Positions 1 to 64,000 of a stretch of DNA of 64,000 nt are shown one piece after another. A program made the translations under genes and the position numbers. Source of the stretch: Pelomyxa schiedti (taxonomy: Eukaryota; Protista; Evosea); contig JAHLWZ010000022.1 in assembly GCA_020536535.1 (NCBI GenBank), positions 88,947 to 152,946 on the forward strand, given 5' to 3'. The notes under the pieces are model-generated. The model did no database searches, had not been told where the DNA came from, and was given only the letters and a program-made list of their open reading frames with translations. Every line of letters begins with the position of its first letter. The stretch's first letter is position 1.

Positions 1-140
1 GGCTGCCTGGAGCGACAGTGCCACAAGTTTGGTTGTGAGACATGCCTCAATCCCAAAAAGGAGAGGGGCTTTGAGCTTTTTTCTTTTGTTTTGGTTTACT
101 TATGTGCATGTATTAATAGGGCTGGGCAAGTTATTGTCTT

Positions 141-1917
141 CTATGAGCTCAGAAACACAACAGATTTGAGTTCTCGTTGATCTCGTACTGAAACTGCAGG
201 CAAACAAGTGCCAGCAACAATCGGGCCCTCCTGTAAGTTGTGAGCACATAGGCAGGGATGCAAACTACACACCTGCCAAAATGTCGACATAGTTGCCCTA
301 TTGAAAGGTACTTTTGGTGGATCCCAGACATGAACAATAGGTGTGTTTGACAAGTTAGCAAGCAAGATTATGTAGCACATTTCTTCATGCAGCTTGTGGA
401 GTGTGTCTGCCACGTCCTTGTGACCAGAGCAAATTTGAAGAAACTTACTGCCCTTGAGGTGATTTTTGGAGAGCTCCTTAATTTTAAACAGTTGCAGGTG
501 ATTCCTTCGCATGTACTCATAAATAAAGCTTTCAGCCAATTCGTCACGTGTTTCACTGGTTGCCAGGGGTGAGAACACTTCTTTTTTGAGACCGTCAATT
601 TGAAGGGTTATGAGTGTTTCAGTTGCTTTGAAAATTTGTAGGCAAAAACCGCTCTGCTTTGACGGAATATTACATTGAGTTAATGAGAGCTTGTCATAAA
701 CGAAATTGGCGAACATCTGTACTATAGTTGGGGCTATATGAAGTTCGAGATAAAGGTACATTGTCCCGAAACTCTTTGTATCTAGAAATGATTTCATGTA
801 GCAGAGGAAAACCATTGGTCAAGGAAGGTGCCTCGCCTATAACAGGACAGAGGGGAGTAGCCTCTGAGGGCCTAGATTCCAATTCGGCTACCTTACGTTG
901 TAGTTCCCAGATTTGCTGTATGGAGTGAGTAAAGATTTTCTTCTAGATGGGAGCAACCTTATTCTTTAACCGCTCTTCCTGTCTAAGTTGGGATATTGTC
1001 ACCTCAGACTCCACCTGGTTCTGATTGTTGCAACAGGCAGAAGCGGTATAGTTTTGTGAAGTGAGTGAGCGTTTGCTAATATTGTGGCATGCTTCCTCCA
1101 TCTGCCTACATATTTCCGACAAGTTCTGAATGTCCTGGGCGGTTTTCTCCAGCTCAACTTCTTTGGTGGAGCAATCGCCCTCCCTTGTTATGCACGCGTC
1201 CTCTCGCTTACGGCACTCCTCCTCCGCTCGTTGCAGCGCAGCGTCCCTTTCCTTGAATTCCTCTTCACTCCGTTGCAACACAGTGTCCCGTTCCCTGAAC
1301 GCATCTTCACTCCTTTGCAGCTGAGCTTCCCTTTTCCTAAACTCCTCCTCACTCCTCTGTAGCTCCGCCTCCCTTTTCCTGAGCTCGGCTTCCTCCAGTT
1401 GCAGCTGAGCCTCCTTTTGCCTGAGCTGCTCCGCAGTATGCGCCAGAGCAAGTCTTTCGCGGTCCCCCTCTTCCGTGCCGCAGCCACCGTGCCCGTGGTG
1501 CTGCTGGTGCTGGTGCTGGTGCTGCTGCTGCTGCTCCTCTTCGGAACTCCCCCTTCGGCTATGCGAGGCGTGCCTTGCATCGCCTGCCGAATGGCCCTCG
1601 CTATCAACCGGGTCCGCGCGTTTGATAACTACCACGACGCTTTTGGGGGCCGCGCGTGACGGCGACGTTGACGTGGCCGAGCTTCCCCCGCCGGTGACGT
1701 AGGTTGTGGTTGTGGTTGTGGTTGTACATGATGATGTACATGTAGGCGGCGAGGCTGGTTGTGGTGCCCCCGACCGGGCCGTTGTTGTTGCGCCTTTCCT
1801 GCGTATGAGTTCCTCCTGGGCCTTCTCTTTATCTCGGGAAGAAAGTTTCTTCCTAGCAAGTTTGCTGTCATTTTCACCTGTTGGCCCACTGTTGGTGCTT
1901 CGACTGCGCAGGTTCAT
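141..1917 (-). CDS. Coiled-coil protein with C-terminal GrpE/Mieap-like domain (paralog 1), spliced
   Basis: ORFs 943-1917, 694-882 and 141-815 join in frame via GT-AG introns (about 916-957, 717-759, 231-272). The spliced C-terminus reads HVWDPPKVPFNRATMSTFWQ|EGPIVAGTCLPAVSVRDQRELKSVVFLSS*. It shares TNGFPLLHEI..YKEFRD and ANFV(Y/W)DK with the neighbouring gene. The domain call is by eye. Confidence 0.7.
1160..1410 (-). repeat. Coding tandem 42-nt (14-aa, double-heptad) repeat
   Basis: Units: LQLEEAELRKREAE / LQRSEEEFRKREAQ / LQRSEDAFRERDTV / LQRSEEEFKERDAA / LQRAEEECRKREDA / CITREGDCSTKEVE. Confidence 0.85.
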
Positions 1918-1990
1918 CGTTTGTATTTTTGCACAGAGAATAATAAAATAACAAAGTTTTTCTTTTTTGTGTGTAGCCAGCTCAACTTGG

Positions 1991-3896
1991 CTACCATCTA
2001 GGTTTTACAAGAACAGTGGCTTTGAGCTCCCGGTGGTCGCCAGTGAAAACAGCTGGCAAAACGACCAGACTTGCAAGGTAGACCTTTGTGGGGTTGTTCA
2101 GGTCCTCTTCTTGCTGAAATAAAATTAGTCACACGTTCAAACAAGATGAAGTATCCGCATACTGTGTAGAATTTCTCCATTGTGGTTTTATCAAATTGAG
2201 TTCCAACTCCACTCCAAACATGCGTGATTTCGGTATTTGAAATGTGAACCAAAATCATCATATTCAGAGCTGACTCGATAATTCGAGACACATCACGGTA
2301 GTCTGTTTTGAGGCCGCCGTAATATTGCATATTCAGCACTCGCCCAACCTCACGAACCATGAGGGGGATGTCAAACAGGTTCTTGTAGTTTCGTCTATAA
2401 TACTCCATCAGAAAGTTCTGTGTATATGAGTCGAGTGCAGTAAGAAGAAATGCTCCGGCCACTCTTCTCTGGATATTCTGGATTTCTTTCACCACAAAGT
2501 CCTCACTGCTATGAAAAAGCTGGCAACAGAATTGCGCTTGCGCCTCTGGTGTCTGGTAACTGCGATACAATGGTAGCTTGTCCCATACAAAATTTGCCAA
2601 CTCCTTCGCGGAAGTCAAGGAAATATGAGAAGCAGAGACAAACTGTATCCCGAAATTCTTTGTAGGCTCTCAGAATCTCATGTAAAAGTGGAAAACCGTT
2701 GGTTATGGAGGCAGCAGCGCCTGGAACAAGCGGAACTGTTGTCTCTCTGAGACGCTTTTCAAGCTCAGAAACTTTTTGTTCCAAGTCCCAGTGAGCCTTT
2801 GAGTGTGAATTAAGAGGAAAAAAAAAAGGGGGTGGAAATTGACCTTATTTTTTTGGCGTACTTCATCCTCCAGTTTTGCTTTCTCGATTTCAAATGTTGT
2901 TATCTAATCGCGAATGAGGGGATTTCAGAGAAATGAAAAATAGACCTGCTGACGGGCAGTCCCCAGCTGTACTTTGAGTTCTTTTGTTCTAGAGAGTTCT
3001 TCCAAGAAGGAATTATGTTGACTCAATCTTCCAACTTGAAGCTGCATACTATCCACCAGTTGTTTCAAGAGTTGAGGCGGTGCAGGGGTTTGTTCTGCCT
3101 GTTTCAACTGAGCGTCTTTCTGTCGGAGGCTCTCCTCGGTTTTTTTAAGAACCAACTCCCTCGATGCGCACATACATTCTCTCTGCTTTAACATTTCTTC
3201 CCTTTCACTCATTGATGCTTCTTTTCTTGTAATAGTTTCTTCTCGATTACGAAGGTCGGCCTCCTTTTCCTTATTCTCATCCACTCCTGAACCCGGAGCT
3301 GCATCTTTTCTTACAAAATGCTCTTCTATCAAAGATGCATATATTTGATTTTGTTCTTCCAGTCTCCGTTCTTGATCTTGGAATGTAGATACCTCACCAT
3401 TCAGTTTGAGACAGAATGTCTCGAGCACGGAGCGTCTTTCATCCAGAGATTGGATTAAATCCTTCAGCAGTTTCTCCTGCAAGTCTAATTGTGACTGGCG
3501 GTCAATGCCCACTTGCTGTTGCGCTTTGAGAGTTTGTACTTGAGAGAGCAATTCGGTCTTCTCTTTTTCAAGGGACTGTATTTGTTGGTCTTTGAGGCGG
3601 AACTCTCCCTGATATGCTGCCCAACACCGCTCGTTTGCCTCCGCAGTTGCTCTGGAAAGTATTGCCTGCCTTTCGCTATTGTTCAGCTGTCTCACGTGCT
3701 CCAGCTGTCTTGTTTCTGCCTTAACTTGCTCCTGGAGCCTGGAAAGAGTGCTCATCCGTTCCTCTATTTGGAGGGCCAGGTTATTGCTCAAGACCGTTCT
3801 AGGGTCGATTTCCATCACAGTACTTACACTGCCTGTCGGTACTTGGTGTGCAACAACCGACGAGGAACCAGTAATGCCCGGCAATGACCCCGACAT
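1991..3896 (-). CDS. Coiled-coil protein with C-terminal GrpE/Mieap-like domain (paralog 2), spliced
   Basis: ORFs 2925-3896, 2509-2784 and 1998-2618 join by introns, including 2604-2643 and 2114-2162. The spliced C-terminus reads HVWSGVGTQFDKTTMEKFYT|QEEDLNNPTKVYLASLVVLPAVFTGDHRELKATVLVKPRW*, with TAG at 1991-1993. Intron positions match paralog 1. Confidence 0.7.
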
Positions 3897-4065
3897 ACCC
3901 TTTTTTTTTGTTTATTTGGTCTTTGGTGTCAACCCAACGGCACCTAAGTTAAGAACCAACTAGCTCATGTCCAACTTGGCTTTCAAAATTCCTGGCAGTA
4001 CTTTGGTGGGTAGGTGGGACAACCAAAAAGCAGTAAAAAAAACAAAAACACCCGATAAAACCAAA
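3897..4065. promoter_or_regulatory. Putative bidirectional promoter between GrpE-like gene 2 and the Hsp70-vWA gene
   Basis: Divergent ATGs at 3896 (-) and 4066 (+) are 169 bp apart, and each is preceded by an A-rich leader. Confidence 0.5.
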
Positions 4066-6798
4066 ATGGCGGCCTCCACCCCCGCAAGTTCGACAACACC
4101 CACCAGCAGCTCCTGGAGTAAATACGCAGTCATATGCGCTGTTGACTTCGGAACAGCGCGAACTGGGTTTGCGTGGCTGTACACCCAGAATCCAGGGGAG
4201 GTGTATGACAACCCGCCATGGCCTCAGACTCCAGGGGGTTACCCAAAGACTTCCACCGAGATCATACTTACCAAAGACACGCACGAGGTTGTTGCGTTTG
4301 GATTCGCTGCTCGTAACCAGATGGCATCGATGAACGACGCCGCGGCGGCGAAGGTTTTGCNNNNNNNNNNNNNNNNNNNNNNNNNNNNNNNNNNNNNNNN
4401 NNNNNNNNNNNNNNNNNNNNNNNNNNNNNNNNNNNNNNNNNNNNNNNNNNNNNNNNNNNNTACCCAAAGACTTCCACCGAGATCATACTTACCAAAGACA
4501 CGCACGAGGTTGTTGCGTTTGGATTCGCTGCTCGTAACCAGATGGCATCGATGAACGACGCCGCGGCGGCGAAGGTTTTGCACTTCTCCAAGTTTAAGAT
4601 GTTTCTGGACCCAAATTCGGCCAGAGCTGTGCAGGTAAAAGCATCAAACTGTGATGAAACTTTGCCACTGGTCGAAGTCATTTCAAAGGTGCTGGAGACT
4701 GTCAAAAAGGAGGCATTGAAGGTATTTGCGTCGCAAGGAAGAACCCTTGTAGCAAATTCAATTTTGTGGGTTCTCACTGTTCCTGCAATCTGGGATTCCG
4801 CTGCTAAGACCATTATGACGGAGGCTGCTCAAAGGGCTGGCTACGGGACAGATAACGTAATGCTAGCACTGGAACCAGAGGCTGCTTCACTCTATTGCAT
4901 GTTTAAGTCAACGCTGCCTACGCAGTTTCATAGACCAGGAACGAGGTATATCATAATTGATGCCGGCGGCGGTACTGTAGATATTACAGTTCATGAGATT
5001 CAATCGGATTTATCAGTTCATGAACTATTGCCGGCTTCTGGTGGTGCTTGGGGTTCAACATATGTAGATGACGGCATGTTGAGGCTAATTGAAGAGATTT
5101 TTGGGCAGACTGCAATTGCTGCAGCACGTAAGTTTCCTGATTGGGTAGAAGTTCTGGAGAAGATAGAGTCAAATAAAATGAGTTGTACGCCAGAATCAGT
5201 TGCTGAAGGCGCTCTCAGGAACTTGGATTTTGCTCTAGTGACAGAAGTTTTGAAGGGTACCACAATTAAAGACTGCATCGCCAGGTTTAATACTTCAAAA
5301 CCTGGCATGAATCTCACCTGTCGTGGATCTTCTACTGTCCGGATTTCCTCCAAAATAATCAGTGACATTATTACTCCGTTGGCCAAAAAAGCAGCCGACC
5401 ATGTTGCCACACTCCTCGAATCTGTGGATGTTTCACTTATTCTCCTTGTTGGTGGATTCAGTGAAAGCCCAATTTATCAAAAGATTTTCAGGGATCGATT
5501 CGCAACTGACACGAGGCTCGTTATTATTCCACAGAGGCCAGGCTTTGCCGTACTTTTTGGAGCTGTCCTATTTGGACTCAATCCAGGAGTAATATCCAGC
5601 AGATCATCAATGTATACATATGGAATAGATATGATGGAACTGTGGAACTCAGACAAACATGGCTCGCGCCCGAAAATTGTAGCGGACGGGAAGAACTACT
5701 GTGGGAATGTGTTTGATATATTCATCATGGCCGGGCAACCTGTTGACCTGGTAAGTCAGGTCAGACGAGTATATACTCCAGTAAGTCCAGACCAGGCGGA
5801 AGTAGAACTTTGTGTCTATAGAAGCAAAAATAAGAGTCCCAAATTCACAAACGAGGAGGGAGTGAAATATGTTGGAGTTCTTTCGTTACCTCTTTCTGAT
5901 ATTGGAAGACCAATTGCTGACAGGCAAGTTGAGGTCTTAATGAAGTTTGGAGGAACCAATATAACTGTTTCGGCAATACACAAAAATAGTGGGGAACTAG
6001 TCAATGCACAGTACCGGGAATACTTGAGTGAGTATTTATTTTCTACATCAAGGAAATTAAATATGGTGACATATACCAGATGACGCTGAACTACCCCAAA
6101 AACCAGTAGCAACTAGTCCCTATTCCATTGATCTATGTTTTGCAATGGTGTGTATTCTGTGTCTTGAAAGTACCCTTTCTCACCTACCAAAGGATTGCAC
6201 CGGTTCTATGTCAAGCTGGATAACTCGAACGAAGGAGGAAGTTGTGTCTATTGCAGGGCAAATACGGTCGCGATTTGCCAAGTCCAGTCTGCGAATTGCC
6301 TTTATTGGCTACCGCGATCACTGCGACACTCCCATTCATGCTATACACCCCTTCAACGAGGATGCCGGCAGCATGAAAATATTTCTAGAAGCAGTGAAAG
6401 CCACGGGGGGCGGAGACACCCCAGAAGACGTACTCGGAGCACTGATGGCTTGCTCTCAGCAGAAATGGACTTCTTCAGCCCGAGTGCTGGTCCACATTGG
6501 AGACGCCCCGTGCCACGGCACAATGTACCACTCGTGCGGCGACGACTCGTACCCGGACGGAGACCCCAATGGCCTGACCCATGACTTTGTGCTGCGTAAG
6601 CTGGCCGCGTTGAAGATAGACTACTACTTCATGAAGTTGAACAACAGCACCGACCAGATGGCGAACATTTACAGCAACACGTACAAGGCAGTGTCTGGGA
6701 GGCCCATACACATGATCGACATCGGGTCCAACGTAGCAGCACTTCTGCCAACCGTCGTGGAGTGTGTTGTAAAGTCCATCACCAAACTGAGCCAGTAA
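4066..6798 (+). CDS. HSPA12-like Hsp70 fused to a C-terminal vWA domain (vwkA-like MIDAS)
   Basis: Hsp70/HSPA12 motifs: VDFGTARTGFAW, WVLTVPAIWD, ALEPEAAS, IIDAGGGTVDIT, GGAWGSTYVD, LVGGFSESP. The reading frame is continuous once the duplicated gap flanks are collapsed. Introns 6028-6079 and 6148-6192 give ...REYLNDAELPQKPVATSPYSIDLCFAMDCTGSMSSWI...GGGDTPEDV...HIGDAPCHG. Confidence 0.88.
4361..4460. other. Assembly gap (100 N) flanked by an identical 121-bp overlap (false gap)
   Basis: 4240-4360 is repeated at 4461-4581, and merging the two keeps the Hsp70 frame. Confidence 0.93.
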
Positions 6799-7233
6799 CA
6801 ACTGTAATTTTCGGATAAAAAAAACCTCAAATACGGCGAAAACAAAGAAATTCAAATGAGTGCATAGGTGCTGCTCCCTTCACCGTTTCTCCAACCCCCC
6901 ACCTTCGAACCATGCCAAGTTTTAGAATGGAAATCAAGTTGTGTTGTTTAGCTGAAGGGTTAGATTATGGCGATCAGATCAAATCCGCGAAAAAAGAACT
7001 TGTTCTTATCCCATACTTCTTCAAGAACAGATGCACAGGGATGTTGTGTTGGAGGAGCAAGTGAAGAAACAACATAAACAAAAGTTTTTTTTCTTTGTTT
7101 CCCCAGGGTGGCGGCACTGACTGGCTTATGTACATGACCACCCTGAAGCGGTAATCTGACTTGACTGCAAAGTGCATCATCAGAGGTCTTTATTTTATTC
7201 AGCCAAGTGAGGGGGGTCTGGTAGTAAAATAAG

Positions 7234-10200
7234 TTATGGTTGTTGAGCCATCGACGTTGTGGTTGTGGTTGTGGTTGTGGTTTGAGTTGGGGATCTGCAA
7301 ATTGCCTCAGTCAGAGTGAGTCTAGAATGACTTGGTGGTGCTAAAGCTAATCTGTTAGGCTCCTGGTTATCAGGGCTTGTGGGGGCTTCCATAATGTTGG
7401 GCATCAATGAAACATTTTGTGGTGGCACACTGGCAATCATTTTGAGAGTTTCTGCCAGTTGGGGTATCTCTGTGTGGCGGTGCTGTCCAACATTGCCTGC
7501 CAGTTCCATCATTTTCTCCTCTGCCCCCCAGGCACCAATACTGATGCAGTAAATTGGTACCTTTCCTTGAAACTCTTTGAAGATTGCACAGAGCTCTTTT
7601 TTCCCCGTCTTGTCACCTCCATCAGAGACAACAATGAGCTGTGCGGAAAATTCGTCCCTTTTTGGAGACTGTTAAGACGGAAGCTTGAGAGGGAAAATTA
7701 ATACCAATTTGTACTTCGTAGTACTTCTTGGCACTTGAGCAATGCAGGAGAAAACGCTGTTGAACTCCCAAAAGGGCCGGAAACCTTTGATTCAAATTCG
7801 AGTGCTTCCTCACGTGTACACGGTGGTATTACATGATCCACTCCTCCAGAGAAGAAGACGAAACTGTACAAATCATTTGGATTGTCTCTTCGCTGGATAT
7901 AAGTCTTCACACTGATCACAAGTGCTTCCCACGCGTTACTATAGCCGGTTCCCCAAGAGTACAAAGCACTCTTCATAGAGGAGGACCTGTCAAGACAAAA
8001 AACTACGTGCAGGTCTTGTGGGGTCCCGTGCAAGTGGCTGAACAGGTGCCCATCTTCCGAAGCATAACCCACTTGTTCCAGAAAAGTGGTCTTTCTGCCT
8101 TTGTTGAGAGGACACGGGGGATGCCACAGCGGAAGTAAACACATGACTCTGTCTCTATGGGAATTGCAACAGGCGTGAGGGCACTGTTTGAACGATGGAA
8201 TCTGCTCTGGTGCGCACGGATCCACAAAGTTGATGAAGTTCCAGTATTTTTCGTGGGTGAGTTCATCCTTTGGAGAGTCTGGATCTGGGTTGTACTGCAC
8301 AACGGCGTGTCGTAGGCCTTCTTCTCCCCTTGAGCAGGTGGTTTTGGACTTGCATGGGAGTACGTGGATATGCCCTCTTCCACCTTCAACACAGAATGAA
8401 TCGCACATTTTTGCCCATCCCACTTCTCCCGCGCGGTATACTTGCCCGTGTAGCTCAATATCGTTTTCTGTTGAAACAAAGTGTGCATGTATCATTTTGC
8501 CATGACGGCCGGTATCGTGTTGTCCCTTGTGCCCAAACTTAAGCTGACAGTTGTAGCCACAGGCTGGGCACACCTCAAGGCAGAAATGATGAGTGGAGTG
8601 CTCACTGTGTCTATGACTGTCACCGTGTGTCAATTTTCCTTCAGGTATCATTGCACAACAAGGTAGTTTTCTTTGCTCCGGTACAGTGATTGTATCGTAC
8701 TCGATGTTCGGCTCCTTCACCGAAACACGGAATGTAACTGGTCTTCGAATGTACTTTACCTCGCAACAGCCATCTTGGTTGCAGATCTCTGGACATCTGT
8801 GAGCGTTGGCACATAAGTGGGTATTTGCGGTGGAGTCTTCATTTCCATGAAAGTGGTGGGAGGCGCATGTATTCCGACAGTTTTGGGAGAAGAAACAAGC
8901 ATGCAAGCACTTATTCATCCCGCAGTCGTGTTGTTTGTGGCTGTCACAGGAAAGTTTGCAGCGTCGTGCGCAAGGTTGCCCTCCAGGACCAATTGCCGAA
9001 CAGGGATCTCCACACGTGTGACTTCGAGCACTGCACTTGCAGCCACCGTCGTGGTTAAGTGGGAGACTGCAGAATTTGTTGCAACCATCTCTGTCTAAGA
9101 GTTGGCAGGTTTTATTGCAGGTATGACCCTGCCGGCAGTCGTGCGCTCCACTATGGGCAGACGTGTAGAAACATTGGGTTTTTTTCCCAAGCTGATTGCA
9201 GTTAACACAGTGGTCTTCGCAGTGGTGAGACCCACAGCAGTCGTGCTCGCCCGAATGTTGACGTAGAAGCAAGCAAAGCAATCCACAGTTATCACAAGTA
9301 TTCGTGCAAAGTGCTAGTGCATCCAGTTGTTGCATGGCACGTGCGACTTCGGTCTGGAATGCAATAACATTTTGGTCTTCTCTCCATTCCGCCTTTATGT
9401 TGGAACTGATCCACAGTTTTACATGGTTCTTGCGGCTTTCTATAACAAGCTCCACAAACTTCTTGAATTGATCACGTCCGCTTTGGACTGATTGTTTGAT
9501 TTTTGGAAAGTACTTTTCAAATTGAGCCTTTAACTCGTTTCGTATTCGAAGTAAATCTTGTTCGTCTGTTGTGTCCAGATTAAAATGCGAGATGGGAATT
9601 CTTAAGCCAGAAAGCTCGACTTCGTCACAAGAAATGACCTCTCTGGTCAGGAAATTGGTGAGCTGTCCAACAGGACTGGTGACTTTGGTTCTCCCATAAG
9701 ATATGGCTGAAGGAAGCCCTTTTTGAAGCTTTTTAATAGCAATTTTCACATCCTGACCGACAAGAGAAGACCAGTCCTTCAAATTCAGCTTGGCTAATAA
9801 CAACTTCATCTCATCTACGAACTCGGCGCCCAGGAACTGCGATCTTTGTTCCTGAAGGAGTGTCTTGCACCTTTCCAAGCTTTCATTATATCCAGGGGTA
9901 CCGAAGTGGTGACACAGTATAAACTCAAACTGTCCGGAAAACATGCATGTAAGAAAATTATTTCCCTGGTTCTGCGAGATGAGCTCACGGAATTTGGACT
10001 CAAACTCCGCCCCTAAGCTGCTTATGTCCCTTTCCTCAACATCTCTTGCCATCAGAGCAAAGAACCCTCTGAAGAGTTTTTCATCACCGTGCACTAGTCC
10101 AATGCCCCGCTGAAACTTTTGGAACATCTGCTCAGTTTCCCGGTCAACATTCAATGCAGTCCGGAAAAGAGTCAAGTTTGAGACAGCGGCATTTAAAACT

Positions 10201-13200
10201 GAAAGGAGAAGGTCTTCTTCCATGGAACGCTCCAAGGAGCACAGACCCTCAAAATCCAAGGCAACAATTAACCGATCAGACTTTTCACGCACACTCATCC
10301 AGCAGCCGTTTGTGCACCTTCCTCCCGAAATATCGAAGAGAACACCCAAGAGGTGGTTGAGAACATAACTTTTCCCAGTGCTTTGCTTGCCCATGGATGT
10401 GACAACAAACACTGGCTTTCTTGTGCAGGATGCAAAAACTGACTCGAGCAGTCCAAATGAAATTTCATCAGCGACATCATTCTGGTCTTTGTTCCCAATT
10501 GTGCGTGGCTTCTGGACAACACCATTATCTATAATCTCCAAGCAGTTATTGTCGACTCGAGCAATCTGGATTGGAACTTGAGATATAAGAGTCTTGAGCC
10601 ACCTTCCACAACCAGTCGGCTCCATACAGTCCGAGTCCGACTCGTTCCATCCCTCCTCAATGCCACAAGTGACGTGATTCGAAAAGAATTCATCGGCCCT
10701 CTCCCTACCAACCTTGAATAGGCCAGAGAGCAAGGTCTGTCGTTTTGCAAGGCACTTTGATACCAGGGTGCTTATCTCAGGTGTCAGTGTTGGTACCACT
10801 ACCATCAGCTTGCACGGTTTGCAATGCTCATTTGTGTCACAAACTGCTGTGATTGGAAATTTGTCAAACATCAAGTAAAGGTAATCCAGGATAGGACGAG
10901 AAAGTTGTTGATTTGAAACTATCTTGGAGCTCTGCATTCTGAAATCGGTGCGTTTCACCTGAGCTTCCAACACCACTGAAGAAATGCGGTTCTCACTGGC
11001 ATGATATTGAACTAAATGTTTCTCCAACTTGCCGGCAGTACAAAAATCCACAAGGATCGTGGAGCCAAGAAGCTGTGGATTGAGCAAGTTGGTGTCACAG
11101 TGGAGTTCAGTGCTATTGCTCGTGAAACTCCTGACAGAAATTCGAGCACTCTCACATGATCCAGAAACCTCCATTTGTGAAAGCGTCACAAAACAGTCTC
11201 GATCAATAATTAAAGGCCTTCCATTGACTTTCAAGTCACAAATTTTGTTATGCTCGAAGTCATAGAGCTTAGTTGTCGTTGGAAATAGCAGCATCACCTT
11301 GTGTCCTCCTGGAAGAGGGATAACTTCAGTCAACTTGGAGAAGGTTGGGTCAAAAGAGAAAGAACCCAAAGTTTGGTAATTATTGTATGAGTCAGTGAAC
11401 ATCAGGGCATGAACACTGGCAATTGGTGGAGGATATGCCACAGCAAACACCCTGGTGGATTCACAGAAATTAAAAATACAACCAGATGCCCGCCTCTTCA
11501 GTGTAAAAAAGGAGTCATGGTGCCCCTCCTGACGAATAGAAATGGCCAAATTTGGATCGCCCTTGGATCTCTCTGTTCCCACAAGCATGATGTTATTTGA
11601 AGGCAATAAAAACCCACTCAGAACAGTTGCCAGACGAGATGAAAAACGCCGGGGTTCCGCGAAAGATTCCCTGCAAGATTCAGCTGTCCTCTCTGCCCCC
11701 ATTTCTATCACCGTGATTTCTAGGTGCGCAGCTTCCTCTTGTTCGAAGAGAACACCAAGCTCAACTTTCCGGCCACTGTGGTCCAGGCTTAAGTTTGTGA
11801 TGCGGGATTGTTTGGTGTTGGTGGATGGAAGTTCCTTTGCAATTGCTTTATCAAGTTGAGAAGAAACCTCTTTTGACCAAGCTGCATAATAGTGAGAAGG
11901 GTTGCTCAACACATCAACCTTGATCTTTTTGACAAGGGCTTCAATTCGTTGCTGCAGGCTATTGGGTGCCAGGGTATCTGTTGCCTCCAGTGTTCCAGCT
12001 GACGAAATGTGGGATCCTGTCATAGACCTTAACCATCTTCCTGGTTGCATCCAAGATGATTCTGACTTTCCAAGAGAGTTGTTTTCCAACAGGGAGGAAA
12101 GGTCTTTATCGTAGGTGTCCAAGCAAGTGGGGACAAGATCGTCACTGAACTCTTTTGGTAAAGAATGGAACATTGGCGACTGCAACAATTCCTTGGGCAA
12201 GTCACAGCTAAGTTTCATCCTCATGTGTAGCACGACTTGTACCGCAATCCCGTCAAGTCGTCTTTTTTTCCAACCTTCAAACTCACGCACGAGACTGTGG
12301 TTACAAAGATCCAGCAGTTGAAACTTTTGTTCCCAGGTGAGACTCTCTGTGTTACACTCACTGCCCTGAAGGAGGGCCAACAGCTGCTGTTTGAAGGAAG
12401 AAAGATCGAAGTTGCCAGTGACAGGCACAAGCTCCGATTTTGAAGGGACTTCCTGCCAACTTACAAACCCCACTGTGTGACTGCCCTTGCACATCATCCA
12501 GGGGGTTTTATTTGGAAGAGGGAGAGAGCAAGTAAAACCCTTCTGGACCTCGCATCGCTCTTGGATACTGTTCTCTTGAACCACACAGTGTATTAGCCTT
12601 GATTCCTGGGATATTGGGCTCTGCTGGTGAAGTTCTTCAATCATTCTCCCGGACAAGACAAAGAAAATCCTGTCGCACAGGGTGTAAAAAAAGCGCAGTA
12701 AGAGGCATGCAGGGTCAGAAATCTGAACGAGGGAGAAGCTTTCTGCTGCTGGAATAAAAACGAGGATCATCACCCCTATGCCCTGCATGTGGGAGCTTGG
12801 CGCAAAACTAGTGATAAACGCGTGAATCCCGGGTTGCTCCACGGGGAGTTTTGTGATGGAAGAAAAAGCACCCGTTCGCATCAAGAACTGCGTCACCGTT
12901 GGCGGATCCCCAAAGAACCCGAGTGTGATACTGCACTTGGATCTATCCAGCTTGTCGAAGTCGATAAACTCACCATCTGTTATGCAAGCCTCCCCCAGAA
13001 TTCGGTTGGCAAGAGAGAGCACATTTTGTCCCAGAAGCTGAACCTTGTGCACAGACCCCTCTACCATGGTAACCAGGTGGTGGGGTTCATGGCTCACTTG
13101 TTCCAACATGCATGGAAAGGCACTGGCCGCAGGCAAAGGGGAAGGTGAAGGCGAAGGGTTGGAAGAGACAGAAAGTGGTGGAGGGGCTTGGAATAATTCT

Positions 13201-13860
13201 TTCTTCACGTTCTCCAACACGTTGACAGCTGTTTTTTTTGGCATCTTCACGGACTGTATCAGCCTTTCAACATTAAAAGGAAGGAGGTCTTCCAAGTCCT
13301 GGAATCCTGCGTTGACCAGCGCAGGAGGGAAATCTTTCAACTTAGAATAAGGGGTACCCCCTGGGTCACTTATTGGCACTGCTCGCCTTTGCAATTTGAG
13401 TGTCCACCCAAGTTTGCAGCCTGAGTCCTGGAAAATTGCCGGAGGAGCCTCCCTCAACCCAGCCAATGTGCACGGCTTGTCACACATCCTCAATGCTTTG
13501 CACACAGACTCTTCAGCATCACACAATCCAATATCTTTTGCAAGTGAGAAACACGAAAAAAGAGGGGGAGAGGAAAAAAAAGGCAACATTCTTTCAAATG
13601 ACCAAAAACATCACAAAATACAAGACTCGTCTATAGGCGCACAGGAAAGCACAACCTTTCAACTTGAGGTGAAGATCGGTGACAGACAAGGCCTGACGCA
13701 CCGACAAGTAGAGCGACGCGTCAACGTCGTCCTTGTTCTCGTCCAGCTGCCGCAGGAACTCAGTAGGTGGTGTTCCGTCCATATCGAAATTAAGGGCATC
13801 GAGCGCACTCACGTCAATCCCCGCGCCGACCAGTGTCTCCCTGACGCTGTGCCCTGACAT
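7234..13860 (-). CDS. Giant GB1/RHD3(VLIG)-type GTPase with N-terminal HhH/SAM-like segment, Cys/His-rich zinc-finger array and C-terminal vWA (copy A)
   Basis: G1 GKQSTGKS, G2 RCT, G3 DFEG; many HxCxxxC units; vWA with VVFCLDRSSSM and, after an intron near 7660-7704, LIVVSDGG. Exon 1 (MSGHSVRE, 13860) joins via intron 13535-13655. The same structure occurs in copy B. Confidence 0.88.
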
Positions 13861-13959
13861 GTTTTCTTTTGTTTTTAACCGGTTTATCTTGTTCTTTAAC
13901 CCAAAAAACCACGACAACTTAGTTTAAACCAACTTTTTCTGGTTGGAAGACCGCAATTG

Positions 13960-15141
13960 CCGATGCACCAAAAGAGACCATTTTCGAACAACCAATAGCC
14001 AAGTTACTACTGAAGGAATCTCCAAGTGACACCTGTGTTCCAGACCAGTGAGGTAATTTCCCTACATTTTGTTTCTGTGTCAATTCCCTTGAGACCCCAA
14101 CGCCTTTGGTTCCGTTCTATTGATAATCTCTGCACCACGCTCCTTCTAACTTCTCTTCTTTCCCTGTGTGGGGAATAGTGACTATGTTTTACTTTGTAAT
14201 TACTTTTGGTGCGTGATGGCCACCGTTTACAGGCACCAAAAGGAGACGGGAGATAAAATGTGAAGGAAGCGGAAGGGTAGAGGGCTTGAAGACTTGGGAG
14301 TAGGTGGTGTTGCTAGCGAAAAAAGGAGTGTTCCACCAACAAAGCCTGTTTTTTACAGCAGTAGTTGAATGGCTGAAAGTTCACCTGATTTTTGTTGGTT
14401 AAAGTGATTGCGTTCAGTGAAATGGACCTTTGTTTGCCCTAGACTACTCCCTTGTCCATCGCTAGTCAGTTGATACAGTGCGGAGTGAGAGACATGTGGC
14501 GAGTACTAAGGGGACCCATATCGTTCAAAGGGGTACAATCAACACACCAATCCATCCACACGGTAGGCAAATTTGAGCTGGGAATGCTTTTCACCTGTCT
14601 CAAAAGTCACTAAGTTACAAGGCAACAACAGTACGCTACATTAATCCCAGCAGGGGAAAACAGTTCATAAGACTGAACGTTGGGGCTCTTGTTGCAAGAG
14701 ATTGCGTAGAAAGGGATTCCGCCCTGTTCACCATAGCTGAAGTCGATAGTTAGGCCCCAAACAGTCAAAAGCACCCCTTTTAGTGGAAACAACATACAGT
14801 AGTTTAGTCGGAGTGATCATGTATTTCGGAATATCGCAGTAAGAACGTAAAACGTGCTTCGCCTGCTTTCGCCAATTGTATGCGGCCTCCAGAACACAAG
14901 ACCCCTCGGCGGATATTTTTGTGTAGGGACAGTACGCCACGAACGAGTTGGGGTTGCTGGCGCAGTCCTTGGGAATGAAAAACACCTGCCAGTACCGCGC
15001 GTTGCACGACGTAGCTGCCGACGCAGATGCAGACGTCGATGCAGATGCAGATGCCGCGGCGGCAGTTGTGGTAGATGTTACGGCGGCCGTGACGTGGTTC
15101 ATTTCGACAATTGGTTGTGGTGAGACTTCGGCGGTTGCCAT
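13960..15141 (-). CDS. Hypothetical spliced protein, possible WWE-like domain; 3' end uncertain
   Basis: ATG at 15141 with a Thr/Ala/Ser-rich N-terminus typical of genes here. The segments YWQVF...SAEGSCVLEAAY...LTIDFS loosely resemble WWE. Downstream exons are unresolved. Confidence 0.35.
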
Positions 15142-15376
15142 TGTTGTTTTGTATGTATTGTGTTGGGTAGGCGTTTGTTGTCGTTGTTACGGAGCTGTTT
15201 GTTACGCTGGTTTGTTTACAAAAAATGCTCGCTGCAGTGCTCTTATGGTTGTTGCTTGTCCAGTAGGTGATTTATTTTTCTTTGATAATTCATATTTTTT
15301 CTTGTGTCTCGGGTTTTTCTTTTCTTTGTTTTGCAAGTCGGAATAAGAAAGGGGAATGAAAGCTAAAAATGGAGCC

Positions 15377-18300
15377 TCAGTGGTTCTCTCGTAGCGGGAA
15401 GAGCTCGCGTGTGAGGACGCCCTCTTCTCTCTTTTTGTCCAACCAGTGTCCGCACGGGAATTTCACTGCGGGCTTATCTCCAACTGTGATTGTGATGCTG
15501 TCCAGGAACCAGCCTGGTCCAGGACCCTGTGTGATTGGTGGGATTAGTGCGGTTTAGTTTGCGTGAGTGTTGCGGAATGAATTTAGAGCTTAGAGCTGAG
15601 GATAAATGGAGATTTACGCACAGTGTTGTCGTGCCACACGCGCAGTTTAGAGAGTGCACCAATGTCCGGGAGCTCCAAGGTGAAGTTGTCTGTGTGCCCC
15701 TTCTCGAACAAGTTACCTTTCCCTACAAGAGGGCAAACACCGCTGCTCATCTCTGGGGGAGTTCCAAAAAGCTCAATGAATACGTTTGCGTCGGTACCGG
15801 CATGGGAGAGCTTTCCGGTAACCACTGAAACCTAAAGAAATTTCAATCACGTTGTGGGGATAAAATCTATTGTGGAGGATACCTGATAGTTAAGATAGGG
15901 CAGACTGGGTACCCCGTCTTCAGTTGAAGCCATTATTTGCCGATCAATCTGCTTATCTCCTCCATGTTTATCAAACCACTTGCCACAGATAAAGAAGCAT
16001 TTTTCAAGTGCATTGCCTTCCTCTTTCTCCTTTGTGACGATAACTTTGTCCAGGAACCAGGCTATGAAAGGGTCACTTAAAAATTACAAGTGAATTCTCC
16101 TACCAGAGTTAAATCCGTGGCCGTTGTGACCTATCCTCATATACAACAGTGGGCCCAAGTCATAGCACTCAAAAACGAAGACATCCTTGCTCCCTCTTTC
16201 AAACGATTTGCGTTTTGCAGGGAGCACATATTTACTGGAGTCTCCTAATTTGCCAAAAAGATGGATGTATACATCGGCATCCGTGCCTGCTCCGCGACAG
16301 TTTCCGGTTTGAACTTCGATCACATAACGCAGCTGTGGTGGAAAATAAGTTGAATGTTACTGTTTTTGGAAAACATACCATCTCAGCACCGGCAGGAGTG
16401 GAAGTGCTTAACTCCCTCTCGATCCTGTGATCTCCTTCATGAACGGAGAACCACTGATTGCAGTTGAAGGTAGTAACTACAGACTCTTCTCCTTCTTCTG
16501 AAACCATTACTTTCTCCAAAAACCAAGCAGCACCAAATCCGGCATTGTCGTGGCCAATAGTTACTCTGTTGATCACACCAAGGTCAACACATTCCACACT
16601 AAATTTGTCAGTCTTGCCACGCTCGAAACAACTACTCTTCCCCTCCAGCCATCTTCGTGAAGAGGAGCCGCCAGTGCCATGTAGCATAGCGTAAACATGG
16701 GCATCAGTTCCAGCACCACGACACTTTCCAGTTACGACTGTAATTATGTAATGCTTCATTGGAGCACAGGGTACACCGTCTTCGTTTCTTGCTGGCAACT
16801 CTCGGACAATTTGCTTATCATCTTCATCATCTGCAAGCCATCTGCCACACAGGAAGTACCACTCTTTTCCGCCTTTCAGCATTTCAGATACAATGACTTT
16901 GTCCAAGAACCAGCCGGCATTCAACCCGCTGTTATCGTGACCAATAATAACTTTATGCAATTCACCCAGGTCTTGGCTTTCCACCTCAAATTTGTTGGTG
17001 GAGTTCCTATCAAATCCAGATCTTCCCTCCAATATCTTCTTGCCAGTTGTAGCTTTTCCTCCCTCTCCCACTATTTCAATAAACACTTTAGCATCAGTTC
17101 CACCACCTCTTCTATCTCCAGTGACAACTGTAACTTGGTATTGTTTGAGAGGCTTGGTTGGATTAACGTCAGACATGCTAGCAGGTAGCTCTCTCTCAGT
17201 GAAGTGATCTTCCTCGTCACGGGCAAACCACCTGCCACAGGGGAAGTGCCAAATTTTCCCCGAGTCTTGCTCTCGAATAACAACCTTAAAATGTGTAAGC
17301 AAGAAAGATTGTTTAAAGGGATAGGATACTTTTTCCAAGTACCAGGCAGCATTTACACCACTGTTATCGTGTCCAATTATGATTTTCTGTAGTTCACCCA
17401 AGTCAACACACTCAAATTGAAAGCTGTCCATGTGATTCCTCTCAAAAAGATTGCCCTTGCCCTCAAGTTTCCTCTTCTCTGAGGTTCCTTTTTCACCAAA
17501 TATTTCCAAAAATACGTTGGCATCTGTTCCAGCACCCCTAATGTTGCCAGTATGCACATTTATGATGTAAATTCTTAACGGAGAACATGATTCTCCATCT
17601 TGAGCAAGTGCTTGAAGTTCTCTAGAAATTTCGTGATCTCCTTTACTCTTATCCAGCCATTGACCACACAGGAACCACCACTTCTTACCATGCGCTATTT
17701 CTTCTTCCACAATAACCTACAAAATTAAAATGTGAGGTACATAGTATAATTTCAAAGTCTAACCTTATCCAAAAACCACCCTGCGTTTATTCCAAAATTG
17801 TCGTGCCATATTTTCAGTGACTTCAGTTCACCCAAGTAGTCGCACTCAATCCCGAATGTGTCCGATTTCCCTCGTTCAAAGAGATTACCTGCGGCATCTA
17901 GTCTCTTTTCTCCACTTGTGCTCTTGTACCCAGTGATATCGACATAGACCCGGGCGTCGGTACCAGCCCCTCGGCGGTTACCAGTAATTGTAGTTATACG
18001 ATATCGGTGAAAGGGTAGCGATGTAATGGCGTCGTTGGCAGAAGCAGGAAGTACTCTTTCGATTAGCTTATCTTCTTTGCTCTTCGACAACCATTTCCCA
18101 CAGAGGAAGTAGTAGGTTAAATGGGTTTCCTCCTCATGTATAATGACCTTGTCCAAGAACCAATCAGCTCCAACTCCTTTATTGTCATGTCCAATTGTAA
18201 CTTGAACAAGCTTGCCTAAGTCGACACATTCAACCCCAAAATCATCAGATTTGTTTCTCTCAAAAGTGTTTCCAGGGGCATCCAAGCTGCGCACACCACT

Positions 18301-20223
18301 GTCACCATTCTCACCATGAATGTTTATGTAGACATTTGCATCTGTGCCAGCACCACGTTTATCTCCAGTTACTGTTGTAATCCTGTAATGTCGTAGAGCT
18401 GCACAACTCCACTTTGAACCATCAGAAGCTGCAAGTAATTGTCTCTCAGTCAAGCCATCTTCCATGTTCTTTGACAGCCATCTTCCACAAGGGAAAGTCC
18501 AGGACTTTACACTATCTTCTTCTTTCACGACAATATGGTCCAAGAACCAGGAACTACTCAATCCCTTGCCATCGTGGCCAACCACACAGCGTTGAAGATG
18601 TCCTAAATCTTGGCATTCAAACCCAAATTCGTCTGTTTTGTTCCTCTCGAAGCAATTTCCAGGTTTATCCAGTTTTTTGTTTCCACTTTCACCCTTCTCG
18701 CCAAAAACATTTATGTATACATTTGCATCCGTTCCTAGTAGAGTTACATGAGTTCTCAAAAGTATTATTCAAGTGAAAGCAACCTGCACCACGTCTGTCC
18801 CCAGTCTTCACCGTAACGCGGTAACGTTTTGAGGTGGCCGCAGCACCATCAGTAGTGTCACGGTCGCTAGCAGTTAATTCTCTCTCCCATGGTGACGGAT
18901 CTCCCAACCAGTCACCACATGCAAAGAACCGTTCACTGACTGCTGGTGTTTCCACACAACGCACGGTAACTTTCTCCAAGAACCACGGTGAAGGTGGATC
19001 AGTTTGTGCAACAGCCACCTTAACTCCCTGAAGCTCTCCCACGTGTTTAGTTATAACACGGAAAATGTCATCACGCCCACGGGAAAATACGCCTTCTGCT
19101 GCACTTTCCAAGGGGAGGGCAGGTGAAGTCAATTTGGAACCCACCAATACACAAGTAACGCGGGATGTTGTAGTGGCACCTTTGCGGTCTCCAGTTTTTG
19201 TCCGAATCATGTACGTGACGTCACCCTCCAACACGACCGCCTGGGCGGCAGCTGCTGAGGAATCAGTCCTGAAGTAATTAGTAAACAAAATAAGAAAGTG
19301 ACACAGAATACACACCCAGCTTCAGCAACTCGTTGCTTATCATTTAATAATTTTCCTATAGGAAAGCTCATTTGAGCTCCAGGCTCACCAGAGAGGGTTA
19401 TTACAGCTACAGTCACTCGATCAAGCTTCCACCCATCAGCCTTTCCTGACTCAGGTCCACGCTCAACCCTTACCCGTGTAACAGCTCCAGGGTCTCTGGT
19501 TCTTACCCTGAAAGTTTTTGAAGATCCACGTGGGAATCCATCCTTTGATTCCACTTCCATTGGTGGTGGTGGCGCAACAGCACCAGACCCAATAAACTGT
19601 ACTTTAACCTTCTGAGAGTTCATTCCAGCACCTTCCTCGTCTGCAGTAAGGAAAGTGACGTCGAATTGCATCATTGCACTTCCAGAAGCAGCAAATGCAG
19701 CAGCACTGGCAGGAGTGGAAGCCGAGCTTACAAAACATAGCCGGAGAGTGAGAGTGCCATGCTCAACATCAATAAGTTTGTGGGTGGATTCTACAGTGGC
19801 CCCTACAGCCAGAGCGGAAGTATCCAGTGGAAAACGGCCAAGTGAATCTATTCGTGTTGTAATGAGAAAAGAAGACAGGGGTGTTATTTACCGTCCCACA
19901 CAAGGTCTTCATCGAAGACACGAAATTCCACACACGGTTGCTTCTTAGGAGCAGCGAGCTTCAACTCAAAGTCTTGGTTCCACGTTGGCTCGAGAGTGTT
20001 TTTGATAACCTTGGTCCGTATTTTTTGCGACTTGTTAGACGCATCCGTGTACCGTATTTCCACGTAAGGGTCAGAACCCCCACCGGCATCTATTGGAACA
20101 AAGCGTAAAGTTTTAGCACGCACACTACCCACTAACAACAAACAATAAAGCGTAGATCTCGACAGTACCTTTGGCCACCAAGTTTGATGCGGAGACCACA
20201 GTAACGTACAGTGTCCCGGCCAT
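15377..20223 (-). CDS. C2 domain + 10 PLAT/LH2 repeats (LOXHD1-like), multi-exon
   Basis: Spliced start MAGTLYVTVVSASNLVAK|DAGGGSDPYVEI...TKVIKNTLEPTWNQDF is a C2 domain. Ten units follow the pattern Y.I.V.TG..RGAGTDA.V...IGHDN.G....WFL.KV...F.CG.WL, the first two degenerate. Stop TGA at 15377-15379. Confidence 0.92.
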
Positions 20224-20399
20224 CCCTTGGTTTTTTTTTTTGTTTTTGAACATTCCGCTAAGTTCACGTTCGAAAAACCCGTTGGCACTTTAAGGTGCCA
20301 CTCTCGGTGATTTTTGATTTGATTGACATTGTAGCCTAATTGTATTAATAGCTCCTGTGGGCCTGTGTCTGGCACGTTTGGAAACATTTTGGGGTTTTT

Positions 20400-32912
<12,513 letters not shown>

Positions 32913-33030
32913 TCCGAGGTAAATTGTATGCACAACTTTCGAAGACGAGAGTGACGGAGCTACGGGAAAAAAACTTTTGTTTTGGAAAAGGCAACGACAA
33001 TCACAACACGAGATCGGGCAGGCAACCTAA

Positions 33031-35018
<1,988 letters not shown>

Positions 35019-35308
35019 ACTTTGCTTGTGGGAGTGCGCTGAAGAGACTGGACTTTACTAGTACAGTCTTTCTTTTTACTCTTCTCAGGTGAGCTTCTCA
35101 GGCATTCCCTCAGAGACCTGTCATCCTGGGAGAAGTGATCAGTTGGTTATTTCCCCTGTCTTGGTTCTGTGAGGTTTCTGTTTTGAGCCGGATGAACCAA
35201 GTTAGTCAGAAGGTACTTTTTTCGGCCGGTTGTTATTACCTGTTTGGTAACCCCTAACCCAAGTAACTTGTCACGATTTTTTACTCTTGTTACAAACAAA
35301 AGACCGCC

Positions 35309-38300
35309 ATGTCGGGGCACAGCGTCAGGGATATCCTGGTAGGCGCGGGGATCGACGTAAGTGCGCTCGATGCCCTTAATTTCGATATGGACGAAACTCC
35401 AGTGGCAGCGTTCCTGCAACAGCTGGACGAGAACAAGGACTACGTTGACGCGTCGCTGTATTCCTCGGTGTGTTCCACCTTGTCGCGCTTCGCCGCTTCT
35501 GTCAACGATCTTCACCTCAAGTTGCAAGGTTGTTGGGTTTTCCTGGTACCTTGGACTCACTTGCAAAAGAAATTGGATTGGGTGAAGCTGAAGAGTCTGT
35601 GTGCAAAGCCTTGAGGATGGGTGAAAAGCCGTGCACATTGGTTGGATTGAGGGAGGCTCCTTTGGCAATTTTCCAGGACTCAGGCTGTAAACTTGGGTGG
35701 AGTCTCAAATTGCAAAGGCGAGCAGTGCCAAGCAGTGACCCAGGGGGTACCCCTTGTTCTAAGTTGAAGGGTTTTCCCCCTGTGCTGTTCAAGGCGGGAT
35801 TCCAGGACTTGGAAGACCTCCTTCCTTTTAATGCTGAAACCTTGATACAATCAGTGAAGATGCCAAAAAAAACAGCTGTGAATGTGTTAGAGAATGCAAA
35901 GAACATATTATTGCCATCCCCTGCATCATCAACCGCCTTTCCATGCATGTTGGAACAAGTGAGCAATGAACCCCACCACCTGATGACACTGGTACAGTTG
36001 GAGGAGTCAGTGCACAAAGTTCAGCTTCTGGGACAAAATGTGCTCTCTCTTGCCAACAAAATTCTGGGAGAGCCTTGTACAGCAGATGGTGAGTTTATCG
36101 ACTTCGACAAGCTGGATAGATCCAGGTGTATTATACTCGGATTCTTTGGGGATCTGCAAACTGTGACGCAGTTCTTGATGCGAACAGGTGCCTTTTCTCC
36201 TGTCACGGAACTCCCTGTCAAACAAACCGGGATTCACGCGTTTATCACTCGTTTTGCACCAAACTCCCGTATGCAGGGCATAGGGGTGATGATCCTCGTT
36301 TTTATTCCAGCAGCAGAAAGCTTTTCCAATGTTCAAATTTCTGACCCTGCATGCTACTTCCTGCGATTTTATTACAGCCTGTGCGACAGGATTTTCTTTG
36401 TCTTGTCCGGGAGAATGATTGAAGAACTCCAACAGCAGAGCCCCATCTCCCAGGAATCAAGGCTAATACAATGTGAGATTCAAGAGAACAGTATCCAAGA
36501 GCGATGCGAGATACAGAAGGGTTTTACTTGCTCTCTCCCCCCTCCAAATAAAGCCCCCTGGATGATGTGCAAGGGCAGTCACACAGTGGGGTTTGTAAAT
36601 TGGGAGGAAGTCTCCTCAAAAACAGAGTTTGTGCCTGCCACTGGCAACATTGATCTTTCTTCCTTCAAACAGCAACTGTTGTCCATCCTTAATGGCCGTG
36701 ATTTGTACACCGATAACCTCACTTTTGAGCAAAAGTTTCAGCTGCTTAATTTTTGTAACCACTTTGCCATGTGTGAGTTTGAAGGTTGGAAACAAAGACG
36801 ACTTAATTGGATAATGGGGCAGGTGGAGATACGAATGAGGACGCACCTTGGCTCCTACTTGCCCAAGGAATGGTTGCAGCCGCCAATGTCCAAAAATGCT
36901 TTACCGCGAGAGATCAGTGAGGATATCGTACCCACCTGCTTGGATAAATACGCTCATGAGGTTGCAGCCCTATTGGAACAAAACTCTCTTGGGAAGTCAG
37001 TGTCGGCAACAAGTCGAGAATCGGGCTGGTTTCACCGTATAAGGAGTGTTTCAGGATCCCAAACATCCCTAACACCTTCCGAAACACTGGAGGCAACAGG
37101 TACCCTGGCACCCCAGAACCTGCAGCGACGAATTGAAGTCCTTATCAAAAAAATCAAAGATGATGTGTCGAGCAACCCTTCTGACTATTATGCAGCTTGG
37201 TCAAAAGAGGTTTCTTCTCAAATTGAGAAAGCAATTGCAAAGGAATTTCCATCCAGCAACGCCAAAAAAGCCCGCATCACAAAGTTAAGCCCGGACCACA
37301 GCGGCCGGAATGTTGATCTTGGTGTTCTCGTTGAAAAAGAGGAAGCTGCGCACCTAGAAATCACAGTGATAGAAATGGGGGCAGAGAGGATCACCGACTT
37401 TTCCTGCGCATCTTTCACTCAACCTCGGCGTTTTTCTTCTCGTCTGGCAACTGTCCTGGGTGGGTTTTTATTGCCTTCAAATAACATCATGCTTGTGGGA
37501 ACAGAGAGATCCCAGGACGATCCAAATTTGGCCATTTCTATTCCTCATGAAGGGCGTTTCGAGTCCTTCTGGACTCTGAAGAGGAGGGCATCTGGTTGTG
37601 TTTTTAATTTCTGTGGATCCACAAGGGTGTTTATTGTGGCCTATCCTCCACCAATTGCCAGTGTGCACGCCCTGATGTTCAATGACTCCTACACAAGTTA
37701 TCAAATATTGGGGTCTTCCTCTTTTTTGGGAGACCCAATGTTCTCCAAGTTGTCTGGAGTTATCCCTGTTCCAGGAGGACGCAAAGTGATGCTGCTATTT
37801 CCAAGTGCAACTAAGCTTCACGACTTAGAAAATCACGATAGTTGCGACTTGAAAGTCAATGGAAGGCCTTTGCTTATTGATCACGACTGTTTTGTAACGC
37901 TTGCACAAATGGAGGTTTCTGGACCATGTGGAGCAGGTGAGAACACTCGGATTTCTGTGAGGAGTTTCACGAGCAGTAGCTCTGAACTCCACTGTGATAC
38001 CACCTTGCTCAATCCACAGCTTTTTGGCTCAACGATCCTCGTGGATTTTTGTATGGGTGGCAAATTGGTGAGACATATAATCCAATATAATGCCAGTGAG
38101 AACCGCATTTCTGCAGTCATGTGTGATGCCCAGGTGAAACGCACAGAGTTCACAATGCACAGCTCAAAAATGGTTTCAAGTCCGCAACTTTCTCGTCCTA
38201 TCCTGGATTACCTTTACTTGATGTTTGACAAATTTCCAATCACAGCAGTTTGTGACACAAATGAGCACTGCAAACCGTGCAAGCTGATGGTAGTGGTACC

Positions 38301-41300
38301 AACACTGACACCTGAGATAAACACCCTGGTATCAAAGAGCCTTCAGAAACTACAGACTTTGCTCTCTCGCCTATTCAAGAGTGGCTGGGAAAGGGCAGCT
38401 GAATTCTTTTCGAATCACATCACTTGTGGCATTGAGGAGGGATGGAATGAGTCGGACTGTTTGGAGCCGAGTGGTTGTGGATGGTGGCTCAAGACTCTTA
38501 TATCCCAAGTTCCAATCCAGATTGCTCGAGTCGACAACAACTGCTTGGAGATTATGGATAATGGTGTTGTCCAGAAGCAACGCACAATTGGAAACAAAGA
38601 CCAGCATGATGTCGCTCTCGAAATTTCCTTTGGACTGCTCGAGTCAATTTTTGCATCATCCGCAAGAAAGCCAGTGTTTGTTGTCACATCCATGGGCAAG
38701 CAAAGCACTGGGAAAAGTTATGTTCTCAACCACCTCTTGGGTGTTCTCTTCGATATTTCGGGAGGAAGGTGCACAAACGGCTGCTGGATGAGTGTGCGTG
38801 AAAAGTCTGATCGGTTAATTGTTGCCTTGGATTTTGAGGGTCTGTGCTCCTTGGAGAGGTCCACGGAAGAGGACCTTCTCCTCTCAGTTTTAAATGCCGC
38901 TGTCTCAAACTTGACTCTTTTCCGGACTGAATTGAATATTGACCGGGAAACAGAACATATGTTCCAAAAGTTTCAGCAGGGGATCGGCCTAGTGAAAGGA
39001 GATGAGAAACTCTTCAAAGGGTTCTTTGCTCTGATGGCCAAAGATGTTCAAGAAAGGGACATAAGCAGCTTAGTTTCGGAGTTTGCATCCAAATTCCGTG
39101 GAATAATCGCACAGAACCAGGGGAATAATTTTCTGACACGCATGTTTTCTGGACAGTTTGACTTTATACTGTGTCACCAACTCGGTACATACGAGTATAA
39201 TGAAAGCTTGGAAATGTGCAATGCACTCCTTGCGAAACGAACTTCGCAGTTCCTGGGCGCCGAGTTCGTAGATGAGATTAAATTATTATTAGCCAAACTT
39301 AATTTGAAGGACTGGTCTTCACTTGTCGGGCAGGACTTGAAAATTACTCTTAAAAAGCTACAAAATGGGCTACCTTCAGCTATGTCTTATGGGAGAACCA
39401 AATTTACAAGTCCTGCTGGGCAGCTTCCAAATTTCCTGACCAGAGATGTTATTTCTTGTGTGGAAACCGGAGTGGTTTCTGAAATAAGAATTCCTATCTC
39501 ACATTTTAATCTTAACACAACGGAAGAGACAGATTTACTTCGGATACGAGACGAGTTAAAGGCTCAATTTGAAAAGTACTTTCCAAAAACCAAACAGTCA
39601 GATCCATTCCTTTGGCATGAGCAATTCAAGCAGTTTGTTGCTCTTGTTATAGAAATCCGCAAGAACCATGTGAACATGTGGATCAGTTCCAACATAAAGG
39701 AAGAATGGACAAAAGACCCAAATGTTATTGCATTCCAGACCGAAGTGTCACGTGACATGCAACAACTGGATGCACTGGCACTTTGCACGGATACTTGTGA
39801 TAACTGTGGATTGCCTTGCTTGCTTCTAGCTCCACATTCGGGCAACCACGACTGCTGTGGGTCTCACCACTGCGAAGACCACTGTGTTAACTGCAATGAG
39901 CTTGGGGAAAAAACCCAATGTGTCTACACAGCTGCCCATAGTGGGGCCCACGACTGCGGGCAGGGTCATACATGCAATAAAACCTGCCAACTCTACTACA
40001 AAGATGGTTGCAACAAATTCTGCAGTCTCCCCCTTAACCACGAGGGTCACTGCAAGTGCAGTGCCAAGAGTCACACGTGTGGTGAGCCTTGCTCGGCAGT
40101 GGGTCCGGAAGGGCAACCTTGCACACAACGCTGCAAACTTGACTATATGAACCACGAACTACACAATTGTGGGATGGATAAGTGCTTGCACACTTGTTTC
40201 TTCCCCAATTGTGGCAAGACATGTGCCTCTCACCACTTTCATGGAAATGAAAACTCCACTAAAGAGACCCACTTATGTGCCGACGCTCACAGATGTCCAG
40301 AGATCTGCAACCAAGATGGCTGTTGCGAGGTCGAGTACGTTCAAAAGCCAGTTCTGTTCCGTATTAAGGCAAACATCGAGTACGATACAATCACTGTACC
40401 GGAGCAAAGGAAACTACCTTGTTGTGCAATGATACCTGCAGGGAAATTGACACACGGTGACAGTCATAGACACAGTGAGCACTCCCCTCATCTCTGCCTT
40501 GAGTTGTGCCCAGCCTGTGGCTACAACTGCACTCTACCGTTTGGGCACCCGGGGAGACACAATACCGACCATGGCCAAATGGTACATGCACACTTTGTTT
40601 CAACAGAAAACGGCATTGAGCGACACGGGCAAGTATACTGCGCTGGAGAAACGGGATGGGCAGAAATGTGCCGTACGTTTTGTGTTGAAGGTGGAAGGGG
40701 GCATATCCACGTACTCCCATGCAAGTCCAACACCATCTGCTCAAGGGGAGAAGAAGGCCTACGACACGCCGTTGTGCAGTACAACCCAGATCCAGGCTCT
40801 CCAAAGGATGAACTCACCCACGAAAAGTACTGGGATTTCATCAACTTTGTGGATCCGTGCACACCAGAGCAGATTCAGGCGTCCAAACGGTGCCCTCACA
40901 CATGTTGCAATTACCATGGAGACAAGTGTTTACTTCCGCTGTGGCATCCCCCGTGCCCTCTCAACCAAGGCAGAAAGACTATTTTCATGGACCAAGTGGG
41001 TTATGCTTTGCAAGATGGGCACCTGTTCAGCCATCTGCACGGACCTCCACAAGACTTGCATGTGGTTTTTTGTCTTGATAGGTCCACTTCGATGCAAAAT
41101 TCTTGGTACTCTGTTGCGATTGCGGGGTATCAAAACGCTTGGCAGGCACTTGTGGACAGTGTGAAGGGTTATATTCGGCTACGAGACAATCCAAATGATT
41201 TGTACAGCTTTGTCTTCTTCTCTGGACAAGTGGATTGTGTACTAGCACCGTGTACACGTGAGGAAGCACTCGAATTTGAATCAAAGTTTTCTGACCCCTT

Positions 41301-41739
41301 TGGTGAGGAAACATCGTTTTCCCCTGCATTGACCCGGTGTCACAAAGTGCTACAAACTACAAATTGGTTTTTGTTTTCCTTCTCATGCTTCCTTCTTAAC
41401 AGTCAATAAAGGGAAGAATTTTCGGCACAGCTTATTGTAATCTCTGATGGAGGTGACAGCACAGGGCAGGAAGAGCTCTGTGCAATAGCCAACGAATTCA
41501 AAGGCTCACTGCAAATCTACTGCATCAGTATTGGTGGCCTCCTGGCAACCAGGAAAATGAAAGCCCTGGCAGGCACTGTTGGAGAGCACCACAACGCAGA
41601 AATTCCACAACTGGTGGAAACTCTAGCCACAATAGCCAGCATCCCACCACCAAATGTTGCTTTAATGCCCAACTTTATGCCAACCCCCACAAACCCCACT
41701 GCCACACAAAGGACAAATAGCACCCAGAGGCATTTTTAA
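35309..41739 (+). CDS. Giant GB1/RHD3(VLIG)-type GTPase-Cys/His array-vWA (copy B, inverted paralog of 7234-13860)
   Basis: Exon 1 MSGHSVRD, intron 35529-35569, a ~5.8-kb exon with the same G motifs, an intron near 41368-41411, then EFSAQLIVISDGG... to TAA at 41739. Confidence 0.88.
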
Positions 41740-42462
41740 AAAATAAAGGGTTTTCTTTGTTAGCGGTATGGATAGAAATAGAACTTTAGATGATCAACAT
41801 GATGGCCGCGAAGCTAATGCGCGGGAATGGAATCCACAGATTGATCACGTCGGCACCGACATCAAGGATCGCGCCGAGACAGCAACGAAATCCACGACGG
41901 CGTCACCGAACGACGTTAGCCGCAGAACACCGCACCACCGCACGAGAAAAGTCGCGCGCTCTTAAGCCGAACCAAAATTGTTTAATTATGGCCAAAGTCG
42001 AATAGAAAAACATTATTCATCTTGCTTGTTTCTAACCGTTAGAGCGGGATGGATAAAATCTTCTTCATCACTGAACATAATTCCCAACTCCCCAGGCTCT
42101 CCAAGAAAAGAAGTGGATGGAAGCACTCAAAAACAACTTCCTCTGTGTGGACTCCTCTCCCTCGTTCTGCCACTACCCACTCCGCAATGTAATGATTGTC
42201 GTGGCTTGTGTAGTATCTGAGTGTTGTTCTCGGACTCCGTTTTAGAACCAAAAAGGCAAAAAATTGTTAGTGCGGGGGGAAGGCTGTCAAAATTTTTTCG
42301 AAAAATTTTAGCAGCTGTGGTTCTTCACAGAAACTTCCAGTTGGGGGCGAACGTGCTTGTATTCTACTGAATCACACATTACGCAGTTCTTTTTGGTAGT
42401 AGTACTGATTTCATACTAAGCCAACAGTGGTTTGTGTATTGAAAAAGATGATGTGCTTTTAC

Positions 42463-45400
42463 CTAACAACTCAAGAACAGACCAGCAAACAGCCCCCCCA
42501 ACACTATCATTGTCCAACCAGGGAAGCCCATTCCGGCACTACTAGTGCTCGCCTTATTGCCGGCACTGCTGGAGCTCACCTTATTGCAATATTGGGAGAA
42601 GTAGTTCCCTTCGGAATCTTGGTAACAATTCTCTGAAAGTGATTCTGTGCTGGATACAATGGACAACTCAGAACAAGATTTCTGGTCTGAGCAACTCGAA
42701 CTGCATTGGTGAAACTGACAAAAAGAGTGAATTTGAATATATATATAATCTTATATGTATATAAGATTAACATTGGGAAAGGGAGAGAGAAAAGAAGACC
42801 TACAGTAACACTTGCAGCTGAATCTGAAGCAATACATGAGAAATATGAACTCTTTGTGCCATCATCAGAGTTAACACACTCGGGTGCCATAATTATAATC
42901 GAGGCTGGTTCCTGTGCTCCACACTCCTCAACATAGTACGTAGTGACTATCGGGCTAATGCAAAAGATGAGTGAAGTTGTGTGCCAGCTGAAGTGAATAT
43001 TTACTTGTCCCAATAACTTTCTGGAGAAACAAACTCAGTTGCGCAATACATCTTTGTAAGAAATCCGTCTACTACTGCTTCAAATTCAACGCAATCTGTA
43101 CTCCACTCTGCTGCAACTTCAATAAGGGCATCTTTCACTGTCCACACAATTAGATGGAAAAGTATGGAATACTGGGGGCGGAGACCAACCTGTGGAACTG
43201 GCAGCATATTTCTCTATGGTTTGGTATGCGGGGTTGGAATTACAGACCAATGTGAAGTATGAGTTTTCTTCCGTTGAATACCAACAGTGCTCAGCACTAC
43301 TGGGAGAATCTGACTCTATCCAGGTATTGACTGAGGGTAATGTGTCTTCACAATCAGTTCCATCATGGGTTGCCCACTGGATGGGAAAAAACCGTGTTAA
43401 GGCAATTATTTTTTTAAACAAAGGTACCAGGAGTCTGGCGCCATTAATATTATTGCTGCAATTGAAGAGAAAGCTCTCAGGTAATGCTTCATGATTGACA
43501 CATGAGGGGTTGAAAGATGTAACACTTTTCCTCACTGAAATATCACACGAAGAAGAACCATCACCAAAGATGCTGAGGACATAAGCCCTGGTGCATTTGA
43601 ACATCAAGGCATTAAAAGTACACACAACATACTCTGACCAGTCACTGTAAGCATTTGGCTCCTCAGTAACACAATACCACTCCTCCACCATGTGAGTAGT
43701 TTGGTAATTCCAGCCCAACAAACCCCTTGAATTGCATTCATCAGTGTAATCACTGTATTTTCTAATCATCAGGTAACTGGTGTTGTCTGCAAAATCGGTT
43801 AGTTATTTAGTGTCATATTGATGATGGCACTTGCTGTAGTTTGTTTTATGTTATGTACAGTAACGTGGACTCACTTGTGTTGGAGGCGAACTGCTCAATC
43901 ACTTGGTAGCCACTTTCACTTCCACAAAAAAGTTGGAAAAATGTTCCGTCATTGTAGTAATCAGAATAACAGTAGTCTATCTTGCTAAAGTTGCTTTTCA
44001 ACTGGCCATCCCATAATTCGTATACTGTGCACAAATCCATACAATTATCATAACTGGAACCACAGTGGTACATCTAATTATCCCATCCCCCCAACCAATG
44101 TTAGTACAAGAAACAGAAGAGGTTAAGTACCACAGCAGCACCATCATCCTGATTTTTACTGCACCCAAAGATCCAGTTTGTCCCATCGCGAGTGTCAGTC
44201 ACGCATCCAGGATTGAAGGAGACCCACCAGTTTGCATTGATTGTGCAAGCATTGTCAAGATACTTGAAGGAATAAATTGCACTGAGGAAAGAGTTTTTTT
44301 AGGGAGAAGAAGCGTCATATTTATTGTAACAAAGAAATTGATGCTACTCACTTGCTCCAGTAGTCTTGTGGCATAGATGAAGTATTATAACAGTGCCATA
44401 CCTCAAAGAAGTCGCCAGTACTGTCGGTCTGATCCACACAGGTGTTACTATAGTATCCTTCTGCATACAGTAGTGATTCCGGCTCTGTTTGAGTTTGAGT
44501 TCATGGTGTTAAAAAAAAAGGGAAGGAGCAATGTGAATACTGTTGGTATCAGAGGCATAATATTCCACAATTTGCCACGCTGGATTGTAGGGACTGCAGT
44601 ACATAGTGAAGTATTCAGTAGTGCTGTCATCATAGTAATAACAATATTTTTCATCACCAGAACCAGAAGATGATGCAATAATGCTGCTGGTACAGGTTCC
44701 ACAGTGAGAATCACACGCATACATCTGTGAACTGTAAGAAAGGAAAACGAAGAAGTAATGGAAAGGGAATGAAGCAACGCACATCAAGTTCCACACTCAC
44801 AGCACTCTGCTGGTTGCAGTGATAGTACCACGCATTATTGGAAATTGTGTCATTCGTGCAATCAGGGGTCATTATGCTGGCCCAAATTGGCTCCACTGAG
44901 CACCTTGAGTCCAGTGGAGAGTAAAAAAGTAGTAGAAGACCCCTTTTGAGGGTAAAAAAATGCTGAGTCGTCATCCAAAGGGGCTCGGGAAAAAGCAGTG
45001 TTACATACTCTTGAATGGTGTCAGTCAAGACCGGTTTGGAGTCACTGCAAGTCCACGATGCCTGAAGAGAACTACCTTCAGAAATGACACGTGTCCAACA
45101 GTTATCAGCCCACCATTGGTCAACAGCAATGTACGTGCTTAAAGCGTTTGTGGGGTGGTGGTACACAGTCTGCCAACCCTCGGAAAGTGTTCCATCTGTC
45201 AGTTGGTACCATGTATTTGGGTGGTTCCAAATGTGATCATAAAAGCACATTGGGGCTTTGCTTGGTTTATTATTAGTCAGCGGAAGAAAGTCCGTGTAAA
45301 TTGCGTCCCCTTTCAGGCATGAACCCCATAATACAGAGTCATCCAAGAGCTTGCAGTTAAAATCAAAAGAGAAAACAAACAAACAAAAAGAATACTTTCA

Positions 45401-46562
45401 AAGTTCCTTTGGACAAGTCATGGTCAAATGCATACGCATGGCCCCCATCGATGTGGCAAGCGTCATCCCAAACAAAAGTGGATCGAGGATCGCCGGAACA
45501 AGTGTAGTCATTCTGACTATAGTAATACACAACAAGGGTACTGGTTTTTGTGTGATTTATCAATGCCATAACCATAAAATTATGATGTGGAAAATGTATA
45601 TTGGTTTTATTGCGAACTTACTGGGAGGGAACAAGCTGAAAAGGTTGTGGTTCAGTATCTGAGCAGGACCACACCTCGGTGAAATCATTTCCAAACACAC
45701 ATGCGGCAGCAAGACAGTAATCACTGTTGGGTAATGAAGATTTCCATAAGAAAGAAAGGGAAAGAAAAGTCATACGTATAATAGAACTGATAGCCCAAGA
45801 AGAAATCTATATTACATTGCTCTGCAAAGAAGAAAGTACAGGTGAAAATAAAGAAGATACGGAAATGTAAGTTACCATACGCAGCCTCTTCATTGCTGTA
45901 GCTAATAAGTTGCCATCCAGGTGTCGCTCTGGAAGCATTGCACGTCAGCCTCCACCACACACCAGACAACGATGCCGAAGAGATACACCCAGCTAAATTC
46001 AAGTCAACATTCTCGGGTGTTGTCGGCAATGCCGCAGTTTCGTCAGTGAACAACCCGTCATCGCAGAACAGTCCATTGTAACTCTGCATTATACCAGAGT
46101 CCCTCTCACACTCCCACCAGTTATAGTCATCATTCACATCTTGCAGACACATGTTGGCCCCAAACACCGTGTAGCCAGTGATATTCCTTGTGCAGCCGTC
46201 GCCATTGTACTTCGTGATGAGGTGGTATCTGGTGGGCCCCGTTAGAAGAAAACAGTACAATCAAAAAAACAAGCTCACTGAGAAAAGAAAGAGTTCACTG
46301 CTGGCGGGTGGGCCTCATCATAACAGTCGACCACGAAGTTCCAGTTGGAGGAGTGTGTGCAGGTTGAAAGCTGGAGGCACCCCTGTCCGAGGACCATGTC
46401 CACCCAGGTCAGAGTGGAGCACTGGAGCCCGTTGAAGTAGTCGTTGTCGTACACGTAGTACTTGTATACGGACCACTCCAGCGACGTGGCAGGAGTGGGC
46501 AGCTGGGTGAAAAGGAAGAAGGAACTGAGGAGGAGGTAGGTAGCGAATTGTGGCACTTTCAT
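42463..46562 (-). CDS. Cys/Tyr/Trp-rich secreted surface protein, probably GPI-anchored, multi-exon
   Basis: Signal-peptide-like start MKVPQFATYLLLSSFFLFTQLPTPATS at 46562. Repeated Cys-rich exons contain Y(F)xLxC...(W/Y)Q.I..Y motifs. The end reads SSSAGNKASTSSAG-MGFPGWTMIVLGGLFAGLFLSC*, a small-residue spacer followed by a hydrophobic tail. It could be more than one gene. Confidence 0.6.
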
Positions 46563-46838
46563 GTACTGTTTAATTGGTTTTCTGATTGTCTGTTGGTACT
46601 GCAAAACCTCCCATAAAAAGCTCGTGCAAGTTGGTCTGAGTTGGAATGCGATAGAATTTCCTACAACTTGTTTTTGATTTGGTTTGATGTTCTTCTCACC
46701 CTTGGAGAGAGTGGGAGATGCGCTTGTGGGATTCAGACACACAGTGGAGGAGTGTAACTGCCAGCTCTCCCACAGCAGTCGAGACGCTTCTTGTGAGGAA
46801 GTGGCCGAAAATGAGATCCACCTCGTTTTCCGGCCTGA

Positions 46839-49235
46839 TGAGTGCCGGTGGTAGCAGTAACCATGGTGGTGCGGGGCGGAGGAGTCGCCCAGCAGAAGAA
46901 GTGGAGCACGTGCTGAGCGTGTCCAGCGTCGTTTGGAACCACGTGCTGCCTCAGGTCTACTGGCCCGGCCCCCACAACGAGCTGCAGGACGCCCGCGACG
47001 CCGAACCCGACGTGGAGGTGAGCCTTGTCCGCCTCGCCACGGCCCTGTTCCCCCTGCTCTGCCTCGCGTGCGCCAAGCTGGCCCACGAAGGCTACTGCGT
47101 CGCCTACGCCGCCGGGGTCGCCGGGAGCCCCGGGGCCATGCGCTGGGCCTGCTCCCCGGCGGCGCGGCGGTGCCGGCAGCGGTACCCGCCGTGGGCACCA
47201 ACTGCGGCGATTGCAGCCACTTGCCCGGCCGACACAGCCGTAACACTTTCTGTCGGTGTTGCCACGGCTGCTAGTGCTGCTGCTACTTCTGGTATTACTA
47301 CTACTTGCAGTAGTAGCTGTACTGCTAGTACGACGCCGATTACTACTACAAGTAGTAGTAGTAGCAGCGCAGGTGATATTGACGAGGAGACGGCGGCTAG
47401 GATTGCGAGGGGGAAGAGAACGAAACTGTGCTTCATGCTTCTGAGTGGATTGTGTGTGGGAGGGCACGTGGGGCTGGCGAGGAAGCTGGTGTCCAACCAA
47501 ATTATGGGAGTGTGGTGGCCGCTTCCTGAGGACCCCGAATCAGCCATTTTGGACGAGTACATCAGCGACAGCGCGATTCTGAGCAAAGTGGCTGAGCTCA
47601 AAGACCTGGAGACCGTGAAATGGCTGGTCGAGAGGTTCGGATTCCACGAACCGTGGGAATTCGCGCAGGCGGTGAGCGGCGCGTGCGACGTGGGCAACTT
47701 GGCGCTCTTGGAGTGGCTGGATGAGACTTTCAATTTGCATTCGGAGCTTAAGATTGATTCGTCACGGCACTTGTTGAAGAATGCGTGTGCTAGTGGGCAC
47801 CTCCCTTGTGTGAAGTGGGTGATGGAAAAATTCCCCGTAAGTGGGGAGGAGCTCCGAGACTTCGATCTACTTCTTTACACTCTGCAACCTTCTCATGACG
47901 GTGCAACTACTAGTTCACATATTGAGGTGGCGTGTTGGCTGAAAGAGAATCTGGGCATAACAGACTTGGACTTCGAGACTCAAAAGAAAGTCGTTTCTCA
48001 CTGCGAATTGGAGATGGTGAAGCAAATTTTCGCACTAGTGGGTATTAATTCTCCTTCAGAAGAACTCTTGAAACCTATATTGAAGCGTGGCGACCTCAGT
48101 CGTGCGAAGTGGCTTGTGGAAGACAATAATAGGCAGCCAAATCCAGAGCATTTTATCTTAGCATGCCGCAATAGGAAGGCTAACTCGTGTGCACTTGCCG
48201 AATGGGTATACTCAAAACTCACCCAACCACTGAGTTTAACACAAATTGCATTGGCTCTGGCAAATGCTCTTGCCATTGGCAATACAAGTCTGTCTGACTG
48301 GCTGAATGATACGTTTCAGGTGATTAACCAAATTCAATCTAGTGCCACTCTTGTATCCCAAGAACTGGAGGACATATGTCGCAACCTCTCTCGAACAGTC
48401 AAAGAAGGTGTTGGAATCCTGGGGGTAAAGTGGTTCCTCACAAAAATCAACAAAGAAAGTGTGGCCCTGGAATCCATCCTACGTGCTTGTTTTAGTGCCC
48501 TTAAAGTCGGGGACCTTGATATAGCACTTGTATTGCTTGGGGAATTCCATATCTCACCTGAAGAAAACGCAAAGTTGTACCTCAAACTTCTCAAAGTGGT
48601 CATGCGTACTGGAAATAGGCGCAGTGTTTTTAAAATCCTAGCCATGAAAGATTTTAGTCAAGAAGATGTTGCACACTGCTTAGCTTGCCGCTATGCAAAC
48701 AACTCCTCTGAAATGGTAAAATATTTGATTGAAAGATTCCATCTTGGGAGGGACCATATTACCCAGAAGAAGAATAATCTGTTGTGTTGTCTCCTTGCAG
48801 GACAAAAACTGCACTGTGCGCAATGGTTGACAGCTAAGTTTCACCTTGATTCCGATAATGCAAGTTCTCCATCCCTTGTATCACTTCATGAACCACACCC
48901 AGGTTTTGGAAATGGACATCGCGACCAACATCGACTACTGGGACTGTGAGGGCCCTTTCATCCCACTATGGAGATGGATTATTGAAGCTTTCCCTACAAT
49001 TGGCCCGGAACAAGTACAGAAGCTTCTGCCGTTGGTGGTATTAAGCCCGAAATGCACTCAGAAAGTGATTCAACATTACGGCCTCCCTATTTCCATGGAT
49101 GTAATTGAGCGCCACTGTGCGGAATCCTTTGCCTTGTTCTTCTCCCGGCAGATGACCGCTTGGCTACAACACCACTGCGGAAATATATGGGGTATGTGCC
49201 AAAAATTTACAAACTCCATACTCACCACCAAGTAG
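46839..49235 (+). CDS. Degenerate ankyrin-like repeat protein (likely lineage-expanded family), one GC-AG intron
   Basis: Repeats: LCVGGHVGLARKL, DLETVKWLVERF, ACDVGNLALLEWL, ACASGHLPCVKWV. A GCAAGT...CAG intron (48860-48902) joins ORF 46718-48949 to ORF 48846-49235. The start codon is uncertain (46718, 46811 or 46839). Confidence 0.7.
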
Positions 49236-49469
49236 TAGAGAAACTGAAATCCTCCACATACACCCTGGAGGAAGGAACATATTATTAAACAACAAAAACA
49301 GAGGCAGAACCCAAAGGACGGTGGCGGTTCAGTGGTGCAAATGGGGCCCAATCACCTCCTTTGTTACAGTACCAAGTTGGGGGGGAATACCTCCTCCGCA
49401 CCGAAGTTTTTCAGATTGATCAAAATTTCCGTTGTATCTTACAGGTCGAACGTGAACGTACACCGACGG

Positions 49470-51347
49470 ATGTCCTACTACCACCCTAATGGCAACGTGC
49501 CAATCCCATACAACCCCTGGTACCAACGACCAGGGGCACCCCTGCCTGTTCCGTATGGGGCCTGCTACCCCGGCCCCTACCCGTACCCCTTCCTCGGCGC
49601 CACCGCCACGCCCTGGCCTGTGCCTGTGCCTGTGCCTCGTGCGGTCGATGGCGGAGGCAACTACTGCCCCGCCTCGCAGCAGCCCGGCGGGGGCCGCACA
49701 ATGGGAGGAGCCGGGGAGGCCAGGGCCGAGGGCGGGGCGGACGGGGCGGGGAAGCAGGGGGAGAGCTGCAGCAGTAGGACGCCACAGGGGGAGGGGGAGG
49801 GGGAGGCGGAGGCGGAGGGGGCACGGCGGGTGAGGATGGCGGGGGAGGGGGACCCTTGGCTGCTGGACTTCCTGGAGAGAAATCCTGGGCGCGCTGGGCG
49901 TGTGGACTTTTGCCCCTCAATGGTATGGGCCCCGATTACTATTTACTATTTGTATTTATCTGCGTGGGGATATAATTGTTATTATTATCTGGCCACTTTG
50001 AGTGGTTGATGATGATGTGTTGGAACATGTTTAAGTGGCACTTTAAGGTCATATGCAGAGCAAAAGAAATCTTGAGAATGGTATCAGAAATGGAGGAGTG
50101 CACTCGTTCCGCAAAGACTGCAAAATCCCTGGAAGATGCCAACATTGCTTTGTCACGTGCTGAGCAACTCAAGGTTAACTATATTGACTTGAAATTCGTT
50201 TTAACTTGCAAAGGCCAAAGTAGAAGAGTCTAGCGGTCTCCTGCTATCAGAGAATTCACTCTCCACATCCATTCAGTACCGTTGTGCAAAATCCCAGAGA
50301 AACAAAGTTGGTTACTTCTCTGCCACTGTTTTGATAGACATAGGGAAACCAAACAGTGCCAATAGAAATGGAGGAAAAAAAAGAAGCAACGCGCACAAAG
50401 TATCAGACAAGCACGTGAAGCGGAGTGTGAAAGAGCTCACAAAATTATTGACCAATGGGCAGAGAAAATGCACAGTGAAGAAACAACACGTTTAAGAGTG
50501 CTGGATCACCATTAAATATCTCCATTTAACTGGTCTTCAGAATGCCAAGGTAATGAAAGAAATAGTAAAGCGAAATCACAGTGGGCAAAAAGAGATGGCA
50601 AAACATTCAGATCTGGTGAAGACGCTACTATTACTCGACCAATTACGCTCTGCAAGGCTGTCCAAATCAAAAAGTGAGTTTGTTCAAACATATTCACTTT
50701 TGAATGTGCCACCTTACATTTTTACAGGTGCTGGTCCACCATCAACCCCACCCTTTGAAACCATCATTGATGACATGGAGACTGAAGCCAAGTTGAGTGA
50801 GCTGAGGAAATTCAATTGTATTCCTACCGACGCACAGCCAACAAGCACAGTTCCGCCTCCACCTTCAAGTCCTCCCCCAACACTGAAATTACCTCCTCTT
50901 CCACTAACCCCACCGCCGCCCAATGAAGCCCAATCTTCAACAACCACTGAACCCTCCACACAACAACCTCAACCTTCACAAGAAGAAGTGCCGAAGCCTT
51001 TCTCTGTACTTATAAACGGAGTAGCCATGCCCGTTGCAATGCTCACACCACTTCCACCCCACAAACTGCACAAGCTCAAAGACTGGACCAAGTACTGGAA
51101 CAAACCCAACTGTCACTTCGATTCCTTGATACACTCCAGGTTTCCATTCATTAATTCATCCTGGTTGGCTCTCACTCACAAGCACCGTAGGCAAAAGTGG
51201 GACCTCTTTCTCGTGCCTCCCTCTTTTGGAGCCAGAATTCCTCCTTTGTGGGTTGACCCTCCTGTTACTGGTCCTCTTTGGAAACCCTATGTGATTTTTG
51301 ACAAGGAACAAACGACCTCAGAGAAATTTGACAAGGATTCAAAATAA
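49470..51347 (+). CDS. PDCD7: PDCD7 / U11 snRNP 59K-like minor-spliceosome protein
   Basis: Pro-rich N-terminus with DPWLLDFL, then a coiled coil. After the 51-nt intron (51140-51190) the C-terminus reads WTKYWNKPNCHFDSLIHSRQKWDLFLVPPSFGARIPPLWVDPP...WKPYV. This matches the PDCD7/59K pattern Y......LI..R..WD.YL....GS.IP..WV.PP.....W as I recall it. Confidence 0.75.
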
Positions 51348-51388
51348 AAAGAAACATGAACCCATGCTGTTCTATTATTATTACCCCC

Positions 51389-52969
51389 TTATTCTGAATT
51401 GGTGGTCGCGGTAGTACTAGTTGTAGTACTGGGGGCAGTGGGAGGTTTCACTGCTGTTCCTGGGGTGGCTGCTGATAAAGTTTCGGATTGCCTGGGACCT
51501 TCAGCCTTTTCCAAAGTCAAAAAAAGTTGTAGAAGAAAAAACACGTACGGCAGCAAGTCGCCGTAAACCAAGATCACGTTCTAAAGTAACGACATTGGTT
51601 TCCGCTGCTAATGCCCTTGCCTTCCAATATGCAACAGAGTCCTGTTAAAAGAAAGAGAGAATTTGATTTATGACGAGTCAAAAACAAGAAGAAAGACACA
51701 CATTTTCCGCAGGTGTTGGCTCCGTGACTGGTGAGGATCCAGTTGCTGCTCCGGACATTCTAAGACTGGACTGTGCTTCCCTTTTTATTATTATTATAAT
51801 TATTTTTTTTTTTTTTTTTGGTATTGGAGATTTGCTTACCTTTGTCTCCGAGTTTCATAGTCATACTCAAGTTGCTGGGCTTGAGTAATACTAATAGTGG
51901 CAGGCTCTACACTCAGCCAATTTCCGTCAATGTTGACAAGGTTGTCAATTTTCTCTTGAGGACCCTCTCCATCCTCCACAAACTCAACAAGAGCGTTTTT
52001 GACTTTGCCTTTTGGGTACCTTTCAGGGTTAATGTAAACTGTACTTGGTCACAAATTCGAAATACGAACCATTTGATACTTCGAATTCCATGTGGGACAT
52101 TGAACAGATTAGCAATCTGGCTTGAAGTTACGTTCTGGGGTACGTTCTTCACAACCAGAGTTTTCTTGACTTCAGCAGCATAACGTTGCTTCTCCATAAT
52201 GTCAATTGTCGCTGTTTCTTGAATTACTCGAGATAAGGTTAAAGCCGATCTCCCAGTTGGAACTGTGGTTGGAGGACGGGACATCGCAGGTTTAGCTGCC
52301 GGTGTTGAAGAAGCCGAAGTTGTTGTGGAGATAGAAGTTGAAGAAGTAGGCGTGGGAGTAGACGTAGAAGGTGTAGATGTGGTTGCCACAGGTGTGGGAA
52401 GAGGTGTAGGAGTGGGAGTAGGTGTCGGAGTAGTGGGGATTGCTACTGGGATTGGGGTAGGTGTTGCTACTGGCATAGGGAGTGGTACGGGGGATGCCAC
52501 TGGCATGGGTAAAGGAGTCTCCACAGGCATGGGCATTGGAATTGGAAGGGGCGATGCGGTGGATGAAGGAGACGAAACTGGCAATGCAACAGGCATCACA
52601 ATAGGGGAAGGAGCAGGAGTTGGCATTGGGGGCAAAGCCACAACAGGAGGCAAGCTGATACCTCCAAGAGTGACCGCAGACGATACGACAGCACCAAACG
52701 ACAGGTTTTTGAGGCCAGTAGTAGCAGCTGGGCGGCTAGCAGAAGCAGGAGTAGCCGACGCACCACCACCCACAGCCAGATCGCGTGCACGTGCCCATTG
52801 GGCTCGCGCTTTGGCAATGGCTGTATTGTATGTGTATGTTTTGCGTTTGTGGTTTTGTGCTGTGTGTTAGTGTGGTGTAACTTACATCGTACGGTGACTA
52901 AAACCCAACATACAACACAATAAACACGACAATCAGCGTGGATGCCGAATTACCGTCTGCCGAACTCAT
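51389..52969 (-). CDS. Pro/Thr-rich protein with one RRM domain, multi-exon
   Basis: TLVVKNVPQNVTSSQIANLF (RNP2-like), then after an intron WYPKGKVKNALVEF...NIDGNWLSVEPA. The 5' part includes a 12-nt micro-exon. Stop TAA at 51389. Confidence 0.65.
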
Positions 52970-53202
52970 CTATGGCCTGTTGCTTTTTTTTTTTGAGTTT
53001 TTAGTAGTCCGGTGGAGCAACTATTTCTGAGGATTATCATAACAAGATCCGGCTCCGGGATACCGACCTCAGCTGTTAAAAATAGTACTGGTAGGTATCT
53101 CGTTGTCTATCTCGTCGTCGAATTCCAGTTCCTTAAATCGAGGAAACAAAATCTCGGCGTGTTTCGTACACGATTAAGAAAAACACAAACTAGCTGGGCG
53201 CC

Positions 53203-55426
53203 ATGAAGCGTATTGATGTGCGGGATCTTTGTGGCAATACGAGGGACTTGGTTTGTTGCTCCGGTCCATCAAGATCTACTGTTGTGGTACCAGACGTAGT
53301 CCGGCCCGTATGTGTGGTATTATTTTATTTATTTTGTCTCGGCGTTGACGCTGTTACAGGCTCAAAACGACGTTACTACTACTGAGGAAGTTACGAAGCC
53401 GTCAGCAGAAGAAACACCCAAAATACCTCTTTGCTCTGTGTGTGGTGTGCGTTTATCCGAACAAGAACAGCGGGCTCATTACAAGTCTGACTGGCACTCC
53501 TTCAACTTGAAATTAAAACTGAGTGGTGGACGTCCTGTCTCCGAGCAAGAGTTCACTGACATTGCCACCCACGGAGGTCTTATCGCGCACTTTGTCTGAA
53601 AGAATGAAACAAACTCATAGATGTGGAAATACCAAGTGACGAAGAATCTCCCATAGAATCTTCAGATTCTGAGCCAGAGGAACTAGTACTTGAGTGAGAA
53701 TGCCTCTCCTTCCCAATTGCTCCTAACCTGTCTATTTCTTTTTTTTTTTTAGCACGGGCACTCCGCAAGTAACTTTCACATCTCGTATTACTGGAGATCA
53801 TTACACCCTGTGGAAATGTGTCATCACTCCACTTCTGCCTTCCACCACCAGTGCCGACTCGTTCAACACTGCCTCTGTTGATGCTTTGACTCGATTGTGC
53901 CAAGGATTGTTCTCTTGGGCCTTCATTCTTTGTGGTGGTATGTTTCTGTTCAATATCAAAAGGAATTCATCATAAATGCCTTAGGTGGGTATTTTGCCGG
54001 TGCTATCTACGAGCATGATCACATTGTAGCACATAAAACTTTCCATAGGTATTACCAATCAACAAACAAATTAAGGGAAACCTGACCCTTTAGATATACT
54101 GTACGCAAAAAACAAGGTGGCACTCAATCTACAAGAGATGCTAAAGGCCATGCCCCACAATCCGGTGGTGCTGGATTGAGACGATACAATGAAAAACGGT
54201 TAACAGAGGTAGCTCCAATGTTTAATTATCATGTTTTTCTCACTTTTTTTTAAAAAAAATAGGACATCATTGAGCTTATGGCCCAATGGTCACCACAATT
54301 CAGACAGTGTACCCATATATTCATCCATGCTCCTGGCTCCAACCGTAAACTGTTTGTTGGCAAACTTGCACCTTTTCAGCCAGAAGATCCAAGAGTACAA
54401 TCAATACCCTTCACTACTGGAAGGGCGACCTTAATTGAAATAGCAAAGGCAAAGCAGATGCTATTGTCGTGCACTTGGGAGCAACGCAGTGCCTTTGATA
54501 GTGTTTCAGGATTACTGCTGGAATTGCCAAAGCTTGATAAGGAGAAAGCACTTCTGGCATTATGTGCTGTTGCAAGGGACACTGACTCGATCCAACAAAT
54601 CTTCCAACTCGTTTTGACCCCTGTAGAAGCGGTGCAACCACTTGGAGGATTTCAGAGCGCCACTTTTTTCCTACTTCACTCTCTTTGCGCTCGGGGGTCC
54701 TTGGCTGAGGCACAGCACCTTCTTCATCTCATCACTGCTATCCCTAATGAGGCAAGTTCCGCTGCGACATGCACCCCCAAAATTCTCCTTTCAATGCAAA
54801 ACGGGGAAAATGGCACATGTTTACATGCTGCCTCAATAAACGGTTTTGGAGAAGCCGTAAGGATGCTACTGGAAAGTGGTTCAGACCCCACAATCAGAGA
54901 TACTCAAGGAAAAACCGCCTACGATGTTGCACTCACGTCAGCAGCAAGGACAGTGTTCCGGCAATTTGCCACTGAACACCCAGACATGTTCGACTACTCT
55001 TCAGTGGGAATTCCACCGCTCAGATCCGCTCCTCAACCAACTCCAACAGAAGAACCAACACCAACAAACACAACAACCCCTTCAAAAAAGAAGAAAAACA
55101 AGAAGAGGAAAAGCAAGAACAACCCTCCACCTGAAGCCATCCCAGAAACTTCAACCCCAATAACAGTCCCAGCAAAACCCAAGAAAACCAACAAGCCACC
55201 AAAGACCGCCAAGGCCACCAAAGACACCAACACACCGGTAACACCCTTTCGGTCTACCAGCAACACACCCGCGCCTCCCGCCAGTAAATCCACACAAGCA
55301 GCACCTCCCGCGGAAGGGTGCTGTTCATACTGCTCCAAGCCCCTCCCTTCAGAGCCCTTCTCGCGGCTCAGCTATGTCTACTGCACCACAGCCTGTGTAG
55401 CTGCACACAGAAAGCAACTCTCCTGA
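53203..55426 (+). CDS. ANKZF1: ANKZF1/Vms1 peptidyl-tRNA endonuclease (ribosome quality control)
   Basis: C2H2 finger CSVC...QRAHYKSDWHSFNLK; VLRF1 domain GGYFAGAIY...HKTFHR|YTVRKKQGGTQS...LRRYNE; ankyrin TCLHAASINGF...GSDPTIRD; C-terminal treble clef CSYC...YCTTACVAAH. Confidence 0.93.
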
Positions 55427-55492
55427 ACCAACCATTAGTTCCCTATCAAGATGATTAAAAAAGAAGCAGCTAATATCAAACAAATTTTGCTC

Positions 55493-57431
55493 TTAGGATG
55501 ATTGTGAAGGCGGTGATGGGGTGGCGTGCGATAGGAAATTCCGGTAAATGTTGAGGTACTCTGGAGCCTTGAGCCTGTAGATGTTTCCCCTTGACATGGT
55601 TATCAGCTGTGCCTCCACAAGGAACTTGAGGTTGTGTGCCAGAGCTGCCTCGGAGTGCAGAACATGTTGAAGCCTGCATTGGGAGAATATCTTGTCACTG
55701 GCCACGGGGTGCACTCTCACAACTTGATGGTTTGGTGATGGTGGTGATGCCGGTGGTGTGGTTTGTGCTGCTGTTGCTGTTGTAGTTGGTGTTTGTTGGG
55801 TTTTGGTTACAAGGTCAAGTACAATTCGAAACACGGCCAGGCTTGTTGCTGATTGCTGGGATAGAGTTGCTTGGACTCCACTGAGTGAAAGTGAACCCAT
55901 CCTCTGTGCGTGCTCGGCTGATGTCTGTTGCGCATTATTTATATGTGTGAAAAGGGATGCGTGGGGGAAAACTACTCACCTTGAAGGACAACTCTTCGGA
56001 AAATGGAGTGTAGGTGTGAACTTCGTACCACATGAAATGTAGTATCTCCTGCTCTTTAGGTGTCCACCAGTTTGCTACTAAGCAACCTGCAATGAAGAAC
56101 AAATGGGAGTTTGCTTCTTGCCTTCTGTGTCGTAATTAATTCATTATGGAGGTGAGGTTGCACACAATCAGCAGTCACTACTATCCTGACTCCTTTCAAT
56201 CGCGCCAGACTCAAAATGGCCTCCTGGCATTCTGGAGGAGCAAGCGCAGGATCATCGATATTATGGATCAAAACTACCAACACCAACTGTCCGGGAAAGG
56301 AATGCTCACAGTACTCCTCAAGTTCACCCCATATTGGTCGCTAAACAAGTATGTGTTAAAAAGAAACTCAGCAGTGTGGGTAGCACAAAACCAGAAGGAA
56401 AAAAAAAAGGAGAGAAGTTTTATCCTATAGAGGAAAGGGAGTGTTACCTGGTTGGGACCAACGAAATTCACACCGGCACACACGCGCTCCAGAATCCTCG
56501 ACGGGAAACTTTGCGGGTGCTTGTACCCATGCACCTCCAGCACCGCTACGTCGTTCAAAAGGGTCTCTTCCGCGAATTCGTGCGCAGCATCCTTCTTGGA
56601 ACCTATTCCATACAGAGCCACGTTGTACCCGCACAGCAGCGCCGCCCTCCACCTCTCGAAGTCGGCCGTCCCATAACTGCGGGGCACAGCCTCCGCGCCA
56701 CCCCCGGCGGCGCCGCCGCTCACCTCGCCCTTCGCGGAAGACGACGACCTAGCGGTCGCCGCCGCCGCAGCCGCCGATGACCGCCTCTCGGCCCTCGCAG
56801 CCCTGTCACTCACCCCAGAATTGCGAACCACCTCCTCTGGACTAGATTCACCGCCGTCGCTCTCTCTATCTCTATCTGTATCGCTATCGCTCCCGCTCTC
56901 GCCGCCGTCCTCCCTGCCCTCGTCCTCTTCGTCGTCGTCGTCGTCCTCCTCCCCTTCCCCCTCGCCCTCGCCTTCGCTCTCGCTCTGGCTCTCGTCTTCC
57001 CCTTCCCCGGTCTCCTCGCTGTAGTGCCGTGCGTCCTCGTCGTCGTTGTCTGCGGCGCTGTTGTCGACGGTGAGGGCGGTGGAGCCGCGGCGGTAGTTGC
57101 TGGCCCGCCCACAATTGGCGTTTGCACCGGTCACTCCGCTCTCGCGTTTCGTTCTCGGCGCCGGTCTTCGCTGGTTGTTGCCAACATTCTTGGTGCTGCG
57201 CTCGGGCTCGTCGTCACTGGGTGCAGCGCGCCCGAACGTCGACTCGTCATTGTAGGCCGAGGCCTTCAGGTCCACAGCCGGGCCGTCCTCCTCCTCCTCC
57301 TCCTTGACTCGCCTCACGCCGCCGATTATTGGAAGGCCGGACACGGGCACGTCGAGACGCTCCACGGACACGGACACTACAGAACGCGGCGACACGCAGC
57401 GAGGTGACACTGGCAGATTCTGCGCAGCCAT
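55493..57431 (-). CDS. ORC2: Origin recognition complex subunit 2
   Basis: Acidic low-complexity N-terminus; FERWRAALLCGYNVALYGIGSKK; VLEVHGY; VLIHNIDDPAL...LSLAR; winged-helix-like FSQCRLQHVLHSEAALAHNLKFLVEAQLI. Confidence 0.85.
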
Positions 57432-57583
57432 GAAGCACAACAAAAAAAAAAGTACAGATTACAGATTCGAAATTAGTTGGGTTGAAGGGTGTGTGGCTCG
57501 TATTGCCACTCACACAACAGACAGCAGTCCCACTCAGCCACTTAGTGTTGTCATTGACAAGAGGAGTGTGCAAATGACAGGAG

Positions 57584-58927
57584 TCAAGAGAGAGGGAAAG
57601 AGAAATGTTCAATGAATGCGTCAAGCTGTTCAGGGATGGGCCTGGACAATTGGAAGGTGACCACTTGGGCGCCAGAGGACTCCTCAGTCACGTGTATCTC
57701 CTGCATGGATGGGCTCACTTGGAACACCAAACCACCCTCGACGAAAGGACGTTTGAATGCCCAACCACGGCGGTCACGCCTCTGTGTTCTGACCGGCTTG
57801 GTGCTGTCATTGACATCCCACACTTCGTAAGTGCCATCGTGGTCCTTGAAAAGGCAGAGTTGTGACTCGTTCAGCTGTGATACAAGCCAATGGGTAGGTG
57901 GTGTACGCCATGGAAAGGTGCACCTCATCATGCCAGTTCCCTCCTCAATCGTCATGCACTCCATAGCATGGTAATACAGCACAAACGAATGAGAGCCTCC
58001 CTCTTGCTTGCACACACAATAAGCTCTTCCAAAGTTATCAAAACGAACACAATCTGGGGGGACGTGACTCGGTCTGGGCACAGTTGAACTTAAAACTGCC
58101 AGCTTGTTTGATGCACATGTTTGCACGAGATCCACCAAAGCAAGCTCGAAGAACTTGGAATCCTGATGTCGGTCACAGGAGAGAACCAAAAGCTGGTCTT
58201 GGTTGTAACTCACAAACAGGTGATGAAATATAGTTCCCCTCTTGTCAAGTGGCACAACAGTTGGCCTCCTGACGGTTGTGGAACCGCCACTGCCAGAGGT
58301 ATTCCTCCTCATTGGTATCTCAACAACAACCAGCTCCTGTGAGTGGCAGCAACACAACACCAGCCACTTCCCGTTTGTCAAGGGTGTCCCGCTGTAACCC
58401 TGAAACAGCGGTGTCCTCTCTCCAGTGGCCCTATCCTGCACACAAAATGCGTGGTCGTGTTGCATTTCCAGCACCAGGTAGTCCACGTTGGCACCCAACG
58501 CCCTGGTGCCGCCCCCGTCGACCCACCACTTCATCCCATGAGTCAGTGTCAGCAGCGCCGCCGACACCGAAAACGTGACCAGCACCCTTTCGTCGAGGTC
58601 GGCGGTGTCCAGCAGCACACAGTGAAACCTGGAGCTCTCCATGAGCCACCCCCACAGCAGCCTCACCGCCAGCAGCCCACCGTCACCGCCAGCGCCGCCG
58701 GCACCCATAATTGTCGACGGCGGCGACAGCAGCAGCGGGCACCGCGCCCCGCACCGCCGGTGTGTTCCCATGGCCAACGCGAAGACCTGGTCCCTGGCCG
58801 AGCCCGACGAACCAGGCGCTATAGCCACAACCTCGTCAGCATCGCCAACAGGATCAGGTTGCAGGTAGTCGTCGGAAACATTTGTTGTGATGGTAGTGGT
58901 GCTAGCGGCGGGACCTGTTTGAGCCAT
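57584..58927 (-). CDS. Hypothetical single-exon protein, probable beta-rich fold; likely member of a lineage-expanded family
   Basis: Intact 447-aa ORF with an A-rich leader. N-terminal motif ARDQVFALAMGTHRRCG; beta-strand-like NGKWLV, YEVWDVND, FVEGGLVF. Confidence 0.65.
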   Translation of the reverse strand: MAQTGPAASTTTITTNVSDDYLQPDPVGDADEVVAIAPGSSGSARDQVFALAMGTHRRCGARCPLLLSPPSTIMGAGGAGGDGGLLAVRLLWGWLMESSRFHCVLLDTADLDERVLVTFSVSAALLTLTHGMKWWVDGGGTRALGANVDYLVLEMQHDHAFCVQDRATGERTPLFQGYSGTPLTNGKWLVLCCCHSQELVVVEIPMRRNTSGSGGSTTVRRPTVVPLDKRGTIFHHLFVSYNQDQLLVLSCDRHQDSKFFELALVDLVQTCASNKLAVLSSTVPRPSHVPPDCVRFDNFGRAYCVCKQEGGSHSFVLYYHAMECMTIEEGTGMMRCTFPWRTPPTHWLVSQLNESQLCLFKDHDGTYEVWDVNDSTKPVRTQRRDRRGWAFKRPFVEGGLVFQVSPSMQEIHVTEESSGAQVVTFQLSRPIPEQLDAFIEHFSFPLS

Positions 58928-59296
58928 TTTTGGGACTCACCTTTTCAAACAAAACTCTCACTTCAACGGGAGAAAAGGCAGGGAAAATTCCAATGTCTGG
59001 ACCACACGTTCTACCGTTTCAGCCTCTGAGGGGCACATGGCCGAATACGAAAAAAATGTTCCTTTTGATTTGATTTGTACTGGAGCACTGAAGGCGGTAT
59101 TGCCAATACAACATGTGGTCCTTGCAGTCATCATCCCAATCATCACTGACTGAATCTTCTGGGCGGCGGTGTGGCCAAGGACAGGAATAAAAAGTTACGA
59201 ATGGCTCTCGGCCGAAAAATACGACACAGAAGAAAGTTTGTTTGAAGCTTCTCTTGGCTTTTTTTTCCGCTACAGTTGGTTGCGTATGTTCGCTCT

Positions 59297-62200
59297 TCAG
59301 TTTGAGTTGCTTTGGGTGAAGGGACTGTGCCTGATGTTGTGACCGTGAAGCGTGGTTGTGACTGTGTAGGCTCCGGCCTCGGGCAGTGCGTAAGATACGT
59401 TGTAGGTCCCGTCGCCCTTGTCCTCGAGCTTTGGTTGCGTTTTGATCGGTCCGGAGGGAGTGGATATGACCGGAGTGAAGGGGTCGCCTCCCTTCTTGTG
59501 GAGCTCGCCGGCTTTGTTGCGGGCTACAATGGTGAACGAGTATCGCTCGATGCAAGTGTGGGCAAAGTCGGCCCCGGCCTTGACATTCACGGTGTAGGGT
59601 GATTCCGCTACGGATTGTCCTTCCAGGGTCAGGGTGATGGTGTGCTTGCCCTTGACATCCGGAGAGTATGTGATGTTGTAGGTACCATCACCTGGTGAAG
59701 TAAGAACTAGGTACAGGAAGAAAGGGAGACAACCATTATCGTCAATGTGGCTTGGGGCCTCAGCGCCGGTTGGTCCAACAACTTTCGGCACAAACGGGAA
59801 TCCTCCTTTGTCCATCCTCTTTCCTGTTACATCCTTGGCCTCCAGTGTGAACTCAGTGGGCTTGGTATCAGAAACGTCATTTCCAAGTCCAGGCCCGAAG
59901 GCGTGGCATTTTTTGGGATCCACACCAGCTAAAGGTTGTAAGAACTCCCAAAAACGTTAGGTACAAAAAAGAAGAAAGCATACGCTCAACGTCCAAGATT
60001 TTCGGGCTGTCTTTAATATGGGTCCAGTAGAGAGGTGTGTAAGGGTGGTGGAGTGCAATGGAAATTTTATGTTTCCCAGGAAGAGGGGCATGATACGAGG
60101 CAGTATAGGTACCGTTACCATTATCTACAACAGTGGCACCTGGGACTGGGGAGGGAAGTGTGGGTGCACAATACATTTAGAGCACAGAGAAATACGTTCA
60201 TCGTCCTGTGGAGTGCATACTTCTACACTGAAAAGATCACCACCCTTTGTCAGTTTCTCTCCGTTTGGTGTAACGGCTTGGATTGTGAAAGAAGTAGGAT
60301 GGAAAGTCTCCACTGGGCCATCAATACCAGGACCAAAAGCGTACGAAAGGGCTGCTGTGGCAGCTATTTTGAAGTGAGTAGGAGGAGGTGAGGAGACACA
60401 GAAGTTACCGTTGGGATCCTGAGAGACTGTAACGTGGAAAGGACTGTTGGCAATCGGCTTAGAATGGACGGCAACAGAAACTACATCTTCCCCAGGGGAT
60501 GGTTGATAAGTAGCGGTATAGGTACCGTCTCCATTGTCAACAGTTTTCGATGGAATATCGTCACCGAAGGGACCCTTGTAAAGTGAGTACGGGATGTGTG
60601 CTCAAAGGAATTTTACCTTCACTGCGGTAACAAATTGTGCTCCACCACATGTTATAGGATCTCCCAGTTTATTGCACGCCTGAATGGTAAAATGTGTTGG
60701 GGCTGCAGCATCACATCCTTCAACACCAGGGCCAAAGGCCTTGCACTTCGAGGGATCGGCAACTTAATTATTGTTGGAAATTTTCAGAAAGAAGACAATT
60801 CCGGTACCAGGAGGAGATACAGAAACGAGGAATGGACTCTTTATGATGTGAATATCGTTCAGGGTGACTGCCAACTTGTTTGGCCCAGCCTTTCTGGGTA
60901 CATATGTCGTAATATAAGATCCATCACCCTTATCTTCAATGGATATATCTGAGGGAGGTATCTGTGTTCCGTCGGGCGCTGGTACCAGAAGTGAATGGAA
61001 ATAAACCGCAACTAGATCTCATACCAGTTAGAGACACTCGCCATTCGGCCCCACCGCAAGGGCACTGTCGTCCAAATTGATTTTTCGCTACAATTTTGAA
61101 TGTAGCTGGAATATTAACTTCCGCACAAGCGAGGCCATCACCAGAAGCGGTGCATTTGGAAGGATCGGGTGCTAGCAGAATCAGGCACAAGAAATGAGAG
61201 GAAAAATAACAAACTTCTTTCAGCTAACTCTTGAGCACGCTTGATAGCCATAGCATCTTGCATTTTTTGCATTTTATCATCCTTGAGAGGGTTACTTCAC
61301 TGAAGATGCCAACAACATGCTTACATAATCTCGGAAATAGGATATATAAGTCATCATACTGAGAGCATCACTTGCAGCAACAAGATCCTCGGGGAGAATC
61401 AGAGGAGGGATGTCCATCTGAGTTTCAGCTGTATTAATGCCAATTGTTGCATTCTCAAGGGCGCGGCCCTGGAAGTTATTAAGTGAATCACGTTTTCTCA
61501 TAAAATGCTCACAGGGGATCTAGTTGACATATCAATTGGTCGTTCCTGCTTCAGAGCATTTACGAGAGCACAGATTGCCATACCATCTGCCCAGCTAAAT
61601 AAAGTTTGTTGTTTGTTTCAAACAACGGAAGATTATTTAGCTAAAACAAACCTGTCTGTGAAGTTGTTTATATTGTACTCAGGGATCTTGGACCTGACCC
61701 AATCCAGAAGAGCATTTTTGTTTGCTTCCTCTGCAAGGTCTTTAAGAAAATGAAGAAAAAAAGAAAGCGTGTACCGCGTCCTTTTTGGATCTAGCATAAA
61801 ATTAGGAACAACAATTGTGAAAATGGGCTTACTTGGTATCTCAGAATGATGGTCCAAATAAGACCCAGAATAAGCTTCAAGTTACCGTCGATGATGTCTA
61901 AGAAATGGCACAGTTATTGCTTTGTGGGTAGATCGTTTGTAATACTTGGTGCAGCAATGTTGACAAGCTTCAGGCCTTCATTCTCCAGGAATTTGAGGCA
62001 AAATGTGGTGTTTTCCAGTTTGTGGACACGCATGCGAGGATTTTTGTTGTGCGGGACCTTCTTGTCTGAGATAAGTTCGATCAAGTTGGCAAGAAGAATT
62101 CCGTCATTCAAGTCTTTGGCAATATCTTCTATGTGCATGTTTCGTCCAACAAGGTGAGTGTTGGCCCATCGAGTAAACGTTTTTTTCTTTTCGAGGGGGA

Positions 62201-62311
62201 AAAAAAAAAATTACAAACTGCCATTCGCTTATCGTCGCGTGAAGGGGAAAAAAAAGTGCTCACTTGCACAAGGACCCACTGCTCCTGAAGCCTCTCGTCT
62301 GATCCCGACAT
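59297..62311 (-). CDS. Filamin / gelation factor (ABP-120-like): two CH domains + about 5 filamin repeats
   Basis: WVLVQ|KKTFTRWANTHL...DLNDGILLANLIELIS; ALLDWVRSKIPEYNINNF; DALSMMTYISYFRDY. Repeats begin PSKCTASGDG, PSKCKAFGPG, SYAFGPG, KKCHAFGPG and ADFAHT, with DNGDGTY motifs. Confidence 0.93.
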
Positions 62312-62592
62312 GTTTATTTTTTGTTTTTTTTTATTTTTTTGGTTGTGTGTCTCTTGTGTCTCTTTGTTTTTGATTTTTGCCGGGGGGTTATTTTGTTGTT
62401 TAAAAACTCTGTTACTGGAAGTGGTCCTTCCGGGGATTTCGACCTAAAAAAACATTTCAGATGAAGATTGGGTTTCCATGAGACTCCTAGTGCTGCTCGT
62501 GAAGGTGCAACAGTTTGGCATGTGACATTATTAGGTACTCTGATGCGCCTTTGCTGACATCACCCGTAATTTCCAGAAAATAAAACAAAAGA

Positions 62593-62844
62593 ATGGAGAG
62601 GGCCAAGGCTGCCGCGGGTGGCATTGTGACGTGCTGCTGTGTTCTCGTCGGTTGCTTCTTATTAATGGGATGGGAAGTAACTGCGTGGGTGGGTGTTACG
62701 TGTGCGGTCAGTGTTGGGCTCGTGTACTTGTACTCAAAGTACGGGTGTCGATTGTGTTGCAATAAGATGTCGCCCGCCGCCCCCGGGGTGAACGCATCGT
62801 CAAAGCAGGAGATCTTCAACACCCAGCTGAAGCACAACGTTTGA
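62593..62844 (+). CDS. Possible small two-TM membrane protein
   Basis: 83-aa ORF after an A-rich leader, with two hydrophobic Cys-rich stretches. No recognisable homology. Confidence 0.25.
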   Translation: MERAKAAAGGIVTCCCVLVGCFLLMGWEVTAWVGVTCAVSVGLVYLYSKYGCRLCCNKMSPAAPGVNASSKQEIFNTQLKHNV

Positions 62845-63064
62845 ATCTGCAAAAAGTGACAAATTGCACTATGGTAACTAAGACCACCAAACCCTCGTAC
62901 TCAACCTACTACTCCCGCATTCTGACAAGGCTAATTACCCATGATTACATTGAAGACCAACAAGTACACAACACAGCTTGTGTACTTTAGTGCACAAAAA
63001 CAGACCCTACTCAAGAGTGTTTCTTGGCGGGGGCTTACACCACGGCTATTTAAAAAACCTGCAC

Positions 63065-63164
63065 NNNNNNNNNNNNNNNNNNNNNNNNNNNNNNNNNNNN
63101 NNNNNNNNNNNNNNNNNNNNNNNNNNNNNNNNNNNNNNNNNNNNNNNNNNNNNNNNNNNNNNNN
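63065..63164. other. Assembly gap (100 N)
   Basis: Run of N. Confidence 0.99.
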
Positions 63165-64000
63165 TCCATGCTCCTGGCTCCAACCGTAAACTGTTTGTTG
63201 GCAAACTTGCACCTTTTCAGCCAGAAGATCCAAGAGTACAATCAATACCCTTCACTACTGGAAGGGCGACCTTAATTGAAATAGCCAAGGCAAAGCAGAT
63301 GCTATTGTCGTGCACTTGGGAGCAACGTAGTGCCTTCGATAGTGTTTCAGGATTACTGCTGGAATTGCCAAAGCTTGATAAGGAGAAAGCACTTCTGGCA
63401 TTATGTGCCGTTGCAAGGGACACTGACTCGATCCAACAAATCTTCCAACTCGTTTTGACCCCTGTAGAAGCGGTGCAACCACTTGGAGGATTTCAGAGCG
63501 CCACTTTTTTCCTACTACACTCTCTTTGCGCTCGGGGATCCTTGGCTGAAGCACAGCACCTTCTTCATCTCATCACTGCTATCCCTAATGAGGCAAGTTC
63601 CGCTGCGACATGCACCCCCAAAATTCTCCTTTCAATGCAAAACGGGGAAAATGGCACATGCTTACATGCTGCCTCAATAAACGGTTTTGGAGAAACCGTA
63701 AGGATGCTACTGGAAAGTGGTTCAGACCCCACAATCAGAGATACACAAGGAAAAACCGCCTACGATGTTGCACTCACGTCAGCAGCAAGGACAGTGTTCC
63801 GGCAATTTGCCACTGAACACCCAGATATGTTCGACTACTCTTCAGTGGGAATTCCACCGCTCAGATCCGCTCCTCAACAAACTCCAACAGAAGAACCAAC
63901 ACCAACAAACACAACAACCCCTTCAAAAAAGAAGAAAAACAAGAAGAGGAAAAGCAAGAACAACCCTCCACCTGAAGCCATCCCAGAAACTTCAACCCCA
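63165..64000 (+). repeat. ANKZF1: Second near-identical copy (allele or recent duplicate) of ANKZF1 segment 54324-55159; partial CDS
   Basis: Colinear over 836 nt with no indels. I count 12 substitutions by eye, mostly at third codon positions. Confidence 0.93.

Follow-up and report, generated by a model that had tools for sequence, protein, structure and literature searches.

The window analysed here, a 64,000-nucleotide stretch of the Pelomyxa schiedti genome (contig JAHLWZ010000022.1), opens with two spliced genes on the minus strand, which we designate A and B, followed by a divergently transcribed Hsp70 gene. The products of genes A and B share a C-terminal domain (C-domain). The features are listed below, with the evidence for them in brackets.

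141..230, minus strand: last exon of gene A, 29 aa plus stop, beta-hairpin end (...LPAV...RELKSVVFL) (cDNA)
273..716, minus strand: exon 3 of gene A, 148 aa, helical core of the C-domain, beginning with the family motif NFVxDxL
760..915, minus strand: exon 2 of gene A, 52 aa, in which the coiled coil ends and the conserved helix motif GFPLLHEIISRYKEFRD follows (cDNA joints 915->958 and 716->760)
958..1917, minus strand: exon 1 of gene A, 320 aa (open reading frame with donor site; cDNA joint 915->958; composition)
1991..2113, minus strand: last exon of gene B, 40 aa plus stop, beta-hairpin end (joint 2113->2163 in a B′-like cDNA; same join in P0001)
2163..2603, minus strand: exon 4 of gene B, 147 aa, helical core of the C-domain (77% identity to copy B′)
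2644..2796, minus strand: exon 3 of gene B, 51 aa, with the GFPLLHEILRAYKEFRD helix (cDNA joint 2795->2843; loose ends 2603 and 2643)
2844..2903, minus strand: exon 2 of gene B, a mini-exon of 20 aa that is not separate in gene A (cDNA; same join in P0001)
2946..3896, minus strand: exon 1 of gene B, 317 aa, coiled-coil region (cDNA joint 2903->2946; composition)
3897..4065, no strand: short intergenic region from which gene B and the Hsp70-vWA gene diverge (mRNA 5′ end at 3921; ATG at 4066)
4066..6798, plus strand: Hsp70 of the HSPA12 type with a fused vWA domain, P0003, 804 aa (Pfam HSP70 and VWA_4; P0003 100% identical)

Read directly on the minus strand, gene A consists of exons 1917-958, 915-760, 716-273 and 230-144 with the stop codon at 143-141 (product of 549 aa), and gene B of exons 3896-2946, 2903-2844, 2796-2644, 2603-2163 and 2113-1994 with the stop codon at 1993-1991 (575 aa). 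All introns of both genes are of the GT..AG type and 40-49 nt long. The cDNA contigs from runs X3 and X4 skip 231-272, 717-759, 916-957, 2114-2162, 2797-2843 and 2904-2945, so that the in-frame 42-nt intron 231-272 of gene A is among those spliced out, and the gene B intron 2604-2643 is seen in cDNA contigs as matching loose ends. The contig spanning the last intron of gene B carries 8 mismatches, and this joint therefore probably comes from the sister copy B′, which is the public protein P0001 (contig C1856) and has the same exon joins as gene B. The SMART template-switch oligo was present as loose ends on the X3/X4 cDNA contigs; the mRNA 5′ ends marked by this oligo, at 3921 and 1935, indicate that genes A and B give two separate mRNAs. 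The original prediction had the spliced genes end in two particular C-terminal strings, and exons 3 and 4 of gene A and exons 4 and 5 of gene B encode exactly these. Rather than deleting the C-termini through some other splicing, the cDNA joints skip exactly the predicted introns. These data confirm that genes A and B are real, expressed, spliced as read, and tandem paralogues.

The predicted layout of both products was likewise supported: a coiled coil, then a helical region, then a small beta part at the C-terminus. Exon 1 of gene A encodes a disordered N-terminus with a Thr-run and a Gln/His-run, and then about five E/R/K-rich repeats of 14 residues, which look like a coiled coil or a single helix. 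Pro/Gly-free, charge-rich, heptad-like stretches precede the C-domain at approximately residues 155-280 of A and 40-345 of B. The C-domain of A is opened by the GFPLLHEIISRYKEFRD helix motif, which aligns with B, B′ and the environmental protein P0002. The C-domains of A and B are 30% identical (E 3e-16), and a phase-0 intron at the position of the last intron of gene A is also found in at least seven other genes of the family.

This family comprises about 14 Pelomyxa paralogues, with 18-30% identity among its members. Its C-terminal alpha+beta domain spans approximately 150-210 residues and carries an extra helical insert of about 40 residues in A, B and P0002, and its N-terminal modules vary among paralogues, from the disordered region and coiled coil of A and B to a protein kinase (Pfam) in one paralogue. 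An exhaustive profile search of 1.84 billion protein representatives returned two proteins only, and P0002 is the sole environmental relative of the family among them. Likewise, a word search with the family profile had P0002 as its sole match, and one with a 191-aa piece of gene A gave no matches. Single exons were used in the database searches, with P0001 as the full-length stand-in for gene B; Pfam scans of each exon separately and of P0001 and P0002 gave nothing but weak coiled-coil noise. For Pelomyxa gene C, the best weak Pfam match was DUF7491.

On the long contigs (C22, C804 and C500; three loci), each of the 12 family members has an HSPA12-like Hsp70 gene at a distance of no more than 4 kb. 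In the window, the neighbour is P0003, whose record name is HSPA12A, Pelomyxa schiedti; it is transcribed divergently from gene B at a distance of about 170 bp, and the region 3897..4065 is likely the shared promoter of the two genes. A divergent arrangement of B′ and an Hsp70 gene is repeated at the edge of contig C1856. An assembly gap (4361-4460) lies inside the Hsp70-vWA gene, and its flanks are duplicated. Another neighbour gene in the window encodes a URGCP/GBP-like GTPase of 1963 aa, which combines a zinc-finger array with a vWA domain. The HSPA12 alignment shows no variation at the catalytic Hsp70 residues, and thus a nucleotide cycle exists to be regulated. Among animals, amphioxus has a canonical MIEAP gene directly upstream of three HSPA12 genes; at the HSPA12 loci of oyster and clam and at a second amphioxus locus (Branchiostoma belcheri), a MIEAP neighbour was not found within 10 kb.

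The proteins had been taken for GrpE-like co-chaperones in the original prediction, and sequence comparison does not support membership of the GrpE family. The Pfam GrpE model (PF01025) had no match at E<=10 in any exon, in P0001 or P0002, or in 15 aligned family members, but in a six-frame scan of the genome it detected the true GrpE exons on contigs C570 and C1976 (34.9 bits), with none on C22. The His, Ala, Gly, Arg and Val of the GrpE signatures FDPxxHEA and RVLRPAxVxV are invariant in 24 bacterial GrpE sequences; in the family alignment, His is replaced by Met, and neither the Arg-Pro-Ala nor the Ala is kept. The GrpE-like remnants that recur in the family are Gly-Thr/x-Val and a terminal V.V pattern, and the motifs F/Y-D/N-x-x-x-M/H, GTV and terminal K/R..V.V follow one another in the same order as in GrpE. 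Profile-profile comparison (hhalign) of the 22-row family alignment with a 24-sequence GrpE profile gave a single colinear alignment over 69 columns (score 23.9, P 0.0048, probability 7.3%), in which family columns 120-189 of 193 pair with GrpE columns 93-162 of 163. The last ~70 residues of the family can thus be placed over the beta-domain of GrpE, though the match is weak (P 0.005, probability 7%). The signal rose with the diversity of the family profile (P 0.092, then 0.013, then 0.0048), and most null models stayed below the real score, with maxima of 15.8 for shuffled GrpE columns (240 trials) and 19.4 for 8-column block shuffles (120 trials), and scores of 11-12 for reversed profiles. 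When the family columns were shuffled, however, 5 of 100 trials attained the real score, a heavy tail that is probably due to fragment rows. Compared with the GrpE exon of the amoeba itself, the family profile had a probability of 0.2%, and the canonical MIEAP exon of amphioxus, compared with the GrpE profile, had P 0.25.

The resemblance to Mieap/SPATA18, also noted from the C-termini, holds for language-model features and hhalign: the shared C-domain looks distantly like the animal MIEAP domain. By language-model features (atlas), 25 of the 30 named clusters nearest to P0002 residues 228-426 are MIEAP (score 0.94; 196 of 256 features shared), and P0001 scored 0.90 against the MIEAP cluster with 169 shared features. 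The alignment of the family with the last MIEAP exon of amphioxus (hhalign) gave P 0.0016 and 0.0033 with probabilities of 10-16%, and none of 200 shuffles reached the real score. On the other hand, the Pfam MIEAP model (PF16026), which matches the amphioxus exon at 6e-14, matched no family member at E<=10 and had no genome match at E<=1, and the N-terminal MIEAP motif/exon does not align with the family (P 0.36). When open reading frames from four animal HSPA12 loci were searched with the family HMM, no significant match emerged; the MIEAP exon ranked third (E 1.2). The MIEAP gene next to HSPA12 in amphioxus has a coiled-coil first exon with a faint DUF7491 match. In the papers searched, MIEAP/SPATA18 and HSPA12 occur together only as co-listings in omics tables, with no described link. 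To our knowledge, the molecular mode of Mieap/SPATA18 action is unsettled.

Structure prediction for the domain by itself yielded no dependable fold for the beta part. Two AlphaFold2 runs on shallow alignments gave pLDDT values of 49.6 and 63.3, with the last 60 residues below 45. Fold searches with the second of these models (atlas, PDB Foldseek, VIA-align wide) found only generic helical bundles or unnamed fungal proteins; GrpE, BAG and MIEAP were not among the fold matches listed, in a comparison that barely reached the beta part. A PDB sequence search with the family profile gave nothing below E 0.6. The BAG family was also absent from the Pfam matches of family members.

The complex of the C-domain with the neighbouring Hsp70 passed the prediction test. 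With P0003:1-600 and P0001:380-591 as input, that is, with the domain of copy B′ rather than of the B gene of the window, ipSAE values of 0.77, 0.79 and 0.77 were obtained vs. 0.01 for the best of three controls, the partner of the Hsp70 had a pLDDT of 83, and at least 88% of the contacts were common to the runs. Of 78 solved complexes, 51 reach the pass mark of this test, as do 2 of 108 mismatched pairs (39 of 65 solved and 2 of 126 unrelated pairs for eukaryotes), and 7 of 44 blindly drawn pairs of neighbouring genes pass it too. The score is the model's own confidence and could stem from its memory of solved complexes of Hsp70 with exchange factors. On the partner side, the predicted interface includes Asn28 (conserved in 13 of 14 rows) and Asp32 (15 of 15), and the tightest contacts are made by the N-terminal helix of the domain, not by the beta part. 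On the Hsp70 side, the footprint maps to DnaK residues 25-34, 265-272 and 277-299, with the Tyr285 position among them; all three belong to the contact regions reported for GrpE (PMC10825016). GrpE itself engages the Hsp70 nucleotide-binding domain at loop 28-33 and lobe IIB and accelerates ADP release. The C-domain is predicted to grip the nucleotide cleft of the neighbouring gene's product, the HSPA12-type Hsp70. The suggestion that these proteins serve the adjacent Hsp70 is strengthened by the recurrent gene linkage and, in silico, by a complex predicted at the exchange-factor site.

Taken together, the data favour, with a probability of roughly 55%, the view that A and B belong to an adaptor family expanded in Pelomyxa, whose MIEAP-related C-domain docks on the nucleotide-binding domain (NBD) of HSPA12-type Hsp70s and opens or holds the nucleotide cleft. 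Each protein would combine a variable N-terminal module with a C-terminal alpha+beta domain that is a putative remote relative of the MIEAP/SPATA18 domain, and this domain is predicted to dock on HSPA12-type Hsp70s such as the neighbouring Hsp70-vWA. In the model, the first long helix of the domain, bearing the invariant Asn and Asp of NFVxD, would rest on the helix and beta-hairpin of lobe IIB, and the footprint would also cover the lobe-I loop equivalent to DnaK residues 25-34, the site where GrpE binds DnaK. Exchange factors generally work by shifting lobe IIB. Most likely, we infer, the domain would open or hold the cleft as an exchange factor or as a clamp of the nucleotide state, and the ATPase would thereby be coupled to whatever the N-terminal module scaffolds.

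The same predicted contact may serve another purpose. It is possible, though distinctly less probable, that the domain binds the Hsp70 NBD as a recruiter or lock in a signalling or defence-like assembly formed by Hsp70-vWA, the kinase paralogues and the giant GTPase-vWA, with the ATPase state as the gate for assembly or for the release of effectors. Consistent with this, the Hsp70 carries a fused vWA domain, a type of protein-interaction module, a kinase is present on one paralogue, and the 1963-aa GTPase-vWA is encoded next door; the family is also large and divergent, as recognition and adaptor families tend to be. Against it, the dN/dS of 0.3-0.6 between B and B′ means that there is no overall positive selection, and the GTPase was observed at the window locus only, the one of the three clusters that was scanned for it. 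As to the action of the domain as such, the present evidence fits a lock and an exchange factor equally.

A wider reading, which we consider rather doubtful, takes the MIEAP-type domain for a module of ancient origin, shared by Amoebozoa and chordates at least, which binds the HSPA12-type NBD, acts like an exchange factor and might ultimately relate to the GrpE head. If so, HSPA12 chaperones would own a dedicated co-chaperone family, and animal Mieap/SPATA18 would act via HSPA12A/B.

It is unlikely that the proteins are MIEAP-like scaffolds independent of Hsp70, working in condensates or in organelle/lipid quality control as does animal Mieap, with the adjacency as a by-product of duplication. 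The order of disordered region, coiled coil and C-terminal domain is indeed MIEAP-like, most animal HSPA12 loci checked lack a MIEAP neighbour, and all three clusters resemble repeated cassettes, so the linkage at three loci could partly mirror block duplication of an ancestral cassette. However, the loci are old, since family members share only 18-30% and the Hsp70s of these loci 35-46% identity, and yet every member on a long contig keeps its Hsp70 neighbour; moreover, amphioxus shows the same MIEAP/HSPA12 pairing, and the complex prediction passes (controls 0.01) with invariant family residues in the predicted interface. Least probable of all is that A and B are true, highly diverged GrpE homologues acting as cytosolic exchange factors, their last helix and beta part being derived from the GrpE four-helix bundle and beta-domain: the footprint on GrpE contact regions and the colinear alignment agree with such descent, but the near-invariant residues are lost, the Pfam GrpE model misses every family member, and the tightest predicted contacts lie in the N-terminal helix.

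Hsp70s of the HSPA12 type occur widely and have undergone massive expansion in bivalves, and their function and cofactors are unknown according to a 2026 review (PMC13580251). If the predicted docking is true, the C-domain would be the first candidate helper for these poorly understood chaperones, and to GrpE, BAG, HspBP1 and Hsp110 it would add a fifth class of Hsp70 exchange factors or NBD adaptors. The linkage in the amoeba, the predicted exchange-factor site and the MIEAP/HSPA12 adjacency in amphioxus provide a concrete and cheap hypothesis for the HSPA12 and Mieap problems alike.

The proposed system resembles known ones to different extents. As in BAG co-chaperones, a conserved, mostly helical C-terminal module is predicted to sit on Hsp70 lobes I and IIB and is combined with variable N-terminal modules; unlike BAG, the domain has an additional beta part and its partner is an HSPA12-type rather than a canonical Hsp70. 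The resemblance is functional only. Like GrpE, the exchange factor of DnaK and mitochondrial Hsp70, the family proteins show a long coiled coil that leads into helices and then into a small beta part at the C-terminus; the predicted footprint takes in the loop equivalent to DnaK 25-34 and, in lobe IIB, the helix and the hairpin, and so overlaps that of GrpE. In contrast to GrpE, they have a far more extensive helical region, make their main predicted contact through the N-terminal helix of the domain and lack the signature residues, and the genome encodes a separate, genuine GrpE. The comparison with MIEAP/SPATA18 differs in the extra helical insert of A, B and P0002 and in the N-terminal MIEAP motif, which does not align. 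At the same time, in both the N-terminal half is disordered or coiled-coil and the protein ends in a domain of about 200 aa, and the two resemble each other in the C-terminal hairpin motif, G-x-[IV]-D-F-Y-[IV]-x-P-x-[LF] ... K-x-x-V. Just as the family genes of Pelomyxa do, the canonical MIEAP gene of amphioxus adjoins HSPA12 genes.

The window belongs to contig C22 of Pelomyxa schiedti. Its stretch 141-3896, with the strand read directly, holds two genes on the minus strand, A and B, which are tandem paralogues with a coiled coil and a shared C-terminal domain (C-domain):

Exons 1917-958, 915-760, 716-273 and 230-144, minus strand: gene A, 549 aa by direct reading
Exons 3896-2946, 2903-2844, 2796-2644, 2603-2163 and 2113-1994, minus strand: gene B, 575 aa by direct reading

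Their introns are 40-49 nt each and GT..AG without exception, and the C-termini quoted in the original prediction are exactly the product of the last two exons of A and B. Two of the four public runs containing this DNA (X3 and X4) are cDNA, with contig ends that are the reverse complement of the SMART template-switch oligo. The contig joints exactly skip six of the seven A/B introns, and the seventh is seen as matching loose ends. The joint across the last intron of B comes from a contig with 8 mismatches, which therefore probably stems from the sister copy B' on contig C1856; P0001, the public protein encoded by B', has joins identical to those of B throughout. Since the cDNA joints skip the predicted introns and the P0001 joins agree with them, the splicing proposed earlier holds, and both genes, their introns and their C-termini are real. 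The oligo marks mRNA 5′ ends at 3921 (B) and 1935 (A), on separate mRNAs. A third such end in X3, at 1762 inside exon 1 of A, may reflect internal initiation, mRNA degradation or noise from strand switching.

The same arrangement recurs at C1856:287-2918, where a complete B' is followed by the start of A' and the contig breaks off at the start codon of the Hsp70. Both B and B' (dS 0.12-0.30, dN/dS 0.29-0.61) are under constraint; they are either copies from an old duplication or strongly diverged haplotypes. One B'-like cDNA contig reaches a depth of 287 in X3 vs. about 10-25 over most of the remaining stretch.

The N-terminus of A comprises about 150 disordered residues with runs of Thr and of Gln/His, followed by 14-residue E/R/K-rich repeats free of Pro and Gly. 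In exon 1 (958-1500) five tandem repeats of the type EAxLQRSEEEFRKR follow these runs, of which the Gln/His one is encoded by (CAG/CAC)n; read coverage is broken at the 1487-1546 repeat. In B, residues ~40-345 form charge-rich, heptad-like segments. It is the C-terminal 200-230 residues that A and B have in common (30% identity, E 3e-16). Profile searches revealed about 14 paralogues in the genome (contigs C22, C1856, C804, C500, C2211 and C2112), and an exhaustive search of 1.84 billion representative proteins matched only P0001 and P0002, an environmental transcript product. The family is characterized by an N-terminal helix of the C-domain with NFVxDxL, whose Asn and Asp hardly vary, a helical core that differs in length between members, an intron in phase 0 right before the last exon in most members inspected, and the C-terminal end G-x-V...V-I/L-P-x-F/L...K-x-x-V-x-L. 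The beta part was poor in both of two AlphaFold2 predictions. One paralogue (C2211:1-1830, minus strand) begins with a protein kinase domain (Pfam Pkinase, 2.5e-9), which a long low-complexity linker connects to the C-domain; contig C500 carries a C-domain nearly identical to this one and preceded by the same low-complexity region. The replacement of the coiled coil by a kinase suggests that the C-domain is what stays constant and serves for docking.

By language-model features, the 30 named clusters closest to the P0002 domain included 25 of MIEAP (Mieap/SPATA18, PF16026; score 0.94, 196/256 features shared), while the likeness of the P0001 domain to the MIEAP cluster was weaker (0.90, 169 shared). 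The family was also aligned by hhalign with the last exon of the canonical amphioxus MIEAP gene, itself matching PF16026 at 6e-14, with P values of 0.0016 and 0.0033; none of 200 residue shuffles reached the real score. The Pfam MIEAP model, by contrast, does not detect the Pelomyxa proteins. We therefore call the C-domain MIEAP-like, a designation that is probably correct, rather than a proven member.

The original prediction took A and B for GrpE-like co-chaperones serving the adjacent Hsp70. Membership in GrpE was not established: the Pfam GrpE model gave no match at E<=10 in the A/B exons, searched singly, in P0001 as stand-in for B, in P0002 or in 15 pieces of the family. When the whole genome was scanned in six frames with this model, C22 yielded nothing, but the genuine GrpE, with a C-terminal exon ending in ...LLRPALVTI, was detected on C570 and C1976. 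This GrpE is presumably of the organellar type; its near-identical exons at C570:1474-1653 and C1976:1050-1647 suggest two haplotypes or copies in the assembly. When the family was compared by hhalign with a GrpE profile built from 24 bacterial genomes, the single alignment returned was the one originally imagined, with the last helix and beta part laid onto the last helix and beta-domain of GrpE, both running to the C-terminus. P improved with the growing diversity of the family profile (0.092, 0.013, 0.0048), and the score of 23.9 exceeded those of reversed profiles (11-12), 240 GrpE column shuffles (maximum 15.8) and 120 shuffles of 8-column blocks (maximum 19.4). However, the HH probability was 7%, 5 of 100 trials of one dirtier null reached this score, the family does not conserve the signature residues of GrpE, and the canonical MIEAP exon showed no relation to GrpE (P 0.25). 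Descent of the family from GrpE is thus unlikely.

The gene adjoining B, divergent from it across a shared region of ~170 bp, encodes an Hsp70 fused to a vWA domain. Its protein, P0003, is 100% identical to the NCBI entry "heat shock 70 kDa protein 12A [Pelomyxa schiedti]", and the closest named relatives are bivalve HSPA12A/B-like proteins (33-37% identity). An assembly gap (4361-4460) lies in the first coding part of this gene, and the ~100 nt preceding it recur behind it, as if overlapping contig ends had been joined with Ns; the duplication read in the window is therefore false, and the continuous protein is given by P0003. The next gene is a 1963-aa ORF (7698-13589, minus strand) that combines a GTPase domain of the URGCP/GBP-like type with a long zinc-finger-like array rich in Cys/His and, at its C-terminus, the start of a vWA domain; another ORF of about this size is present at 35470-41409.

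HSPA12-like genes are found on C22, C804 (five), C500 (five), C941 and C2809. All 12 family members on long contigs lie within 4 kb of such a gene, at three loci among whose members identity is only 18-46%. The ~23 kb cluster at C804:28000-53000 contains five HSPA12-like genes, two of them vWA-fused, with six C-domain-ending genes interleaved. The third, at C500:1-24000, has four family members alongside five pieces of HSPA12-like genes, several genes being broken by assembly gaps. Among four animal HSPA12 loci examined, one (Branchiostoma lanceolatum) has three HSPA12 genes with a 632-aa coiled-coil and MIEAP gene immediately upstream, and those of oyster, clam and B. belcheri have no MIEAP neighbour within 10 kb:

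OV696689.1:23281176-23303565, positions 1349-4980: canonical coiled-coil and MIEAP (PF16026) gene, same strand as three tandem HSPA12-type Hsp70 genes

One complex was predicted, between the Hsp70 part of P0003 (1-600) and the C-domain of B' (P0001 380-591), standing in for B. It passed with ipSAE of 0.77, 0.79 and 0.77 (best of three controls 0.01), a partner pLDDT of 83 and at least 88% of contacts common to the runs; the pass mark was reached by 51/78 solved complexes and 2/108 mismatched pairs, and among eukaryotes by 39/65 solved and 2/126 unrelated pairs. The score is the model's own confidence rather than a measurement and may reflect memory of known complexes, and the prediction leaves the pairing of individual paralogues with individual Hsp70s unspecified. 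The C-domain would contribute one face of its first long helix, on which the invariant Asn and Asp lie, and loops of the beta part. With P0003 aligned to DnaK sequences from grpE-dnaK loci, the predicted footprint on this Hsp70 falls at DnaK 25-34, 265-272 and 277-299, the Tyr285 position among them, the mapping being approximate in the divergent IIB region. GrpE contacts DnaK at 28-33, 51-61, 255-272 and the hairpin 276-302, and Y285R weakens its binding (PMC10825016, a 2023 JBC study). The predicted site thus coincides with that contacted by GrpE and lies on the lobe moved by exchange factors. The HSPA12 alignment shows no variation at the catalytic Hsp70 residues.

Taken together, the linkage and the passing complex prediction lend real support to service to the adjacent Hsp70, the part of the original interpretation that survives without the GrpE identity. 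With a probability of roughly 0.55, A and B would act as MIEAP-like adaptors docking on the exchange-factor site of HSPA12-type Hsp70s; nucleotide-exchange activity of the C-domain itself is a more doubtful proposition. Our literature search found no paper describing such a partnership, and the function of HSPA12 is unknown according to a 2026 review (PMC13580251). Among known systems, the C-domain has its nearest named likeness by features in MIEAP, whose Pfam model misses the Pelomyxa proteins, and its predicted footprint on Hsp70 overlaps the regions of DnaK contacted by the exchange factor GrpE.
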